Shown one piece after another: positions 1 through 64,000 of a stretch of 64,000 bases of DNA. Where the stretch lies: positions 2,755 through 66,754 of the IMG/VR virus record IMGVR_UViG_2513237143_000002. One strand, given 5' to 3'. The position numbers were made by a program, and so were the translations under genes. Source of the stretch: a virus. Taxonomy: Duplodnaviria; Caudoviricetes. Every line of letters starts with the position of its first letter. Positions within the stretch are counted from its first letter, which is position 1. The notes under the pieces are model-generated. The model was not told the origin of the DNA. It searched no databases and saw only the letters and a program-made list of their open reading frames with translations.

Positions 1-113
1 GCTCTTCCATGCGGAAGCGCGTACTTTCAAAAGCTTGGAACGAGTGTCCATGCCTTAAGCAAGGCATTGGTATCCGGCAAGCCATGAACGGATCTTTGAG
101 AAGAAGAGAAGAA

Positions 114-162
114 TGGTGGGTGATCACGGGCTCGAACCGTGGACCCGCTGATTAAGAGTCAG
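114..162 (-). repeat. att core: 3' half of tRNA-Lys(CTT), left boundary of the satellite-like island
   Basis: The minus strand reads CTGACTCTTAATCAGCGGGTCCACGGTTCGAGCCCGTGATCACCCACCA: anticodon arm (CTT), T-arm and CCA. The 5' half of the tRNA is absent. Confidence 0.93.
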
Positions 163-269
163 TAGGCACGCCAATCTTATCAGCGGCATGCGTTAACGTA
201 ACATGCTGTTTTTCTTTCAGTTTATAATTTGACGTAGTTTCGAGTGTTAGGGTATGTTATAGCGATCCT

Positions 270-288
270 GCGCGGAAAAGCGCGGAAA
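270..288 (+). promoter_or_regulatory. Putative integrase arm-binding sites (GCGCGGAAA x2)
   Basis: GCGCGGAAA at 270-278 and 280-288; the same pair recurs at 10686-10706 inside the other end of the island. Confidence 0.65.
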
Positions 289-313
289 TTTTCCTGAATT
301 CAGCAGGTCCAAT

Positions 314-1531
314 ATGAAGCTCACGGCCGCCTCAATCGCCACATTGCCCCCTCGCAAACTCCCCTATCCTGATAGCCTCCTCCCCGGCCTCGCCCTCTAT
401 GTCGGCACCAGGCGGCGTACATGGCTCCTGCGCTACCGTAGCGGCGGCGGGAAACAGGTGCACGACAAGATCGGTTATTTCATCCCGAATGCGCCGGAAG
501 ACTCAGAGTCGCTCGGCCTTGCCGCCGCTCGTGAGAAGGCACGCGAAATCCTCGGTCGCGTCGAGGCGGGCGTCCCGGTCGCCGAAGCGCCGGTTCATCA
601 TCCTAAGACAGGCGGCGAGACCGTCGAACAGTCCCTGGACAAATATGAGAAATACCGCACTCGGCAGGGTGGCCGGATCAAGTCGCTGCCGAAGACTATG
701 AAGGCGCTACACTCGGCGCTCGCCGACTATGCCACCCTTCCCGTCGCCAACTTTACGCGACGCGATCTGCGCAGGGCGGCAGAGGTAATTGCCGACCGTG
801 GCTCGGTTCATGCGGCCTCGGCCTTCCTACGCTATGCCGGGCCATGGCTGAAATGGCTGGTGGAACGGGAACTGATCGAAACCAACTTCGCTCGGGACGT
901 GTCCAAGCCTGCCGCCGTTAAGAAGCGCAAGCGGGTTTTGAGCGATGAGGAGATCAGGCTCGTCTGGACAGCAGCAGGCTCAATGGAGGGCGTCCGCCGC
1001 GATGCGGCCAAGAACTACGGCAGGGCTGTGCAGCTCTTGATGTTGACGGGCCAACGGCTCGATGAGGTGATCAGCCTCAAGCATGGCGATATCCTCGACG
1101 GCAAGTGGCGCTTAAAGGGCGAACACAACAAGAGCGACCGCGACCACGTCGTCACGTTCTCGAAAACCGCCTTGAAGATCATCGGCACCGGAGAGGCCGA
1201 CCAGCGCGTCTTTCCGGGAGTGCATGGCAAGATTTCCGGATTTTCACGGCTAAAGAAGGATTTGGACAACCTTTCCGGCACTAGTGGCTGGCGCCTCCAC
1301 GATTTGAGGCGAACGCTTTTCACGCGCCTGGTCGAAGACCTCGACTTCCCCGAAGAAATCGCCCACGCCGTCTGCAATCACAAGCAACAGGGGCTTAGCG
1401 CCGTCTATAATCAAGCAAGCCGCGAACGGCAGAAAGCAAAGGCATGGGAAGCATGGGATGACCGTCTGCGCGTGATCCTCGCAACGCAAAAGGTGGTGAC
1501 GCTGGCAAAACCGCTAACCGGACTGAAGTAA
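314..1531 (+). CDS. int: Tyrosine recombinase/integrase with N-terminal arm-binding domain
   Basis: Catalytic motifs TGQRLDEV, WRLHDLRRT, CNH and VYN; adjacent to att. Confidence 0.95.
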   Translation: MKLTAASIATLPPRKLPYPDSLLPGLALYVGTRRRTWLLRYRSGGGKQVHDKIGYFIPNAPEDSESLGLAAAREKAREILGRVEAGVPVAEAPVHHPKTGGETVEQSLDKYEKYRTRQGGRIKSLPKTMKALHSALADYATLPVANFTRRDLRRAAEVIADRGSVHAASAFLRYAGPWLKWLVERELIETNFARDVSKPAAVKKRKRVLSDEEIRLVWTAAGSMEGVRRDAAKNYGRAVQLLMLTGQRLDEVISLKHGDILDGKWRLKGEHNKSDRDHVVTFSKTALKIIGTGEADQRVFPGVHGKISGFSRLKKDLDNLSGTSGWRLHDLRRTLFTRLVEDLDFPEEIAHAVCNHKQQGLSAVYNQASRERQKAKAWEAWDDRLRVILATQKVVTLAKPLTGLK

Positions 1532-1534
1532 ACG

Positions 1535-1606
1535 TACAATTTACTTGGATGCTAATTACCTTTATGGCAACAGAAATGGCCATCCACTCATACAAGTTAC
1601 TTGGAT
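1535..1606 (+). promoter_or_regulatory. 16-bp direct repeat TACAA(T/G)TTACTTGGAT, candidate operator
   Basis: Copies at 1535-1550 and 1591-1606 (one mismatch) in the AT-rich gap upstream of the replication operon. Confidence 0.55.
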
Positions 1607-1629
1607 AATCGCATGAAATTGCATGCATT

Positions 1630-1956
1630 TTGATGTTTTTACATTTATTCCCATCGCGTTCGGGGATTTACTTCTGGGGTAATCCGCAAAATGGGAGAAG
1701 CACCATGGGATTCTTCTCGGATCGCTACGTCAGGGTCTATCACCACCACCTCAAGAACGCAGGCGAAGTCACCAGCCGCTACGATCAACACATGAAGATC
1801 AAAAGGGGGTTGTTACCGCCACCGCACAAGGACGGCGACACGCAACAGGCGCGGGCATGGTGGTGGGCGTGGGAAATCGATGAGGCGATTGAATGCCAGC
1901 GCCGCGCCATCGCCGCGTCGGAGCGCGAGCGCCGCCAGCTTGAGGCGGCCGAATAA
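1630..1956 (+). CDS. Hypothetical protein (true start probably the downstream MGFFSDRY)
   Basis: ORF in the operon direction with a charged helical C-terminus; no family recognised. Confidence 0.55.
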   Translation: MMFLHLFPSRSGIYFWGNPQNGRSTMGFFSDRYVRVYHHHLKNAGEVTSRYDQHMKIKRGLLPPPHKDGDTQQARAWWWAWEIDEAIECQRRAIAASERERRQLEAAE

Positions 1957-2083
1957 AGAAGGGGCGCGACGATGCCGGCCCCTCTAAGCATGTTTCCAGT
2001 CTGGCGAATATAATCAGCCGCAACATGCAAGACAAGCATCGTCGCCGAGAGCCCCCTTCCCCAGCCCAAGGAAGGGAAGCCAG

Positions 2084-2341
2084 ATGACTGCCGATAATGT
2101 CATCCGTATACCCGTCACGCCCGATCATCGATGGTGGCGGTTCCTACTGCGCAATTGCGCCGGCCATGTATGGGCTTGCGAGGAGAATATTCGCCAGATC
2201 GCTCGCCACGATCTTGTGTTGCGGCGTCATGCCAAGGCGCAGGATGTCGAGGCGATGCGGGACCGTTTCCAATGGCTCGGGTTCCGCGACCGCTTGCCTT
2301 TCAGCCTTATCGCTGCCGCCATTGATGAGGCGATGCAATGA
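2084..2341 (+). CDS. Hypothetical protein
   Basis: Upstream GGAAGGG RBS-like sequence; ATGA overlap with the VapE gene. Confidence 0.6.
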   Translation: MTADNVIRIPVTPDHRWWRFLLRNCAGHVWACEENIRQIARHDLVLRRHAKAQDVEAMRDRFQWLGFRDRLPFSLIAAAIDEAMQ

Positions 2342-3588
2342 AAGCGGATGTAAGGCCCATCTCACACGGCGCCTATGACGGCTGGAAACGCGAACTCCAG
2401 ACGCGAAGGAACGGTGACTATGAGGCGAACCTCAGCAACGCCATTACGGCTCTGCGCGCCACCCATGCCCGCGAATTCTGGTATGACGCGATGACGCTGC
2501 AGATCATGCGCCGCACCTTCGGCACCCCATACATGACGCCCGAATTCACAGAAGAACAGTGCTATGACGACCGGCCGTTTGTAGAGGACGATCTAACCAT
2601 CATCCAAAAGTTTCTCCAAGACGAAGGCATGCGTCACATGCCGCGCCAAGCGGTAATGGACGCCGTGGCGCTGATCGCGCACGAGAACAGCTATCACCCG
2701 GTTTGCGGGTATCTAAACAATCGCGAATGGGACGGCGTGCCCCGGCTCGACACCTGGCTCTCTACCTATCTCGGCGCCGAACAATCCGACTACACCGCCG
2801 GCATCGGCCGTATGTTCCTGATTTCGATGATGGCGCGCGTCTTCAAGCCGGGCTGCAAGGCGGATCACATGATGGTGCTCGAAGGCGAACAGGGAACGCT
2901 GAAATCGACCGCCTGCGAGGTGCTGGCGGGCGAGTACTTCTCCGATCAACTCCCCGATATCGCCACCTGTGGCAAGGACGCCTCACAGCATTTGCGCGGC
3001 AAATGGCTGGTTGAGGTCGCGGAGCTTAGCGCCATGGGGCGCGCCGAGAACGCTCAGTTGAAAAGCTTCATCACCCGTCGCGTCGAACGCTATCGGCCGC
3101 CTTATGGCCGCGTCGAGCAGATAGAGCCACGACAATGCGTGTTCGTCGGCACCACGAACGCCTCGGCCTACCTCAGGGACGAGACCGGCGGCCGCCGGTT
3201 CTGGCCGGTGAAATGCGGCCGGATCGATATCGCGGCTTTACGCAAGGATCGTAACCAGCTTTTCGCCGAAGCCGTCCATGCTTTTCGCAATCGCGAGAAA
3301 TGGTGGCCGGATCGGGCCTTCGAAAAGAAGCACATCCAGCCGCAGCAGGAGAGGCGTTTTGAGGCCGACGCATGGGAGGAACCTATTCGAACCTTTGTTG
3401 CCGGCCAGCAATACGTGACGCTGACGCAAGTGGCGATTGGCGCTCTCAAGATGGAAGTGAAGCAATTCACCACAAGGCCCCAGAGGCGCGTCGCGGCGAT
3501 ACTTGAAAGCCTCGGATGGGAACGCGACGACAGCAAGGATGCTGCCACTAACAGGACGAGATGGCGGGCGCCGGAGGTGGGGTCGTGA
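2338..3588 (+). CDS. VapE (virulence-associated E) family SF3 helicase/replication ATPase
   Basis: Walker A GEQGTLKST, Walker B WLVEVAEL, FVGTTN and DETGGRRFWPV motifs. Confidence 0.92.
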   Translation: MKADVRPISHGAYDGWKRELQTRRNGDYEANLSNAITALRATHAREFWYDAMTLQIMRRTFGTPYMTPEFTEEQCYDDRPFVEDDLTIIQKFLQDEGMRHMPRQAVMDAVALIAHENSYHPVCGYLNNREWDGVPRLDTWLSTYLGAEQSDYTAGIGRMFLISMMARVFKPGCKADHMMVLEGEQGTLKSTACEVLAGEYFSDQLPDIATCGKDASQHLRGKWLVEVAELSAMGRAENAQLKSFITRRVERYRPPYGRVEQIEPRQCVFVGTTNASAYLRDETGGRRFWPVKCGRIDIAALRKDRNQLFAEAVHAFRNREKWWPDRAFEKKHIQPQQERRFEADAWEEPIRTFVAGQQYVTLTQVAIGALKMEVKQFTTRPQRRVAAILESLGWERDDSKDAATNRTRWRAPEVGS

Positions 3589-3593
3589 GTGCC

Positions 3594-3715
3594 GAAGGCA
3601 TCGAAGGCATTCTGCACAAAAGCAAATACGCGCGCGCGTATAATAAAATCAAACGGTTAGGGAGGTTCCTCAAAGGCTCTAATGGGGCGGTGCCTTCAGT
3701 GCCTTCAGTGCCTTC
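3594..3715. promoter_or_regulatory. Putative replication origin with inverted iterons
   Basis: GAAGGCA x2 (3594, 3603) and TGCCTTC x3 (3691, 3700, 3709) with 9-bp period, flanking an A-rich stretch and a (CG)n palindrome at about 3627-3640. Confidence 0.7.
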
Positions 3716-3768
3716 GTATCGAAGTGAACCGCGCCGGATCGATCTGGCGCAAGCAAAGGAGGATCGAA

Positions 3769-4425
3769 ATGAGCGAGCGAATGACGAAAGGCGAACGCGA
3801 GGATTTGCAGCGGCTCATCCGTCAGCGCGAGAAGGTGTTGAAAAGCGCGGCCAAGCAGCGATCAACCGAATTGCTTGCTGACTTCGAGAACCAGATTTCC
3901 GCGATGTACCAGTTCGACGACGACGAGGTTTGGGCAGCGGCCGAAAAGGCGGCAGCGGTCGAAGTCGAAAAGGCTAAACTGCGCGTCGCAGCCCGCTGCG
4001 CGGAACTGGGCATTCCCAAGCAATTTGCACCCAGCCTCAATCTCTACTGGAGCGGACGCAGCTATCATAATGGCGTCAAGCAACGCCGTGACGAACTGCG
4101 AAAGGCTGCACAGGCGCAGGTCGCCGCGCTGGAACAGAAAGCCATCGTCGCAATCGAAACGGCGTCCGTAGAGGCGCAAACCCAGGTCGCCATTGCCGGG
4201 CTGACGAGCGAAGCCGCGCGCGCCTTCATCTCCAATCTTCCCGCAGTGGATAGCCTTATGCCTACCTTGTCCTATCAAGAGATCGCGGGCGAAAGCGATA
4301 CGCCGATAGTCGAGCAAATGTTGACGCCGAATGCACTTCGCCAGCGCCGATTTCGAGAGCGTCAGAAGGCGTTACGTGACGCCAATGTAACGTTACCGAC
4401 AGGGGAAAACGAGGAAAGGCAATGA
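3769..4425 (+). CDS. Hypothetical coiled-coil protein
   Basis: AGGAGG RBS before ATG 3769; helical, charged sequence; overlaps the next gene. Confidence 0.75.
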   Translation: MSERMTKGEREDLQRLIRQREKVLKSAAKQRSTELLADFENQISAMYQFDDDEVWAAAEKAAAVEVEKAKLRVAARCAELGIPKQFAPSLNLYWSGRSYHNGVKQRRDELRKAAQAQVAALEQKAIVAIETASVEAQTQVAIAGLTSEAARAFISNLPAVDSLMPTLSYQEIAGESDTPIVEQMLTPNALRQRRFRERQKALRDANVTLPTGENEERQ

Positions 4426-4754
4426 GCGAGCGTCGTCGCATGCTCGATCAGGGCATCGCCGTCGTCGGAACCATGCGCAAGGTCGGCGGCGTCCTAGTCG
4501 ACCATGACTTAATCGCTTACGCGCAGGAGCGCGGGCTTGTCGTCCGCATTGATCGCCAGACGGACTGGGGCAATCCCTTCCCAGCGACATCGGAGTCGGA
4601 TCGCGATCCGGTCTGCGACCGATACGAAAGTTACCTGCGCGCCAATCCCGATCTGCTTGCACGCATCCCCTCACTCAAGGGCAAGCTGCTCTTGTGCTGG
4701 TGTCATCCTCGCAGGTGTCATGGCGACTTACTCGCAGCTCTGGCGAATGAGTGA
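4422..4754 (+). CDS. DUF4326 domain protein
   Basis: WGNPF and LKGKLLLCWCHPRRCHGDLL motifs. Confidence 0.85.
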   Translation: MSERRRMLDQGIAVVGTMRKVGGVLVDHDLIAYAQERGLVVRIDRQTDWGNPFPATSESDRDPVCDRYESYLRANPDLLARIPSLKGKLLLCWCHPRRCHGDLLAALANE

Positions 4755-5061
4755 ACGTGATGTTTCCGCCGGGGGATGGGCGGCAGGGGGGCGGGTCGCT
4801 AGGTTTGAGCAGGTGCTGGGGCCCGGCGGGGGCAGTCGCACGCGAGAATCCGGGCGGGACAATTTGGGGTTTTGTCTATACCAAAGGCCGGGAAATAGGT
4901 GCTCCTGATCTCGTTCTATCCGGCGCCAACCGCGCCGAACCCCGCCGTCACAGGATGCAACCGCCACTGCAACAACGACCCAGAGCTGCGGCGGCGATAG
5001 CGCCACCGTCATCGTTTCCTTTGCTATTGAGCGGCAGCGCCATCAATCTTATATCCTGAAG

Positions 5062-5084
5062 GCAGCGCGTTTCGGCGCTGCTTT
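5062..5084 (+). terminator. Possible intrinsic terminator
   Basis: GCAGCGC-GTTTCG-GCGCTGC hairpin followed by TTT. Confidence 0.45.
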
Positions 5085-5101
5085 CATTATGGGGATGACA
5101 C

Positions 5102-5407
5102 ATGGGGCGCATGAAAGAAATGATGCTGGAACGCGAGGGCAACCTTGCTCTGGCAGCGGATTACCTTGTTCAGAAAGGCGTTCTCGAGAAATGTGAACAC
5201 CACGGCGAGATATTCGGTGGTGGTTACTGGGATCTCGAACCAGAGTTCTGGCGGAATGGGATGGCTGATCGAAATCGCGGTGCGAGTGGGCCGGTCCCGT
5301 GGGCCGCCGAAATGGAGGCCCGTGAGTACACCGATCTCTTGAAGGAAGCATACGAAGATCACTCCGGCGACGGATGCGGGTATTGCGCGAAGAATATGGC
5401 TGACTGA
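5102..5407 (+). CDS. Hypothetical acidic protein (CxxH and CxxC motifs)
   Basis: Clean ORF with protein-like composition. Confidence 0.7.
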   Translation: MGRMKEMMLEREGNLALAADYLVQKGVLEKCEHHGEIFGGGYWDLEPEFWRNGMADRNRGASGPVPWAAEMEAREYTDLLKEAYEDHSGDGCGYCAKNMAD

Positions 5408-5556
5408 TTTTGATGACAGCAACGGTTGGGTCATCCGGCCGCTTAGTAATCGTTTCGTTTGCGTAACGATCATGTTATCCTTGGCTTGCCGTGGAGTGCT
5501 GACCGGCCAGCCAAGGATATCGCCCCTCCCCGGCCTAGGCCGATGGAGGTTTTTTA

Positions 5557-6642
5557 ATGCACGATTATCTTGAGGCATCCGATTGGCAGCGTATCCAGCG
5601 CATCGAAAAGGCGCTTGAGAGTCAGAAAGGCTTGCTTGTTGCTCTTGAAAGGGCCACTCGGCAACAGAAGCCCGGACGTGCCGCTCGCCGCGTCGATCCC
5701 GGCATGACGCTCATCAAAATGGCCGCCGCCTATGCGCGTGATGAAGGCGCCGAGGCTATCGAGGCCATCCGCCGCTCGGCCGTCGCCCCGGCGGATACAG
5801 TGACGCCGGGATGGGCCGCCGAATTAGTGCAATCCATCGTCGCCGGCTTCGTCCTGTCGATTGCCGGGCAAAGCGCCTATGCGGCGTTGGCGGCGAGAAC
5901 TGAGCCACTGCGGTTCGGCCGCAACGGCTCGCAAGCGGTAAGCTACGGCGGCGGCGCGTCGGCTGGGTTTGTTGGTGAAGGCGGGATGATCCCGGTCACG
6001 TCCGGCACAATCGGCAAATTGTTTGTGCGGCCGAAGAAAATCGCGGCGATTGCAACGTTCTCAAGCGAGACTGCAAAATCCGCCTCTTTCGAGACGGTTC
6101 TTGGCGCGCTGCTACGCGATGCGGCGGCAAAAGCGCTGGATGCGGTGTTTTTCGGAGATGCCGCAGGTAGCCCGGCGCAGCCGCCCGGCGTACTTGTCGG
6201 CCTCACGGCAATCCCTCCGTCATCGGCAATCGATCCGGTGCGGGCAATGGCCGCAGATATGGCGGGACTCGTCGCGGCGCTCGACAGCCCGCGCGATCCT
6301 TGTTTCGTCATGAGCCCGGCCAAGCGGCTCTTTGCCTCTGCAAACATTGGCCCGAGGTTTGATTATCCGGTCTTTGCCAGCAGCGCGATTCCGAACGATC
6401 GGCTGGTTTGCGTTGATGCGGCGGCGCTTACCGCAACGCACGGCGATACCCCGGATTTCCTGGCTGGCAACGAAATGATGATCGAGGAACAGGATGCAGA
6501 CGACATCGTCTCGCCGATCATGAGCGGTAGCCCGGTTCGCTCGATGTGGCAAACCGACACTCGGGCTTTGCAGGTCACGCTGGAATGCGCGTGGGCTATC
6601 CGCCCCGGCGGCGCGGCCTTTACGGAGGCGGTCACATGGTAA
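5557..6642 (+). CDS. HK97-fold major capsid protein homolog
   Basis: AGFVGEGGMIP, PKKIAAIATFS, AAKALDAVF and SMWQTD motifs; GGAGG RBS. Confidence 0.85.
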   Translation: MHDYLEASDWQRIQRIEKALESQKGLLVALERATRQQKPGRAARRVDPGMTLIKMAAAYARDEGAEAIEAIRRSAVAPADTVTPGWAAELVQSIVAGFVLSIAGQSAYAALAARTEPLRFGRNGSQAVSYGGGASAGFVGEGGMIPVTSGTIGKLFVRPKKIAAIATFSSETAKSASFETVLGALLRDAAAKALDAVFFGDAAGSPAQPPGVLVGLTAIPPSSAIDPVRAMAADMAGLVAALDSPRDPCFVMSPAKRLFASANIGPRFDYPVFASSAIPNDRLVCVDAAALTATHGDTPDFLAGNEMMIEEQDADDIVSPIMSGSPVRSMWQTDTRALQVTLECAWAIRPGGAAFTEAVTW

Positions 6643-7040
6643 AGCACACTTCTTTCGGCGATGCGGGCGATCTTACCCAACGGATGATCGAACGCCGTCG
6701 CCGGCTCGATGAGATGCAGCGGGAGGCGCCAGCGGCCCCGGCCGTGCAGTACATGACGAAAGCCGATTTCCGCGCTTTCAAGGCCGAGTTGGAAAAGGGT
6801 TTGCATGCAGCGGGCCAGCATGTCGGCAGACGGATCGCCGAGGAGCGCGCGGAAATCCAGGTGCAACACCGGCATTTCTTGACAGAGGCGCGCGCAACGC
6901 TTCGGCAGTTGCAATCGGAAGCGAGCGAGCGTCGATCCCAAATCGTTGCGATCCGGCGCGAAAACGAAAAGCTCGCCGACGAAATAGAGACGCTGAAACA
7001 GGCAATCGCCGAGCGGCCGGGTTTGCGGAGTGTAAAATGA
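6636..7040 (+). CDS. Hypothetical coiled-coil protein
   Basis: ATG 6636 with GGAGG RBS overlapping the capsid stop; heptad-like C-terminus. Confidence 0.7.
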   Translation: MVKHTSFGDAGDLTQRMIERRRRLDEMQREAPAAPAVQYMTKADFRAFKAELEKGLHAAGQHVGRRIAEERAEIQVQHRHFLTEARATLRQLQSEASERRSQIVAIRRENEKLADEIETLKQAIAERPGLRSVK

Positions 7041-7252
7041 ACGAGTCTCAAGCCCTCGCCGACGAATTCGCGCGCCGTCGCCAAAGCTTTGCCGGCGGCG
7101 ATATCTTCATCCTTGCTGTGCTCCCAGATGGTCGCGGTTTCCGCTGCCATACGGTCGAGTCAGGGCTTGAGGCCGAGGAACTAAGCCGCGACGAAATGGC
7201 CGCCGCCATTATCGAGCTTTACGGCGGCATGGCGCAGTTCAGGAAAAACTGA
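7037..7252 (+). CDS. Hypothetical protein
   Basis: ATGA overlap with the previous gene. Confidence 0.6.
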   Translation: MNESQALADEFARRRQSFAGGDIFILAVLPDGRGFRCHTVESGLEAEELSRDEMAAAIIELYGGMAQFRKN

Positions 7253-7361
7253 CGCGCACCGGAGCGGCGCCCATTTGGTTGCGTTTCCTCACACGTGACA
7301 ACGCATGATCGATTGCCCTAATTTCTTCAGGCCTGATTCGATAACCGGAGGGAGTGGGGAA

Positions 7362-7865
7362 ATGGTTACTGCTCGACAATCGCTTGGCGAATTTGGGGAG
7401 CAGCGCGTTGTCCAAGATTGCCATTGCCCCAGATGCAAGAGAACTAGAACGCTAGTCCGCCTTCCGCCGAATTTTAAGTGCGCAGACGTTATATGCGATT
7501 TTTGCGGCTATCTGGCTCAGGTTAAGGCCGCAAGCGTGAAACAACTAGATCGCCTGCCGAAATCCATCTTAGGCGCAGCATGGGGTCCCCAATGGGAGCG
7601 TATGCAGGCGGCCATCTATTTTCCGCTCTTTGTAGTGTTGGTGGCTCCGAACGGGGATTACTCCATATTTTATCTTTCCGCCGACTTGCAGGAAGCTGAG
7701 ATGTTCAAGCCTCGCAAGCCTCTCTCCGAGAAGGCCCGTCGCGCTGGTTGGCAGGGTTTTTTGTACGACATGCAAACTGTTGAAGGACGCGCCGTCGGTT
7801 GCGCTAGCCTTGCCCCCACCTACCTGCAAGCCTCCAGCAACCGTTTCGCGACGTTCGTGAGGTAG
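7362..7865 (+). CDS. DpnI-like (PD-(D/E)xK, Zn-binding) endonuclease catalytic domain
   Basis: GE...CPRC...ADVICDFC..LAQVK pattern matches the DpnI N-terminal domain; GGAGGGAG RBS before ATG 7362. Confidence 0.7.
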   Translation: MVTARQSLGEFGEQRVVQDCHCPRCKRTRTLVRLPPNFKCADVICDFCGYLAQVKAASVKQLDRLPKSILGAAWGPQWERMQAAIYFPLFVVLVAPNGDYSIFYLSADLQEAEMFKPRKPLSEKARRAGWQGFLYDMQTVEGRAVGCASLAPTYLQASSNRFATFVR

Positions 7866-8704
7866 TAAGGAAGGAACCACCGGCGCTCTTGTCCAATGTT
7901 GTAGTAATGGACAATCTTATGGTCTGGGACATTGTCCGACATTAAGTCGAGATGGTAATATATATTTGCTAGTTCACCCTTTAGCTCGGAAGTGTTGACT
8001 CGTATATGCTCGTCGCGCAACATCTCAGCCGTGACCAGATCGCTTGACCTGTCAAACTTTGTTTCCACAAAAAGCAATCCAAGCCTCAGCAGATTGCTGA
8101 TTGAGTGAGAAACATTCTGGCTTCCGAATTCATTTTCAATACGCGTTCCCCGCTCTTCGATGAATCTCATATATTCCAGTCTCCTCTCACCGAAATTAGC
8201 TGTGGCTAAAGTAGGCCTGACTTTGTCCAGACCTAGGTCGGCGTGTTCCTGTGCGCTTTCGAGATAGAAATTAAGAATCAGCGCATCTAGACCGCTCATG
8301 CGCTCCAATAGCTTAGGGAATGCGGGATCAAGAGGTCTCGCGTTGTTTGGATTCATCGCGTTTGCGAGCAAGGCGGCCCACATTTCTGTCAGATTGGGAT
8401 CGTCTTGCTTCGAAGCGCCTTCGAAGATCGCATACAGTTCACCCATTGGCAGCGATTTCGCCTTCTCAATGGGTATACCTGACGTCTCCAAGTGCTCCTT
8501 TGTTTTGACAAGTGTAGTGACCAGTCGTCGCGTCCGCCACTGCTTTACGCCATCGCCAAACAGTCCGCCGAACACGTCACCGACGACGCCCGCAATGCCG
8601 TCAAATGTGGTGTTCATTGCGCGTTCAGCTACGCGGGCGGCCGCCGCCTCCATCTCGCTTTTTAAAAGCGTAATTTCAGGCGCTTTCTGAATCTCATTCG
8701 ACAA
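7820..8704 (-). CDS. Abi-alpha (DUF4393) family protein
   Basis: DDPNLTEMWAALLANA and PAFPKLLERMSGLDALIL motifs; visibly AT-richer than flanking genes. Confidence 0.75.
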   Translation of the reverse strand: MSNEIQKAPEITLLKSEMEAAAARVAERAMNTTFDGIAGVVGDVFGGLFGDGVKQWRTRRLVTTLVKTKEHLETSGIPIEKAKSLPMGELYAIFEGASKQDDPNLTEMWAALLANAMNPNNARPLDPAFPKLLERMSGLDALILNFYLESAQEHADLGLDKVRPTLATANFGERRLEYMRFIEERGTRIENEFGSQNVSHSISNLLRLGLLFVETKFDRSSDLVTAEMLRDEHIRVNTSELKGELANIYYHLDLMSDNVPDHKIVHYYNIGQERRWFLPYYLTNVAKRLLEACR

Positions 8705-8724
8705 GTTGCGTCATCTCCGAGAGA

Positions 8725-8750
8725 AAGCCCGCCGGTCTCCCGGCGGGCTT
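8725..8750 (-). terminator. Intrinsic terminator
   Basis: 11-bp perfect stem AAGCCCGCCGG/CCGGCGGGCTT with a T tract on the minus strand. Confidence 0.75.
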
Positions 8751-8764
8751 ATAGAGGCGGGGTG

Positions 8765-8902
8765 CTATTTGCCCTTCTTCTCATCCTGAGACAGGACGGA
8801 AGCGGCTAGCTTTTTTGCATCGGCCTGCGTGGGCTTTTTGCTACCGTTCAAGATCTTTGCGGCGAGCGTAGACGTGCTGGGGCTTGATTGCTTCTTTGCC
8901 AT
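8765..8902 (-). CDS. Small basic protein (45 aa), not in the ORF track
   Basis: Manual translation MAKKQSSPSTSTLAAKILNGSKKPTQADAKKLAASVLSQDEKKGK; TGATG coupling to the upstream gene. Confidence 0.7.
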   Translation of the reverse strand: MAKKQSSPSTSTLAAKILNGSKKPTQADAKKLAASVLSQDEKKGK

Positions 8903-9078
8903 CAAACACCTGCCGCCGGCATAACATCGCCGAATTTCTTGCCAGTCTTGATCTCGCTCACGCGCCCCTGATTTATTTTGAACATGGCCGCTATTTCGTG
9001 CTGCGCCATGTTGTTGAGCAGGTAGCGCTTGATCTCAGCTGCCATCTGCGGCGTTACGTCCGGGGAGACTCTTCGCAT
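8902..9078 (-). CDS. Small HTH protein (58 aa), not in the ORF track
   Basis: Manual translation MRRVSPDVTPQMAAEIKRYLLNNMAQHEIAAMFKINQGRVSEIKTGKKFGDVMPAAGV. Confidence 0.7.
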   Translation of the reverse strand: MRRVSPDVTPQMAAEIKRYLLNNMAQHEIAAMFKINQGRVSEIKTGKKFGDVMPAAGV

Positions 9079-9462
9079 TCGGGTAGGCCTCCTTGGGCCT
9101 GCCCGGCTTGTTCAGCGTGGCAAATCACTATAGGGTCTTCTTGTTCAGGGAGAGACCTTACAGTCTTACCAGCCTGCCGCGCCGGGATTGCTTGTGTGCG
9201 GCTCCACGAGTTGCCCCGGCGGGCCATCCCGTCGGGTGCTCGATTCGATTCGAGCAGGGTTGAAATTACCTCAAACTTTCGCGCCACAATAGCTGTCAAC
9301 CCTGAGACTCACGGGTTTCTCTTTTCGTTCCACAATATTCTGTGGGTTCACTGTGGATAACGTGAATAACTCAATCTCTCCACTGAGATAGGCGAGTCGG
9401 AAAAAGTCGTAGATCTTCACCTGGGGATTTGTGCAAGTCGGCGTTACCCCCTAGGGCCCGGT

Positions 9463-9883
9463 TCAATAGTACGGATGCCCGAGTTTTCCCCCGAGCGGCG
9501 GCCCGGCGACAGTTCTAGGCCTCGCGACTTCCCGATAAAGCTTTTCGATCCGCCGCGCCTCATGAGGCGTAGGCTCTCGGCCGGCCAGGATGCGCCGGAC
9601 GGTATCGCGGCCGATACCGCATCGCTCGCCGATTTCGATGCGCTGCCAGCCGGCGGCAATCAACGCCGCGATCTGTTCGGCAGGGTTTTCCGTTCGAAGT
9701 CCATACGCGTTCGATCTTGCGCCAAGTGTCGTAGGAAGGTTGCCGCGCCTCGCCGACCGCGATTCGCCAAACCGTAGTGCGAGAGACACCCGATTGCTTG
9801 GAAATCGCGCCGTAGCTCATGCCTGTGGATTTTAGGCCTTCGACCATCGATTCGAAGTCGTCCGGTGACGTTTGGTAAGGCAT
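9463..9883 (-). pseudogene. Tandem-HTH regulator split by a probable 1-nt frameshift at the T4 run 9686-9689
   Basis: HTH1 (MSYGAISKQSGVSRTTVWRI) and HTH2 (QRIEIGERCGIGRDTVRRIL) are in different frames; removing one base fuses them. Confidence 0.55.
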
Positions 9884-10140
9884 TCCGGAATTATGCTCTA
9901 TCTGAGCATAAAAGCAATTTTCGCAACGTAGTCGGTCCCGCCGAATCGCGGGCTCAATCCACTACGAGAAGCAAAGTCGGCTTCGCGATTCTGCGACAGT
10001 TATGTAATGTAATGACGCTAAAGCGGCCGAGGTTGCCGATCAGCCTTAGCCTCGATGCGGTCAGGCCGGTATTCACGGGCTCCAGACCTGTGATGTGGAC
10101 GGCGTGAATTCAACGAGCGCAGAATACGAACGGGGAAAAC

Positions 10141-10623
10141 ATGGCCTACTGCCGCGAATGTAAACAGGAAAAACCGAACTATCAGGTTCAGCTCGGGGTT
10201 TGTGACGAATGTTTTAACCACATCTCGAAAGCCTCCTCCGGCGCAAGTACACCCCCACCGCCGGCAACGACTCCTTTCGAATGGCATCAGGTCATTCTGA
10301 CAACATCGATGGATGTTCCAAACCGTCGCATAGAACGTATAGTCTCGATTGTCGCCACAGAGGCAGCGCTGGGCATCAACGTCTTTCGGGACATTGCCAA
10401 CAACTGGCGCGATTTCCTCGGAGGACGTTCAAAATCCTCGCAAAATGCATTGGCTGAGGCGCGCGCCGCGTGTCTAAACGAATTAAAAAGGGAGGCGGCG
10501 CGCCTTGGCGCCGACGCTGTAATTGCAGTTGACCTGGATTACAACGAAATTTCAGCTGCAGCGAATGGCATCGTTTTCGTTGCCGCTACCGGGACGGCGG
10601 TGAAGCTGGCACTCGAAGCCTGA
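10141..10623 (+). CDS. YbjQ/UPF0145 family protein with N-terminal Zn ribbon
   Basis: ILTT...GGRS...AR...AARLGADAVIAVDLDY...GTAVKL; N-terminal CxxC-x12-CxxC. Confidence 0.88.
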   Translation: MAYCRECKQEKPNYQVQLGVCDECFNHISKASSGASTPPPPATTPFEWHQVILTTSMDVPNRRIERIVSIVATEAALGINVFRDIANNWRDFLGGRSKSSQNALAEARAACLNELKREAARLGADAVIAVDLDYNEISAAANGIVFVAATGTAVKLALEA

Positions 10624-10685
10624 AGGACCGCCAGCCGCAAGCCAAGTGATTCCCGGAAGATGACCATGGCACGATAATTTCATTC

Positions 10686-10706
10686 GCGCGGAAAAATGCG
10701 CGGAAA
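10686..10706 (+). promoter_or_regulatory. Putative integrase arm-binding sites (GCGCGGAAA x2)
   Basis: Copies at 10686-10694 and 10698-10706, same orientation as 270-288. Confidence 0.65.
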
Positions 10707-10772
10707 GTGTGATTCGGCCAGTTCTGGCATCTATCAGTAATTCCGGTAAAACCTTATCTTTACTAAGGTTTT

Positions 10773-10818
10773 TGGTGGGTGATCACGGGCTCGAACCGTG
10801 GACCCGCTGATTAAGAGT
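10773..10818 (-). repeat. Second att core (tRNA-Lys 3' half), junction between island and prophage
   Basis: 46 bp identical to 114-159. Confidence 0.93.
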
Positions 10819-10955
10819 AATCTATTTTTCTCTGAACAGCCTACAAATCAAGTAAAGCGGTTTCCAATGCCGTGCAATAACTACACCTGAAAACGCGGAA
10901 CGTTTCGTGAATTGGAAACCGCAAATTAGTTGTTCTTTGACTGATCTGCAACAGG

Positions 10956-11015
10956 AATTTCGAATACCGTCGCGCTATCCTCTCGCGGCCTGATCGCCTT
11001 GAACGATGGATGACG
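10956..11015 (-). pseudogene. Remnant of a ligD 3' end
   Basis: 42/60 nt identical, ungapped, to 11785-11844; peptide RHPSFKAIRPREDSATVFEI versus RHPSFKRIRERADDATVFQI. Confidence 0.8.
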
Positions 11016-11207
11016 TATCATCGTCTTCACCGTGCACTGCTGGTCGCCGCATGGACCCATGACGCCAAGTAGCCGAATGGAAATCCTGCTGCAGCGGAGT
11101 CTCACGGGATCAACGCAGCCTTGACGCGAGGCTTTGTACTGAATTACCTGTACGAGTGGATCTGCTGCCACAGAGCCGAACGGGGTTGGAAGTGGGACGC
11201 TTTGCGA

Positions 11208-11570
11208 ATGAACGTTAATGCGGGTCAACCAGCGCCCCCTAAAGTATCGGATAGCCCCGTCGCGATCGCCGCACGAAAGGTGACATACGAGGCCCAAACG
11301 TGCCCGAAGTGCCACAAAGAATTGAACGTGACAGCGATCGGGGTCGGGGCGCTGATTGAGTGCGACTGCGGGAATATAACGCCTCGCGCCAAACAGCTGA
11401 CCCCCCTCCTAGACCGAATAAAGGATCTGGCAACAGCTTTTGGTGTGACCTTTATCATGGGAATTCTGACAGGGATTGCGGGCAACTACGCTTATGCGCA
11501 ATTATTCCCGTCCACTGCTGAAAAAGGCGTTACCCCCACACAAAATCAACCGAAAGAGGGCACACAATGA
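11208..11570 (+). CDS. Moron: Zn-ribbon protein with a transmembrane helix
   Basis: CPKC...CDCG and a hydrophobic segment LATAFGVTFIMGILTGIAG; start uncertain. Confidence 0.6.
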   Translation: MNVNAGQPAPPKVSDSPVAIAARKVTYEAQTCPKCHKELNVTAIGVGALIECDCGNITPRAKQLTPLLDRIKDLATAFGVTFIMGILTGIAGNYAYAQLFPSTAEKGVTPTQNQPKEGTQ

Positions 11571-11773
11571 GCGTCAGAGTAGGCGGGGTTGACGTAGTTG
11601 AGTCGGCTCTTAACACTGAATTGAGGGTCATGGTGCTTGAGAAGATCGTGGACCGGCTCCTGATGGCCGCGCCGCCCGGGATTCTAACGCAGCCTATGAT
11701 TGATCAAATCAGACGGGACTGCATTTCCGACATGCAGCGCAAGTATCCAGATGCAGGGATCCAAGCCAAGTAG
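11567..11773 (+). CDS. Hypothetical protein
   Basis: GAGG RBS; ATGA overlap with the previous gene. Confidence 0.65.
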   Translation: MSVRVGGVDVVESALNTELRVMVLEKIVDRLLMAAPPGILTQPMIDQIRRDCISDMQRKYPDAGIQAK

Positions 11774-11778
11774 ACCCC

Positions 11779-12753
11779 TCATATAATCTGAAACACCGTC
11801 GCATCGTCCGCCCTCTCCCTGATCCTCTTGAAGGACGGATGCCGCAGCTTCCCGTCCTCAGTCCAGGCGCGATACTCGACATCGGCCACCAGCAGAGGCT
11901 CGGTGAAGACGGCGCCCTTCCTCGTCAGCGCCACCGCCGGCGTTTTCGTCTTCATCCCTTCGAGCAGCTTCCGCAGCTCGCGCGACAGTTCGTTTGACCA
12001 GCCAGTCCCGCAGCCGCCGACATAGACGAGATCGTTGCCCTGGCGCGCGGCGAGCAGCAGCCGGCCGAGATTGCCAGGCACGGTCGACGGCTCGAAGCCA
12101 ACGATAACGAAGCTATCCCGGCGCTTGCAGGTGATCTTCTGCCACCATTCACCGCGGCCAGACCGATACGGCTTTTCGATGTGCTTGGCGATGATGCCTT
12201 CGAGACCGTGCGCGCAGGCGACGCGGAAGAACTCGTCTCCATCCGCCTGCACCTCCTCCGACAGCCGAACGGCCCCTTCCCGGCCCGCCACGAGCGGCTC
12301 GAGCAACCGCCGGCGCTCTCGCAGCGGCAGCCGACGAAGGTCGCGGCCGTCGAGATAGAGAAGATCGAAGGCATAGAAGACGATGGCGCCGGCTTCGACG
12401 GCCGACGGCAAGCGCCCGAGCGCCCGCTGCAACATGCCGAAATCGGAGCGGCCCTTGTCGTCGAGCACGACCGCCTCGCCGTCGAGGATGGCCGTTTTCA
12501 CCGCCAGGCGCTGTGCATCATCTACGATCGTGGGGAACCTCTCGGTCCAGTCGTAGCCGCCGCGCGTGAGGATCCGCACCCGGGCGGGCTCGATGTGAAC
12601 CGCGAGCCGGTATCCGTCCCATTTCACTTCGTAGGGCCAGTCCGGCCCCTTCGGAGGTTTGTTGACGAGCGTCGCCAAGCAGGGGTCAACCCGCGCGGGC
12701 ATCGGATCAATAGGAGGGAGATCACGCGGCTTCTTTGAGGATGCTCTGGCCAT
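11779..12753 (-). CDS. ligD: LigD-type ATP-dependent DNA ligase (ligase + OB domains only)
   Basis: EVKWDGYR adenylation motif, LDGE, FDLL, EGIIAK and RHPSF. Confidence 0.92.
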   Translation of the reverse strand: MARASSKKPRDLPPIDPMPARVDPCLATLVNKPPKGPDWPYEVKWDGYRLAVHIEPARVRILTRGGYDWTERFPTIVDDAQRLAVKTAILDGEAVVLDDKGRSDFGMLQRALGRLPSAVEAGAIVFYAFDLLYLDGRDLRRLPLRERRRLLEPLVAGREGAVRLSEEVQADGDEFFRVACAHGLEGIIAKHIEKPYRSGRGEWWQKITCKRRDSFVIVGFEPSTVPGNLGRLLLAARQGNDLVYVGGCGTGWSNELSRELRKLLEGMKTKTPAVALTRKGAVFTEPLLVADVEYRAWTEDGKLRHPSFKRIRERADDATVFQII

Positions 12754-12806
12754 AGGCCATTAACGCACAGGCCCGCGAAAAGCCGAATTGACTCTTTCGG
12801 CTGAGA

Positions 12807-12821
12807 GAACATAGTAAGAAC
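12807..12821 (+). promoter_or_regulatory. Alphaproteobacterial LexA (SOS) box overlapping a sigma70-like promoter
   Basis: GAAC-ATAGTAA-GAAC (GAAC-N7-GAAC); TTGACT at 12788-12793 lies 17 nt upstream of a -10-like element. Confidence 0.75.
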
Positions 12822-12839
12822 AAACGCAATAGACGGGTA

Positions 12840-13016
12840 ATGAAAATGAGCGACGAAGCCGGATCGAGCGCGCGCAAGGACACGATAATGTACGAGCACT
12901 GGTGCGAGCATGCTGGCTGCAAGAAGTGGGGCAGCCTCGGCTTTGCCTTGGGGAAAGAGGAGCCGCGGTGGTTTTGCGCGGAGCATCAGCCCGAATGGAA
13001 GTTGAAGCATGCCTAG
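12840..13016 (+). CDS. Small Cys/His (Zn-binding) protein, not in the ORF track
   Basis: Manual translation MKMSDEAGSSARKDTIMYEHWCEHAGCKKWGSLGFALGKEEPRWFCAEHQPEWKLKHA. Confidence 0.7.
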   Translation: MKMSDEAGSSARKDTIMYEHWCEHAGCKKWGSLGFALGKEEPRWFCAEHQPEWKLKHA

Positions 13017-13505
13017 AGACGGAGCCTGGTGGCTTTCGGAGCTTCTCGCCTGGACGAAGATCCGCATCAAATGCGAGTGCGGTGTAAAGAAGCAATACGA
13101 CGCACGACAGCTTTTCGATCGCATAGGAGACCGGAGCATGCCGGGGCTGCTCTCCGACTTCTCCAAGGCGCTCGGTTGCCCCAAGAGCGGCAACATCCAA
13201 CGCGACCGCTGCAGGCTCACATATGACATGCCATCCGGAGAGCCGCCCGTCTCTCGAAGGAACCGGCTGGTGATGCGGCCCCAGCCGGTGCCCCTGAAGA
13301 GATTACTTTCGCGAACCTTCCCGAATGGTGCGACGTCCTGTGCAAGTGCCGGAGCTGCGGCCGCATCGATCGACTAAATCGGCGCGCTCTGGCCGCGCGC
13401 TTCGGCAAAAGACAGAGCATCCTTCAGTTGGCGCCCAGAATGCGATGTAAGAGGTGCGAGAACCGAGACGGCAACACGATCTTCATAGGAAAGCCCCGGC
13501 AATAA
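13009..13505 (+). pseudogene. Two-domain Zn-ribbon protein with a frameshift near 13255-13260
   Basis: Frame 1 has CECG...LGCP; the -1 frame continues EPAGDAAPAGAPEEITF...CKCRSCG...RCKRC to TAA 13503-13505. Confidence 0.65.
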
Positions 13506-13878
13506 GCCATCGAGCAGGCGCGTATCCGCCGCCGGCGAGTGGCATTTCGGAGCATGAGCTGGTGAAGATGCTCATCACCCGTCTGGACGGCCGCCAAGCG
13601 AAGCAAGCGCTGGGAGACGATTGGAAGGGCTGGTGGCCGGACGATGACGGCGGGGACGATGACGGCGGCAGCCCCGCTCCTCACGATCGAGAGATGGCCT
13701 GACACAAATAGAGCTGCAGCGGGGGCCTGCTGCAGCTCCGGTCGCGACGTTGGTCATCATACAGCTGGGGCGCAATGCCCTGTTCCATTCAAGGGAACCG
13801 CTTCGAACGTCGCTTGCCCATATTGTACTCTCAGCGGGCGTGGAATCAAGGGAAAGCTCCTGACCTGTCAGTCGGATA

Positions 13879-14115
13879 TCAACGTTTCTTCAAGTCAGGT
13901 AACGGCTCTCGCCCCAACGCCTTGGCAATCTTCCGCCAGTCATGTCCGCCCATCCCGGGTATTCGCAGCAATTCGGCAGTCGGCAGATGTTGCATATCTC
14001 CGACCACCTCATACCCGATCATGTTTAACTCCCGGAGAAGCCAAGGCCGGAGTTTCAAGTCTGCAAGTTTCGTGTCCATGCGGGGCATCAGATCAGGGCA
14101 ACTCGCATCGCGCAA
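13879..14115 (-). CDS. RNA polymerase alpha-CTD-like HhH protein
   Basis: LADLKLRPWLLRELNMIG...DMQHLPTAELLRIPGMG pattern. Confidence 0.65.
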   Translation of the reverse strand: MRDASCPDLMPRMDTKLADLKLRPWLLRELNMIGYEVVGDMQHLPTAELLRIPGMGGHDWRKIAKALGREPLPDLKKR

Positions 14116-14152
14116 CTGACTTGTTGAGAGCGAGAGTCACCGCGAAGCGGGA

Positions 14153-14470
14153 TCAGGAGCGATCTAGCACCCCCGATAGCCATTTCACTTGACCGATTGC
14201 GTCCTGCAATGCGTGCTCCCTCGTGGCATAAATCCCGTAGCCGTAATGGGATTCAGCGTCCCAATCTTCTGTGAAGCCGTACTCAGGATTCGGAGGCAAA
14301 TAGATCTCGTGACGCCAAGTGTAGAGGCCGTCATGCCGGGCTGCGATGACGATTCTGCTGAGCCCGTCGGTCGATGTGATAATTTCCGTGCTGGCGTTGC
14401 GAGGGGGAGGCATCTTGCTGCTTTCCAAGTTCAATGCAGCCGTTTTCACACGACGGATCGTACCAGGCAA
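14153..14470 (-). CDS. Hypothetical protein
   Basis: Protein-like ORF; start uncertain. Confidence 0.55.
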   Translation of the reverse strand: MPGTIRRVKTAALNLESSKMPPPRNASTEIITSTDGLSRIVIAARHDGLYTWRHEIYLPPNPEYGFTEDWDAESHYGYGIYATREHALQDAIGQVKWLSGVLDRS

Positions 14471-14511
14471 GGGTTACCCTCATGCAGCAAGTGGCGAGCC
14501 ACTCTTGTTTG

Positions 14512-14904
14512 TCACCGCCGCAGATGGGCGCCGTCGCGCTGGCTGGCCTCGATCCGCTGCAGGATCTCGCGCATCACACGGGTATCAATGGAAAGGCTGT
14601 TGAGGGTGTTCTCGACTGCCTTCATCGACGTCGCCGCTTCGGCCGCTTGCTTCTCCACGGCCGATATTCGCAGCTCGTGATTGTCGATCTGCCGGAGGGA
14701 CACTTCGGCCGCTGTCAGGCGCTTGTCGAGGCGATCGATGGAATTCGCCTGCGAATCCTGGTTGGCGTTCACCCTCTCCCAGGTCGCGCCCCACGCTATG
14801 AGGCCGCCGGCAAAGCCGAACAGGATCACCAGGGTATTGAGGTTATATTCAAACCTCCATTTCGGAGTTGCGACCATCTTTTCCGTTTCCTGTGTTTCAG
14901 ACAA
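14512..14904 (-). CDS. Membrane-anchored coiled-coil protein in the lysis cassette (holin/antiholin candidate)
   Basis: One N-terminal TM segment followed by a coiled coil; located directly downstream of the spanins. Confidence 0.6.
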   Translation of the reverse strand: MSETQETEKMVATPKWRFEYNLNTLVILFGFAGGLIAWGATWERVNANQDSQANSIDRLDKRLTAAEVSLRQIDNHELRISAVEKQAAEAATSMKAVENTLNSLSIDTRVMREILQRIEASQRDGAHLRR

Positions 14905-14931
14905 TCCCCTGCCCTCGTAGTGTGATGCGAG

Positions 14932-15174
14932 TTACTGCTGCGCTTCGCCGTGGCGGACGCATTCCGCTTTCGTCCAAAACGCCGCCGCGCAGATGCCGAC
15001 GACGGTCCGGTCTATCTTCCGCTGATCTGCCGGTGTCGCGCCGCGCGCGCCGATCAGATCAGTGCCCACCACCCGGCGCAGTCCGTCGGCACTTGCCGGC
15101 GCCGAAGTCCCACATCCCTGGAGCACAAAGGTCAAAGCGAGAGCGGACATCGTCCGCAGTGCGGCCAGCTTCAT
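14932..15174 (-). CDS. o-spanin (Rz1-like lipoprotein)
   Basis: MKLAALRTMSALALTFVLQGC lipobox; overlaps the i-spanin in another frame. Confidence 0.75.
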   Translation of the reverse strand: MKLAALRTMSALALTFVLQGCGTSAPASADGLRRVVGTDLIGARGATPADQRKIDRTVVGICAAAFWTKAECVRHGEAQQ

Positions 15175-15295
15175 TGTTCTGCCTTTCAATGGAGGTTCTG
15201 ACGTCGTCGCCGCCCTGCCGGTAGATCCAGGCAACAACGGCGGCGACGATTGTGAGAGCGGCCGCAGCCGCGATGACGCGAGGAGTGGTAAACAT
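15059..15295 (-). CDS. i-spanin (Rz-like)
   Basis: N-terminal TM helix; directly follows the endolysin. Confidence 0.72.
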   Translation of the reverse strand: MFTTPRVIAAAAALTIVAAVVAWIYRQGGDDVRTSIERQNNEAGRTADDVRSRFDLCAPGMWDFGAGKCRRTAPGGGH

Positions 15296-16264
15296 TCACG
15301 CCATCCCCTCGACCTGCTTCGCCACCGCCTTACGGTCGGCGTTCTTCCGCCAGTAGAGAAAGCCGGCAATGCCCCCGAATGCGACGAGGATCAGGAGGAG
15401 GTTCTGCCACGGTATGCCGCCGATCGCGGTGAGCAACGAAGCGCCACCGCCGATGACAGACGGCGTGATCACCTCTTTCGACTTCCACCACGGCGCATCG
15501 AGGCTCGGCGGCGTCACAGGAACCGGTACCGGCTTCTCCTCGGTCACCGGGGCTGCCTTGACTTCGGGCCGGGCCGCCTCGCCCGGGGTAAGCGCCACGA
15601 GCGCCGTATGCATCGCAGAGCGCGTTTTCGGTCCGACATCGCCGTCGACCTGCAGGCGCTGGTCAGCCTGGAACTGAAGGACGTTGTCGGCGCGGTAGCC
15701 GAGAAGGACGAGAGATATCCTGGCGAGCCGGTCAAACCGATCAGAGAGGCCGTTCTTGCCGCCGTTTATCTTTCTCGTAACGGTCTCACAGTCCCCTTCG
15801 TCGGCCCAGCGGTTAAGGTCGCGGGTGTCCCAGTAGAACAGAGGCACCAGGCCTTCCCAAGGATCGGTGTTGACCGCATCCGGATCCTTGACGAAGTCCG
15901 GGCATTCGAGGCCGGCCGCGCGGCACCAGTTGCGGAACTGGCGGTAGTTGTCCTTGCCGGTGAGCTGCATGCCGGTGCGGCCGCGGTAGAGATGGCCGTC
16001 GCCATCCTTCTCCGGCGTGTTGCCAAGATCGGTGCGGGTGTCGTAGCGCTGTTGCGCCGGCGTCGGCCCCCAGATCTCGCGATCGTAGCGGAAGTCTCCA
16101 CTTTCATGCATGAGCTGGGCGAAATACTGGGCGAGACGGTGCGGCCGATCCATGCCGAAACGCTCCCCGTACCTGTCCAGCGCCACGAGCACGGACGCGA
16201 GGTTGCTCTCGTTCACCCTGCCCTTTGCGGCAGCGCGAACGTGCTGAGCGGTGATGGCGCTCAT
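15296..16264 (-). CDS. Endolysin, glycoside hydrolase family 19, with PG-binding segment and C-terminal TM
   Basis: AQLMHESG, YRGRTGMQLTGKDNY, TRKINGGKNGL and DGDVGPKT motifs; hydrophobic tail. Confidence 0.9.
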   Translation of the reverse strand: MSAITAQHVRAAAKGRVNESNLASVLVALDRYGERFGMDRPHRLAQYFAQLMHESGDFRYDREIWGPTPAQQRYDTRTDLGNTPEKDGDGHLYRGRTGMQLTGKDNYRQFRNWCRAAGLECPDFVKDPDAVNTDPWEGLVPLFYWDTRDLNRWADEGDCETVTRKINGGKNGLSDRFDRLARISLVLLGYRADNVLQFQADQRLQVDGDVGPKTRSAMHTALVALTPGEAARPEVKAAPVTEEKPVPVPVTPPSLDAPWWKSKEVITPSVIGGGASLLTAIGGIPWQNLLLILVAFGGIAGFLYWRKNADRKAVAKQVEGMA

Positions 16265-16329
16265 TCGTTTCTCCTAATTGTGAGGGTATGGTCAACGTGC
16301 CGTAGCTTGACGGCGGTCATCAATGACGT

Positions 16330-16944
16330 GTGAAATCCCAACTTGCGGTGAAATCAACCCGAGGTACGATTGTGAATAGGTTCGCGTTAGGTAAGGCGCA
16401 AAGACGCATTGAGAGAGCGACCGTCCGGTATAACAAGCTGGTCAGCGCGTCGGATCATCCCGAGATAGTCGACTTGTGGGACGAGTTTCTTCATGACCTG
16501 CAAGCTATTTTCAATGCTGTCGGAAACGCCGCAGGAACAAACGGGAAAAGCCAAGCTTGGTTTGCGCGCAAGAAACAGGAGCGGAAGAACGACGAACTGC
16601 TCCAGTATCTGCATCAGGCTCGCCATGCCGCCGAACACGGCATCGCTCCCATCGCTTCTCGCATGCCAGGGCTCATGACAATTAAAACCCCGGACGGCGT
16701 CCCGCTGTTTGTAATTCCCGAACTAATCCTGGATCCTGACTTCGAGAAGAACACTAATCTCAAGGTCGCGCACGCTTTGCCGCAAGTTGTGTTAACTGTT
16801 GTCCAAAATAAAGGGGTTCTCTATAAACCTCCCACTGTGCATCTGGGTGTATCGCTCGCCGATAGATCGATCGCAAATGTGGCTTGGTTGGGCCTCTCGT
16901 ATCACGCACGAATGGTAGCCGAAGCGGAAACCATGGTGACTTAA
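16330..16944 (+). CDS. Moron, HEPN-like candidate
   Basis: Opposite strand to the lysis genes; helical N-terminal half with LQYLHQARHAAEHG (R-x4-H). Start uncertain. Confidence 0.5.
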   Translation: MKSQLAVKSTRGTIVNRFALGKAQRRIERATVRYNKLVSASDHPEIVDLWDEFLHDLQAIFNAVGNAAGTNGKSQAWFARKKQERKNDELLQYLHQARHAAEHGIAPIASRMPGLMTIKTPDGVPLFVIPELILDPDFEKNTNLKVAHALPQVVLTVVQNKGVLYKPPTVHLGVSLADRSIANVAWLGLSYHARMVAEAETMVT

Positions 16945-17220
16945 TCGGCACGCCGCCTGCGCCATCTGGACAGATTTAGACGCATACCCTCGGGAAGTGT
17001 TTCCCGAGCCATATGTCACCTTACTGTTTGAGAGGAAGTGTCTGCCCCATGGGCAAAGAAAGCCCCGCTCAGTGGAGGGGCTGGTGGTCTGCAGTCTGCG
17101 CGTGAGCTCTTTCTTTTCATCCAAGCTAGGGTGCTTGGCATCTTCTCAGCCGATCAATCGAGTTCCGACAAGTCGGCGAATCATGGCAAAAGCTAAGAAT
17201 TTCGAATGCGCGGGGCGAGC

Positions 17221-18109
17221 GATGACCAAGTTGAGTCGGAGCGAAACAATAGCTATTTTCGGGCTTGGGTTGGCCCTAGTGTCGATTGTGCTTGTAGCTT
17301 GGGCTCCGCCTCCAGCTCGCTTGGAAGACAACGTTTCCGCATTCTGGGAAGACACCGCGCCCCAATGGCTTATGGCAATATTCTCCGTCCTCAGCACACT
17401 GATCAGTGCACTGGCGGTCCTGATGGTATCAGACACTCTCAGGGAAACTCGAAAAACAACCGGCTTCGCAGAGCAAAGCGCCGGTGCTGCTATTCAAGCA
17501 TCAAAGGAAGCGCAGGAAAGCAACAGAATTGCAGATCGTGCTTCCGTCTTGGAAAATAGACCGTGGGTCGAGATCCGCGATTTCAGTATCGACAATGTCA
17601 ATATTCTCAACGATCTTCACCCGCACATCATGTCCCGAAATGGGCTAGCTATAAGCGGCAGGTATGTTTTAAGAAATCTCGGAAAGACGCCGGCGATCAA
17701 CGTCCATTCAATGCAGGTTTACGCTTTACGCGAGGATATACATTCGATGGGAGGCCGAATTGAGCGCGGACTCGAACGGCTCGACAGGAAAGAGCCAATG
17801 CATTCACTCGGCATTCTTGGGCCAGGAAGCGAGGATGCAGTGCGTTTTAGCTGGGTTGTCCCGGTCAATGAGCCACCAAGAATGGGAGCCGGATATCTAA
17901 AGCATGATTTACAAATCGCGATAGCTCCACTCGTTTCGTATGGGTCTAATCTTCAGGATGGAGCATTTCATACAGCTCAGGCATTTGCGCTTCATCTTGA
18001 TGCGGGACCCGGCATGCATCGTTTTGCTCCGGATTTTGAGGATATCAAAGCCAACGGCATGCCTAAGAATTTAGTCGCTGTCCGATTGCCCACTTCGCTG
18101 ATGGGTTGA
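17221..18109 (+). CDS. Moron, membrane-anchored hypothetical protein (two TM segments)
   Basis: Hydrophobic helices IAIFGLGLALVSIVLVAW and WLMAIFSVLSTLISALAVLMV; AT-richer; start uncertain (ORF open from 16997). Confidence 0.6.
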
Positions 18110-18130
18110 AACTAGGCGAACAATAGATTG

Positions 18131-18238
18131 GAAGCCCGTTTTTCGGGCTCCCTCTCAAAGCGGCGTAGCCTTTCCAAGCGTTGCCCGACCACAACAAGCC
18201 TCTCCTAGCCCTGCCTGCCATGAAGCCCCGTTCGGGGC
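18131..18238 (-). ncRNA. Putative guide-like RNA: hairpin, 11 GGY-NN pentamers, terminator hairpin
   Basis: Minus strand 18215 to 18161 reads GGCAG GGCTA GGAGA GGCTT GTTGT GGTCG GGCAA CGCTT GGAAA GGCTA CGCCG. Hairpins at 18225-18238 and 18133-18149. Confidence 0.75.
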
Positions 18239-18277
18239 GCGAGGTTGTATGGAACTCTCGCCGTAACCCTGCACCCG

Positions 18278-18784
18278 TTATTTCTTGCCAATCTTCGGGA
18301 GTTCGCGTCCGATCTCATCTATCACGCCAATGAGTCCACTAAACTCCTTCAAATCGGCGTACCGCTTTCGCCACGCCTGAAGTTCAGCCCATGCACGCTT
18401 TAAGACTAGATCGCGAGTTGCCGCTCGTGAAAGGGCGTGCGTCGTCTCGCGGTAGTGAGGCGCTCCGGCCTCCGCGACGTGCACATAGGCTTTCTGCCGA
18501 ACAGCCGGCTTATCGTCCGAAACATAGATCGCCACGACTGCTCGGATCAGCCCACGCGCCTGCTGTAGTCGATATTGCCGAGCCGCTTCAGTGTCGCTCC
18601 ACTCGAAGAAGGAATGAAGTGGGCTGTTGTTGTTCTTTGCGTCGTCGAGCACGTCCTCGGGCGTTAGTTCACCCTTGAACTTCTTGCGGAGCATCTCGAT
18701 GTGCTCGCCTACTAGTTTTGGATCCTTATTGGCTCCAGGCTGGAAACGGGCACCTTCTGCGAACTCGAAGCCAGCGATCTTCAT
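18278..18784 (-). CDS. Conserved-looking phage protein, partner of the Cas7-like gene
   Basis: ATGA overlap with the Cas7-like gene; motif LTPEDVLDDAK..SPLHSFFEWSD.EAARQYRLQQARGLI. Confidence 0.85.
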   Translation of the reverse strand: MKIAGFEFAEGARFQPGANKDPKLVGEHIEMLRKKFKGELTPEDVLDDAKNNNSPLHSFFEWSDTEAARQYRLQQARGLIRAVVAIYVSDDKPAVRQKAYVHVAEAGAPHYRETTHALSRAATRDLVLKRAWAELQAWRKRYADLKEFSGLIGVIDEIGRELPKIGKK

Positions 18785-19446
18785 TGGGCGGCCTCCAGCT
18801 TGAACATGTCAGCTTCGGTGGCGACATGGAACATGCCGGACATGCCGTCTTTCTCAGGTCTCCACTCACCAACACCGACCGCGAAACCAGCAACGTTGAT
18901 GATGTTCAGGATTTGGCTCTCACTTAGAACGTTGGCATTGTAGCGGACGAGCAGCTTGGCGTGCCAGTCGGCGAATTCGCCGCGGTATCTGAGATCGGCC
19001 GTTCCCATCCCAACGCGCACCATGTCTTCGCGCATCGACGGTTCAGCGCCAGCAATCCTAACGAGGTTGTGCCGTGCCCTGGTGCCGTCGAAGGCACCTT
19101 TAGCATCGACATCCTCTCCCAGAATATGAAACGCCTGTCGTGCTGCGACCTTTGTTATGCCCGCTACCGAGGTGCAGGCCGTTACAGCAGCGGCTTTGAA
19201 TCCTATCGAAGGAAACCCATAGCCGCCGTCGCCGAGCCGGTAAAGCGAGCTTTCGAAGTCCGCTTTCGGGTCCTTAGCCTCTTTTGCCTGCTTCGCGGCT
19301 TTCATCTGCTTGCCCAGCATTTCCTTCTTGGCCTTCTCCGACCAAGCGTGGACGATGAGCGGGCTGTCACCGACCACCGTCACCTCCATCAGCCGGATAT
19401 CCAATCTCGGCAGTTCGATTCCGACTTCTTCTCTTTTGGCTGCCAT
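18781..19446 (-). CDS. Cas7/RAMP-like protein (Vipr-like), stand-alone
   Basis: RAMP-like first strand VTVVGDSPLIVH, FPSIGFKAA helix and C-terminal Gly-rich loop AGFAVGVGEWRPEKDGMSGMF. Confidence 0.75.
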   Translation of the reverse strand: MAAKREEVGIELPRLDIRLMEVTVVGDSPLIVHAWSEKAKKEMLGKQMKAAKQAKEAKDPKADFESSLYRLGDGGYGFPSIGFKAAAVTACTSVAGITKVAARQAFHILGEDVDAKGAFDGTRARHNLVRIAGAEPSMREDMVRVGMGTADLRYRGEFADWHAKLLVRYNANVLSESQILNIINVAGFAVGVGEWRPEKDGMSGMFHVATEADMFKLEAAQ

Positions 19447-19457
19447 TTCCCCGCCCC

Positions 19458-20252
19458 TCAAAGCGCTTCTTGCAGCGCTGGCTTAATGAGCAGCGCCAAC
19501 TTAGTGAGCCCCTTTGCGGTGACGCGAACTTGTTCCGTGACCTTTTCAGAGCCATCAGCGCGGAGCACCGTCGTCACCTTGTGTTCTAGAAACCCGGATT
19601 GCGTCTTGGACGAATAACCAAGATCGTGAGATGCCCCTACCCGCTTGTAAATCCAGCCGTTCCGTCGGAGCCAATCGAAAAGGTCGCTCGGGCGCATCTG
19701 GAGCGCCTTTGCGGCGTCGGTGATGCAAAGGCTTCCATCCGCTGCGGAAATGCGCTGCAAGGCCTCCTGCGAGGGCAGAAGTTCCTGCACCTGCTTTTCT
19801 AACTGGAGCGCCTTCTCGCTGTATGTGAGAAGAAGCCCGCGAAGTGCGCCTGGGTCGTTTAGATCGATGGTCGGTCCGCTGTTGGCAATGCGGCGAAGCT
19901 CGGCTTCCATCGCGTTGAAGGCTTCGATATAGCGGAGTTTCCATTTCAGAGCCTTGCCGCCAGTGAAGCCCATGGCGAGAAGCGTAAAGCCGTCTCGGTC
20001 CATGTTGAAGGATCTGGATTGGATAGAGGCTCCGCCGCTCGGGTTGGGACGCTCACTGACCGTCTGCGCAAAATTGCGCACACGCATTTCCGGCGCTTGT
20101 TGCAGCAGGTTGTCGATCGCGCGGAGCACGTCACGATGCTCCTTGCCGAAGAACTCCGCAACGTCGCGACTGTTCGCGAAGACCTCTCCATTTTTCGTGA
20201 AGACGACGGGATTGCGCTCGGCATGCATCGGTGTCATCTGTGCATTCGTCAT
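19458..20252 (-). CDS. Rha family regulator fused to an ANT/KilAC antirepressor domain
   Basis: SRDVAEFFGKEHRDVLRAI and DGFTLLAMGFTG.KALKWKLRYI.AFN (Rha); GSLCITDAAKAL and VTAKGL (ANT). Confidence 0.9.
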   Translation of the reverse strand: MTNAQMTPMHAERNPVVFTKNGEVFANSRDVAEFFGKEHRDVLRAIDNLLQQAPEMRVRNFAQTVSERPNPSGGASIQSRSFNMDRDGFTLLAMGFTGGKALKWKLRYIEAFNAMEAELRRIANSGPTIDLNDPGALRGLLLTYSEKALQLEKQVQELLPSQEALQRISAADGSLCITDAAKALQMRPSDLFDWLRRNGWIYKRVGASHDLGYSSKTQSGFLEHKVTTVLRADGSEKVTEQVRVTAKGLTKLALLIKPALQEAL

Positions 20253-20404
20253 TGCCTATGTCCTTTCCGGGGTTAGGCAGTGGAACTAGCCATCGCGCTA
20301 ACGATGGCCGGGGAGCGTGACAGCGGGGCCGGTTACGAGGCCAAAACCCCGCCGTCACGGATTAGGCGAAATGATCCGCCCAAACAGTTGTCTTGAAAAA
20401 TCGC

Positions 20405-20839
20405 TTAAAGGGCGTGCGCATTGAAATAGTAGAAGGGCGCCTGCTCAGCCATGCCGTCGAGGTCGGCAATACCGTCCTCAGCTTGGTCCCATTCTCGTTC
20501 ATCGTCGCCTTCGCGGTCGTCTCCCGGCTCCCTGACGCAGCAGCCATAGGCATGCCGCGTCCATCCGAGTTCCGGCTCAAAGTCTGCGTCGCCGTCGTAA
20601 CTGTCGAGCAGCGCAATCATACGGTCGATATGGAGCCCGATTGACTCTCGCGTCCTTAAGCTATCGATGTCGAAACCAGCGCCGTCCCTCAAAATCGGCT
20701 GCCGAGGTTCATCAAACTGGACGAACTCTCCGTCATCACGCTCAGCACGTTTGAAGGCGGCGGCCACAAATGGATCCGAAATCAAGGAAGAAAGCGGGAT
20801 TGCCAATGAAGGCATAGATTTGCTATTATGCGGGCGCAT
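20405..20839 (-). CDS. Hypothetical acidic protein
   Basis: In the same leftward operon; DGDADFEPELG motif. Confidence 0.7.
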   Translation of the reverse strand: MRPHNSKSMPSLAIPLSSLISDPFVAAAFKRAERDDGEFVQFDEPRQPILRDGAGFDIDSLRTRESIGLHIDRMIALLDSYDGDADFEPELGWTRHAYGCCVREPGDDREGDDEREWDQAEDGIADLDGMAEQAPFYYFNAHAL

Positions 20840-20875
20840 GTTGAAACTCCTCGTTGAGTTTTAATGAGTGTTTGG

Positions 20876-20915
20876 AAAGAGCGGGACGGTTTACTAGGCC
20901 GTGGTCCCGCTCTTT
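20876..20915. terminator. Inverted repeat overlapping the arc stop codon (terminator/attenuator candidate)
   Basis: AAAGAGCGGGAC 20876-20887 pairs with GTCCCGCTCTTT 20904-20915. Confidence 0.55.
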
Positions 20916-21064
20916 TCGTTTTGCTCGCTGGTAACTGCTGCTTCCAGCATCAAGATCAGCTGATTATTCAGTGACCTTCGGCTCCTGGCCGCAAGCACCT
21001 TCAATTCCACCAAGAGGTCCACCGGTACGCGCAGCGTGAACCTGCTCAACTCTCCTTTTTCCAT
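20894..21064 (-). CDS. Arc-family ribbon-helix-helix repressor (56 aa), not in the ORF track
   Basis: Manual translation MEKGELSRFTLRVPVDLLVELKVLAARSRRSLNNQLILMLEAAV... Confidence 0.85.
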   Translation of the reverse strand: MEKGELSRFTLRVPVDLLVELKVLAARSRRSLNNQLILMLEAAVTSEQNEKSGTTA

Positions 21065-21082
21065 TGCCAACCTTCTTCGTAG

Positions 21083-21155
21083 GTGTCACCGTGACACATC
21101 ACCTGTATGTCACGGTGACTTCATTGCGTCAACTAGAAAAATGCGTCACGGTGAC
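21083..21155. promoter_or_regulatory. Three palindromic GTCAC(C/G)GTGAC operators between divergent Arc-family genes
   Basis: Copies at 21085-21095, 21109-21119 and 21145-21155. Confidence 0.85.
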
Positions 21156-21189
21156 ATCATGACGAATTCCAAAATGAACTGAGTTCCCC

Positions 21190-21504
21190 ATGACCTCCAC
21201 CACTGGCCGCGACAGTGACAAGTTTATGCTCCGCCTCCCCGAAGGAATGCGGGAAAGACTGAAAGACTTGGCAAAAGAGAACAATCGGAGCCTCAACGCT
21301 CAGATCGTTTACATGCTGCAGTTTGCGATCGAGGAAACCGAGATTGCCGCTGGCGCGTACGGATCCGAGAAGCCATCCAAGAAGGCGTTTCTTCGCAACG
21401 AGGTAAGAAAGGCCAAGAGCATTCTTGAGCACATTCTGTCCGATTACGAAAAAGAGCTTTTGGATGACGGAGGCGGCGAAGACGCAGATCGAAAGAAGAG
21501 GTGA
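21190..21504 (+). CDS. Arc/Mnt-family DNA-binding protein
   Basis: DKFMLRLPEGMRERLKDLAKENNRSLNAQIV motif. Confidence 0.9.
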   Translation: MTSTTGRDSDKFMLRLPEGMRERLKDLAKENNRSLNAQIVYMLQFAIEETEIAAGAYGSEKPSKKAFLRNEVRKAKSILEHILSDYEKELLDDGGGEDADRKKR

Positions 21505-21508
21505 GCCG

Positions 21509-21910
21509 ATGAGGGATAGCACCGCCGTATCATTGGAGCGCATCGAGAAGATGCTGCTCATTTGTGCCGAACTCGTCGACCGGCGCGGCCCGATCGCACA
21601 ACCGCTGCTCGACCGTATGGAGCGCGAGTATCTGGCAGCGAAGACGCGCGGAAGCGAGTTGGAGCGCGTCCGGCGTCTGATCGCTGAGGCAACGGACCGT
21701 GACCAACCTCAAAGCAATCTAGGAGAACTAACCGTGGATACCGGCAGAGAGCTAACCTTCGTCGAGAAGTACAACGAGGTTTTGCGTCAGATGACCGAAG
21801 GAGAGATCGGCCAGTTGGAGGGGACCCAACTCCTTGTCAATTTGCTCGACCAACACCAAATGGATGAGCCGATCGAGCCAGAATACGAAGTGGAGGAGCC
21901 GGCACTGTAG
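21509..21910 (+). CDS. Hypothetical protein
   Basis: GAGG RBS before ATG 21509. Confidence 0.6.
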   Translation: MRDSTAVSLERIEKMLLICAELVDRRGPIAQPLLDRMEREYLAAKTRGSELERVRRLIAEATDRDQPQSNLGELTVDTGRELTFVEKYNEVLRQMTEGEIGQLEGTQLLVNLLDQHQMDEPIEPEYEVEEPAL

Positions 21911-22120
21911 CGCCGGCTCAGATAGGCGAACACTTGGGAGGTAACGAGATTTGGGCCAAAGTGAGCGTCGCCGATCTCACAACCCATCCGACCCCTTGAG
22001 TTTGACTTTCACCTGGGTGTTGCCGACCGGATGTATTCGCTGCCTCCGATTGACATGAGTGTGCCACCGATTTCAAATTGAGGCGCCCAAACGCTGGTGT
22101 TTGGGAGCCTATTGTGGCGA

Positions 22121-22861
22121 TTAAACCGCAATCCCCTTAGACAGCAGATATTTCTGAGCCCAGGCATACACAGCAGCGATCTCGGTGTCATCCAGCGCGC
22201 GATTATAGAGCGCGCAGAACGCCGCGTCCGATTTCCCCTTCCATGTGGTGTCGATCATCGATCCGATCCGGATCTTGCCAGCGCCTGGATTGCGGTTACC
22301 CGTCAGCGCCACGTGGCTGGAGGCGACACCGGTGGTCAGGTTCCGGATTGATGCCACTCCCGGCGTGACCCGACCAGCGATGCACTGCCATGCGCCGACG
22401 GTGTAGGACGACACCGGAACCAGCTGATTGACCGAAGCTGTGCCGTTCCATTGGCTGAAGTAAAGCCGCTGCTGACCCGAAGTGTTCGGGTACAGTTGAA
22501 TGCCGCCCGTTCCTCCAAGAGCACCAACGCTGCTGCGGGAGGACAAGAAAACAGGCGTAAGATCGTCCGTCGATGAATCGCCGATACCCCGGCCGGCGTA
22601 GATCAACGTCATTTCCGACGTCTCAACAACAGGGGTTTCCATGTAGGCGACGCCGTTGCCTTCGAAGGAGGCGTACCCGGCATTGATGATCGGGCTGCCC
22701 ACCAACACACCATCCTTCATTCCCGGCGCCCAGTTCTTCACTGCTTTACCGGCGCTGCCATTCGGCAGGAAGAAGCCTTGGCACCCCTCGGAAACCGGCA
22801 GCACGAGGCCGAGGCCGAGCGCTTCGTAATCCGCGCCCGGCGGAGTGATCTTGATACCCAT
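22121..22861 (-). CDS. Tail-associated protein with a LamG/concanavalin-like domain
   Basis: WQCIAG...AAFCALYNRALDDTEI pattern; follows the tail spike. Confidence 0.65.
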   Translation of the reverse strand: MGIKITPPGADYEALGLGLVLPVSEGCQGFFLPNGSAGKAVKNWAPGMKDGVLVGSPIINAGYASFEGNGVAYMETPVVETSEMTLIYAGRGIGDSSTDDLTPVFLSSRSSVGALGGTGGIQLYPNTSGQQRLYFSQWNGTASVNQLVPVSSYTVGAWQCIAGRVTPGVASIRNLTTGVASSHVALTGNRNPGAGKIRIGSMIDTTWKGKSDAAFCALYNRALDDTEIAAVYAWAQKYLLSKGIAV

Positions 22862-22873
22862 GTCGAATGATCC

Positions 22874-25117
22874 TCAGTTGATTGCGATGTCGAAAGCGCA
22901 GCACCAATTGTGCAGCGGGTAAGGTTTTCCGGTGAGTTCGGAAATGTCCTCGTCGGGCTGCATGCCGCTGCCCGCGAGATACTCGTAGAGACCGCTGGAG
23001 GTCAGGGGATCGCTATCACGAAGGCAGCCAGCACCGTTGTAGGTCGCCTTGCCTGCATATCGCACGCGGGCGCCAGTCGTGAGCGCACGCGCCGGCGTGA
23101 GCCTGACAACGGCGTCCGCGACGATTTCCGGCGTGAAAGCGACCGGCCCCATGTCATCATAGAGGTCGAACCCCTTGCCAGGAAAATCCACCGGCGTGCG
23201 TCCGTCATAGGGCGTGTCCCAGACCAGCGGCGCCACCGGCACGTGAAAGCCGATGTGGACGCTGCCATCGATCAGTTCAGCAGCAAGCGGCTGTAACGGC
23301 CGCCAGCCCATGCCCCTGATCAGCACCTGGTGCATGACCTTCCCGATCAGGAAGCCAAGCCACCGGGAGCCGTTGGACAGCAAGTGGCCATCGTCGCGGT
23401 TCGGCACGAAATAGTTTGGGCCGACCAGATAGACATCGCGGTTCTCATCGGCGAGTTCGATCTGCGCCATGCCGACAGCCAGCTGCGAGGCGTCATTGGT
23501 AAAGGAGCCACCGGTTTGAGTGATGAAGATCGCCGGAGGATCGGCCGCGCCATAGATCGCCGCAGCGTCGCTTTTGATGTCGGAGAAGATCTGCAGGACG
23601 CGTCCCTTGTAAGTAGCCTTGTCGGTGTTTGCCGTATAGTCAGCCTCGCCTTGGATGTAGACGATGCCGGCCAATCCGCTCGACTTGGATAGGTCATCGG
23701 CCGCCGCTTTGACCTTAGCTGCCCCATCGGGGATCTTGCCGTAGTAATTTGGCGACGCGCCCTTCTGCAGCACGAGAGCTTGCGATGCACCGCGGCTGTT
23801 GATGGTCGGGACGAAAACGCGACTGTCATCGGACTGCACGCCGAGACCCTGCAGCCAAAGCTTCTTGACGAAGCCGATCGCCGCCTCTGTCGGCGTGACG
23901 CCCCATGCCGCCTGATCGGGAGGAAATGCAGATACCTCCGCCGCAGTGTAGAGGGTCGTGCCGTTCGTCACAGTCGCCACCAACGGCTTCAATACCGGCG
24001 ACCCGAAAGTCGGATAGTCGGTCGCCTGCTGGTTGGTGTTCTGTACGCTGTCACCGAGCATGAGGTTGCCGAATTGGTTCGTCTGGATGGCAGGCCACGC
24101 AAGCGAGCCGCGATCGAGAGATTGACCGTAGCTGACGACGTGATTGATGTTCCAAACCGGCCGGGTGACGGCGGAATTGTATTGCGCCGGCGTCTGGGCC
24201 GAAATCGCCAGGCATCGCGCGTTGAGATTGGCGACGGCGTCGCCCTCCTCTCCGCTGCCAAGCCCCAGATTCGGCTTTCCGTCCGACCTGATCTGCGCGG
24301 AGATGAAGCCTAGCGGGTCGGTGAAAGTCATCACCGCACCACGGTCTTCAAGGTCCTCTTTCACCGCAGCCCCGGGCAGCTTGTAGCCTTCATCGGGATC
24401 GATGTCGAGCAGCGCAAATCCGTGCTCGTCGGTGATCAAGGCCCGGGTTCCGGAACTTGGTCCATTAATCTCGGCGCTGGCCGTCTGAATGCCGCCGCGC
24501 GATGTAGCAACGAGCACCTCGAAGCCATGTTCGTCGGCGATGGTCAGGGGCGGGAAGTCTGCGGCCTCCAGGCTCTCCGGCGTGGTTTCCCGCAGTTCGT
24601 CGATGTCGGCGTTCAATGCGCTCTGGTCGCTGACCTCCTGAAACACGATCGCGGTGGTGCCGACGGAGATCGGCGCCCTTGTCGTGCACGCAAACTGCTT
24701 GCCTCGATTTACCGTGCCATTCCTGACGAACACGGCCATCCCGACGATCTCGGCCTCGGCATTGGCATCGGAAACGCGTGTCCAGGCGCCAGCTCCGGTC
24801 AGATAGATGCCGTTCTCGGCGGTATTCGTCTGGTTTTTGACGAGGATGCGCGAGCCACCGGTCGCGAATCCATCGACCGTTTGCTCGCCGAATAGCGCGA
24901 CATTGCCGGTCGTGGCGACCGCAACCGGAGCCTTCCATTGCGCTCCGTTTACGGCCAGCGTCCTCACGCCGTCGACTTCGGAAGAGATTTCGTCCACCCG
25001 AGTTTGAATTGTCGGACCGACCTCCTGCCGAATTCGGCGTTTATCCGGTTCTGTCGGTGACGACGCCGGCCCGTCCTCCCAAACCGAGTTGAAGACGTCG
25101 ACTATTTCATTTGCCAT
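22874..25117 (-). CDS. Tail spike/fibre with an SGNH (sialate-O-acetylesterase-like) domain
   Basis: Phage anchor RILVKNQTNTAENGIY; YGQSL, IQGEAD and DGHL catalytic blocks. Confidence 0.8.
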   Translation of the reverse strand: MANEIVDVFNSVWEDGPASSPTEPDKRRIRQEVGPTIQTRVDEISSEVDGVRTLAVNGAQWKAPVAVATTGNVALFGEQTVDGFATGGSRILVKNQTNTAENGIYLTGAGAWTRVSDANAEAEIVGMAVFVRNGTVNRGKQFACTTRAPISVGTTAIVFQEVSDQSALNADIDELRETTPESLEAADFPPLTIADEHGFEVLVATSRGGIQTASAEINGPSSGTRALITDEHGFALLDIDPDEGYKLPGAAVKEDLEDRGAVMTFTDPLGFISAQIRSDGKPNLGLGSGEEGDAVANLNARCLAISAQTPAQYNSAVTRPVWNINHVVSYGQSLDRGSLAWPAIQTNQFGNLMLGDSVQNTNQQATDYPTFGSPVLKPLVATVTNGTTLYTAAEVSAFPPDQAAWGVTPTEAAIGFVKKLWLQGLGVQSDDSRVFVPTINSRGASQALVLQKGASPNYYGKIPDGAAKVKAAADDLSKSSGLAGIVYIQGEADYTANTDKATYKGRVLQIFSDIKSDAAAIYGAADPPAIFITQTGGSFTNDASQLAVGMAQIELADENRDVYLVGPNYFVPNRDDGHLLSNGSRWLGFLIGKVMHQVLIRGMGWRPLQPLAAELIDGSVHIGFHVPVAPLVWDTPYDGRTPVDFPGKGFDLYDDMGPVAFTPEIVADAVVRLTPARALTTGARVRYAGKATYNGAGCLRDSDPLTSSGLYEYLAGSGMQPDEDISELTGKPYPLHNWCCAFDIAIN

Positions 25118-25181
25118 TTAGACCCCCATGGGAAAGCACTCCGGCGCTCGGCCAGAGTGCTCGAATTGAAAGTTGTGCAGA

Positions 25182-27782
25182 TCAGATGATGGTGAGGGTG
25201 ATCGGGCCTGAAGTTGGCCCAGCTATCCCTGAGCCGTTGATTGGCACGGCATAGAAGTCCCAAGTTCCCTGCGGGGCGCACGCCGCGGTCTCTTCATACA
25301 AATAGACATTGTCGATCGAGCCCACGAACGTTGCGCTGCCCCTGATACCGAAGATGGTAGTTGCCGCGACGACAGTCGTCGTCTCGAGGAACGTCCCGGT
25401 GGCATTGCGCGCCGTGCCCTCGTAGTGGTTCGTTCCATTTGTCAGGCGCGATATGCAGGACCCGGCGCTGAATGCCGTGATCGTGTATGCCAGCCTACCC
25501 TTCTTTCCAGCGCCGATCGCCGCCGGCTGCCGAATTAGGGTGTTGTTGCCGGCGGCCTTGCTTGCGACACCGCTACCAATCGACCAGCCGGTTTCCAGCG
25601 TCCACGGCCCCGGCGACACGGAGAAGTCGCCGTCTGTTAGCAAGTTGGCCCGCGTGGCGTCACCATAGGTGTAGCTGTAGGAAGCGGACGGGCCTACAGC
25701 CAGAGACGCGATCGGTGTTTCTGCATCAGGATCAAACGCTATCCCTGCGGCGACGCGATAGAGGTCCACCGACCGAACATGAGCATCATTGCCGGTCGAG
25801 AACGCGAAAGCTGCGTTACCAAGCCGTGGCGCCGATCCAGTCGGCGTGAAGGACGTGAGTGCAGCAGGGGGTGTAGGATCTGACGTTGAAGTGACGGTTT
25901 CGGTAACGGACCAGTTCGAGTATCGCCGGTTGGACGCTATGAAGGCCACTTGAATATCAAGAACCTTGTCGGCCGGGACGTTCCCGGTGGAAAGGTCGAT
26001 GTACCCGCCGGAAGGCTCTGCGCTTGGGTTCTGTTGCTCAACCCAGGCTCCCGGTGTCCCGAGGCCATCAGCATCGGCTACCCTGTAGCGAACGACCGGC
26101 GTGAAGCTGCCGTCCTCCGGATCGATAATGACGACGCGGATATAGACGCTGCCGCCGTTTGCCTTCGCCTGGATGAGATTGATGACCGGCGTCGGAATGT
26201 TCGAAACATTCACTGCCGGCGGTACCGGCGGCTGCTGCCCCTCCTCCGTCGCCGGGTTCCAGTCGTCAATCCCTTCAGGATGCTCGATGAAATCCATCGT
26301 GAAGCCGCCCTTCGTGAGGGCGACGATGGAACGTCGGTTCTCGATCAGTTTCCCATCCAGCTTCGGCAGCCGCTTGGGCGTATCCAGCCGGACCCACCGT
26401 GCATAGACGGCATTGATACCGGAAAGGCGAACATCAAGGCTGCCCTTCACCTCCTGCCGCTGCCGGAGCCAATCACGCTTGCCGAGGCGCCGCGCTTGCC
26501 GCCACTGGTGGCACCATTCGTAACTCCCCTCCATGGTGAGGACGCGGCCGGCTGCGATCTGCGCGTCCGTATCCTCGAAGAAGTCGGTATCGCAGCTCGT
26601 GTAGTTCGTCGCCGGATATGTGAATTTCGGGACGAGGCGGTTGCACTCGTCCTCGAAAAGCACGCCGTACTGGACGTTGTGGCCGACGATATCGGCATCG
26701 GTCAGCGTTGCCGTCCTGCTTTCGCGGAACTTGCCGACGGTCAGGATGCGGGCGCCGTCGCCGCGAGCGACCAGGTGACCGTCGCACGTGGCGAGAATAG
26801 CGTTCAGTCCGGACTTCGGGCCGTTTTCGGTCGTATCCCAGCCGTTGCACTGATAGCGCTTCTCCGTGCCGCCACCGGCAAGAGGGACATCCTCATCACA
26901 GATGTCGGCTTCCTCTTTCCAGAGATCGATGACCGGCAGGAGGGCCTTCTGGTAATCGAGGCCGAATCCGAACTCGTTGAAGCAGAGATGCCAAGCCAAG
27001 ATGACCGCAGAGTTGCGCGTCCAGGTCCAAGTGCTCGGGTCGGTCGGGCTCTGTGCCGGATCGCGGAAGTCCCAGCAATAAGCCCCATCGATCTCCACCG
27101 AAGGAGACGGCGCTCCGTACGGAAATGCCGTCTGCTGGTCCTGCGCGTCGGCATTGTGCGCCCGCATAGCGAGAGAGGCTTGCCCGTCGCCTCGATGATC
27201 GTTGGTCCAGATGCCGTCCGCGCCCAGTGCGGAGACGAGCTCGGCATAGGGCGTTTCGGGGTTCGCGCCGAGGCGCGTGTACAGCCTGACGTTCGCGGAG
27301 CCCGCGCCGTACCGGCCGCCTGTCGTGAGCGGCGTGACGACATTGTCGACGACTGTCACTTCATCGTCGTTCAGGTAGAACCGGTTGAACGACTTGATCC
27401 GGTGGCCGGCGATGGCCTGCACCGAATAGAGGTTGGAGCCCTTCGCCTCCCACATCATCCGCGCGCCGGCGACGCGGGTGCGGCCCACGGCATAGATGCG
27501 GAACGGAATTGCCTGGTTAAGCGGAGCTCGACCGTCTTCGGGCTTCGGTGGCTTCGGTGCTTGCGCCAGAAGCGCCTGCAGGCCGATAGAGATGGCGGTC
27601 GTTGCAATCGCCGAAGCAATAGACGCGTAGGAGATGGACGCAACGCCAATATTGAACGCACCAGTGCCGAGAACCGCGGTGAAGATCGGCGTGAAGATCG
27701 GATCGAACAGAACTTCGCTGTAAAGCGACGTCGTGCAGCCCAGCCCATAGCGCTGCAGCATCATGCGGTGATGGAAACTCAT
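25182..27782 (-). CDS. Host-specificity/central tail protein
   Basis: Tail J-like N-terminus (AVGRTRVAG), Fn3/Ig-like and carbohydrate-binding-like C-terminal parts. Confidence 0.85.
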   Translation of the reverse strand: MSFHHRMMLQRYGLGCTTSLYSEVLFDPIFTPIFTAVLGTGAFNIGVASISYASIASAIATTAISIGLQALLAQAPKPPKPEDGRAPLNQAIPFRIYAVGRTRVAGARMMWEAKGSNLYSVQAIAGHRIKSFNRFYLNDDEVTVVDNVVTPLTTGGRYGAGSANVRLYTRLGANPETPYAELVSALGADGIWTNDHRGDGQASLAMRAHNADAQDQQTAFPYGAPSPSVEIDGAYCWDFRDPAQSPTDPSTWTWTRNSAVILAWHLCFNEFGFGLDYQKALLPVIDLWKEEADICDEDVPLAGGGTEKRYQCNGWDTTENGPKSGLNAILATCDGHLVARGDGARILTVGKFRESRTATLTDADIVGHNVQYGVLFEDECNRLVPKFTYPATNYTSCDTDFFEDTDAQIAAGRVLTMEGSYEWCHQWRQARRLGKRDWLRQRQEVKGSLDVRLSGINAVYARWVRLDTPKRLPKLDGKLIENRRSIVALTKGGFTMDFIEHPEGIDDWNPATEEGQQPPVPPAVNVSNIPTPVINLIQAKANGGSVYIRVVIIDPEDGSFTPVVRYRVADADGLGTPGAWVEQQNPSAEPSGGYIDLSTGNVPADKVLDIQVAFIASNRRYSNWSVTETVTSTSDPTPPAALTSFTPTGSAPRLGNAAFAFSTGNDAHVRSVDLYRVAAGIAFDPDAETPIASLAVGPSASYSYTYGDATRANLLTDGDFSVSPGPWTLETGWSIGSGVASKAAGNNTLIRQPAAIGAGKKGRLAYTITAFSAGSCISRLTNGTNHYEGTARNATGTFLETTTVVAATTIFGIRGSATFVGSIDNVYLYEETAACAPQGTWDFYAVPINGSGIAGPTSGPITLTII

Positions 27783-28198
27783 ACGTTCAGATCTCCATCC
27801 GGCGCACGCCAGGCGGCAACGTGATCAAGTTTCTTGGCGATGACACCGGATGGCGCCAGTAGAGCCCAGAGCGGGCCGAAACGGATGGCGCAGACTTCGT
27901 TGACGCCAGCCATGCCCGCAGGAGCGAGCACAACGCCGACATCACCGTCTTGCAGATCGACGGTGCGCACAAAGCCGAGCGGCTCAAGGGCCGCCGCGGC
28001 AAACGCCACGAGGCCGCCGGCCCGGGCCAGAATGTCGTGAGCGCCTTCGGCCGTGCTGTATGTGCCGCGATAAGCGGCCGCGGGATCGACGCCGACGCTT
28101 TCGCGCAGCCACGTTCCGCAGAAGGTCGTGCAGTCATCGCCAGCAACCCCGCCCCACCGGAACTGGTGCGGCAGGCTAAGAAATTCCTGCAGTGTCAT
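27779..28198 (-). CDS. NlpC/P60-like (DUF6950) tail protein
   Basis: FRWG...DCTTFCGTW...YRGTY and GDVG motifs. Confidence 0.8.
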   Translation of the reverse strand: MTLQEFLSLPHQFRWGGVAGDDCTTFCGTWLRESVGVDPAAAYRGTYSTAEGAHDILARAGGLVAFAAAALEPLGFVRTVDLQDGDVGVVLAPAGMAGVNEVCAIRFGPLWALLAPSGVIAKKLDHVAAWRAPDGDLNV

Positions 28199-28206
28199 GG
28201 CAATCC

Positions 28207-28806
28207 TTAGAAATTCGGCCAGACTGGCTGAACGCCCCTGGCGAGCCGGCTCGTGCCGTCGCAAAACTTGTCAGTTTCCGAGACCGCCTTTTGATGAGGA
28301 GACGACCAGACCGACCGTGCGCCGCGAGACCGCGTCGCCTCGCCTGTCACAACGGCAAGAGAAAGCGTGATGCTCGGGCTATCGCCCTCCTCAACTGGCG
28401 GGCTCACCTCCCCGGTATGAGAAGCGGTCCCGGTCCAGATCGGAATGATGTTGCTCATCGGCTGGAAATACCGATCGAGCGTCGTCAGTCCCATCTGGAC
28501 GGCCGCACCACGCACCGGCGGCAGGCTGTCAAGCATCTTCGCCGAGGTCGTAGGATCGAGACCAGAAAGGGTGAACTCGACACTGTCCGCGGTACCGTTG
28601 ACCAATATCTCGAGTGTTGGCACGCCGATGAGACGGCCGCCACCGAGATAGACCGTCCCGGTCGGGTCGATGCTATCGAAATTGGCCGGAATGTCGTTGA
28701 TCCCGAACCAGAGATGCAAGGCAGGATCCGTGTCGACCCTGAGGAAGATGCCGAGCTGATGGCTGCCGCGCATCTCCTCGATGATGTGTGCGGGGACGAA
28801 CTCCAT
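28207..28806 (-). CDS. Minor tail protein
   Basis: Position and composition within the tail-tip module. Confidence 0.75.
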   Translation of the reverse strand: MEFVPAHIIEEMRGSHQLGIFLRVDTDPALHLWFGINDIPANFDSIDPTGTVYLGGGRLIGVPTLEILVNGTADSVEFTLSGLDPTTSAKMLDSLPPVRGAAVQMGLTTLDRYFQPMSNIIPIWTGTASHTGEVSPPVEEGDSPSITLSLAVVTGEATRSRGARSVWSSPHQKAVSETDKFCDGTSRLARGVQPVWPNF

Positions 28807-29540
28807 CAGAACGCCTCCGTAAACTGAAGCGTCGGCCGCGAGTGATACCAGCCCTCATAATCCCAGGGCAGCGTGAAGCCGCGAGGGAACTTCATGACGC
28901 ACATTGGCCGCGCAAGCTCGACGCGAGTTCCGGCGGTCACCGCCTCGCGCAACGGAGGAGCGATAGCAAGCGTGTAGACCGGGTTGGTTTCGCTCGTCTT
29001 AGAGATGACCTCCCAGTATCGATATGCGCGCCAGCCCTTGGTCGAGTGGTAGATCGAGAACCAATCCGACCAACGCAGCGGCCGCGCTGCGCCGTAGACG
29101 CGCATTTTCAGGATCCCGGCTCCGAGGCCGGCCGCTTCCGTCACCTCGCCGTAGACCGTCGCCTGGCTGTAGCCGGAACCGTCCGAGAAGAACGAACCGT
29201 CGGAATGGGGAATGCCCTTGATGATCGGCCGCTTCTTGCCGTCGATGACCGGAAACGGTCCGATGCCGTCATTGATGATGGGGACGTTGAAGAAGCGATA
29301 GCCGCCGTTCCCACGTGCCCCGAGCCAGTTGATGACCTCGTGCCGCTCTGTGTCTTCAGCCTGCAGGACGCACCGCTCATAGACGGCAGTGACGATACCG
29401 CCGCCGCTGGTCTCGATGCTGATCGACTCCCCGACGCCATTGACGCCGCCGTCGATCGCCGACCCGGGATTGTCGAAACTCGCCCGGGTCGGCCGTAGAT
29501 ACATGATCGGCACAGTCGGCTGGTTGATGTAGACTGCCAT
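28806..29540 (-). CDS. Distal tail (Dit-like) protein
   Basis: Immediately downstream of the tape measure gene. Confidence 0.7.
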   Translation of the reverse strand: MAVYINQPTVPIMYLRPTRASFDNPGSAIDGGVNGVGESISIETSGGGIVTAVYERCVLQAEDTERHEVINWLGARGNGGYRFFNVPIINDGIGPFPVIDGKKRPIIKGIPHSDGSFFSDGSGYSQATVYGEVTEAAGLGAGILKMRVYGAARPLRWSDWFSIYHSTKGWRAYRYWEVISKTSETNPVYTLAIAPPLREAVTAGTRVELARPMCVMKFPRGFTLPWDYEGWYHSRPTLQFTEAF

Positions 29541-29543
29541 CCA

Positions 29544-32429
29544 TCAGCCTTTCTGCGCTACAAATCGCTTCTGCGTTTCCCCGAAGCCGACGCGGCGCTG
29601 CTGCTCGTTATACTGAGACAGAGCCTGCCCAACGCCTTGCCGCACAAGGGCCCGGACGTGCTCATCGCCGTTGGCACCGATCACGTTCACGTTGAGGTTG
29701 GCCGGAGCGTTGCTGTTATTGCCGTTGCCGCCCATCATGCGGGCGCTCCGGTTGGTGTCGAACACCTGCGATCCACGCGGCAAGTTGACAAGTTCCGGAC
29801 CGCGTTCGCCGACGACCGACAATCCGCCAGGCGCGTAGCTCGTGCCGTCGGCGTAGAGGCCTATACCGCCCTTCAACCAAGCGCTCGCAAACTGGCCGGA
29901 TCCCGAAAACAGTCCCATGCCGTATTTCGTCAGGCCGCTTAGAATGCCGCTACCGCCGCCGTTTGCCATGAGCGCCTGCGGGATGCTTTGGAGGGTCGAA
30001 CCGAGCTGCACGAGGCCCTGAGTTGCCTGCTGCGCGGTTCCGCCGAACTTCGACAACGCCTCTTCGGCTCCGTCGAGCCGGCCGGCAAAGTTGTGAGCGC
30101 CTTCAGGGTTGCCCCAGGAAAAGCCCGACGGCCGCTCGAAGCCGGCGAATGCCGCGGTCGCGCCGCGAACGTCCTTGGCGCTCCTCAATGCCTGCCATGC
30201 GCGGCTCTCCGGCCCCATGAGCTCGCTATAGGCGAATTCATGCTGCGCGAGTGCGTTGCTCAGGTTTCCCTTCCCGCCGATCGCATTGAACAGGTTGTTC
30301 CTGCGGTCGTTGTGCTGGTAGAGCCCGAAGGCGTTTCCACCGTCACCGACGGCGAGCGGGTTGAAGGCGCTTTCGGCCTTGATGTTGCCGAGGACGCCGG
30401 CGACCTGATGGTCGGCGAGACCCTTCGACTTCCAGAAGTTCCAAGCCAGTTGCGCACCGGACCCGGAAACAGGACCGAGCGACGAACGCGCCACGGCGCC
30501 AACCGGGGCGGCAAAGGTCGCGTTATCGTTCGCAGCCCCACCGAGCAGGTTGCTCACAACGCCCCCGGCCCCGGAAGACTTCCCGCTTCCGCCGGTCAGC
30601 CAATTGCCGGCAGCGGTAGCCAGCTGATCAAAGATGGCACCCCAAGCCTTTTCGCTGGCCTTCTGCGCAGCACTCAAAGCCGACTTGACGATTGCATCAC
30701 CGATCTTGCCGCCGTTCGCCCATGCCTCCTGGTGAATGCCGTCGAAGAACCCCTTGAAGGCGTCCTTCGCTTCATCACGCCGCAAGCCTTGGCGGATTGC
30801 GTTGGCCTCAGGGGAATTCAGGTCCTCATTGAAGCCGTAGCGGGTGAGCGTGGTCGCTACCTGCCGATCGATGATGCTGCGCTCGGCCTGGCGCTCCTGA
30901 AACGAAATGTCGAGCCAGAAGTCAGCCTTCGCCTCGGCAGCCTGGCGATAGGCCTTGGTGACGTCGTCGACCTTCTCCTTCTGCGTTTCGAGCTCGAAGA
31001 AGTTCGGCTTCTGCCCCGGTACTGGGACGGCCGTCAGCCGGCCATCAGAATTTAGGATGGTGGTCGCATCCGGATCGCCGCTCAGTTCGATATTCGGCCG
31101 GCTGGTCGGAACACCCGGGTTGCGCGGCATAAAGTCCGCGGTGCGCATCGTCCTGCCGTTTTCGGTGAAGAACGATCCGGAGATAATGTCCTGAACGTTA
31201 TCGGCGCCGGCGATGCCCGCAATCCAAGCAGCGCGCGCTTCGCGTGAAGCCTCGATGCTGTCTCGGATCGACTTGGTAATGAGGTCGAAGGCGTCCCGAA
31301 ACCCGAGAACGGACTTAATGCCATATCGGTCCACCGCTTCAGACAAGAAGCGCTGGGCGTTGTTGATGTCCGCTATGGATGCGGTACCCTCGTCGAGGCG
31401 CTCGCGCAGGTCACCGAAGGCCTGCGAGAAATCCCGGATGAATGCGGGGTCAGCGTCGATGCTACGGAGTCCGCGAACCGCCTCGGAGAACTGCCGGTTG
31501 ACACCCTGCAACTCCTCGCCGAGGCCCTCTAGCTCACGCCCGGCCAGGATCTCTCCTGCTTCCCGGCCCTGAGTGATCTTGTCGGCGCGGTCGAGCTCGT
31601 CGACATAGGCCTTCAACTGCGGCGCAGCGTCGCCCCAGAGGGCGGCCGCGCGGCGGATCAGGTCGTTCTGCTCTTCGAAGAGCTTGCTCGTCTTGTCGGT
31701 CCCGCTTTCGGCCGACATGAAGTACTGGACGAGCGCGGCGGTACCGGCGGTCAAGCCAATCGTGATCAACGATACTGGGCTGATGAGCGATGCAAAGGCA
31801 GAGGCCAGACCTGAGACTGGCCGCTCCATCGACCCGAGAACGGATGCAAGCTGCGTGCCCTGCTGCAGGCCGATCATCAGCGGGTTCATGCCCATGGCGG
31901 CCGTGACGGCGATGTCCTGAAACTGGAACGCAGCATTGGCAGAGTTGAAGCCCTGCGCGCCCGGCCGGTTCGTGTTCGCAGCCTTCACCGCAGCGCCGGC
32001 AGCCGTCGCCGACGTCTTCAGCCGCTCATAGGCCTGGCGCTCGCGATCGAGCGCCTGCGTCATCTCCTGCGCCGTGATGGCGCCGAGCTTGTGGGCCCGC
32101 TGGATTTCGCCGATCGACGCCTCGTAATCGCGCGTGGCTTTCGCCAACGGCTGATACTTCAGCGTGAGTCGCTCGACTTCCATCCGGAAGGCGCGCACAT
32201 GCTCGTCCTGCGCCCCGAACGAGCGGCCGAGATCGTCAATCGGAGGCTTTAGCTTGCCCGCTCCCTGCCCGGCCTTCCCCAGAGCATCGCCCAGCTGCTC
32301 GAATTCGTTCTCGAGCTTGCTCACGCCCTGCTGAGTGCGAGTGGCGGCCGCAGTGAGCCTGTCGAGATCCGCTGCGCCTGTAACTGCCGGCGAGCTATCG
32401 ATCTTGAAACCAAGGGTCGCTTCAGACAT
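29544..32429 (-). CDS. Tape measure protein with a phage-tail lysozyme domain
   Basis: FQFQDIAV..AMGMNPLMIGLQQGTQ; VAGVLGNIKAESAFNP...GLYQH; ADGT...VVGERGPELV. Confidence 0.92.
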   Translation of the reverse strand: MSEATLGFKIDSSPAVTGAADLDRLTAAATRTQQGVSKLENEFEQLGDALGKAGQGAGKLKPPIDDLGRSFGAQDEHVRAFRMEVERLTLKYQPLAKATRDYEASIGEIQRAHKLGAITAQEMTQALDRERQAYERLKTSATAAGAAVKAANTNRPGAQGFNSANAAFQFQDIAVTAAMGMNPLMIGLQQGTQLASVLGSMERPVSGLASAFASLISPVSLITIGLTAGTAALVQYFMSAESGTDKTSKLFEEQNDLIRRAAALWGDAAPQLKAYVDELDRADKITQGREAGEILAGRELEGLGEELQGVNRQFSEAVRGLRSIDADPAFIRDFSQAFGDLRERLDEGTASIADINNAQRFLSEAVDRYGIKSVLGFRDAFDLITKSIRDSIEASREARAAWIAGIAGADNVQDIISGSFFTENGRTMRTADFMPRNPGVPTSRPNIELSGDPDATTILNSDGRLTAVPVPGQKPNFFELETQKEKVDDVTKAYRQAAEAKADFWLDISFQERQAERSIIDRQVATTLTRYGFNEDLNSPEANAIRQGLRRDEAKDAFKGFFDGIHQEAWANGGKIGDAIVKSALSAAQKASEKAWGAIFDQLATAAGNWLTGGSGKSSGAGGVVSNLLGGAANDNATFAAPVGAVARSSLGPVSGSGAQLAWNFWKSKGLADHQVAGVLGNIKAESAFNPLAVGDGGNAFGLYQHNDRRNNLFNAIGGKGNLSNALAQHEFAYSELMGPESRAWQALRSAKDVRGATAAFAGFERPSGFSWGNPEGAHNFAGRLDGAEEALSKFGGTAQQATQGLVQLGSTLQSIPQALMANGGGSGILSGLTKYGMGLFSGSGQFASAWLKGGIGLYADGTSYAPGGLSVVGERGPELVNLPRGSQVFDTNRSARMMGGNGNNSNAPANLNVNVIGANGDEHVRALVRQGVGQALSQYNEQQRRVGFGETQKRFVAQKG

Positions 32430-32435
32430 CGGCTA

Positions 32436-33190
32436 TCACTTCTTGCTTGGGAACAGCGCATCGAAGAGACGCGCGGAGAGCGGACGCTCTGAGACTTTCG
32501 GCTTCTCTGGCTCGGGCTCATCCTTCGGCGCCATGATCTCGCGGCGCTTCAGGTCCATTGCCAGGATGGCATCGAGTTGCCACTGCTTGAGGACGAGGCC
32601 GCGAAGCCTCGCCCATTCTCCAATTGCCTGAAACCCGATAGCGTTGGGCCCGTAGCCGTTCCCGGTGCGCTGGCTGTCCAACTCTCGGAACCACCACCAG
32701 ACCTGTTGGCCGGCAGCGGGGATAGCGAGCTTCTTACCTTCGTGCTGATCGACGATAAGGCTGCAGAGCCGGTCGATCAGCCTTTGGTAAAAGAGCCGCG
32801 GCGAACCGCGCGAACCTCTACCTGCTCACGGATGATCCGGAACTTGGTGTAGAGGTTTCGAACATTCTCCTCCGAGAAGGGAACAACACTGCCGCCGATC
32901 TTTGGATTCGGTGACCAGCTGACGGTCGCCTTCGCTAGAATGGCAACCAAGCGAGCATCGCTGTCGTAGGCCGGCGCCTCACCCAGGCTTTCGCGCTCGG
33001 CTGCCGCCTTGGCAAACTCGGCGGCAACATCGCGCATTGCTTTTTGCATCCGGTCGCTATCCGGACCGACTACACGGATTTTCAGGCCGATCGGCTTGTC
33101 CTGCTCATTGAGGATATCGATCTCGATGCCCTCCTCCTGAGACTGGACGAGGGCTTCGAGGCCGGAAAGGTCGACAAACTCTTCAGCCAT
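32436..33190 (-). CDS. Tail assembly chaperones G (32777-33190) and GT via -1 frameshift
   Basis: G ends ...GGC TCT TTT ACC AAA GGC TGA; the -1 frame from the T4 run (32789-32792) is open to 32436. Confidence 0.8.
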
Positions 33191-33927
33191 TACGCACCAC
33201 CGACAGGAGCGACCGTCAGAACGGCGCTGTTGATTTCGACATTGCCCTGCAGCAGGCGAGCCGTGTTGGCGCCCCCGCCGTTCTCCTGGGCGGTCATGAC
33301 GATCCCGTAGAAATACTTCGTCGTTCCCGTCGGCGCGGTCGTGGCGGTATGAGTGCCCGACTGCGTGCCGCTGGTGTCAATCGCCGCACCGCCGGGCGTC
33401 GCCGCCACCTGAAAGTCGTTCGCGGTCGGGTTCAAGACGTAATAGGTGGTGCCGGCCGTGAGGCCAGTCGGCAGCGCCCCCGTCGTCGAGAACTTAATCG
33501 GGGTGCCGGCGGCGAGGCCATGAGCATTCCAAGAGATCACGCCGGGCGATGCGATCGTCATCGTGACCGTCGACGTTTTCGCCGGCGGCGCGTCGTTGAA
33601 CAACAGCTTGAACGGATAGTTGTAGGGCGTTGCCTCGGCTTCGATAAGCGCGATCTGTCCAATGTCATCCGGAAGGATGATGAAGTTGTTCTGCATCGAA
33701 CCGGCGTTTCGTGTGCCCTTCGCCTTCAGATCGCGGCCGGACGAAATGACGGATTCGGTGATAAGCGCCGCGGCGTCGCCGATCGCGCCCATCGTCTGCC
33801 AGCCTTTCACTTCGGTGAAGCTGACAGACGAGAAGAGCGCCTCGTTGATGTCCGCGTCATCCGGAACGTTATTCACCGCCGGCCCGATATAGATCTTCGC
33901 GCCCGCGACTGGGTACAGCTGAGCCAT
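33190..33927 (-). CDS. Major tail (tube) protein with an inserted beta-rich domain
   Basis: GAKIYIG...KGTRNAGSMQ; position upstream of the chaperones. Confidence 0.85.
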   Translation of the reverse strand: MAQLYPVAGAKIYIGPAVNNVPDDADINEALFSSVSFTEVKGWQTMGAIGDAAALITESVISSGRDLKAKGTRNAGSMQNNFIILPDDIGQIALIEAEATPYNYPFKLLFNDAPPAKTSTVTMTIASPGVISWNAHGLAAGTPIKFSTTGALPTGLTAGTTYYVLNPTANDFQVAATPGGAAIDTSGTQSGTHTATTAPTGTTKYFYGIVMTAQENGGGANTARLLQGNVEINSAVLTVAPVGGA

Positions 33928-33983
33928 AGCTCAATCCTTTCTGTCTGATTGCGCTTGCCGAAGGCGCGGAGCGGCAGGGCCAA

Positions 33984-34427
33984 TCAGGCCGGAACTGCTG
34001 GCATGCACTGCCAACGGATGGTGACCGGCTGTGCGATGTGCGTATCGCCGGTGATATGAGGCCCGAGCTCCGGATCCTCGTTGATGTCTGTTCGGGTGCC
34101 CTCGAAGGTGAGCCGCGTTCCACGGCGGAAGAAGGCGCGGACCTTGCCGGCGAAGTCGATCGCCTGAAACATGCCCTGCCCCTTCGGCCACATCACGTTC
34201 GCACGCATGAAGCCCTGCCGTATCGGGTCCATCTCCATCGAGATGTCCGTCTCGATCGAGCGATTGAAGTGCACCTCGATGCTGAGGAATGGCTTGGAAG
34301 CCGTCGGCGTGAATGCGACGCCCGGGAAGGCGATGTTTGCGGCGACAGTCCAACCGGCGGGCAGAGGCATGATCCGGACGCGCTCAATCAGCGCGCGGAA
34401 GATTTTCTCTTCTACGGTTTCAGCCAT
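33984..34427 (-). CDS. Tail terminator protein
   Basis: Size, and position between the gp10-like gene and the major tail gene. Confidence 0.7.
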   Translation of the reverse strand: MAETVEEKIFRALIERVRIMPLPAGWTVAANIAFPGVAFTPTASKPFLSIEVHFNRSIETDISMEMDPIRQGFMRANVMWPKGQGMFQAIDFAGKVRAFFRRGTRLTFEGTRTDINEDPELGPHITGDTHIAQPVTIRWQCMPAVPA

Positions 34428-34445
34428 CGTGCTACCCCTTGGCCT

Positions 34446-34664
34446 ATGGCCGAAAACAAAGCGCTCTCAGATACCGAGGTGCATGACCTCCTGCACGAGG
34501 CGCAATCACTGCTGCTGAACAAGACAGTGCGGACCGAGAACGGCCGGCAGGTTCTTTCCGCCGCGATCCGCGATCTCGATGTCCTTCAAAAGGCTCTGAT
34601 CATCATGTCCGAGGGGACGGACCCGCTTCAAAGCGACCGCGAACCTTCGCCTCAGCTTCCTTGA
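34446..34664 (+). CDS. Small antisense moron
   Basis: MAENKALSDTEVHDLLHEAQ... fills the gap between structural genes on the opposite strand. Confidence 0.6.
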   Translation: MAENKALSDTEVHDLLHEAQSLLLNKTVRTENGRQVLSAAIRDLDVLQKALIIMSEGTDPLQSDREPSPQLP

Positions 34665-35085
34665 CCGTCTGCGGCCAGGTCTGAGCCTCGGCATCGACAA
34701 AGCCGAACCCCTGCTGATTGTAGACGCGCCCGAGGCTGTCCTGCCCGACGAAGCCGTAATTCATGCGCGGGCCGTAGGCGGCCTGAAATCCGAGGTAGAG
34801 CGTCTCGCCGACATCGAGGTTGGAGATGATGAGCTCGATCTCTCCGCTCTGATCCGGATATTCCCTCTCGCCCTCATCAACGCGCGGCATTGTGGAAGTC
34901 GATGCCATCAGCGAGTTCTTGAGGTTGCCGGTATCGACCGGGATGCGCCCACCCTCCGCAACCGAGGTCCGAACATTGTTCGCGACCATTTGCGCCGCGG
35001 TGCGCAGGACGGCCGCTTCGCGTTCCTTCTCCGCCTGCACCCATTCTGACACCTGTGCGGCGAAGCTCAGGTTGTTCTCTGCCAT
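34603..35085 (-). CDS. HK97 gp10-like neck/tail-completion protein
   Basis: PVDTGNLKNS and AYGPRMNYG motifs. Confidence 0.85.
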   Translation of the reverse strand: MAENNLSFAAQVSEWVQAEKEREAAVLRTAAQMVANNVRTSVAEGGRIPVDTGNLKNSLMASTSTMPRVDEGEREYPDQSGEIELIISNLDVGETLYLGFQAAYGPRMNYGFVGQDSLGRVYNQQGFGFVDAEAQTWPQTVKEAEAKVRGRFEAGPSPRT

Positions 35086-36137
35086 CAGCGGCCTCGCGAT
35101 CTCGCGTATTCCTCGGCGAAGTCGAAGTTATATTCGACATGACAGCGGCAACCTATGACCTCGGCAGCTCCGGCGCCGAGGCTGGTATCGCCCGGGAAGC
35201 GCATCATAGCGCCCGATGGCGACTGGAACGGCAGGTCCATGCCTGTCACCTCTTCAGCATTCAGGACCTGGTGCGTGTGGCGAACACGGCCGTCGCCGAC
35301 CGCACGCCACCGACGGGTGACCATGCTCGCATCGCGGCCGGCGCGGTCCAGTCCCTGCTGATAGGCTTCATGCTTCGCAGCGTGTACCGAGGATTGCGTT
35401 TCCGTCCGGGCGATGGTCTGGGCCCGGAGCTGGACATAGCGGTCCGCCAGGCGGCCGGTGATCTTCTGGACGGCGTCGGCCGGAAGCGGCTTCCCTTCCC
35501 GAATAGCCTTGGCAACCTGCCGATCGAAGCGTTTATCCCGGCGCGTGAGCGTCAGGTAGTGCTTCATGCCCTCGACGTCGCCCGAGAGGAGCGCCGTGCG
35601 CGCGTTCTCGACCGTGCGGGCAAGCTGCGATGTCATGCCCAGCAAACCGCCCTCACGGCGTCCGGTGATCCGGTTCACGCGGCCGGCGATGTCGAGAGCA
35701 ATCGTGTTCGGCCCCTGCCCCTTGGCATAGCCTGCTTCGATCCGCTCCCGGGCCATCTGCTTCGTGTCTTCGGTGACGTGCGTAATCATCGTCGACGAGG
35801 CTTCGCGGATGATCTGCTCGGCACGCTGGTTCTGCACGTCCCACCTGAAGACGACACGCCCGCCGGCCGGGTCCGAAAGTCGCGGCATGTTCTTGACGAC
35901 CAGGAGGCCGCCGGAATTGAAGGCAGTCCGAATGGCTTCGGAGAGCGGCCGGAAGGCTGCCGGATCTATGTGAAGCGCCGCAATGGCGCCCTCGACATCT
36001 CGGCGTTCCAGCCGCTCGACGACCTCGCGAAGCACGATCTCGGATTTGATGTCCTCGATCGCCTCTCGGAATGCCTTCTCCATTGCAGGGGAAAGCTCCT
36101 CGATCAGGGCGTCGAGTTGCTGGCGAAGAGAGGCCAA
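35085..36137 (-). CDS. Minor head morphogenesis protein (SPP1 gp7/Mu gpF-like)
   Basis: RAQTIARTET, RWRAVGDGRVRHTH and VIGCRC motifs. Confidence 0.88.
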   Translation of the reverse strand: MASLRQQLDALIEELSPAMEKAFREAIEDIKSEIVLREVVERLERRDVEGAIAALHIDPAAFRPLSEAIRTAFNSGGLLVVKNMPRLSDPAGGRVVFRWDVQNQRAEQIIREASSTMITHVTEDTKQMARERIEAGYAKGQGPNTIALDIAGRVNRITGRREGGLLGMTSQLARTVENARTALLSGDVEGMKHYLTLTRRDKRFDRQVAKAIREGKPLPADAVQKITGRLADRYVQLRAQTIARTETQSSVHAAKHEAYQQGLDRAGRDASMVTRRWRAVGDGRVRHTHQVLNAEEVTGMDLPFQSPSGAMMRFPGDTSLGAGAAEVIGCRCHVEYNFDFAEEYARSRGR

Positions 36138-36140
36138 GGC

Positions 36141-36401
36141 TTATCGCCCCTTGCGATGGGCAAAGGTCCGCTGCTCGGCAAGCGCCTTCTGAACACCTTC
36201 CTGCACAAGCTGGCGAATACGCGCATCACCGTTCTCGCTGTCAACCTGCACTTCGATGTGCGTGCCCCAATCGCGGATGGCGTCTTTTGCCGGCATAGCG
36301 GCGGCCTTTGGGAAACCAGAAGCTTTCTCGCCAACGAGCAACGCGACAGGCGCTGCTACAACGCCACCGCATGCAAAGCCGAAGAATGAGCGCCGGTTCA
36401 C
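36141..36401 (-). CDS. Small protein with a twin-arginine-like signal
   Basis: Starts (M)NRRSFFGFACGGVVAAP. Confidence 0.6.
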   Translation of the reverse strand: MNRRSFFGFACGGVVAAPVALLVGEKASGFPKAAAMPAKDAIRDWGTHIEVQVDSENGDARIRQLVQEGVQKALAEQRTFAHRKGR

Positions 36402-36556
36402 TGCTGCGCTCCCTTCTCGACCTTCTTGGCGACCTTCTCTGCCGGCATTTCCTCGGCCAGGCCGATGCCGATCAGAGCCCGCGCCTCGGTCTCCGGCATG
36501 TCAGCCGTATCGCCGACGCCGCGGCCCTTGTAATTCTTCACGAAGCGGATCTTCAT
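36398..36556 (-). CDS. Small phage protein (52 aa), not in the ORF track
   Basis: Manual translation MKIRFVKNYKGRGVGDTADMPETEARALIGIGLAEE...; GGAAGG RBS. Confidence 0.7.
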   Translation of the reverse strand: MKIRFVKNYKGRGVGDTADMPETEARALIGIGLAEEMPAEKVAKKVEKGAQQ

Positions 36557-36580
36557 GTTCTATCCTTCCACGGGAAACAA

Positions 36581-36800
36581 AATGAGGGATTGGAGAGAGG
36601 TGAAGCTGATCATTATTACGGACGTCCCGTACGCCCTTCTCCCGGATCTCTTTGAAGCGGTTCGAAGGTACAACGGTCTTTTTGAGGTACAGCCACCTAG
36701 CACTGCTGAGACCGGAGCCGCGGACGTCCATTGCTCTTTCAACTCGGACGATGAAAAGCGTGCGTTCAAGCAGGCGGCCATCGATTTAACTAAGATGTAA
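36581..36800 (+). CDS. Small antisense moron
   Basis: MRDWREVKLIIITDVPYALLPDLF...; opposite strand. Confidence 0.5.
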
Positions 36801-37155
36801 TTCGTCCCTGGACGATGAAGACGACCGGCGTGACGCCGTCATATTTGTTCGGGTCGCCAGCAACGATGGCGTAGTCGTTGCCGTTGGCAGTCACCACATC
36901 GCCGACGGTCGGCTCGATCGAGAGTCCGACCGACGAGATGTAAATCTGCATATCCCCGCTGAGAATGACCGTGCCGTCGATGTAGCTGGCCTCGTAGGCC
37001 ATCGGCACCAGCGTGGCCGGATAGGACGTCACGACAGGATCGCCGCCGTAGACAGGATCCGGAGGCGTGATCCGCTTCACCGTTCCAGCCTGACCGTACT
37101 TGGCGATGAGGCGCTGCGCCGTCGCCTGCAGGCGCGCATAGATCGGGTTTGCCAT
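36790..37155 (-). CDS. Head-closure/adaptor protein
   Basis: IDGTVILSGDMQIYI pattern; position in the head-tail joining module. Confidence 0.75.
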   Translation of the reverse strand: MANPIYARLQATAQRLIAKYGQAGTVKRITPPDPVYGGDPVVTSYPATLVPMAYEASYIDGTVILSGDMQIYISSVGLSIEPTVGDVVTANGNDYAIVAGDPNKYDGVTPVVFIVQGRITS

Positions 37156-37234
37156 CCTCCGCCCTTCCTTTTCGAGAGCTAAGCCTTATTTACGCCTCAT
37201 TGCCGCAAGGCTCTTTGTTCAAGGATCTGGGGGC

Positions 37235-37396
37235 ATGTCCGCCACAATCAGCATCCTCCTGACCATCCTCTTCGTCGGGGTTGTGCTTTATCTCGTGCAG
37301 AAGCTTCCAATTGACCCTACGATGAAGCAGAGGGCTCAATTCGTTATTTTGATCGCCGGAATGGTCTCGTTGCTCGGCTCACTGGGCGTATTCTGA
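37235..37396 (+). CDS. Small two-TM membrane protein (53 aa), antisense moron
   Basis: Manual translation MSATISILLTILFVGVVLYLVQKLPIDPTMKQRAQFVILIAGMVSLLGSLGVF. Confidence 0.7.
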   Translation: MSATISILLTILFVGVVLYLVQKLPIDPTMKQRAQFVILIAGMVSLLGSLGVF

Positions 37397-37419
37397 TCAA
37401 GTGCGCGCGATGCTTGGAG

Positions 37420-37914
37420 CTACACCACCAAAGCACTCGGCCAGACCGGCACGAGAAACGGCCAAAGCAGCCCCTCGATCGTGGTCACGACAGGCGTTGC
37501 GAGCGCGACGAGGTCGTCGATATCCGTTGAAGTAGAGGTTGAATACTCGACCTCAAGCTGTCCGATCTTCTCGCGCTTCACCGTTTGCGATCCGGTCACG
37601 ACTGGCGAAAGGCTACCCGGGTTCGTCAACTCGAGGAATGCCGCCTCATACGAGGCGTTGATGATTGCGACCGGGATCTCGTTCGAGGGGATCGCCTCGC
37701 CGTAATAGGTCGTGGCGCCGGTGCGCGGCCATGCGCGCTCTTGGGCATACCCGCCGGTGCGCCGGCCGCTGAACTTCGGCTCATACCGATCGTTCACCAG
37801 AGAACCGCGCTGACGTGCGGCGGTCTTCTGGGCATCGGTCGTGCCATCGGGAAAGACATAGCCGGCCTCGGTTGCGTACGCCGTGAAGCCGTCGTTCGTG
37901 CCGTATCCAGCCAT
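37420..37914 (-). CDS. Head-tail connector (DnaT-like annotated family)
   Basis: QERAWPRTG, IINASYEAA and KREKIGQLEVEY motifs. Confidence 0.8.
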   Translation of the reverse strand: MAGYGTNDGFTAYATEAGYVFPDGTTDAQKTAARQRGSLVNDRYEPKFSGRRTGGYAQERAWPRTGATTYYGEAIPSNEIPVAIINASYEAAFLELTNPGSLSPVVTGSQTVKREKIGQLEVEYSTSTSTDIDDLVALATPVVTTIEGLLWPFLVPVWPSALVV

Positions 37915-37944
37915 GTCAATCTCCGATGAAATAGAACCAGGCGC

Positions 37945-38292
37945 TTAGGCGCCGGGCTTGGTTGCCAGATCTTCGAGAGCGGCGACTATCTCGTCCTTCT
38001 TTGCGGGCGTCTTGTCGCCGAGAAGCTTGGACGCCGCAGACTTGAAGGACATGAACTGCACGTTCTGGTCCTTGGCCATTTCGAGCACTTCGAGTGCCGT
38101 CTTCGGACCGTCGCCGTCCTGGTTGCTTGCAGCCTTGGAGACGCCCTCGATCCTGAGGAAGCGAAGGCGCTTGGCCTTTTCGAGGTCGACGCCTTCGAGA
38201 TCGACGTCGCGGGTCTCACCCGGTTGGATGTAGACCGCCCGCCCTTTCGAGCGGACGCCCTGCAGCGCCTTGCTGTTGTTGGTGACCTTCAT
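37945..38292 (-). CDS. Hypothetical virion protein
   Basis: Directly after the capsid gene; C-terminal small HeH-like motif (KKDEIVAAL). Confidence 0.7.
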   Translation of the reverse strand: MKVTNNSKALQGVRSKGRAVYIQPGETRDVDLEGVDLEKAKRLRFLRIEGVSKAASNQDGDGPKTALEVLEMAKDQNVQFMSFKSAASKLLGDKTPAKKDEIVAALEDLATKPGA

Positions 38293-38306
38293 GACTGATC
38301 CTCTGA

Positions 38307-39275
38307 TTACGGAGCGGTGATTTCGTCGCCATAGGCAGCGGCACCGGGCAGACGCCATTCGGTACCGCCGGTACGGGCGATGATGCCGGTCTCGAAGCCC
38401 ATGATGGACTTCTGGCGCGGCTGGAGGACACGGCGCGGCATCGGCAGGTGGAAGCGGAGAACTTCCGAATCCCGGCGATACACGACCATGCGGCCGCCGC
38501 CGTCCTGGGAGGCATTCGCGAGCTCGCGCAGCGGCTGGATGTCGAGCGGCTGGTTGGTTTCCGCCGTGTAGACGTTGTTGCGGCGGATGTATTCCAGGAG
38601 CGTCAGGAGGCCGTCACCCTCGCCGAGGCGGCGGGTGGCGATGAGGCGGAACGCTTCCGGCGGCAGGCGCAGCGTGTCCACCCATTCCACTTCCGAGGTG
38701 TTCTCGCGGACGCTGGAGATCAGGTCGTTGATGTCCCGGAGGATCTGGTCGTTGGACTTCGCCGACCAGAAAGTCGAAGAGCCCGTGCCATCCGCGGCAA
38801 CATCGACACGCGAGACCTGTGGGTCGTTGACGAAGCCGGTCCAGTTCTTCTCGGTCGTGCCGACCATGGCAACCGAGTTGAGCAGGCGCTCGACCTTGTC
38901 GGAAGCCGACATGGCCTTGGTGCCGTTCAGGTCGATACCGTAAAGGGCAGCCTGATTGACCTCCTCGAGGTTCCACTCCCAGCCGGAGCCGATCATCGCG
39001 AAGTCATGGCTGGCCATGTCCTTCGTGGCTTGGTTGAAGGGCATGTCGGTACCGGCACCGGAGAGGAACTTCGCCTCGCCTGCCGTATCGACGGTGAAGA
39101 AGGTCGTCCCGATCGCCCAGGCGTTCCCTTCCGTCACCACGGGCACATGCGCACCGTAGTTGAAGGTCGGATAACGCCGCTGGTAGATGCGGGTCTCGAT
39201 GTTGCGCCCCTGCGCGATGACGAAGGGGAACGCGGCCTGCGCATCAGCGAAGGCCTGACGGATGATCTGGTTCAT
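38307..39275 (-). CDS. Major capsid protein (DUF2184 family)
   Basis: GSGWEWNLEEV and ARTGGTEWRLPGA motifs; position. Confidence 0.88.
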   Translation of the reverse strand: MNQIIRQAFADAQAAFPFVIAQGRNIETRIYQRRYPTFNYGAHVPVVTEGNAWAIGTTFFTVDTAGEAKFLSGAGTDMPFNQATKDMASHDFAMIGSGWEWNLEEVNQAALYGIDLNGTKAMSASDKVERLLNSVAMVGTTEKNWTGFVNDPQVSRVDVAADGTGSSTFWSAKSNDQILRDINDLISSVRENTSEVEWVDTLRLPPEAFRLIATRRLGEGDGLLTLLEYIRRNNVYTAETNQPLDIQPLRELANASQDGGGRMVVYRRDSEVLRFHLPMPRRVLQPRQKSIMGFETGIIARTGGTEWRLPGAAAYGDEITAP

Positions 39276-39295
39276 GGTTCAGGTCCTTTCCCTGA

Positions 39296-39778
39296 TCAGG
39301 CTGCCGGGGCCGAAGCGCGCAGACGAAGCGCGATTTCGACGATTGCGCCATCCGCTCCGGATGTGTCGAAGACAGCATCGGGAATGGGGCCGACGATGTT
39401 GGCGCCGGCGGCGTTGACGTAGCGATGGGTCAGCGTGTTGTAGAAGACAGCATCGCCCTGCGCGACGGCAGCGCCGGCCGTGACGTACATCGTGCCCATC
39501 GTCATGAATGCGCCGGTGAAGTACCGGGGATAGGAGTCGGGGGCGAGCACATCCGCCGGAACGGCCGGGTTCAGCACGGCGATGCCAATGAACTCGCCGG
39601 CGGCCGCAAAGGGCACAACCCCATGGTCAGCAGCACCCCGCTGAACCGGCTGGCCGAAGCGCACGCCGCCCAGGTTCTCGACCGTGCGGCTGATCTTGTT
39701 GCACTTCTCCTCGGAAGCGATCTGGCCGTGCAGGCCCTTCGGAGGAGCGTTGGTGTAGGTGGTCTGGTAGGTAGCCAT
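39296..39778 (-). CDS. Capsid decoration/cement protein
   Basis: Between DUF2213 and the capsid gene; VRFGQPV pattern. Confidence 0.8.
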   Translation of the reverse strand: MATYQTTYTNAPPKGLHGQIASEEKCNKISRTVENLGGVRFGQPVQRGAADHGVVPFAAAGEFIGIAVLNPAVPADVLAPDSYPRYFTGAFMTMGTMYVTAGAAVAQGDAVFYNTLTHRYVNAAGANIVGPIPDAVFDTSGADGAIVEIALRLRASAPAA

Positions 39779-39790
39779 TGAAGCGCCTCC

Positions 39791-40936
39791 TTAGTTGGCC
39801 GCTGCAGACGTCTTGCCGGCCTTCATGTCCGCGACCATCTGGGAATAGGCGTCGGTCACGACCTTGTCGGCGTCGCTGGTCTGGGAAAGGCCCTGCTGCA
39901 CGACGGTGCGGAAGGGATCGGCGCCGTTCTTGCTGGCATCCTCGACGAGCATGTCGAAGCGGGCGTCGATGTAGGCCTCCGACTTGTCGGCAACCGCAGC
40001 ATCGCCGAGCTTGGCGATGACGACCGCCTTGCGGATAGCCGAATCTGAGAGGCCTTCGGTCTTCACGTCCTTGGCGATCGTGTGCGCCTTGGTGATGAGA
40101 TCGGCACGGGCCTGGACGCGCTTGTCGAGGTCGGCGTCGGAAAGGATCGTGCCTTTCAGAACGTCAATCTCGGCATCCTTCTTCGCGAGTTCGGCATCCT
40201 TGGCGGCCAGCGCCGTCTGATGTGCCTTCTCGGCGTCGGCGAACTTGGTGTTGGCGTCGGCAAGGCGCTGCTGGAGCGTGCCGATCACCGTGGCACCCTG
40301 GTCGGTTACTTCAACCGGGATGCCATCGACGGTAACCGTCTTCAGGGTCATGATCTTGTCCTCTTTCGGTTTCTGATCACTGGTGAACGGGGCAGCGCCC
40401 CACGACCTCACACCGTCGCCGATGCGAGCTTCTGATCCGGCGCGGCCGCGCTGCACGATGGCGACGTGGTTGATCCGGATATCTTTCTGGATGGCGTCGT
40501 ATTTCTCGCCCGCTGGCGTGGTGCCCGGCTCCCAGGCGAGATCGCAGGTGTAGCCGGCGGAGAGCTCGCGCTTGCCGCCCTCGATCTCGGCAATGACCGC
40601 CGCATCCATGACGATGAGCGGGACGCGTACGAATTCACCGTCGCGGGCGATCTCGTCACCGATCGAGCCGACAGCGAGCGCCTTCCAATTGTCAGCGGTG
40701 ACTGCCTCGTCCGGGTGATCATTCGTCACCGGCTTGTGGGCGTAGCTGCCGAGGCTGGCAGTGTCGAAAACCTGCGCCTCCGGGCGGTAGACCTTCACGA
40801 CGCGCATTTCCGGCCTGCCGACCTCATGGCCTGCATAGAGCTGGATGCCGGTACGCGCGGTGCGAACGTCAGCAACGAGGTATCCATCGGCCGTCCGACG
40901 CGTGCCGGACACCGCTACAGCGTCGGTGAATTGCAT
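39791..40936 (-). CDS. DUF2213 protein (prohead protease/scaffold)
   Basis: ARTGIQLY, KPVTNDHP, ELSAGY and NHVAIV..GRAG motifs. Confidence 0.9.
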   Translation of the reverse strand: MQFTDAVAVSGTRRTADGYLVADVRTARTGIQLYAGHEVGRPEMRVVKVYRPEAQVFDTASLGSYAHKPVTNDHPDEAVTADNWKALAVGSIGDEIARDGEFVRVPLIVMDAAVIAEIEGGKRELSAGYTCDLAWEPGTTPAGEKYDAIQKDIRINHVAIVQRGRAGSEARIGDGVRSWGAAPFTSDQKPKEDKIMTLKTVTVDGIPVEVTDQGATVIGTLQQRLADANTKFADAEKAHQTALAAKDAELAKKDAEIDVLKGTILSDADLDKRVQARADLITKAHTIAKDVKTEGLSDSAIRKAVVIAKLGDAAVADKSEAYIDARFDMLVEDASKNGADPFRTVVQQGLSQTSDADKVVTDAYSQMVADMKAGKTSAAAN

Positions 40937-40988
40937 GATGCGGTCCTGACTATATGGTTAAAAGAATTTTGGCGTGCGAATGTAACGA

Positions 40989-41768
40989 ATGCCTATCGAC
41001 ACGAATCATCCAAATTTCCCGGCGCCAGCAAACGAGGTTGCACTTTGGCGCTATTCCAACCTGCCGAAACTGCTCTCGCTACTGGTAACAAAGACGCTTT
41101 TCTTGCCCAGCCTGAAGCTACTGCGCAGGGACGACCCCTTTGAAGGGGCCATGTCCCAAGCAAACCGGCGTCTTGCGACCTCGCTCTCGTCTGACGACGA
41201 GTTGGCTAAGCGATACTTTGGCGAACACTTTCCGGATCTTAGCGACAACGCCTTAGTGAACTTTAAGGCGCAATTCATAGGTCTTTTGAACGGAGAAATT
41301 TTCGCGTTAGCTGACAAGTGTTTTGCGAGTTGCTGGCACGCGCGGACGCGTGAATCTGCTGCGCTCTGGAAACTGTATGCGGAAACTCAAGCAGGAGTGG
41401 CGATTTCGAGTTCTGTTGAGAAACTCTGTGATGCGATCAATACGGACCGCAGTTTAATCTTGGGGTCTATCAGGTATTGCGATTTCGACACCGAGTTTAT
41501 CAACCTTGATAATGCATTGAATGCGGCTTTCACAAAGCGAGACAGTTACGAGCACGAACACGAAGTTCGGCTTTTATACACCAACTTCGAGGGGAACGAT
41601 CGTCCTGTGGGCGTTTCCATAGCCTGTGAACCGTCTAAGCTTATCTCTGAAGTAGTAGTCAGTCCCTATTCTGACGGCTGGATGGTCGAAACAGTTCAAG
41701 AAGTTATTCGTCGCCTCGGCTACGAATTTCCAGTTAGGAAATCGCGATTAATGGACAACTCCACATGA
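40989..41768 (+). CDS. DUF2971-like moron
   Basis: LWRY...DDPFEG, FASCW, LWKLYA, GVAI and KRDSYEHEHEVRL motifs; AT-richer; antisense. Confidence 0.75.
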   Translation: MPIDTNHPNFPAPANEVALWRYSNLPKLLSLLVTKTLFLPSLKLLRRDDPFEGAMSQANRRLATSLSSDDELAKRYFGEHFPDLSDNALVNFKAQFIGLLNGEIFALADKCFASCWHARTRESAALWKLYAETQAGVAISSSVEKLCDAINTDRSLILGSIRYCDFDTEFINLDNALNAAFTKRDSYEHEHEVRLLYTNFEGNDRPVGVSIACEPSKLISEVVVSPYSDGWMVETVQEVIRRLGYEFPVRKSRLMDNST

Positions 41769-41791
41769 CGGGGTCCGGGTCCGGTTCTCGA

Positions 41792-43165
41792 TCACCCTAC
41801 GTCAGTCGGCTTTTCCGCTGCTTGTGCTGCTGCGGCGGCTATCTCCTCTTGTGAGAGCTCCTGCTCGCTGAGCTTGCCGTACTCCTCAATCGCAGCATCG
41901 AGGCCCGGCAGTGAGCCATCCTCGATGAACGTATTGACCAGCGCATCGGACACGGCGTCGCGCGGGATGATCTCCTGCCCGGGCGTGCCGACCAGCTGGC
42001 GAGCCGCATCGGCCTTCGTCTTAAAGACGTCGGCCTTTTCCTTCTCCGACATGCCCCAGAGCGGCGCCCACTCGTAATAGATGTCCGGGTCACGCGAGCC
42101 GAGGGCGCTTCGGATTAAGCACTCGTCGAGGCGGGCCATTGCCGGCGTCATCTCAACGGTCTGCATGGCCTGTAGGCGGTCGTAATAGTTGCGCAGGTCG
42201 CTTTCGCCGGTGGCATTCATGCCGGCCGGGGATTGTCCGAGCAAGCGCGTCGCCGGAATGTCGGCTGCACCCGAGACGATCTGCAGGAACGACATGAGGA
42301 CTTCGGGCAGTGTGGCGAAGCTCGCCGTCTTCTGCCCGTATTCCTCTTCCTTGTCGAGGAGAAGGTCGCCGTTGATGCCCTTGGCCGTGGCAGCGAGCGT
42401 GTAGCGCTCAAGGATCTTGGCCCGGTACCGCTCATCGCCGAGGTTCTGCATGAAATCCGGGATGCGGATCACGTTGACCTTGGCCTCGAAAACGAGGCTG
42501 GCGATGTTCGCCGCGGTACCGTCGGCCTGCTTGATCGCATCGACGACGGACAGGAGCACGCTGTCACCCCAGCCGCCATAGGTGGTCGTAACGATGTCCT
42601 CGTCTGGCTGCTGGCTGCCGTTGAAGATGACCAGGCGCGACGGATGGATTTCGACCTGGCCGCCGTCGGCCGAGTTCAACTGGTACACCTTCGGCTTGCC
42701 GTACCATTCCGAAGCCGGATCACGATCGATCTCGCCGGCCGTGAGGTGGCGGCGCGTCATGACCGTGAGGTACTTCAGGCCGCCCTTACCGATACGCTCG
42801 ACGTCGAGCGGCGCTGTCAGGTCCTGGTCGCCGGTACCGATCACCATCGCAGCGCCGCCCCAGAGCCTCGCCTTAATGCGAGTCTCCAGCAGCTTGCCCA
42901 TAACGTTCAGGCGCTTCTCTTCAGCTTCGATAGCCTCGATCTGCGGCTTCTTCGCCTGCCAATCGCGCCAGGCGCGGATGCTGTCGAAGGCCGGGATATC
43001 GACGATCTTCCTGGGGAGCCACGCGCCACGGTAGGCGTTGAGCAGCTCCTCGTCCGACAACATCGGCATAGAGTAGAACGTCGCGGCTGCCTTGTCCCGG
43101 CTGGTGCCGAGGTTGGAAACCAGGTTCGTCAGGCTGTCGCGGACGAATGCGAAAATGTTGCCCAT
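41792..43165 (-). CDS. Portal protein (DUF1073 family)
   Basis: KIVDIPAFD..RAW, ARLWGGA and GAADIPATRLLGQSPAGMNATG motifs; follows terL. Confidence 0.9.
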   Translation of the reverse strand: MGNIFAFVRDSLTNLVSNLGTSRDKAAATFYSMPMLSDEELLNAYRGAWLPRKIVDIPAFDSIRAWRDWQAKKPQIEAIEAEEKRLNVMGKLLETRIKARLWGGAAMVIGTGDQDLTAPLDVERIGKGGLKYLTVMTRRHLTAGEIDRDPASEWYGKPKVYQLNSADGGQVEIHPSRLVIFNGSQQPDEDIVTTTYGGWGDSVLLSVVDAIKQADGTAANIASLVFEAKVNVIRIPDFMQNLGDERYRAKILERYTLAATAKGINGDLLLDKEEEYGQKTASFATLPEVLMSFLQIVSGAADIPATRLLGQSPAGMNATGESDLRNYYDRLQAMQTVEMTPAMARLDECLIRSALGSRDPDIYYEWAPLWGMSEKEKADVFKTKADAARQLVGTPGQEIIPRDAVSDALVNTFIEDGSLPGLDAAIEEYGKLSEQELSQEEIAAAAAQAAEKPTDVG

Positions 43166-43172
43166 GAAGCCC

Positions 43173-44603
43173 TCAGATGTTGGAAAGCGTGAAGCTGCCG
43201 CTGCGCGGCGCGAAAGCCATCACGAACGCGTCGGCGAGGTTCGGCGATGGGATGTCGCGCTTGTCGAGATCCTTCTTGCTTTCAACCTTCGACCGGCCTG
43301 AATTGTCGTAGTCCTTACGCGGCGTCGAGAGTTCGTCGATCAACCGATCGAGGTGATCGCATTCGCTCGATATTGCGATGAGATCGTCGGCTTCGAAGGC
43401 TTCTCCCCTTTCCACCGCGTTGAAGGTGTTGCGGAACCGCCGCGATACGCTCCACCACGTCTGCGCCTTCAGATTGGCGTAGAAGTCCTTGTTCGTCGGA
43501 GACCGCGGGTCATTCGGGTCTATCCGGCGCTCGGGATTGAGGACCGCGCCGCCGGCATTGAACTTGAAGTAGTCGATCCGGGTCTTGAACTCCGCGTTCA
43601 ACGCCTGGAAGTGTGCACCGGCGAATGCCCCTACCCCGATGCTGTCGTAATCGATCGACGCGCCAAGCTCTCGGGCAAGCGCATGAACGCGGCCGGCTGA
43701 CTTGAGCAGCTCGTCCTCGCGCGCCTTCCATTCGTCGACATGCGTGGCAAGGAAGCCGTGCGCAGCGACCGCAGCGTTCTTGTCCTCGCCACTGTCCGCC
43801 ACGTCGAAGCCGACGCGCTTACCGCCGGCCGGCTGGATGCCGAGCTTCTTGTGTGCGTCGATCGCCGCCCTGATCCACGATCGCTTGATAATGACCGCGT
43901 CGTCGTCTTCGAGCGGCTCGCCCAGGTAGATGTGGCGATATTCGTCCTCGTCCTCTTTCCGTTTCGCCTCGATGACCTTCAGGATGGTCGCCGAGAGGAA
44001 AGGGTTTTCGTTGTAGTTGATCTGCCGCTTGATCGTGTCCGGCGGCGTGTTCGTGACGAAGCGACGATAGACGAAGTCCGTCGTCAGTCGCGGGTTGAAG
44101 ATGATCCAGAACTGAGACCCTTCCTTGCGTAGCGTCGGCTCAAGGATGTCCCATTGTTCCTGGGTGAGGTTGTGCGCCTCCTCGATCCAGCAGATGTCGA
44201 TGCCTTCGAGGGACTTGATTTCGTCGATATGGCGCCAGAGGCCATAGAACATGAACTCCGAGCCGGTCCGCTTATGCCGGATCGAGTTCTCGGTGATGAT
44301 GAACTCGTTATCGAGGCCGAACCGCCCGATCTGGATCTTCAGAAGCGTGTAGACCGATTCAGCGATCTTGTTCTGAAACTGGCGGGCGCACAGGACGCGG
44401 ATCCTGCATTGCGTCGCCAGGAAGATTGCGAAGCCGGCCGCATCCCACGACTTCGAGCTCGACCGCCCACCATAAAGAACCCGGTTGCGGGCCGGGGTCA
44501 GCCAGAAGCTACGAAGTGCCGGGTTGAGAGTGGCCTTATCCTTCCGAGCCGCCGTAGAAGTCTGCGAGCGATCGGCCGCCGCTTGGTTCATCTGGTTCGG
44601 CAT
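43173..44603 (-). CDS. terL: Terminase large subunit (PBSX family)
   Basis: GGRSSSKS, WIEEA, FNP, GFDVA and DAF motifs. Confidence 0.95.
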   Translation of the reverse strand: MPNQMNQAAADRSQTSTAARKDKATLNPALRSFWLTPARNRVLYGGRSSSKSWDAAGFAIFLATQCRIRVLCARQFQNKIAESVYTLLKIQIGRFGLDNEFIITENSIRHKRTGSEFMFYGLWRHIDEIKSLEGIDICWIEEAHNLTQEQWDILEPTLRKEGSQFWIIFNPRLTTDFVYRRFVTNTPPDTIKRQINYNENPFLSATILKVIEAKRKEDEDEYRHIYLGEPLEDDDAVIIKRSWIRAAIDAHKKLGIQPAGGKRVGFDVADSGEDKNAAVAAHGFLATHVDEWKAREDELLKSAGRVHALARELGASIDYDSIGVGAFAGAHFQALNAEFKTRIDYFKFNAGGAVLNPERRIDPNDPRSPTNKDFYANLKAQTWWSVSRRFRNTFNAVERGEAFEADDLIAISSECDHLDRLIDELSTPRKDYDNSGRSKVESKKDLDKRDIPSPNLADAFVMAFAPRSGSFTLSNI

Positions 44604-45090
44604 CGAGGTTATGCGCCTGCCTTTCGAGCGGGATCAAACGAGCGGTGATGCGCGATAGCTTTTCGAGCAAGTCGCCCGGGCTTTCCTTGTCGCCGAGGCA
44701 GGGGCCATCAGGTGCAACGCCCTGCATGTATGTGGAAAGGCGTTCGGCGAGCACGCGCTTCAACCCGTGAAGCTGCTGCAGGTCCTTACGATGAGAGGTG
44801 ACGATGTTGAGGCCACGGATAGCGGCCCCTTCTATAATCTCGCTGTCCGACGCGCGTTGGGGCTGCGTACCATCTTGCGTACCGTCGGTGCGTACCAGCT
44901 TCTCGCGAACCGCTTCGCGGACCTTTTCGGCCAAGGCCCTTTGCCAGCCTTCTGCCTTTGCTCGCTTCCGGATGGCGCCTTCAGTAATCCCATGCGCGGT
45001 AGCAATGGCGCGGAGGGATATCTGGCCAGCGCGGTACTCGCGCTCGATCGCCTCCCAGTCAGCGCGAGGCTTATCTTCCTTGCCAGACAT
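44536..45090 (-). CDS. terS: Terminase small subunit
   Basis: DWEAIEREYRAGQISLRAIA..HGITEGAIRKRAKAEGW HTH. Confidence 0.88.
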   Translation of the reverse strand: MSGKEDKPRADWEAIEREYRAGQISLRAIATAHGITEGAIRKRAKAEGWQRALAEKVREAVREKLVRTDGTQDGTQPQRASDSEIIEGAAIRGLNIVTSHRKDLQQLHGLKRVLAERLSTYMQGVAPDGPCLGDKESPGDLLEKLSRITARLIPLERQAHNLDAEPDEPSGGRSLADFYGGSEG

Positions 45091-45186
45091 GAAGGATTTC
45101 CTGTGAATTAACGTGGCAAAACCGTGCCCTGTTGCGACTCAATGCCGGTTGTTGTTTCCTGCCCGCAGAGGACGAGGACCAGACCA

Positions 45187-45422
45187 TGCCGATGCTGACC
45201 ATTGCGAAACGCCGCAATCTGCTGGGAGAGCTTGAGGACTGCTCGATTGAGCATGCCCTGTACTTACGCAAGTCGGTCTACCTGTGCCCGGAGTGTGGCA
45301 AATACGTGCTTCCCTATAGCGATTACACCGGCCCTCGCTTTAAGCACATGCGCCGATCGCCGGATTGCAGCTACTCGAACAGTGCCGGGCGTCGGACGAA
45401 GCGACAGCCCCGCAATCGCTAA
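45187..45422 (+). CDS. Small Zn-ribbon protein
   Basis: YLCPECG...RFKH...DC pattern; start uncertain. Confidence 0.55.
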
Positions 45423-45574
45423 GCCTGATCGGGCTCGCGCTCGAAGACCAGCACCCACCGATAGGTGGTTTTGTAGACGGCCTGGAATAGGCGGTAGCCC
45501 TTGGCGCGCCACTCGTTGGCGACACGATCGAGGTCGTCTTCTTCGCCTTCCACTTCCACAAAGCGGTAGTGCAT
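45419..45574 (-). CDS. DUF4177-like small protein
   Basis: MHYRFVEV...NEWRAKGYRL...LVFERE; GAGGAG RBS. Confidence 0.7.
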   Translation of the reverse strand: MHYRFVEVEGEEDDLDRVANEWRAKGYRLFQAVYKTTYRWVLVFEREPDQA

Positions 45575-45996
45575 GGGCGGTCTCCTCAAGCGAAAACCCG
45601 CCCCTGCGAACAGAGACGGGCTGTGAATGTCAGGACGGGACCGGGACAGCAATATACGTCTGTTTCCCCGTTTCGCTTTCGCGCCGTCCTGATATCGTCT
45701 GCCTTTCGGCGAATATTCGAGGCTGGGGCTTCCCCACTCCACGCCGTAGACCGGTTAGTTAACCCGTTCCGCGCCTCGCTATCAGGCTTGTGACCCTCGC
45801 AACGTCGTAGAGGCGTCAATGCCTGCCGGCTACCGTTGTCCCTCGCACCCGGATTGCCGGAAACGGTATGGAGGTAAGCCGGGGTGTGTACCGGCGCTCT
45901 GGAACTGTTGCCGGGCTACCCTCCCGGCTGGCCGACGGCGCTGGTTGCGTATCCAGCCCTGCATAAGATCGGGGCGCGTCGGCTTCCCCTGGTATC

Positions 45997-46071
45997 TGGT
46001 TGCAGGCCCGGGAATCGAACCCGGTCTTTCGTGGTTATGAGCCACGCGGCTTACCAGTTGCCCTGCCTGCT
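45997..46071 (-). tRNA. tRNA with CAT anticodon (Met, or Ile2 if lysidine-modified)
   Basis: Full cloverleaf: acceptor GCAGGC/GCCTGC, anticodon stem CGTGG/CCACG with loop CTCATAA, T-arm CCGGG-TTCGATT-CCCGG, encoded CCA. Confidence 0.9.
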
Positions 46072-46239
46072 GAAAGTGGAAACTCTACTGCAAGTTTAAG
46101 CGCTAATACTGGCGGAACGGCGCGAGAACACGTCCGGTACGGATGTGGATTCAAATTCGGGCTACGCCACCATGGATCAGGTGCGCCAGCACTACGCCGA
46201 TCCTGGAAAATTCAACGGCTACGACTGGCGCCGAAGCCC

Positions 46240-46554
46240 CTATTCTCCAACGATTTCGCTGATCTGCACGATGGGCGCGATGTCCGTATAGTTGGCGACG
46301 TCCGCGGCGATCTCCGCACGGTGCGGACTGAGAGCCTCCTGGAATGTCTCCAGATTCGGCGAGTAGACATGGCACGCGGCGACGAACTGCGGCGCGCTTC
46401 CAGGTTCGCGACCGGCAAGGCCCTTATCTATCTCGTAGCGCAGGCAGGCATCGCCGAGCCGTTCCTTGATAAGTGGCATGTGGCTGGTCCGGTAGTAGTC
46501 GTGATCGAACTTCGAGCCGCCATCGGCGGGATAGTAGACGCTCATCTTGATCAT
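46240..46554 (-). CDS. EthD family protein (moron)
   Basis: MIKMSVYYP....FDHDYY...HMPL and DVANYTDIAP motifs. Confidence 0.88.
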   Translation of the reverse strand: MIKMSVYYPADGGSKFDHDYYRTSHMPLIKERLGDACLRYEIDKGLAGREPGSAPQFVAACHVYSPNLETFQEALSPHRAEIAADVANYTDIAPIVQISEIVGE

Positions 46555-46665
46555 GTTGGGCTCCTGCCTGAACGCCTCTCCGAGCGTCCGAGGGGGCCTT
46601 TATAGCCAACCGGCTCGTAAAGCGCATCCGGATTTTGGCTGAAGCCAGTTACAAGCAGAGGCAAC

Positions 46666-46696
46666 AAAAAGGCCGGGGCACGATGGTCCCGGCCTT
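46666..46696 (-). terminator. Intrinsic terminator downstream of the NusG-like gene
   Basis: AAGGCCGGG/CCCGGCCTT stem with a T5 tract on the minus strand. Confidence 0.7.
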
Positions 46697-46967
46697 CTGT
46701 CTTTTCGCTCTCAAAACTCGTGCCAGTACCTCCGTGGTCATGAGTCGAGAGCGTGGCGCGATTGCCGGCAGTAGTGCTTCCCGTCGACAAATGCGCTTGT
46801 GCTAACTTTATAAAGCGCGGGGGTTTTCTGGACAAGTTGTCCGTTCGGATTAAACGTGCCAGAATTTCGGGCGCATTTCTTCTACCGCCTATATCGGCGG
46901 TGGCCCGGCGAGTGTTCCCTCGATTGAGGTCCGCAACTGAACAGCCACACAAATCACTTGAGGAAAC

Positions 46968-47585
46968 CTATACGGCTTTGCGGAGATTTTCAACCTCCGC
47001 GTCCGCAGTGAGGCTGTTCAATTCACTGATAATTTTCTGCACCCGCTCTTTGATCTGCGGGCTTAGAGAATCTATAGCCCTCTCCGCTTGATCGACCATA
47101 GAGACGCGCGCTTTCCGACCCTTCGGCAGGATCTTGCGAAGCTGGCCGCGAAGGTGCTGGATTTGCTCGTGGCGCTCGTTCTCCTTACGGCAGTGCTGCT
47201 CGTAGAGGAAGGCCTGCCGGCGCTCGTGCTCGGCGAAGTACAGGGCTTCGATAGTCGCATCCGGGAATTCGAGCGGCCCGTAGTTGGCGCCACGGAGGAA
47301 GCAGACGACGCCGTCGACGCGGCGGAGCTCCTCGAAGTTCAACCTCGGCAGGTTCACGAAGGCATAGCCGACCAGGAACGGGAACCGCTTCTGGAGGATC
47401 TGTTTCGTCCGGTGATGCCTCAGCTCGGTGTAAAACGACGGCATGAAGATGTCGAAGCCGTCCTTGCGGCAATTCCGCTCGATGATGGATTCCATCCGAC
47501 GGCTTTCCGGGAGGCGCTCGTCGACGGCCGCCATGCGCTGATAGCCGGGGGCCGTCCGAATTGCGTACCAACGTGATCTGCTCAT
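46968..47585 (-). CDS. NusG-family antiterminator
   Basis: WYAIRTAPG, PFLVGYAFV and VDGVVCFL NGN-domain motifs. Confidence 0.85.
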   Translation of the reverse strand: MSRSRWYAIRTAPGYQRMAAVDERLPESRRMESIIERNCRKDGFDIFMPSFYTELRHHRTKQILQKRFPFLVGYAFVNLPRLNFEELRRVDGVVCFLRGANYGPLEFPDATIEALYFAEHERRQAFLYEQHCRKENERHEQIQHLRGQLRKILPKGRKARVSMVDQAERAIDSLSPQIKERVQKIISELNSLTADAEVENLRKAV

Positions 47586-48016
47586 GCTTTTCCCTCGTTC
47601 TTCTTCGGCAATGACCGAGAATGGTGGTTTCGGCAGTAGCGGCCCGTTGTTTCCGCCGCGCAGAACAGGTACGGGCCGCCGGTGTTCAGGGGCCAGCAGC
47701 ATTCGCGGGCCGAGAGATGGTGGAGGAGCTTTGCGGATTGAAGCCGCTCGGCGTCATAGGCAGTCGCCGGGATCTCCGGTTCCCGATTCAGTTCCGGCGC
47801 CTGCTTGCGAGGTCGCGCCGTCTTCGCTGGGCCGGGTGCGCGTGTCTTCTTCCCAGCATCGCCGCGCCAGGGGAATAGACCGCGGTTGCGGAAGGCCAGT
47901 CCGACAATGACGTTTCGGCTGACGCCAAAGCGCTTGGCGATCTGCGAGGCGGAAAGATCATCCCTCCAGAGTTTCGCCGCCGCTTCGATGTCGACAGTTC
48001 GGTGCTGGATGGTCAT
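47582..48016 (-). CDS. gcrA: GcrA-like cell-cycle regulator
   Basis: LWRDDLSASQIAKRFGVSRNVIVG...R and L....CCWPL...FC......YC..H motifs. Confidence 0.85.
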   Translation of the reverse strand: MTIQHRTVDIEAAAKLWRDDLSASQIAKRFGVSRNVIVGLAFRNRGLFPWRGDAGKKTRAPGPAKTARPRKQAPELNREPEIPATAYDAERLQSAKLLHHLSARECCWPLNTGGPYLFCAAETTGRYCRNHHSRSLPKKNEGKA

Positions 48017-48540
48017 GCCGCAGCCCTCCTCTGACTTAGAGCGAGGACCACGGCCGCAAGCAGTGTCATCCAAAGCTTGCCGACGATCTGCCCAGCGATG
48101 AAGTCGAGCGATCCGAACGCCACCCAGAGGAATACGGCGCTATCAACAGCAGCTCCGACAACGCCGCTGACGAGCACGGCAAGCGAAAGGCGCTTTGCGC
48201 GCAGCGGAGCATAGACAGCAAGGTCCGCCAGTTCCGCCAGTACGAACGCAAGGACGGAGGCGAGGACCAAGGCTGGCGGCGCGAAGAGCCACGCAACGAA
48301 CCCGCCCAGGCCAATTGCGACGATTGCTGCCTTGGCTCCCCCGGCTTCATGGACCATATCCCGAAGGACGAGCGCCATTCCGACAAGCAGCACCCCAGAC
48401 GGCGCATGAAGGCCAAAGCCGACCGGCAGGAGGCACGGTCCCTGTGGGATGCACTCCGTACCGACATTGCCGATCATCCAGTTTGCGGCTGGGATGGTAG
48501 CCGCAAAGGCTGCGGTGAGGAGGATGGTCTTAAGCTGCAT
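48013..48540 (-). CDS. VUT/YhhQ family transporter (preQ0/preQ1 uptake candidate)
   Basis: Multi-TM protein; LRDMVHE, AELADLAVY and VDSAVFLWVAFG motifs. Confidence 0.85.
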   Translation of the reverse strand: MQLKTILLTAAFAATIPAANWMIGNVGTECIPQGPCLLPVGFGLHAPSGVLLVGMALVLRDMVHEAGGAKAAIVAIGLGGFVAWLFAPPALVLASVLAFVLAELADLAVYAPLRAKRLSLAVLVSGVVGAAVDSAVFLWVAFGSLDFIAGQIVGKLWMTLLAAVVLALSQRRAAA

Positions 48541-49228
48541 CGAACATGTCCCTTTGCTCGGGGCGAGCCGACCATGTGATCGGGCACTGGATTGCGTCGA
48601 TCCGCCGAGCCATGCGCTCGGGGCAAACGTACCTGTTGGTGTTCTTGAAGTTGCGCGCGACGTTGGTGCTGTCGCCTGATGAAAACGGGAAGATGTCTCC
48701 GGCGAGCCAGAGGCCCCGCAGCGCGTGCAGCCAGATCACTCCGATCAGGCCGCGCCGATCCAGTTCGTTGAAAACGGTATACATGAGCCGTTCCCATGCC
48801 GGGCCGCCGACAGGTTCGTACTCTTCGGTCGACCCAAAGCAGACCTTAGAAAATCCGAGGTCGATCAGCCGGAAAAGATGGTCGATGCCCTCGTTTAAAT
48901 GCCAGACGACAGCCGAGACGTTCTTGTGAAACGGCCACTGGCGAATGAGTTCAAGGTTCTGCTCGATGCTTCCGTTGATGACATCGGGCACGACAGCCCA
49001 ATGAGGTTGGCCAAGCCGCGCTTCGAGCCACGCGTAGAGTTTGTTCCAATCGATGACGGCGCCCGATTTCCAGACTGAGAAAGCGCCGTTGTCCCACATC
49101 ACCGATTGGCCGTGTGCCAGGCACCAGTCAGCATCACGCGCGTCAGCGAACGGGACGCAGAAGTGCTTGCCGGCCATCTTCATCAGCTCGGTGCGCGGGG
49201 TAAGCGGTGTGCCGTGATAGTGGATCAC
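48530..49228 (-). CDS. DpdA/TGT-like protein (7-deazaguanine DNA insertion candidate)
   Basis: DNGAFS, VVPDVI, WLH and SGDST motifs; overlaps the VUT transporter gene. Confidence 0.6.
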   Translation of the reverse strand: MIHYHGTPLTPRTELMKMAGKHFCVPFADARDADWCLAHGQSVMWDNGAFSVWKSGAVIDWNKLYAWLEARLGQPHWAVVPDVINGSIEQNLELIRQWPFHKNVSAVVWHLNEGIDHLFRLIDLGFSKVCFGSTEEYEPVGGPAWERLMYTVFNELDRRGLIGVIWLHALRGLWLAGDIFPFSSGDSTNVARNFKNTNRYVCPERMARRIDAIQCPITWSARPEQRDMFDAA

Positions 49229-50010
49229 GCCGCGCGCTCCTCTTCTGCCGGCTCGGCCGCTTTGATGTCTGCCTTCACCTTGCCGCGATACGCCATCTGT
49301 TCGGCGGTGACCTCGCTGGCATCGGGGAGAGCCAGCATGCGGGCGAGCTCATCAGCGCGCTCCGGCGATACCGGCGGCGGCTGGACGTTCAGCTTTGTCT
49401 GGATCCTGCTGCGGTTGACGCGGACGGCGATCGGCGACCAAACCTCGTCGATTGCCCACAGGTGGACGGTGCCCGCAGGCAGTTCCCGAGACTTGGCGAG
49501 CTGGGCGAATTCCAGATGGTCGACACCTTCGGCAACCCTGACGAAGCCCTTCTCCGCCAGTGCGATTGCGCGCTCACGCTGGGTGACGCGCAGGTCCATG
49601 AGCCCATGAGAGCTGGGCAGCGTTCGGCTGACGGAGTCCTCGATCGCCCTAAGCGTTTCCTGCTTGCGAATCCGGTCCTCGCGGATGAGACGGCATTCGG
49701 CATTGGCCATCGCCGCAAGCTCCGCCGGCAGGGGAATGAAAGCCTTGTTGATGTTTTCGTATTCGCCGCGCTTCAGCTTCACGTAGGCGCGGCGCAACCC
49801 GTAGACCGGCACGTTGCGGAGGGAGAGGCGGTATTCTTCGACCGGGTTTGCAGCAGTGATCGTTTCGGAGATCCGCATGCCGCCGCTCATGAGGCCTTCG
49901 ATGCACTGGCCGATTTCGTCGGCGCCGGCCGGGGCAAGCTGCTCAGTGAGAGCGGAAATCTCCTGCTGCAAGGTCGACAGTTTGGCCGGCAAATTGGTCA
50001 TCTGGTTCAC
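49225..50010 (-). CDS. Replication-associated protein (loader-like by position)
   Basis: Coupled downstream of the initiator gene. Confidence 0.6.
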   Translation of the reverse strand: MNQMTNLPAKLSTLQQEISALTEQLAPAGADEIGQCIEGLMSGGMRISETITAANPVEEYRLSLRNVPVYGLRRAYVKLKRGEYENINKAFIPLPAELAAMANAECRLIREDRIRKQETLRAIEDSVSRTLPSSHGLMDLRVTQRERAIALAEKGFVRVAEGVDHLEFAQLAKSRELPAGTVHLWAIDEVWSPIAVRVNRSRIQTKLNVQPPPVSPERADELARMLALPDASEVTAEQMAYRGKVKADIKAAEPAEEERAA

Positions 50011-50797
50011 CGTAGAGTTCTCGTTTCAGCCTTGCGTGGATGTCGTGGTGGCGTTGCATGGAAGGGCTTTGCGGGCGTGGCGGCGCTTGGGCCTGCGGAT
50101 GCTGGCGCCCTCCTCCGCGGTCCTGGTCACGAGTGAGCCAGGAAACGACGAAGCGTTTCATGCCCTTGCCGGTCTTGCGGTTCTTGGGATTGGCGTTGAG
50201 CCACGAGCGCATCGCCGCCAGCTGCTGGCGAACGTTCACGGCAGGGAAAGCCTCGGACCACTCGGCAACATCCGCCTCGGAAATCGAAACCATGTCGCCA
50301 TTGACAGTCGGAAGCTCGATCACCGTCGGCGAGGCCGGAGCGGATTTTTCCGCCTCCGGGCAAACATCCGAACGGAGTGAGGATAGGTTGGTGTGTGGTG
50401 TACTGGTGTCTTTTGTGTTTCGTTTTTGTTTCGCTTCAGCACCTTCCGTTGTTTCAGAATGTGTTTCAGCGTTTTGATATTTGCTGTAATTGCAGACAGT
50501 TACGAGCGTCTTCCCTGTTTCAGAAGACGTTTCAATCATGTTCTGCTTGGAAAGCAGCTCAAGGAACTGGTGAACGCGTCGCGTTGAGGTCCATTTCCAT
50601 GCCGCCTGCATCTCGCGGATGGTCACGAAAAGGCTTCCTGCAGGGACGGGCATGACAGACGCCCCTATGCGGTGCACGGTGTCTTTCCATGCCGCTTTGG
50701 AGATGAGCCACAACCAAGCCTCACGCTCGCTGAACGGTTCAGCGGCGAACACCTCGTGATCGAAGATGGAGGTCTGGACGCGAATCCACCGGCTCAT
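49943..50797 (-). CDS. Phage replication initiator
   Basis: WIRV...EREAWLWLI.KA, winged-helix-like middle, TLVTVCNYSKYQ and AMRSWL.AN.KN motifs. Confidence 0.8.
   Translation of the reverse strand: MSRWIRVQTSIFDHEVFAAEPFSEREAWLWLISKAAWKDTVHRIGASVMPVPAGSLFVTIREMQAAWKWTSTRRVHQFLELLSKQNMIETSSETGKTLVTVCNYSKYQNAETHSETTEGAEAKQKRNTKDTSTPHTNLSSLRSDVCPEAEKSAPASPTVIELPTVNGDMVSISEADVAEWSEAFPAVNVRQQLAAMRSWLNANPKNRKTGKGMKRFVVSWLTRDQDRGGGRQHPQAQAPPRPQSPSMQRHHDIHARLKRELYGEPDDQFAGQTVDLAAGDFRSH
50417..50535. promoter_or_regulatory. Putative phage origin iterons inside the initiator gene
   Basis: TGTTTCAG at 50450, 50462 and 50516 plus further GTTTC copies in a T-rich stretch. Confidence 0.55.
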
Positions 50798-50798
50798 T

Positions 50799-51014
50799 CT
50801 ACCACCACGACTTTTCTGTCTCGTCGTAGCCGGCGAAACGAACGGGCTTACGGGGAGCATTCAAAGCCGCCATCTGGAATACCGTCGGGCCCAGCCGATC
50901 GCGGTTCATCTTCATATTGATGAGGGTGTCGGCCTCGTGCTCTTTGATATCCAAGGCCTCCGCGATCGCCATCGTGTCGGGGCCATACCTGGCGTAGGCT
51001 TCGAGGAAGGTCAT
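50799..51014 (-). CDS. Hypothetical protein
   Basis: MTFLEAYARYGPDTMAIAEAL...; coupled to its neighbours. Confidence 0.65.
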   Translation of the reverse strand: MTFLEAYARYGPDTMAIAEALDIKEHEADTLINMKMNRDRLGPTVFQMAALNAPRKPVRFAGYDETEKSWW

Positions 51015-51577
51015 GCTTCCCTCCCCGCATAAATCAGGACAGGCACGCGCGGCAGGCGCGGCGCCTCGGTCCAGATGTACCATGCGTGATCTTCGGTCCC
51101 GCTCTCATTGTTCAAGAGGAGGCTGATGCGATCGATAAGCACGATCTTCCCAGCAAAGCGGGGATTGTCTCGGAACAGGTGCGTGCGGGTACTGCCGGAA
51201 TCGAACTTGGCGGTAAGCAGAAGAGCAACGAGACCGGAGCATCTCTCGAGCGCCTTCTCAGCGAACTTGACCGCCGTCCGGTTCTGGACGCCGTAGGGCG
51301 GGTTGGTGATTATCCCGTCGCCGCCGAACGTGACCGGTAGATCGTCCAGAAAGTCCAACCATTGATCCTGCCGCCGCTCGTATGTCGCGATGTCGCTCGT
51401 GTGGACCGTCGCACCAGCCTCCTTCAAAACGTCGGCGATCAGATGGTTGCCGGCAGCTGGCTCCCAGATTTTCATACCGGCGACGGGGAAGTGACGGATC
51501 AGTGCCTCGGTTGCCCAAGGCTCTGTTTGGTACAGATCATTCTCGATACGCGCGTATTTTGAGGAGACTACCGTCAT
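51011..51577 (-). CDS. Amino (N6A/N4C) DNA methyltransferase
   Basis: YQTEPW, WEPAAG and ITNPPY motifs. Confidence 0.85.
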   Translation of the reverse strand: MTVVSSKYARIENDLYQTEPWATEALIRHFPVAGMKIWEPAAGNHLIADVLKEAGATVHTSDIATYERRQDQWLDFLDDLPVTFGGDGIITNPPYGVQNRTAVKFAEKALERCSGLVALLLTAKFDSGSTRTHLFRDNPRFAGKIVLIDRISLLLNNESGTEDHAWYIWTEAPRLPRVPVLIYAGREA

Positions 51578-51759
51578 GCTGCCGCCCCGTGCTTTTCGAG
51601 GGCAGCCAGAGACTTCTTGCACCGGTCACGCAGTCGAGTGATCACCGCGAGTTTCTGCAGCTTCACGCCGTTGTCGGAGCGGTTCATGCTTCCCTTGATG
51701 CGGAATATCTGAGCTTCGAGTTCGGCGATCTCTTCGCGGAGGAGTTCAGCTTCGGTCAT
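51574..51759 (-). CDS. Small coiled-coil protein
   Basis: MTEAELLREEIAELEAQI...; ATGA overlaps at both ends. Confidence 0.65.
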   Translation of the reverse strand: MTEAELLREEIAELEAQIFRIKGSMNRSDNGVKLQKLAVITRLRDRCKKSLAALEKHGAAA

Positions 51760-53678
51760 TCTGCCGCCTCCCGATACTCGATGAGGTGGCTGCAGTTCGC
51801 TGAGACCAGCGCACAGGCGACGGGCGGCGAGACGGAGTTGCCGACACAGGAGACCTGAACCGACTTCGAGAACTCGCGCCAAACAGGGCCGGCGCCGTCT
51901 GCTTGATAGTTCCAAGCACCATCAATGACGTAGTCGGACGGGAATCCCTGCGCATTGAATAGTTCACGCGGCGTCAGCATCCGCATCCCGATATCGATGA
52001 TTACGAAGGTCTCGCCCGAGATCTCAACTGTTACGAACTCGCGATCGTCCCAGAAGCCCTGCGCGCGCATGAAGTCAGCGACTTGGCGCGCGCGGTCGGC
52101 CTGCGCCTCTGTGAAGGGCGGGACGCCGATAGTCGCCTCGACATGGCCATGTCTGTCCTTCGTCGTGACGGTGCGCATCGGCTCCGTCTCGTGCTGTCCG
52201 TCCCCCGTGCCGTAGTAGGCCTGCAGATAGGGCATGACGAGCTGCGACTTGCCACCGCCGTCCGCCATGACGGTTGCGGATGGCCCCTCCAGACTGTGCC
52301 CCGTCGATGTTCCGAACTGGCGGGCGACAAAGGCCGAAACAATGCCCTGCTGGCTCCCGGACTGCGTTGCCGTCGACAAGGGCTCGTCGGCAGCGCGGCC
52401 CGGATTGACGCCGCCGATACGCCGGCTGTCGTTATTGTGCTGCGCCATGAAGGCGACAGCGACCCCGTTCTGGTCCTTGCGGCTGGCGGCAATGGTATGC
52501 GTCGGGTCTTCAATGGAGCGGACTTTGCCGCCGTGCTGGGCCGCGGTCAGCACCGGTGCAATGACGCCAAGGGGAGCAGCGCCACCAGGCCGCTTGATGA
52601 AACCATTCGCGGTCACTGTCGAAAGGGGCTCGCGGGCGTCCTGACCTGTCGCGCCCGTATTGAAGCGGATGCCAGAGGGCGCCACCACGGCGTGCTTGAT
52701 CCCTCCGGCGACGGCCGTGCCGAGAGGGTCGTCGACGCTCATGGCGCGCGGCGCCTGCCCTGCCCTCTCGCCATATCCCGTTTGAACGAGAAACGGCCGC
52801 TCGGCATCGAGAACGTAGCGCTTCATGCCGCGCGCCACGCGGGCCATCGTTGCATCGGCGAGCGGTCGCACCGCGCGTAGCTGGTGCTTCGCCCAGATCT
52901 CTACCTGCGTATCGAAGATCGAGGGGCAAGGCAGCGACCAGTCGATGCATTCAGCTGCGGTACGCCACGGCAGCTTCTTGCCGGAGATCACATCCGGGTC
53001 CTCAGGCTTACCGTGCGTTGGCTCAGGCCAGACAATCGGCTCGCCGTCGAACCGGATGATCACGAACAGCCGCTTGCGGATGGTCGGAGCGCCATAGTCG
53101 CAGGCGCGCAGCTCGCGAAACTCAATCTTACCGCCGAGCCGCCGCAGCTTCTTGCACCATTTCTCGAAGTTCTCGCCGCGGCGCTCAGGGTCCGGCATCA
53201 GCCCGCGACCGGTCGCGACCAGCGGACCGTAATCTTTGAACTCCTCGACGTTCTCCATGATGACGACATCGACGCGGCCGCCGCTCTTCTGGATGCGCTC
53301 GATCCAGCCGGGAATGATCCAGCAAAGATCGCGGATGTTGCGCTCCACGGGCTTGCCGCCCTTGGCCTTGGAGAAGTGCTTGCAGTCCGGCGAGAACCAG
53401 GCGAGGCCGATGTGCTTGCCCCTTAAATGGTCAAGCGGATCGACGCGATAGACGTTCTCGGAGAGGTGGTGCGTCTCTGGATGATTGGCCGCGTGCAGCG
53501 CCAGCGCATCAGGATTGTGGTTGATGGCGATGTCCGGCGAGCGGCCGAGGGCCATCTCGATGCCGGTCGAGGCTCCACCGCCGCCGGCGAAGCTATCGAC
53601 GATAAGGGGCGCACCGACATAGGCGGATGCCATCAAAGCATCGGCGCTGGTCTCGCGGAAAAGGTCAGTCCTGAACAT
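51756..53678 (-). CDS. DNA cytosine-5 methyltransferase with a large variable region
   Basis: DSFAGGGG (motif I), SPDC (IV), ENV (VI), RKRLF (VIII) and GNSV (X). Confidence 0.92.
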   Translation of the reverse strand: MFRTDLFRETSADALMASAYVGAPLIVDSFAGGGGASTGIEMALGRSPDIAINHNPDALALHAANHPETHHLSENVYRVDPLDHLRGKHIGLAWFSPDCKHFSKAKGGKPVERNIRDLCWIIPGWIERIQKSGGRVDVVIMENVEEFKDYGPLVATGRGLMPDPERRGENFEKWCKKLRRLGGKIEFRELRACDYGAPTIRKRLFVIIRFDGEPIVWPEPTHGKPEDPDVISGKKLPWRTAAECIDWSLPCPSIFDTQVEIWAKHQLRAVRPLADATMARVARGMKRYVLDAERPFLVQTGYGERAGQAPRAMSVDDPLGTAVAGGIKHAVVAPSGIRFNTGATGQDAREPLSTVTANGFIKRPGGAAPLGVIAPVLTAAQHGGKVRSIEDPTHTIAASRKDQNGVAVAFMAQHNNDSRRIGGVNPGRAADEPLSTATQSGSQQGIVSAFVARQFGTSTGHSLEGPSATVMADGGGKSQLVMPYLQAYYGTGDGQHETEPMRTVTTKDRHGHVEATIGVPPFTEAQADRARQVADFMRAQGFWDDREFVTVEISGETFVIIDIGMRMLTPRELFNAQGFPSDYVIDGAWNYQADGAGPVWREFSKSVQVSCVGNSVSPPVACALVSANCSHLIEYREAAE

Positions 53679-53704
53679 TGCGATCCCCCTCTTCTTCCCT
53701 CAGC

Positions 53705-54079
53705 TCAGGCGCGATTGCGAATGCCAAGCGCCGAGCGAACCGCAGCAACGATCGAGCGAACGAGATGCGCATCCTCGCCACCAAGGAGGGCTGTGGCCCT
53801 TGCGATTGCATCGTCATTCTTCCGCACCTCCTGCCGTGCCTGGTAGATAAGCCCGCTCACCGCTTCGACGCGGAACAGCTCTTCAGGCTTGATGGAAATT
53901 CGGGGATCGGCGTACCAAGCGTCTCTGGTGCGCGTGTAGGACCAGCCAAGAGAACGGGCTGCCGTTGCGATGCGTGTCTGGACGCTGCCGACAGACGGAG
54001 GCGCTATCTCCCTCCGCAGTGCGTGCTGACAAAATGCGATCGTGGACATTTCTGATTTCTCCGACGACTTCTCGGACAT
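53705..54079 (-). CDS. Hypothetical DNA-binding protein
   Basis: HTH-like AARSLGWSYTRTRDAWY; start uncertain. Confidence 0.6.
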   Translation of the reverse strand: MSEKSSEKSEMSTIAFCQHALRREIAPPSVGSVQTRIATAARSLGWSYTRTRDAWYADPRISIKPEELFRVEAVSGLIYQARQEVRKNDDAIARATALLGGEDAHLVRSIVAAVRSALGIRNRA

Positions 54080-54396
54080 TTCCGACAACTCCTGTGCGAC
54101 CTTCACCTCGTTGAAGGAGACGTTGATGCGCACAGGCATTACTTCCGATGGAGAGGACGGCGCCGCGCCAACGGCTGCCGGTCCCTCCCGAGTCTTTCCG
54201 TTTCGCAGGACCACCGCCGCAACGTCCGGTCCTGCCGCCGGTGACGAACCCTCGTCGTCACCGGCAATCCCCCTTGGTGAGCTTGTGAACGCCGTCGTGT
54301 TGAGGCTCTCGAACAAGCGCATCCGGTTGAAAGTCTTGCGGGCCTCCGGCTTGGGAGGAGGAGAAGACGGAGGCCCGCGTTAAGCGCCGCGGAGGA

Positions 54397-54525
54397 TCAG
54401 CGCTTAATTCTTTCCTTGAAGCCGTTGCGGCGGAATTCGCGCTCGACGAAGCCAGGAACGATCAAGGTCAGAGCTGCCATCCAGAGAACGACGGCGATGC
54501 AGGCGATGAGAACGGACATGTTCAT
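54397..54525 (-). CDS. Small membrane peptide (42 aa)
   Basis: Manual translation MNMSVLIACIAVVLWMAALTLIVPGFVEREFRRNGFKERIKR; GGAGG RBS. Confidence 0.55.
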   Translation of the reverse strand: MNMSVLIACIAVVLWMAALTLIVPGFVEREFRRNGFKERIKR

Positions 54526-54758
54526 GCCTCCTGTTTGACCGGCGTCGTGTGCTGCTCGCAGCTCTCACAAAACCGCTCGATCATTTCGCTGATGGAAAGG
54601 ACGCGTGCGCACCGATCGCAGACGTGGTGCGAAATCGCTTTGAATGGGCGGCGCTGAATTTGGCGTGCCGCCGCTACGGAGGACGATGACCTTGCCTCGA
54701 TCATGCGACTTCCTCCGCCTGCTCGCGCTTGCGCATGGCAACGGTGCAGGCATGACAA
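54522..54758 (-). CDS. Small Zn-finger protein
   Basis: CDRC...CESC; start uncertain. Confidence 0.55.
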   Translation of the reverse strand: MSCLHRCHAQARAGGGSRMIEARSSSSVAAARQIQRRPFKAISHHVCDRCARVLSISEMIERFCESCEQHTTPVKQEA

Positions 54759-55441
54759 TGCTTGTCGCTATAGCCTCCGCAGGCCTCCCCCGGATTGAGG
54801 CAGTGAGGCCGCAGGACGTATTTCGGCTTGGCGATGGAATTGGTTGCCGTCTCTCCGGCTGTCACGCTCTCCGCGGCGTTGGCGACGTTGGTTGCGGCGT
54901 TCCGTGCGCGCTCCGCGCTGCTCTCTACATCTTCGCCTCCTGCTTTGGCGCCGGCAGCTTCCGCCTCAGCGCTGGGGGATTCGGTCTCGCCCTGAGAGGC
55001 AGTGGCGATTTCCTGTTCTTCACGCTCGATCATGATGTCGACGGCGGCGATCAGAGCCGCGCGGCCGACTTCCGTCTGTACGCCGGCAGCAATCGTTTCG
55101 ACGAGCTTGGCGCTGACATCCGCCTCGATGATCTCGCCCGTGGTCGGGTCAAATTGTTCAATGTTTTCTCGTGCGCGGGCAGGCGCAGGCGCATGAGAGG
55201 ATTTGCCTTCGTAGGCGCACAGGTACAAATCGAAGATGGCGCCCTGCTCCGCGACGGTGTCATGGCCCTTCTTCGCGACCTTGCGCAGATGAGCGACGAC
55301 GTTGCCCATGGCGGTCTTGTCGAAGCCCATCGATTTTGCTTCCGCGTAGATGTCGCGGATGTCCTCGCCGATCGTGTCCTGCTCTTCCTTCAAGCGAAGA
55401 ATGCGGTCGATAAATGCTCTGATCTGGGCGTCGGAGGTCAT
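54701..55441 (-). CDS. DUF2312/GapR-like nucleoid-associated domain with a long acidic tail
   Basis: IRAFIDRILRLKEEQDTIGEDIRDIYAEAKSMGFD motif. Confidence 0.85.
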   Translation of the reverse strand: MTSDAQIRAFIDRILRLKEEQDTIGEDIRDIYAEAKSMGFDKTAMGNVVAHLRKVAKKGHDTVAEQGAIFDLYLCAYEGKSSHAPAPARARENIEQFDPTTGEIIEADVSAKLVETIAAGVQTEVGRAALIAAVDIMIEREEQEIATASQGETESPSAEAEAAGAKAGGEDVESSAERARNAATNVANAAESVTAGETATNSIAKPKYVLRPHCLNPGEACGGYSDKHCHACTVAMRKREQAEEVA

Positions 55442-55527
55442 CTTCCGCCCTCCGCCATACGGTTGAACTCGACGATCGCAGCCCGACGGGCGCGCCAATC
55501 AACTCTCCCAGCCACGTAGGAGGCCGC

Positions 55528-55776
55528 ATGCCCAGCGTCGGAAAGCTCGGAACCCCTGAGGAGCCTGTCTTCATCTTCGACGAAGGCGCACCGGCCCTTT
55601 ACGTCGACCTGATCACGGAACTCGAAGTCGACGAGAACGACATTGTCCGCATCTCGTTCGGCGCCATGTCCAAGAACGGCGACGGCCAGATCAAGGCCAT
55701 GATCGCGGTTCGGATCAGGATGCCGAAGAATATGGCCTGGCAGTTCTGCCGAGATCTGAGGGGCTTGGAAGAGTGA
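55528..55776 (+). CDS. Hypothetical protein (antisense)
   Basis: GGAGG RBS; compact alpha/beta-like sequence. Confidence 0.65.
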   Translation: MPSVGKLGTPEEPVFIFDEGAPALYVDLITELEVDENDIVRISFGAMSKNGDGQIKAMIAVRIRMPKNMAWQFCRDLRGLEE

Positions 55777-55781
55777 CGTCA

Positions 55782-56015
55782 TCATGCCGCCTGCTCCGGT
55801 ACAGCCAGGAACTCCGACAGATCGATCGCCTTGCCGACAGACTTGGCGGCATCGATGATCGGTATCCAGTATTCCTGGGGGATCTTCCCGCGGTCCTTCC
55901 AACCTTGGACGGTCGAAACCGGAACACGGCGATCATCCGTCGAAAGGAGCCGGGCTGTCTTCGTCAGGCCGCCAAGTTCGTTGATGATGTGCTCTGCTGG
56001 GGTTTTGGCTGTCAC
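55782..56015 (-). CDS. cro: Cro-like HTH repressor
   Basis: IINELGGLTKTARLL...VSTVQGWKDRGKIP; divergent from cI. Confidence 0.85.
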   Translation of the reverse strand: MTAKTPAEHIINELGGLTKTARLLSTDDRRVPVSTVQGWKDRGKIPQEYWIPIIDAAKSVGKAIDLSEFLAVPEQAA

Positions 56016-56037
56016 GTCGATTTCTCGCTGTTCGATT

Positions 56038-56099
56038 TACGCAGTTGTACGTTCTTTGCGTAAATCTGTCAACGTAGAAAACGTAAACGCATTTCACGT
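56038..56099. promoter_or_regulatory. OR operators (ACG-N7-CGT)
   Basis: ACGTTCTTTGCGT, ACGTAGAAAACGT and ACGCATTTCACGT between cro and cI. Confidence 0.75.
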
Positions 56100-56109
56100 A
56101 TGAAAGCGC

Positions 56110-56910
56110 ATGACAAAGCCAGTCGATTCTGTGACCGAGAAATTCCGCCAACTGCGCGAGCGCGCGGGCTTGTCGATGGACGAGCTGGCGAAGGGGATGG
56201 GCTACAAAGGCGCATCGAGCATTCAGCGCTACGAGAACCCCGACGAGTACAAGAAAGAATTCATCAGCCCCGACATCGCGGCGAAGCTTCTCAAGGTAGT
56301 GTCCGGCAAAGGCGTCCCGCCTATCGAAGCGAAAGAAGTTTGGGCTTTGACGCGGCCGGCAAACGGCTCCCTGGTGAGCACTTTCGATCCAGATTTAAGC
56401 GAGCATTCTGCGGAGTCTGACGGCGGGTTCACGCGGGAGCATTGGCGCCCGCATATCGATGGCGCCGTACCTGAAATTGATGTGAAGCTAGGCGCAGGCG
56501 AAGGCGCAATCGGCGAGGTGATCAACCTTCCCGTCGGCGACGCTAACATTTCCGGGCATCGCGTCGTCGCCGAATGGCTTATCCCGACGGACTATCTGCG
56601 AAGCGAAGCTAAAGCCTCGCCAACTCATACGCTGGTCATGGAAGTCGTTGGCGATTCGATGCATCCGACCTATGCGCCAGGCGACCGCGTCCTTGTCGAT
56701 CTATCCCAGAACCGCATGGTCTCGGACACCGTGTACGCGATCAGCGATGGCACGGCGGAGCCGCAGATAAAACGGTTGCAGAGGGTGCCGTTTTCAAGTC
56801 CCATCGAGGTCAAGATTATATCGGACAACCCCAACCTCGAAACCTTCACGGTCGAGCTCGATCGGCTGAAGATTATCGGCAGGATTTGCGGACACATCGC
56901 CCGCAAGTGA
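56110..56910 (+). CDS. cI: CI-like repressor (HTH + S24 peptidase)
   Basis: LRERAGLSMDELAKGMG...SIQRYE; VVGDSM.P..GD.VLVD and IKRL motifs. Confidence 0.93.
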   Translation: MTKPVDSVTEKFRQLRERAGLSMDELAKGMGYKGASSIQRYENPDEYKKEFISPDIAAKLLKVVSGKGVPPIEAKEVWALTRPANGSLVSTFDPDLSEHSAESDGGFTREHWRPHIDGAVPEIDVKLGAGEGAIGEVINLPVGDANISGHRVVAEWLIPTDYLRSEAKASPTHTLVMEVVGDSMHPTYAPGDRVLVDLSQNRMVSDTVYAISDGTAEPQIKRLQRVPFSSPIEVKIISDNPNLETFTVELDRLKIIGRICGHIARK

Positions 56911-56912
56911 GG

Positions 56913-57272
56913 CTATTTCCGCCTCCTGAGGAACCGCTCATCGCGCGTCCTAATGTCCGCCACGACTATCCCGACCACCAGCGCTTGGAATTGCTCCCGG
57001 CTGAGCCGGTGCGCGCCGCCACGCTTTTCCTGAGACAGTAGCAATCCCCCTTCCCCGTCGAAGGTGTTGCTGACGCGGAATAGGTCAAGGCTGCCGCCGA
57101 CATCGACGAGGTAGATGCCCTCGCCCTGATAAGCAGCGACTGGCGCCAGGAGCGCGTAGTCGCGCCCACCGCGGAGCGTTGGCTCCATCGCGTCTCCGTT
57201 CACCGCATGAACTCGAAATCTATCGGATAGTACCTCCTCCGGCGCCACCACCGGAAAGGACAAGTCGTGCAT
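56913..57272 (-). CDS. Stand-alone S24/S26 peptidase-like domain
   Basis: VNGDAMEPTL...D motif; no HTH. Confidence 0.6.
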   Translation of the reverse strand: MHDLSFPVVAPEEVLSDRFRVHAVNGDAMEPTLRGGRDYALLAPVAAYQGEGIYLVDVGGSLDLFRVSNTFDGEGGLLLSQEKRGGAHRLSREQFQALVVGIVVADIRTRDERFLRRRK

Positions 57273-57602
57273 TTCAACCCTCGTGAATTTCTACACCCCC
57301 AGCATCAGAGTGCATCGGACGTTAACCCGGCGGTTGCGCTTGGCGACACCGGTAATTGCGGGGCAAGGATTACGGGGAAACTTCTTGAAAGCGTCACACA
57401 AGAGCGGCGCAACGCCCGCTGGCGATCAGCCGTATGACAGTTTTGTGACAATCCACCGGCAATAACCCATACGATTCTGTGGTGCGGCTGCAGTTTTCTA
57501 TTCGGTGTTGCCTTTTGCCGTTTGGCCGAAATCTCGGCCCGCGCATCCAGATCCCCGGTTCACGTTTCGCATACTCCATTCATAACCCGTCATCGCACCC
57601 GT

Positions 57603-57669
57603 ACGCACTTCGCGCATAGAAATTTACGTGCTGTTCGTAAATCAGTGTTGCCATTTACGTTTTCTGCGT
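57603..57669. promoter_or_regulatory. OL operators (ACG-N7-CGT)
   Basis: ACGTGCTGTTCGT and ACGTTTTCTGCGT; 57654-57669 matches the reverse complement of 56072-56087 at 15/16 nt. Confidence 0.75.
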
Positions 57670-57712
57670 ATACGTTGTTTTCATCAACACGGATACTTCC
57701 GGAGATGAAGCG

Positions 57713-58027
57713 ATGAGCATCCACGGCACCTGCCAAAACATCAAAGACAACGCAGCCCGTCTGTCGCACGCCATGCGTTGCGACCCGTCGGACGCCGCGG
57801 CACAGACCGCGCTGAAGGAGTTCATGCAGCGCACCTATTCCGACCTGGCTTCGCTTGCTTGGCACCTGGGCGCCGACGGCGACGTCTTCCAGCGCGAGGC
57901 CGTACCTGCATCCGAACTCGTCGATGACGTCTATTTCGCGATCAACCGCGAGAAGGAATTCGAAGCGCCGGCCTACCGCCAGCCCTACTCCACGCTGAAC
58001 CACGCCCAGCAGGGGATTGCTCGATGA
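57713..58027 (+). CDS. Hypothetical protein, first gene of the early operon
   Basis: GGAG RBS; coupled to the next gene. Confidence 0.7.
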   Translation: MSIHGTCQNIKDNAARLSHAMRCDPSDAAAQTALKEFMQRTYSDLASLAWHLGADGDVFQREAVPASELVDDVYFAINREKEFEAPAYRQPYSTLNHAQQGIAR

Positions 58028-58350
58028 GCACGAAGTATCACACCAAAACCCCGCTGCTGATCTCGGTAGCGGGCCTCGATATCGAGCTTGATCTTCACGT
58101 TGAGTATTCGGTCAGCCGGTACCGCGCCGCAACGCTCACGCAGCCGGAAGAACCGCGATCGGTCGAGATCGAGGAAATCCGCTGGCTCATTGAGGATGCG
58201 GAGCTGCCGCTTCCCGATTGGATCGAGCGCGAAATCGCCGACAGCGAAGGCTTCAAGGCTCACCTTCTGCAGGAAGCGGCCGACAAGGACGCTGCAGCAG
58301 CAGAGGACGCCGCCGATGCGAAGCGCGAAGAGATGAGGTTCGCACAATGA
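58024..58350 (+). CDS. Hypothetical protein
   Basis: ATGA overlaps at both ends. Confidence 0.7.
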   Translation: MSTKYHTKTPLLISVAGLDIELDLHVEYSVSRYRAATLTQPEEPRSVEIEEIRWLIEDAELPLPDWIEREIADSEGFKAHLLQEAADKDAAAAEDAADAKREEMRFAQ

Positions 58351-58718
58351 GCGCGGTAGAAAAGATTAGCCTCGACGAGTTCCGCGCCCGGCTTGACGCG
58401 CAGGGTGTGTCGGCCCGCAAGCATCTCGCATTCAAGTGCCCGATGTGCTCGACAGTTCAATCCATGCAATCCCTCATCAACGCCGGCGCCGGCCCGGACG
58501 AGGGGAGCGTCGAGAAGTACATCGGCTTCTCTTGCGTCGGCCGCTTCAATGGCGCGGCGGCGCCACGGAAGAAGCCAGACGGCAAGCCGTGCAACTGGAC
58601 GCTCGGCGGTCTGCTCCGACTTCACAAGATGGAAATCCAGACCCCAGACGGAGAGAGGCACCCTCACTTCGAGGTCGCGTCGCCTGAGGAGGCAAAGGCG
58701 CTGGAGGCGGCACGATGA
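58347..58718 (+). CDS. VVA0879-like Zn-binding phage protein
   Basis: AFKCPMC, FSCVGRF and CNWTLGGL motifs. Confidence 0.75.
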   Translation: MSAVEKISLDEFRARLDAQGVSARKHLAFKCPMCSTVQSMQSLINAGAGPDEGSVEKYIGFSCVGRFNGAAAPRKKPDGKPCNWTLGGLLRLHKMEIQTPDGERHPHFEVASPEEAKALEAAR

Positions 58719-58951
58719 ACCGCCCCATCTCCTACGCCTGCGATCCCGCGCAGCGCTACTGCGAGTGCGGACGCTGCGACCTCCCGCCAGCGCGCAACAT
58801 CGATCTGGACGCGGTCGCCAATCTGAACCGCGCCACCACCGCAACCGCGACCTTCTTCATTCTCGTTGCTTTTGTCCTCGCCATTTACGCCGTCGGCGCT
58901 TGGAAGACGGAGCAGGTCCACCGTGAAATCGTCAAAGCCAGGAGCGTTTGA
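58715..58951 (+). CDS. Small Cys-rich membrane protein
   Basis: C-x5-CEC-xx-C plus one TM helix. Confidence 0.6.
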   Translation: MNRPISYACDPAQRYCECGRCDLPPARNIDLDAVANLNRATTATATFFILVAFVLAIYAVGAWKTEQVHREIVKARSV

Positions 58952-58952
58952 C

Positions 58953-59483
58953 ATGACCGCACCAGCAATCGAACACAGCATGCGTCGGCAGACCGAGGCG
59001 GCAAAGGCCCTCCTCGTCGATCTTCGCAACCAGGGCGCCGATGACGACGCCGAGCTCGTCGCCGACACCATCGAGGGCGAAACCAACCTCATGGAGGCGA
59101 TCGAGGAGGCTATCGCGGAACTCGACGAGTGTGATGTCCTCGTGACCGGTCTGAAGGCAAAGGAAGCCGAGTTCGAAGCGCGTCGGAAGGCAATCGAGAA
59201 GCGGGCCGAGCGCATTCGTGCCCTTGTTGAACAGGCGATGCTGGCGACCGACCAGACGTCGATGAAGCTGACGACAGCAACGATTGTTCTGACGAAGCGG
59301 GCGCCCGCCCTAATCGTCATCGACGATGCAGATATTCCGGCCAAGTACTGGATTGCGCAACCGGTCCCCGCCCCGAAGCTCGACAAGAAAGCTCTCACCG
59401 CCGACCTGCGCGAAGCGAAGGCCGCCATTCCCGGCGCCACGCTCGATAACGGCTCGTTCTCTCTCACGGTCCGGAGGAAGTGA
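58953..59483 (+). CDS. Siphovirus Gp157-like protein
   Basis: DTIEGET, coiled coil and KLDKKAL..DL...IPGATL motifs. Confidence 0.82.
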   Translation: MTAPAIEHSMRRQTEAAKALLVDLRNQGADDDAELVADTIEGETNLMEAIEEAIAELDECDVLVTGLKAKEAEFEARRKAIEKRAERIRALVEQAMLATDQTSMKLTTATIVLTKRAPALIVIDDADIPAKYWIAQPVPAPKLDKKALTADLREAKAAIPGATLDNGSFSLTVRRK

Positions 59484-60505
59484 CCATGAACGCGATCACC
59501 CGCTATGACATGACGCCCAAGCAGATTGCGCTCGTGAAGGCCACGGTCGCAAAGGACTGCAACGATGAAGAGTTCAACCTCTTCTGCGAAGTCGCACGTG
59601 CGAAAGGGCTCGACCCCTTCCTCGGGCAGATCATTCCGATGGTCTTTTCCAAGGGCGATGCTGAAAAGCGGAAGATGACGATCATCATCACCCGCGACGG
59701 CCAGCGCGTCATTGCGCAGCGCTGCGGCGACTACCGGCCGGCGAGCAAGCCGACACAGTTCGAAACCGACAAGGCCCTGGTGTCGCCGACGAACCCGCTC
59801 GGTATCGTCTCCGCGACCGTATATCTGTGGAAGCGAGATCCGAAGTCGGGCGAATGGTTCGAAGTCGTCGGACAGGCCTATTGGGACGAGTTCGCGCCGA
59901 TCAAGCGCAAAGCCGCGGGCGGATACAAGTGGGAGGATACCGGCGAGGTCTGGCCGGACAGCGGCAAGCCGAAGAAGAGGAAGGTTCCCGTCGGCGAAGA
60001 AACCGAAGTGCTTGACGACTCGGGTAACTGGTGCCGGATGCCCCGACTCATGATCGAGAAGTGCGCGCAGATGCAGGCGCTTCGCGCAGGGTGGCCGGAA
60101 CAGTATTCCGGCACTTATGACGAAGCCGAAATTGACCGCGCTAAGGTCCTCGACCTGACCGCCTCAGAAGTCGTCGAGAAGGAGCGCGAGGATCATCGCA
60201 TGCGCATCATCGGCGCCGACAACTCCATCACCGTGACATGGGGCGACAACTGGACGCTCGAAAACGTGCCGGTCGGCAAGTTCGCCGACGAGGTCATGCG
60301 CTTCATCAACGAGTCGACGCCGGAGACCGTCGCGAAGTGGCGGGACGCGAACCGCGAGCCGCTGAAACGCTTCTGGGCTCTGCAGCCGGGCGACGCGCTG
60401 GCACTCAAGAAGGAGATCGAGGCGGCAATCGCTCGCAAGCCGAGCCGTCCGGCGATGGGCCCTTCCGACGCCGAACTCCGCAATCATCCGATGATGGCGG
60501 GCTGA
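59480..60505 (+). CDS. bet: Bet/RecT-family single-strand annealing recombinase
   Basis: FCEVARAKGLDPF, ITRDGQR and W.RMPRLMIEKCAQMQALRAGWP motifs. Confidence 0.88.
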   Translation: MTMNAITRYDMTPKQIALVKATVAKDCNDEEFNLFCEVARAKGLDPFLGQIIPMVFSKGDAEKRKMTIIITRDGQRVIAQRCGDYRPASKPTQFETDKALVSPTNPLGIVSATVYLWKRDPKSGEWFEVVGQAYWDEFAPIKRKAAGGYKWEDTGEVWPDSGKPKKRKVPVGEETEVLDDSGNWCRMPRLMIEKCAQMQALRAGWPEQYSGTYDEAEIDRAKVLDLTASEVVEKEREDHRMRIIGADNSITVTWGDNWTLENVPVGKFADEVMRFINESTPETVAKWRDANREPLKRFWALQPGDALALKKEIEAAIARKPSRPAMGPSDAELRNHPMMAG

Positions 60506-60506
60506 C

Positions 60507-61028
60507 ATGAGCGGCCCGGTCCTTTTGCAGTGGAATGGCGAGGCCTTCCAGCCGGCAAACCGGCACTGGGCCCGCGAGTGCGACAAGCGTTTCGTGGTCG
60601 GCGAGTTCTATACGCTCGCCGAGCACAACGACCGCAGTATGAATTCTCACCGGCATTATTTCGCTGCCGTGAACGATGCCTGGCGCAATTTGCCGGAGCA
60701 GTATTCAGGCCTGCCGTTCGCAGAATCCGCCGAGCACCTGCGCGCCTATGCGCTGATCCGGACCGGCTACTGCGATGCTCATACGATCGTCTGCAGCACG
60801 AAGGCGGAAGCAATGCGGCTCGCCGCCTTCATCCGTCCGATCGACGCCTTCTCCGTTGTCGACGTGAAAGAGGCGACCGTCACGCGGTACGTCGCCAAGA
60901 GCCAGTCCATGAAGGCCATGGGCAAGCAGGATTTTCAGGAAAGCAAAACGGCCGTTCTCGACTTCCTCGACGATCTGATCGGGGTTGAGCGCGGCACTAC
61001 GCAACGAAACGCAGGAGCCGCAGCATGA
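60507..61028 (+). CDS. Hypothetical recombination-module protein (NinB/DUF1367-like)
   Basis: RSMNSHRHYFA and KSQS.KAM.KQDF motifs. Confidence 0.6.
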   Translation: MSGPVLLQWNGEAFQPANRHWARECDKRFVVGEFYTLAEHNDRSMNSHRHYFAAVNDAWRNLPEQYSGLPFAESAEHLRAYALIRTGYCDAHTIVCSTKAEAMRLAAFIRPIDAFSVVDVKEATVTRYVAKSQSMKAMGKQDFQESKTAVLDFLDDLIGVERGTTQRNAGAAA

Positions 61029-61360
61029 CCGAGAACGCCCGTCTTTTGCCTGGAAGCATGTCCGAAGTGGACGCGCTGACCTGCGACGATCCGATCACGA
61101 GCCTTATCGCTCGAATGTCCGTCTCCACCGTTCATGAGAGTTTGGTCAAGTTCGTGAACTCGGAGATCCAGCGCCCCGGCGCGAACGTCGATCACATGCT
61201 CATCGGTATCGCCGCATACATGATGCAGATGCATGCGAGCTTCGCCGCGACCTTTGTCGATGCTGACCGGGCCGACGATGTTGTCGCACAGTTCCAAGCC
61301 GTTCTGGACCGGACCTACCGGGCTCACTTCGTCGACAGCGCGAAGGAGCTGGCGGCATGA
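61025..61360 (+). CDS. Hypothetical protein
   Basis: ATGA overlaps. Confidence 0.65.
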   Translation: MTENARLLPGSMSEVDALTCDDPITSLIARMSVSTVHESLVKFVNSEIQRPGANVDHMLIGIAAYMMQMHASFAATFVDADRADDVVAQFQAVLDRTYRAHFVDSAKELAA

Positions 61361-61575
61361 GCTGCAGTTACAAATGCGTCATCCCGATCGACGACGGCGT
61401 CCTCACCCTGAGCGGCGAAGGCTTCTACAGTGCTCGTGAAGCTAGGAAGGCGCTTGCCGAGCAGTTGCTCGACCACGGCTTCAGACCGCCGCGCCTCTGC
61501 GGTCTCTGGGTTCAAAAAGAGCTTCGTACCCTTCCCCGAGAAATCCTCAACCTCATGGCGGAGCTAAGCCGATGA
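61357..61575 (+). CDS. Hypothetical protein
   Basis: ATGA overlaps. Confidence 0.6.
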   Translation: MSCSYKCVIPIDDGVLTLSGEGFYSAREARKALAEQLLDHGFRPPRLCGLWVQKELRTLPREILNLMAELSR

Positions 61576-62294
61576 CCGACCGTCCTATTCTCTTCTCCGG
61601 CCCGATGGTCCGCGCGCTGCTCGACGGCCGCAAGACGCAGACGCGGCGGATCTTGAAGCCGCAACCTCCGGAGTGGGCTACGTTCTGCCAGCAGCCGACG
61701 ATGCTCAACACTCTTCAGCAGTGGGTTCCGTCCGGCCTTTGGGCTTGTGAGGACGAGCAGAGCCCGCCAAGACCGCTGCGCCGCTGGCCCGTCAATGCTG
61801 ACGGCGAGCATTATTGGCTGCGGCCGCGCTTCTCGATCGGCGACCGCCTATATGTCCGCGAGCATTGGCGTACCGCGAGCGTTCACGACAAGACGCCGCC
61901 GCGCGATCTTCATTCGAAAACGATCGTCGAGTACGTGGCTGATAACGACAATCTGACGGTCGGAAAGTTCCGTCAAGGCATGCACATGCCACGCTGGGCA
62001 TCGCGCCTTACGCTGATCGTGACCGACGTTCGCGTCGAGCGGCTGCAGGACATCAGCGAGGAGGATGCCATCGCTGAGGGCATCTTCCAGCTTGAACGCA
62101 AAGCGTGGATCGGCGGCGGCCCTCTGTACGGTTTGCACGAGGGTGAAGGCCACGACACGGCTGTCGGAGCATACAACCGGCTCTGGCGAGACATCAACGG
62201 AGACGGTTCGTGGGCAGCCAACCCTTGGGTGGCCGCTTATTCCTTCCGCGTCATCAAAGAAAATATCGATCGGATCGAGAAGGTGGCAGCATGA
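61572..62294 (+). CDS. Conserved phage protein (ASCH/PUA-like N-terminus)
   Basis: RPILFSGPMVRALLDGRKTQTRR, GDRLYVRE and MPRWASRLTL...VERLQDISEEDAIAEG motifs. Confidence 0.8.
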   Translation: MTDRPILFSGPMVRALLDGRKTQTRRILKPQPPEWATFCQQPTMLNTLQQWVPSGLWACEDEQSPPRPLRRWPVNADGEHYWLRPRFSIGDRLYVREHWRTASVHDKTPPRDLHSKTIVEYVADNDNLTVGKFRQGMHMPRWASRLTLIVTDVRVERLQDISEEDAIAEGIFQLERKAWIGGGPLYGLHEGEGHDTAVGAYNRLWRDINGDGSWAANPWVAAYSFRVIKENIDRIEKVAA

Positions 62295-62677
62295 CCGACG
62301 TCGGCACCACCAAGCGCGGCAACATGTCCCCAATGCGCCGGCTACGCATATTCGAGGCTCACGCCGGCCTCTGCTGCCTCTGCGGCGGCAGGATTGACGG
62401 CGTGCGGGAGAAGTGGACGGTTGAGCACCTTCGCGCCCTCGGCCTCGGCGGGGCGGACGATGACGCCAACTGCGGCCCCGCTCACGAGGATTGCCGGCGG
62501 CAGAAGGACAAGGCCGACGTGAAGGCGATCGCCAAGGCGAAGCGCGTCAAGGCCAAGCACCTGGGCATAGAGAAGCCGAAGTCGAGCCTGTCGCATCCGC
62601 GTTTTCGCAAACTGATGGACGGCTCTGTTGTTGACCGGCGGACCGGTGAAATTGTGAACGCGAGGGAACGGACATGA
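62291..62677 (+). CDS. HNH endonuclease
   Basis: CCLCG...VEH...LGG...N...AHEDC pattern. Confidence 0.85.
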   Translation: MTDVGTTKRGNMSPMRRLRIFEAHAGLCCLCGGRIDGVREKWTVEHLRALGLGGADDDANCGPAHEDCRRQKDKADVKAIAKAKRVKAKHLGIEKPKSSLSHPRFRKLMDGSVVDRRTGEIVNARERT

Positions 62678-63537
62678 CGGAGACTCCGCAGCAGTTCATC
62701 GACTGGTTTGTGAAGAACTATCCGGGCCCGGATACGGTCATCTTCGATCCGAAATGGCACGCCCCGAAGATTTATCGAGCCGCCATCGCGCCCGCCTATT
62801 CCGAGATCACCGAACCCTACCGCGCGTCTCTTCGAATGATCCGCGAGGCGGTCGAGACGATTTTCGGGCCGGCGGCAAACTTGGAGAGCGAGGAGGCGGA
62901 ATTGTTGCGAGGACCCGAGCCGCACCATACTGCAGAGGCAATTATCGCAGCGTTGCAGAATGTCGCCTCGCTTCCCCGAGAGCGGGGGGAAGTGAAGGAA
63001 ATAATCGCGGCTCAAGTTCAATCGGTCTGCGATTGGGACGACCGGACATCGCCGGATGACTACCCCGATCACCTGTTGATCACGCCGGAAGAACTGACGG
63101 AAATTCTGGAGAACGTAGTCGATCTCGCGACCACCCGCATCCGCTCCTGCCTTCTCGATAAGCCGGAGGCGGTAGAGACTGTAGGCGAAGCTGGAGAAAT
63201 GCCAGGATCGAACGGCGGCTTCACCATGGCCGTGTTCAAAGCAAGCGATGTTCCTCTCGGCACGAAGATCTACACGCGCCCCGCCGATATGGGCGCCGCA
63301 CAGAGCGGGGGCGGCAGCCTGAATGCGCTGATCGAGCGTTTGTTGAAGGCGCTTGAGGCTGCTGAAACGTACGTCATCGATGGCGTGACGACGGCAAAGC
63401 AGAATCTGGAGATGAACGCGGCGTATCCGGCTCGCAAGCCCCGATATGAGGCCGAATTGCAGGAGGCGCGCGATATCTATGCTGAATGCCAAGCTGCGCG
63501 CCGCGCGGCCCTCGCCGCAGCCAAGGATAAGCCATGA
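62674..63537 (+). CDS. Hypothetical mosaic protein
   Basis: Coupled ORF; no family recognised. Confidence 0.65.
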   Translation: MTETPQQFIDWFVKNYPGPDTVIFDPKWHAPKIYRAAIAPAYSEITEPYRASLRMIREAVETIFGPAANLESEEAELLRGPEPHHTAEAIIAALQNVASLPRERGEVKEIIAAQVQSVCDWDDRTSPDDYPDHLLITPEELTEILENVVDLATTRIRSCLLDKPEAVETVGEAGEMPGSNGGFTMAVFKASDVPLGTKIYTRPADMGAAQSGGGSLNALIERLLKALEAAETYVIDGVTTAKQNLEMNAAYPARKPRYEAELQEARDIYAECQAARRAALAAAKDKP

Positions 63538-63719
63538 TCCCCCACCTCACCAACGCCACTCCCGCCACGCGCGCATACTACGCCCTCTCCGAGGACATCC
63601 GCGCGAAAGCCGAGGAGCTGGTCGGTTCTCCCCGGCCGATGAGCCATCTTGAAATCCTGCTGGCGATCGGTACGGCGATCGCAAATGAGCGGGAAGCCGC
63701 GAAGCGAGGTGAAGGATGA
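63534..63719 (+). CDS. Hypothetical protein
   Basis: ATGA overlaps. Confidence 0.6.
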   Translation: MIPHLTNATPATRAYYALSEDIRAKAEELVGSPRPMSHLEILLAIGTAIANEREAAKRGEG

Positions 63720-64000
63720 GAGAGCGTCGGCCTTCCCTTGTCCCGCCGGGCAGTTGGCCGCCGCGAATGACGGCAGACATGGCAGCGGGATATTGCGGCG
63801 AAAAGCACGTCGAGGATTTCCTCGAGCGCGTCGGAACGACCTATCCGAACCCGCGCATCGTTGACAGCACGCGACGGAAGTTCTGGTATCGTGAGGATCT
63901 GGACCGGGCGATGAACCTCGGCACATCGACGATGTCCTCAGGATTGGGAGCGAAGTTCCGTGAGAAGATCAGGGAAAAGCGGAACAGTGGAACTGCCTAA
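63716..64000 (+). CDS. Excisionase-like protein
   Basis: PPRMTADMAAGYCG...YPNP...KFWYREDLDRAM; last gene of the early operon. Confidence 0.7.
   Translation: MRERRPSLVPPGSWPPRMTADMAAGYCGEKHVEDFLERVGTTYPNPRIVDSTRRKFWYREDLDRAMNLGTSTMSSGLGAKFREKIREKRNSGTA

Follow-up and report, generated by a model that had tools for sequence, protein, structure and literature searches.

A solo capsid gene with a predicted HK97 fold marks a family of Rhizobiales islands that may be PICI-like satellites

The window analysed here, a stretch of 64,000 nucleotides that forms part of an IMG/VR provirus record, carries at 114-10818 an island that is probably a PICI-like integrative satellite, whose capsid protein would make or reshape small heads on the portal of a helper phage. 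Judged by sequence, the island is one of a family of ~9.45-11.6 kb Rhizobiales islands located beside tRNA genes. The hallmarks of this family are a solo capsid gene, a coiled-coil partner (in four elements), a variable complement of tape-measure, small terminase (TerS) and Neck1 genes, and a link to phages with a fusion-type capsid protein. Such islands most likely depend for their spread on the hijacking of helper phages.

Results

An integrase-bounded island with one capsid gene

The island is 10.66 kb long, and its ends are exact 46-bp direct repeats. Its features are listed in order of position.

114..159, minus strand: left attachment repeat, 46-nt 3' half of tRNA-Lys(CTT), an incomplete tRNA; exact repeat of 10773-10818
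314..1531, plus strand: tyrosine integrase (PF00589 and Arm-DNA-bind_3; phrog_1 at 1e-39)
2338..3588, plus strand: VapE/D5-type replicative helicase (PF05272 at 1e-78; PHROG DNA helicase/primase families)
3769..4425, plus strand: helical protein with a homolog in G798, another capsid-carrying element
4422..4754, plus strand: DUF4326 protein (PF14216 at 1e-20)
5102..5407, plus strand: small Cys/His protein (phrog_6325 at 9.5e-5; weak lambda Ea8.5-like match at 0.016)
5408..5556, plus strand: capsid operon leader containing inverted repeats and, as ribosome-binding site, GGAGG (sequence inspection)
5557..6642, plus strand: P0001, solo HK97-fold major capsid protein homolog, 361 aa (PHROG 617, homologs, AlphaFold2, Foldseek)
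6636..7040, plus strand: P0155, coiled-coil partner, 134 aa (composition, weak matches to coiled-coil families)
7037..7252, plus strand: 71-codon ORF without a family match, overlapping the preceding gene by 4 nt
7305..7865, plus strand: DpnI-like nuclease, cargo (PF06044 at 4.5e-14)
7820..8704, minus strand: Abi_alpha abortive-infection protein, cargo (PF14337 at 2.3e-21)
9463..9789, minus strand: HTH regulator near the int-distal (right) island end (HTH_3 at 7e-7)
10141..10623, plus strand: YbjQ-domain protein, cargo (PF01906 at 1e-26)
10773..10818, minus strand: right attachment repeat, identical to the left one (tRNA-Lys 3' half), in direct orientation

The two attachment copies are identical at 46 of 46 positions, and the same 46-mer constitutes the 3' half of tRNA-Lys(CTT) in genomes of Ensifer, Sinorhizobium, Shinella and other Alphaproteobacteria. 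Neither ARAGORN nor Rfam calls a tRNA at the left repeat. Because no intact tRNA was found beside either copy and a prophage directly abuts the right end, present-day mobility of the island is no more than putative. Gene packing is compact and the integrase is intact, sharing 43-48% identity with its counterparts in two tRNA-Lys islands, that of E. adhaerens L18 and G808. The VapE protein matches the helicase part of the PHROG primase/helicase families. The helical protein encoded at 3769-4425 (218 aa) is 71% identical to the product of a gene upstream of the G798 capsid gene; it has no family match in Pfam, PHROGs or NCBIfam, and the ESM Atlas returned nothing usable for it. No family match to AlpA was found in the island with the same three collections, and it is the HTH_3 protein that sits at the int-distal end. 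The L18 island, too, has a similar-looking HTH ORF (judged by eye, unscored) at its int-distal end.

This layout is PICI-like, with an integrase at one end, flanking repeats, a length within the range of about 8-18 kb and an own replication module in the form of the VapE helicase. The device by which a PICI hijacks packaging (a small terminase or a helper cos/pac site) was absent from our searches of the island, and no cos or pac site common to the island and any phage was found. No ORF in 114-10818 matches a portal, a protease or a large or small terminase in Pfam, PHROGs or NCBIfam, permissive thresholds included. At E values up to 5 the small ORFs lend no support to a concealed portal, protease or TerS, no tail genes were detected, and the only ORFs of portal or large-terminase size are those of the integrase and VapE. 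The original prediction had described a satellite-like element lacking portal, protease and terminase. Both parts hold: a satellite-like nature is indicated by the integrase with its attachment repeats, by the helicase for replication and by the defence cargo, and none of the three head and packaging functions is detectable among the ORFs.

The capsid gene and its overlapping partners

P0001 has no direct Pfam match and does not match the PF05065 model above its curated cut-off; in PHROGs, its match is to family 617, 'major head protein' (E 1.5e-19). When 1.84 billion representatives were searched exhaustively, 2080 homologs came up at E<=1e-3, and PF05065 (Phage_capsid) is matched by 88 of the best 127. 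The 2080 homologs supplied the alignment for an AlphaFold2 model (mean pLDDT 90.3), in which N-terminal helices at residues 7-35, 50-60 and 65-75, together a helical domain of ~75 residues, precede a complete capsid body. Among the best 49 PDB and best 50 BFVD matches listed by Foldseek, all are phage, satellite or GTA capsids, nearly all of them with HK97-type labels. They include the capsids of Bxb1 (E 4.5e-13), Muddy, SaPI1/80alpha and HK97, each at a probability of 1.00, and an encapsulin follows at rank 50 of the PDB list (6e-8). On the strength of this model we are confident that P0001 has the HK97 capsid fold. PHROG 617, AlphaFold2 and Foldseek together confirm what had been predicted, namely a capsid homolog of 361 aa with a helical N-terminal extension.

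The tree groups P0001, with strong support, in a clade whose 24 members are stand-alone proteins (325-452 aa), some of them from S. meliloti and S. fredii. Its closest homologs, at 63-65% identity, are undecayed in length and keep the N-terminal domain. Among the nearest relatives are WP_164829892.1 and RVI43662.1 from S. meliloti, MEY9780553.1 from S. fredii and a protein from Bradyrhizobium sp. BRP14. Queries with P0001, A3 and P0004 against genome contigs and with P0156, P0010 and P0013 against viral contigs found nothing, and the VapE query against viral contigs found two unrelated phage contigs. Among 50,697 cultured phage records, tblastn with P0001 found no match even at E=1, a single metagenome scan for capsid relatives gave two distant loci only, and a plasmid search distant matches only.

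The capsid gene heads an operon of three overlapping genes, encoding the solo HK97-fold capsid protein, the coiled-coil protein and a small protein. The motif GTGGAKTGCTGACCGG..GGAGGTTTTTTAATGC in its leader is common to this operon and to the capsid module of the L18 island. The ATG of P0155 at 6636 lies within a 7-nt overlap with the capsid stop, and capsid stop and coiled-coil start overlap by 7 nt in G808, too. The family matches of P0155 are weak and driven by composition (a PmgS-like PHROG at 2e-5, Phage_scaffold at 0.07); it is on composition and on these weak matches that the predicted coiled-coil gene behind the capsid gene is borne out. S. meliloti strains carry homologs of P0155 at 81% and 73% identity, MDW9409560.1 is one of the S. 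meliloti homologs, and the gene after the G798 capsid gene encodes a relative at 31% identity (E 7e-7). The coiled-coil genes of G798 and G808 are 56% identical to each other, and in L18 a 106-aa coiled-coil ORF lies immediately upstream of the capsid gene. A coiled-coil partner of the capsid gene is present in four elements of the Rhizobiales family. A search of 23 genomes from the genus did not recover P0155, and the ESM Atlas gave nothing usable. Because its gene is conserved as a partner that overlaps the capsid gene, a scaffold-like role is a reasonable proposal for P0155.

Sister islands in Rhizobiales

A profile search with P0001 and its five closest homologs against 401 sampled Rhizobiaceae genomes gave matches at 13 places in 11 genomes, and a genus-level search gave two more. 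The stand-alone matches examined (excluding G500:C20 and G463) adjoin a tRNA gene, and the fusion-type matches are located in prophages. Rhizobiales genomes contain ten other solo-capsid elements of the P0001 family: G808, L18/L219, L220, L224, L226, L228, L229, L230, L222 and G798. Eight are bounded by direct repeats of a tRNA 3' end (19-52 nt) and measure 9.45-11.6 kb.

G808 island: tRNA Lys-TTT, 10.9 kb
E. adhaerens L18 (L219) island: tRNA Lys-CTT, 11.35 kb
L220 island: tRNA Gln, 10.9 kb
L224 island: tRNA Pro, 9.45 kb
L226 island: tRNA Gln, 10.2 kb
L228 island: tRNA Phe, 10.0 kb
L229 island: tRNA Lys, 9.8 kb
L230 island: tRNA Phe, 11.6 kb

The capsid gene of L222 lies ~1 kb from a tRNA-Lys, with the second repeat not found, and no tRNA or repeat was found within 38 kb around the G798 element.

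The large ORFs of the sister islands encode integrases, replication proteins and tape-measure proteins, and never a portal or TerL. No solo-capsid locus is matched by either TerL or the portal-size proteins encoded in the fusion-type prophages, and the Pfam portal and TerL matches (PF04860, PF03354) in sister-island genomes are on other contigs or >190 kb distant. The replication proteins are varied (AAA_25 helicase, primase-helicase, DnaD-like loader, polymerase/primase); the solo capsid gene is retained across the islands while replication modules are swapped. A tape-measure protein gene is present in three sister elements (G808, G798 and L230), with a Neck1/tail-completion protein additionally in G798, and a small terminase in one (L230).

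By the Nei-Gojobori method, dN/dS of the capsid genes is 0.30 for the pair L228-L229 (dS 0.77) and 0.17 for the pairs L228-L230 and L229-L230 (dS 1.8-2.2, near saturation). These values, which come from the alignable sister-island pairs with usable dS and not from P0001's own clade, suggest that the sister-island capsid genes are under purifying selection. Two observations had been named beforehand as counting against the original prediction, the lack of an HK97 fold and decay of the capsid gene across homologous islands. Instead, the AlphaFold2 model and its Foldseek matches point to HK97-type capsids, and at the level of the family the dN/dS values of 0.17-0.30 are those of a gene that is not decaying.

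Fusion-type phages and the helper

The phage relatives of P0001, in IMG/VR contigs and Rhizobiaceae prophages, carry the capsid domain as the C-terminal half of ~640-aa proteins, at 26-36% identity to P0001. Based on protein size, the coordinates of the PHROG 617 profile and one BFVD match named 'prohead protease', we read these proteins as putative prohead protease-capsid fusions. Their genes are flanked by an ORF of TerL size (517-588 aa) and one of portal size (about 462-500 aa). P0001 corresponds to the linker and capsid part of such fusions, in which the linker equivalent to its N-domain comes after the putative protease domain. Between the island and the phage loci compared, no similarity was found beyond the capsid domain. 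In prophage L223, TerL and a protease-capsid fusion, itself homologous to the island capsids, are preceded by a TerS with which that of the L230 island shares 52% identity (E 9e-38), and this resemblance ties the island family to the fusion-type phage group.

The prophage next to the island has a head module of its own, made up of a portal (PF06381), TerL (PF04466), DUF2213, a PF09950 capsid and a cement protein.

38307-39275, minus strand: capsid of the neighbouring prophage, PF09950 'Major_capside' (Pfam)

PF09950 is presumably the family that the original prediction called DUF2184, and its assignment of a different capsid family to the neighbour was correct. No DNA or protein similarity was detected between island and neighbouring prophage. 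With no common DNA or proteins, and with different capsid families, the prophage is ruled out as helper or source, in keeping with the earlier suggestion that an HK97-like helper is not necessarily the neighbour. Sequence comparison identified no helper for the window island; from the comparisons above, an HK97-type phage is a likely helper, rather than the neighbouring prophage.

Discussion

How could a single capsid gene serve such an island? A helper-dependent, head-making satellite is suggested by the Ccm-like layout, the narrow range of island sizes and the tail and packaging parts carried by the sisters. We envision that the satellite would excise and replicate when a helper phage of HK97 type, probably from the protease-capsid-fusion group, replicates. 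P0001 would then assemble on the helper portal under the direction of its short delta-like N-domain, perhaps with P0155 as a scaffold. It would either make up the complete shell or contribute Ccm-like capsomers to a shell that also contains helper capsid protein. The resulting heads would be small, with room for about 10-11 kb but not for the helper genome, and protease, terminase, connectors and tail would all be contributed by the helper. As far as can be judged from sequence, P0001 may act by building whole shells, by mixing with the helper capsid protein or by poisoning its assembly.

Conceivably, and here we are tentative, the Rhizobiales islands are 'half capsid-forming' satellites, which bring their own entire shell and a coiled-coil scaffold and steal the portal, some of them setting tail length by their own tape-measure protein. 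If this were true, such a class would represent the missing evolutionary step between capsid-remodelling PICIs and full-head capsid-forming PICIs (cfPICIs).

Alternatively, the capsid homolog might be purely an anti-phage weapon: when an HK97-type phage invades, it would co-assemble with the phage's capsid protein and poison head assembly, the island itself going unpackaged. The DpnI-like and Abi_alpha defence genes immediately downstream of the capsid operon would fit such a role, as would an island in which neither a terminase nor a packaging site was detected, and interference through capsid genes is known in satellites (PMC5052747). We nevertheless consider this improbable, because the eight repeat-bounded sisters fall within a narrow 9.45-11.6 kb and because the TerS, tape-measure and Neck1/tail-completion proteins of the sisters make sense only for particle formation; moreover, interference and transfer are mutually compatible. 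Less probable still is a helper-free, portal-less HK97 'mini virus' or the maker of an encapsulin-like compartment, a life style proposed for the twilight-zone mini genomes, even though the gene set matches that of 8.75-kb genomes (PMC13669383). The encapsulin reading was ruled out, since P0001 has no encapsulin-family Pfam match and the fold search favours phage capsids over encapsulin (4.5e-13 versus 6e-8); no cargo enzyme adjoins P0001, and the tape-measure, Neck1 and TerS proteins of the sisters imply tailed helper particles. Finally, although no attachment copy lies beside an intact tRNA and the closest relatives of P0001 are rare, it is very hard to see a decaying prophage remnant with a capsid gene retained by chance in a compact element with perfect repeats (46/46) and an intact integrase, whose capsid ORF is of full length with a confident fold and equal in length to homologs at 63-65% identity, and whose kin comprise ten independent solo-capsid elements, eight of them bounded by tRNA repeats, with dN/dS of 0.17-0.30 in sister islands.

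The helper-dependent satellite is thus the reading that we carry forward. In the satellite literature searched, we found no mention of a Rhizobiales solo-capsid island family: its papers either leave rhizobial satellites uncovered or deal with alphaproteobacterial satellites that lack a capsid gene. Neither rhizobia nor Alphaproteobacteria come up in the SatelliteFinder paper, and the marine VEIMEs have no capsid genes. Islands of ~10 kb that keep a capsid gene would offer a tractable Sinorhizobium/Ensifer system for studying how a foreign capsid is accepted by the portal, protease and terminase of a helper. The family would also explain some of the 'orphan' capsid genes in genome annotations, and it would point to elements that carry anti-phage defence genes in symbionts of importance to agriculture.

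Comparison with known systems

Two known types of element were set aside. A P4-like reading was ruled out, as PHROGs and Pfam gave no matches annotated as Sid, Psu, Delta or alpha primase-helicase, the helicase alone being present, and a reading of the island as a GTA was rejected.

The closest parallel is with the cos-type SaPIs. SaPIbov5 and SaPIbov4 encode Ccm, and their helper is phi12; Ccm is a protein of 355 aa with a cleaved helical delta domain (residues 1-82/87), which forms pentamers in T=4 SaPIbov5 procapsids and acts by pentamer substitution in a prolate helper (PMC5052747, PMC8569155). Like these SaPIs, the window island is a small integrative satellite with one HK97-fold capsid homolog, lacks portal, protease and terminase, and is expected to have an HK97-type helper. 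P0001 itself, at 361 aa with helices to about residue 75, resembles Ccm in size and in the extent of the N-terminal domain. Unlike the SaPIs, however, the island resides in an alphaproteobacterium, and the sequence relation is only at the level of the fold family. The island also differs in that no helper cos site was found in it, in its conserved coiled-coil partner overlapping the capsid gene, and in a backbone of VapE helicase and tRNA-Lys integration.

Gammaproteobacterial PICIs are organised around alpA and pri-rep. One of them, PmCI172, encodes a capsid homolog and produces small capsids; another, EcCICFT073, carries a capsid gene together with a decoration gene. In EcCICFT073, deletion of either the capsid-like or the decoration gene left lambda plaquing un-normalised, and packaging used full-size heads (PMC6092414). 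These are, like ours, proteobacterial integrase-bounded islands with a capsid homolog, and in EcCICFT073, as in the window island, the capsid gene is paired with a second head gene. They differ in that no AlpA was detected in the window island. Portal-less HK97 'mini viral genomes' of ~8.75 kb from human-gut metagenomes carry capsids enriched in encapsulin domains (Aguilar et al. 2026, PMC13669383). They resemble the island in having an integrase, a helicase/Rep, a capsid and a possible scaffold and in lacking terminase, portal and tail, whereas P0001 has no encapsulin domain and the tail and terminase parts found in the island's sisters suggest dependence on a helper.

The head module of a cfPICI consists of portal, protease, capsid, head-tail adaptors and TerS. 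As in the window island, the satellite brings its own capsid protein, but the island contains the capsid gene and two small partners only. A cfPICI is described as encoding everything for its own small capsids and for their packaging and as stealing only tails (10.1101/2022.09.08.507074). Lacking a complete head module and with the capsid gene alone present, the island is ruled out as a cfPICI, as predicted from the missing portal, protease and terminase. The accompanying statement that the island is neither a cfPICI nor a capsid-redirecting satellite of the staphylococcal kind was overstated in its 'neither', because lone-capsid satellites are documented beyond staphylococci (PMC6092414, PMC13669383). 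To SaPIbov5 with its Ccm, PmCI172, EcCICFT073 and the mini genomes of 2026, all already described, the Rhizobiales islands add a further lone-capsid family.

Island ends and the neighbouring prophage

How might the window's island be placed relative to its integration site? In the regions 114-195 and 10773-10860 of the window, neither of the two copies of the tRNA-Lys 3' half at its ends is adjoined by a tRNA 5' half, and no tRNA-Lys 5' half is present anywhere in the 64-kb window. Prophage-like DNA adjoins the island from exactly position 10819, and the equivalent island of Ensifer adhaerens (L18) lies next to an intact tRNA-Lys. Taken together, these findings suggest a tandem array, with its intact tRNA located outside the window. 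Shortly beyond the island boundary lies a gene for a stand-alone DNA ligase, and the neighbouring prophage encodes a full head and tail module on the minus strand.

Features of the window outside the island
11779-12753, minus strand: the stand-alone DNA ligase, ATP-dependent, with A_M and A_C ligase domains
22874-45090, minus strand: prophage head and tail module, including TerL (PF04466), portal (PF06381), DUF2213 and capsid (PF09950)
within 22874-45090, minus strand: E217/Pam3-type cement protein
within 22874-45090, minus strand: tape-measure protein of 961 aa with a lysozyme domain
45997-46071: tRNA-Met

Sister islands and a candidate helper

Three sister islands (L234 and L236, the loci of the G808 and G798 elements, and L230) encode tape-measure proteins of their own, 611-779 aa in length, and those of G808 and G798 combine a TMP_2 domain with a lysozyme or VanY peptidase domain. 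The layout of these islands is that of a capsid-plus-tape-measure satellite. A conserved region 5' of the G808 and G798 capsid genes contains the palindrome GGTTATATCCG-NN-CGGATATAAC and might serve as an operator or in packaging, as a recognition site.

Features of the sister islands and of prophage L223
L234, 14444-16624: tape-measure gene
L236, 9058-11397: tape-measure gene
L230, 6398-8233: tape-measure gene
L234, about 12160-12200, and L236, reverse strand: conserved palindrome region upstream of the capsid genes
L230, 8489-8950: small terminase gene
L223, 12965-13381: TerS gene

The family can occupy one genome twice: G164 holds islands at tRNA-Phe (L228) and tRNA-Lys (L229), whose capsid proteins share 69% identity. 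Three capsid relatives (P0160, P0010 and P0011) come from contigs of 11.2-11.6 kb, approximately the size of a whole island, and these contigs may represent separately assembled or episomal elements.

Finally, the small terminase of L230 is 52% identical to TerS of L223, a Rhizobiaceae prophage with a protease-capsid fusion, and on the basis of this similarity we regard the two elements as a candidate satellite-helper pairing.

Follow-up and report, generated by a model that had tools for sequence, protein, structure and literature searches.

The window analysed here is a stretch of 64,000 nucleotides from a contig recorded as a provirus, with tail and tail-fibre genes and a Rha/ANT antirepressor gene near the locus described below. 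Judged from its 90% protein clusters, the host of this prophage is Sinorhizobium meliloti. On the minus strand the antirepressor gene precedes two genes that are coupled through overlapping stop and start codons, vipr and a candidate vap, and these are followed in order by a pseudoknot leader, the bases GGCA, 11 units of the form GGY-NN, and a terminator (Table 1). The units lie in a convergent gap, between two hairpins. The convergent gene on the plus strand, a 370-aa ORF at 16997-18109, contains a hydrophobic stretch, and 20 bases separate its end from the hairpin at 18130-18152, which is common to this ORF and the vrRNA; searches of Pfam, PHROGs and PADLOC found no family match for it.

Table 1. 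Features of the putative VIPR locus and a tail-gene site matched by the guide of a relative; positions are those of the window.
Feature	Position	Strand	Description
vipr	18781-19446	minus	Cas7-like RAMP protein, 221 aa from ATG; ORF from TTG at 19461
vap candidate	18278-18784	minus	accessory gene, 168 aa; start overlaps the vipr stop
Conserved leader, H-type pseudoknot (helices P1 and P2)	18239-18270	minus	from an alignment of 15 leaders
Variable hairpin (18225-18238) and short linker	18220-18238	minus	between pseudoknot and array
GGCA four-base unit	18216-18219	minus	directly 5' of the tract; shifts the register by one base
vrRNA guide tract	18161-18215	minus	11 GGY-NN pentamers, from PWM score and sequence
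Nine-base linker and terminator-like hairpin ending the vrRNA	18130-18160	minus	9-pair hairpin at 18152-18130
Tail-gene site matched by the L001 guide	28682-28713	minus	in ORF 28207-28806 (phrog_2048); 19/20 at gap 1, in frame

From 18215 to 18161 on the minus strand, the tract is composed of 11 in-register pentamers, each a fixed triplet followed by a variable dinucleotide. The dinucleotides are AG TA GA TT GT CG AA TT AA TA CG, with A or T at 15 of the 22 positions, a readout that confirms both the list and the composition given in an earlier note on this DNA. Six of the triplets are exact GGY, and the five of 11 that depart from it are GGA (twice), CGC (twice) and GTT (once); a purine thus stands at position 3 in two units. 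Tandem GGY-NN units with variable NN, at least four of them and beside a vipr gene, are the mark of a VIPR array, and they are present here. VIPR was described first in bioRxiv preprints of 2026, as a system in which a minimal RAMP protein of phages polymerises on GGY-NN RNA and silences DNA (10.64898/2026.04.26.720920; 10.64898/2026.04.26.720927; 10.64898/2026.10.15.759431). Published vrRNAs have 9-16 units, and systems with a single vrRNA exist (10.64898/2026.04.26.720920; 10.64898/2026.04.26.720927). Both VIPR itself and its decoding rule are therefore already published, and the locus is not a new kind of system.

A PWM built from 74 arrays of relatives, with the window itself excluded, gave the tract a score of 26.2 bits. 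The runner-up site elsewhere in the 66.7-kb contig scored 5.2 bits, and 100 shuffles scored 6.7 +/- 3.5 bits and at most 17.8. A looser array caller, which accepts two of the three bases per unit, could not separate the tract from shuffles, which reach 12 units by the same measure, and for this reason the comparative evidence carries the most weight. Tandem Repeats Finder did not detect the tract, since only three of the five bases in each unit are constrained and the repeat is too degenerate for it, and no direct-repeat array was detected. A coding reading of the arrays was excluded by guide lengths of 4 mod 5 and by stop codons in every frame.

Neither Pfam nor PADLOC returned anything for the product of vipr or of vap, and PHROGs assigned them to phrog_4652 and phrog_15946, respectively, both families of unknown function. 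The AlphaFold model of Vipr is of high confidence (pLDDT 94, pTM 0.87), and its best Foldseek matches are RAMPs of the Csm3/Cmr4 type (E 5e-6, probability 1.0); the PDB gave 45 matches at E<=1e-3, and those listed are Cas7-type RAMPs without exception. Searched as a single sequence against the PDB, Vipr found one solved structure, 36pp_D, the 'SUSP1 Vipr protein' (E 1.2e-4), and a profile of 51 homologs aligned with 36pp over nearly its full length (chain residues 4-189 of 202, E 4.5e-13). In SUSP1 Vipr the residues H17, R138, D177, W178, R179 and K33 hold G1, G2, Y3 and the skipped base, and the pocket excludes a purine at position 3 (10.64898/2026.04.26.720927). SUSP1 H17, K33, R138, D177, W178 and R179 align with H38, K54, R160, E199, W200 and R201 of the window's protein. 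R160 and R201 do not vary among the 51 homologs and H38 varies hardly at all, and E199 in place of D177 is a conservative change. By these alignments, the 221-aa protein is a Vipr homolog with conserved contact residues. The model of the Vap candidate has a pLDDT of 76, and fold searches with it gave no convincing match. Both genes are intact and highly conserved. Proteins annotated as hypothetical in 32 records of Mycobacterium and Gordonia phages are Vipr homologs with 39-47% identity, among them gene 19 of Gordonia phage ODay and a gene of Mycobacterium phage Quico.

Relatives of the locus, collected by means of the 168-aa protein, comprise 24 viral and five genomic loci, and in 29/29 of them a vipr homolog lies directly upstream of vap. 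An array is found at the same place and on the same strand in all 23 distinct relatives whose DNA extends past the accessory gene, and nowhere else in each 6.5-kb locus. These arrays are usually hundreds of bases long with 2 to 8 guides each, and they end in intrinsic terminators on the same strand that are clearer than that of the window, whose single guide block is the shortest array of the group. The triplet in the 74 guides of the relatives has G at position 1 in 94%, G or T at position 2 in 93%, and C or T at position 3 in 94%, and NN varies. Guides contain 8 to 12 units. All guides of the clade start with GGCA. This sequence is met again after every 8-12 pentamers and delimits the guides, each boundary reading GGCA and then GGY. 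This produces a terminal GGCAG unit whose last G is common to the next guide. The terminal GGCAG never matches the target, and we therefore regard it as a boundary unit and not as part of the guide.

The pseudoknot leader is supported by covariation. Across 15 leaders, P1 is paired in 92% with compensatory changes at 3/4 pairs, and P2 is paired in 100% with compensatory changes at 3/5 pairs; the covariation score is 0.40, compared with 0.15 in shuffles, and 0/500 shuffles scored as high. The window's own leader keeps the pseudoknot intact. Most relatives have a hairpin at the position of 18225-18238, and its sequence is not conserved. A search of Rfam at E up to 10 matched no family, and neither a hammerhead nor another ribozyme was found in the leader. 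A second type of conserved leader, in which a hairpin leads into a fixed G-rich stretch ending in GGCAGGC, occurs at about 3500-3600 in L008, L009, L011, L018, L020, L023, L024 and L029, and some loci have leaders of both types, each heading its own array.

The earlier note had proposed that each NN pairs with the target and that every third target base is skipped, on either strand. This is the 1-nt skip rule, established experimentally for vrRNAs (10.64898/2026.04.26.720920; 10.64898/2026.04.26.720927), and the gapped pattern given in that note and its reverse complement were consequently the correct queries. The rule also holds in this clade. We scanned the 74 guides of the relatives and the guide of the window against 215 kb of DNA at gaps of 0-3, with shuffled guides as the control. 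At gap 1 there were 18 matches of at least 85% identity, compared with 1.8 for shuffled guides; gap 0 gave no match at this threshold, gap 2 gave five matches (not inspected individually) against 0.8, and gap 3 returned only the arrays themselves. When the terminal unit was dropped, six matches of at least 88% were obtained, compared with 0.05 for shuffled guides. A lack of enrichment over shuffled arrays at any gap size had been named beforehand as the outcome that would count against the decoding. That outcome did not arise: pooled homologous arrays are enriched at gap 1; for the window's own guide, taken across the whole database, no such excess was seen (below). The gap-1 code is thus valid in this clade.

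Several of these matches fall within the window or in VIPR loci. The first guide of L017 (L017:3560-3614) matches the window's pseudoknot leader at 18239-18267 (-) with 20/20 bases at gap 1, and in the two leaders of L017 itself substitutions or an insertion break the register for this guide. From these sequences, the pair looks like one VIPR phage silencing the guide locus of a rival. In other loci, vap genes are matched by guides of L023 (23/24 bases) and L020 (17/18 bases). The closest relative, L001, whose Vap is 96% identical, has a guide that matches a tail gene of the window (Table 1); the same site is present with one mismatch in the proviruses G406-G408, and the contig of L001, which is 73% complete, contains no match within three mismatches. 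The four best coding matches of the clade, including the candidate for the window's guide described below, are all on the sense strand and in frame, so that the skipped base falls on the wobble position. At 33434-33456 (+) the window is matched by a guide of L011, with 15/16 bases at gap 1.

The target of the window's own guide was sought in several collections. In its own contig, including the satellite, the best score at gaps of 0-3 was 15/22, equal to the shuffled expectation. The failure of the earlier spot checks to match the nearby satellite and intergenic DNA is thereby upheld, and the absence of a match in the contig agrees with the VIPR preprints, in which no self-targeting by guides was found (bioRxiv 2026). 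An exact search of IMG/VR with the 11-unit and 10-unit patterns returned no match. In 401 Rhizobiaceae genomes, a set with one genome per species in which S. meliloti accessory DNA is poorly sampled, there was one match with up to three mismatches compared with 11 for a reversed control, and thus no excess. The genomes of three named relatives held no target for the guide, and the intergenic region, compared with the phage collection by blastn, gave chance matches only. A seed of the first eight units, searched exactly in IMG/VR, hit 13 contigs, three of which are homologous proviruses with a GC content of 0.57-0.62. A second eight-unit seed (units 3-10) hit AT-rich contigs only, with no coherent target.

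In the three homologous proviruses the first nine units match in 18/18 bases and the whole guide in 19/22, the last two units contributing one of four bases. The site coincides in frame with the codons of SYDFVRNFN, near residue 250 of a protein some 900 aa long, and its skipped bases are wobble bases. The gene is a tail-fibre gene (phrog_38233) whose close homologs are named S. meliloti. The proviruses share 88-90% nucleotide identity with this prophage in the adjacent tail genes and have a different fibre. They are without a vipr gene, two of them are rated 100% complete, and all three are also matched by the L001 guide. Among them the skipped bases of the site vary and the NN bases are constant. 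Two further alleles encode the first serine as TCC and score 16-17/22; this serine codon is TCC at L059:6154 and L061:5479 and AGC in L057, L058 and L060, at 6154. The synonymous AGC/TCC switch between codon families removes the first guide unit; it may be a means of escape from the guide, or drift alone. The S. meliloti locus-tag prefix GOA89 is found on a relative of the targeted fibre (89% identical over 73% of its length, the matched motif being absent) and also on a fibre of the window's type; one S. meliloti strain may therefore host both phage lineages.

At gap 1 the candidate loci score 19/22 with the guide and 14.6 +/- 0.7 with shuffled guides, of which 0/1000 scored as high, and gaps 0, 2 and 3 are at chance; this is a post hoc comparison, as the loci were chosen because of the match. 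The reversed eight-unit control hit 38 IMG/VR contigs, of which six scored at least 19/22, and the tail-fibre match is therefore not significant database-wide. The case for it rests on the host, the relatedness of the phages and the reading frame, all noticed after the match was found. On this basis we lean towards the tail-fibre gene of VIPR-less sibling S. meliloti proviruses as the probable natural target of the window's guide, on evidence that is suggestive and not proof. The decoded dinucleotides had earlier been taken, for their A+T content, to point to a promoter or operator or to a low-GC invader. This is unsupported, as the candidate is a coding site with C-rich wobble bases. The NN positions are A-rich throughout the clade (position 4 is A in 37% and G in 31%, position 5 is A in 41%), the window's 15/22 is not unusual beside the clade mean of about 59% A+T, and the NN composition resembles that presumed for codon positions 1 and 2.

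Three other accounts of the tract were weighed. It is rather unlikely, though the strongest of the three, that the guide works and its tail-fibre match is coincidental, the true target being an S. meliloti phage, satellite or plasmid outside the searched collections. Such a coincidence is in keeping with the same-composition control, which yields as many IMG/VR matches at 19/22 or better, with units 10 and 11, which are unmatched in the candidate, and with the sparse coverage of S. meliloti accessory DNA when each species is represented by one genome. It would need, however, to have fallen on the same host species and on phages with tail genes that are 88-90% identical, and in addition to lie in the reading frame of the sense strand, as the other three coding matches of the clade do. 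Distinctly less probable is that the tract is a decaying, non-functional remnant, one degenerate guide left of a longer array. The contrast between one guide here and 2 to 8 in relatives would fit such decay, as would the departure of 5/11 units from GGY, two of them with the position-3 purine that the SUSP1 pocket excludes. But both genes, vipr and vap, are undamaged and highly conserved, the pseudoknot of the leader is likewise intact, single-vrRNA systems are reported in the VIPR preprints, and the degenerate units GTT, GTC, GGA and CGC are common in those guides of relatives that have perfect targets.

The tract might also be no guide at all, but a repeat RNA bound by a protein, as in a TRAP-like 11-mer ring, or spacer DNA between convergent terminators. 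To this we give almost no credence: 11 units with a five-base period do resemble TRAP sites, and the tract does stand between two hairpins in a convergent gap, but the adjoining protein is a Vipr homolog and not TRAP-like, the unit counts of relatives range from 8 to 12, and the NN strings of relatives match rival phage DNA perfectly at gap 1, unlike a pure protein-binding site. A TRAP-like ring-binding RNA was also rejected on its own terms, as the triplet is GGY and not (G/U)AG, no TRAP domain occurs among the Pfam-scanned neighbours, and the fold of the adjoining protein is that of a RAMP. A string of two-tetrad G-quadruplexes and a set of DNA iterons for a ribbon-helix-helix protein were considered as well, and both were dropped given the Vipr homology and the gap-1 matches. 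We conclude, with a probability of roughly 90%, that this S. meliloti prophage carries a VIPR system and that the tract is the programmable part of its single vrRNA; the expression of this guide and its tail-fibre target are what we infer beyond the locus itself.

By analogy with the solved SUSP1 system, each protomer of Vipr would bind one pentamer, burying the bases of GGY and presenting those of NN. The NN bases would then pair with double-stranded DNA, one target base being skipped per unit, and the bound Vipr filament would silence transcription. If the window's guide is expressed and loaded in this way, and if its natural target is the SYDFVRNFN codon run in the tail-fibre gene of sibling phages, the prophage would block tail-fibre expression of a close rival that has a different receptor-binding fibre.

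The nearest system of known structure is the type II VIPR of Escherichia phage SUSP1 (PDB 36pp). The two have in common a small RAMP with aligned GGY-contact residues, a gene at the vap position downstream, a GGY-NN vrRNA (of 11 units here), the gap-1 code, carriage by a phage, and guides aimed at rival mobile elements and rival VIPR loci. They differ in that the sequence similarity is only about 25% and is detectable by profile, the repeat consensus here is less strict (G, G/T, C/T), and Vap here is without a recognisable fold match. The pseudoknot of SUSP1 is the 3' tail of its repeats, whereas here it lies 5' of an array in which guides abut without tails, and the locus is therefore not type II. 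As the legend of fig. S18 describes them (10.64898/2026.04.26.720920), the 'staggered' vrRNA arrays of other VIPR types have a one-base overlap, and to the extent of that legend the guides of this clade, which abut with a one-base overlap at GGCAG, are alike; the unmatched terminal GGCAG unit is a feature that we report for the clade.

vrRNAs directed against rival VIPR loci and codon-phased targeting of satellites have been reported (10.64898/2026.10.15.759431). The L017 guide on the window's pseudoknot, the two guides on vap genes and the in-frame skipping of wobble bases are of the same kind. Our host and phage lineage are different from those in that report, the candidate targets are genes for the tail and tail fibre of sibling temperate phages and not a satellite recombinase, and the satellite adjoining this prophage is unmatched, in contrast to the satellite targeting described there. 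Like Cas7 of class 1 CRISPR-Cas systems (Csm3/Cmr4), the window's protein has an RRM core, a glycine-rich loop and a thumb, with one protomer per repeat and periodic flipping of bases. Unlike class 1 systems, the locus lacks a CRISPR array, further cas genes and an adaptation module, and its guide has a period of 5 nt, in which three bases of the guide are buried and one of the target is skipped, whereas that of class 1 is 6 nt with one base flipped. A class 1 CRISPR-Cas system was rejected, as there is no direct-repeat array and the neighbouring genes gave no cas or defence-system matches.

Two proposals follow for the clade, and taken jointly we hold them tentatively, at a little short of an even chance: that its VIPR is an allele-specific weapon among sibling temperate phages, and that its RNA architecture is a distinct, uncharacterised solution to assembly and processing. 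If the first is true, guides would be used against the receptor-binding fibre allele and the tail genes of relatives that lack VIPR, and VIPR-bearing relatives would be hit in the pseudoknot leader and in vap. The second concerns the 5' H-type pseudoknot leader, the separation of guides by a GGCA register shift and the unread terminal unit, and the leader and the unread GGCAG unit would be useful rules for calling guides in staggered arrays. The gapped mechanism was recoverable from the sequence alone, without database searches. With this locus S. meliloti, a nitrogen-fixing symbiont, would join the hosts whose prophages fight by means of VIPR, and the fibre-allele candidate, together with the reciprocal matches on the window's leader and tail gene, offers testable pairs for competition among rhizobial phages.
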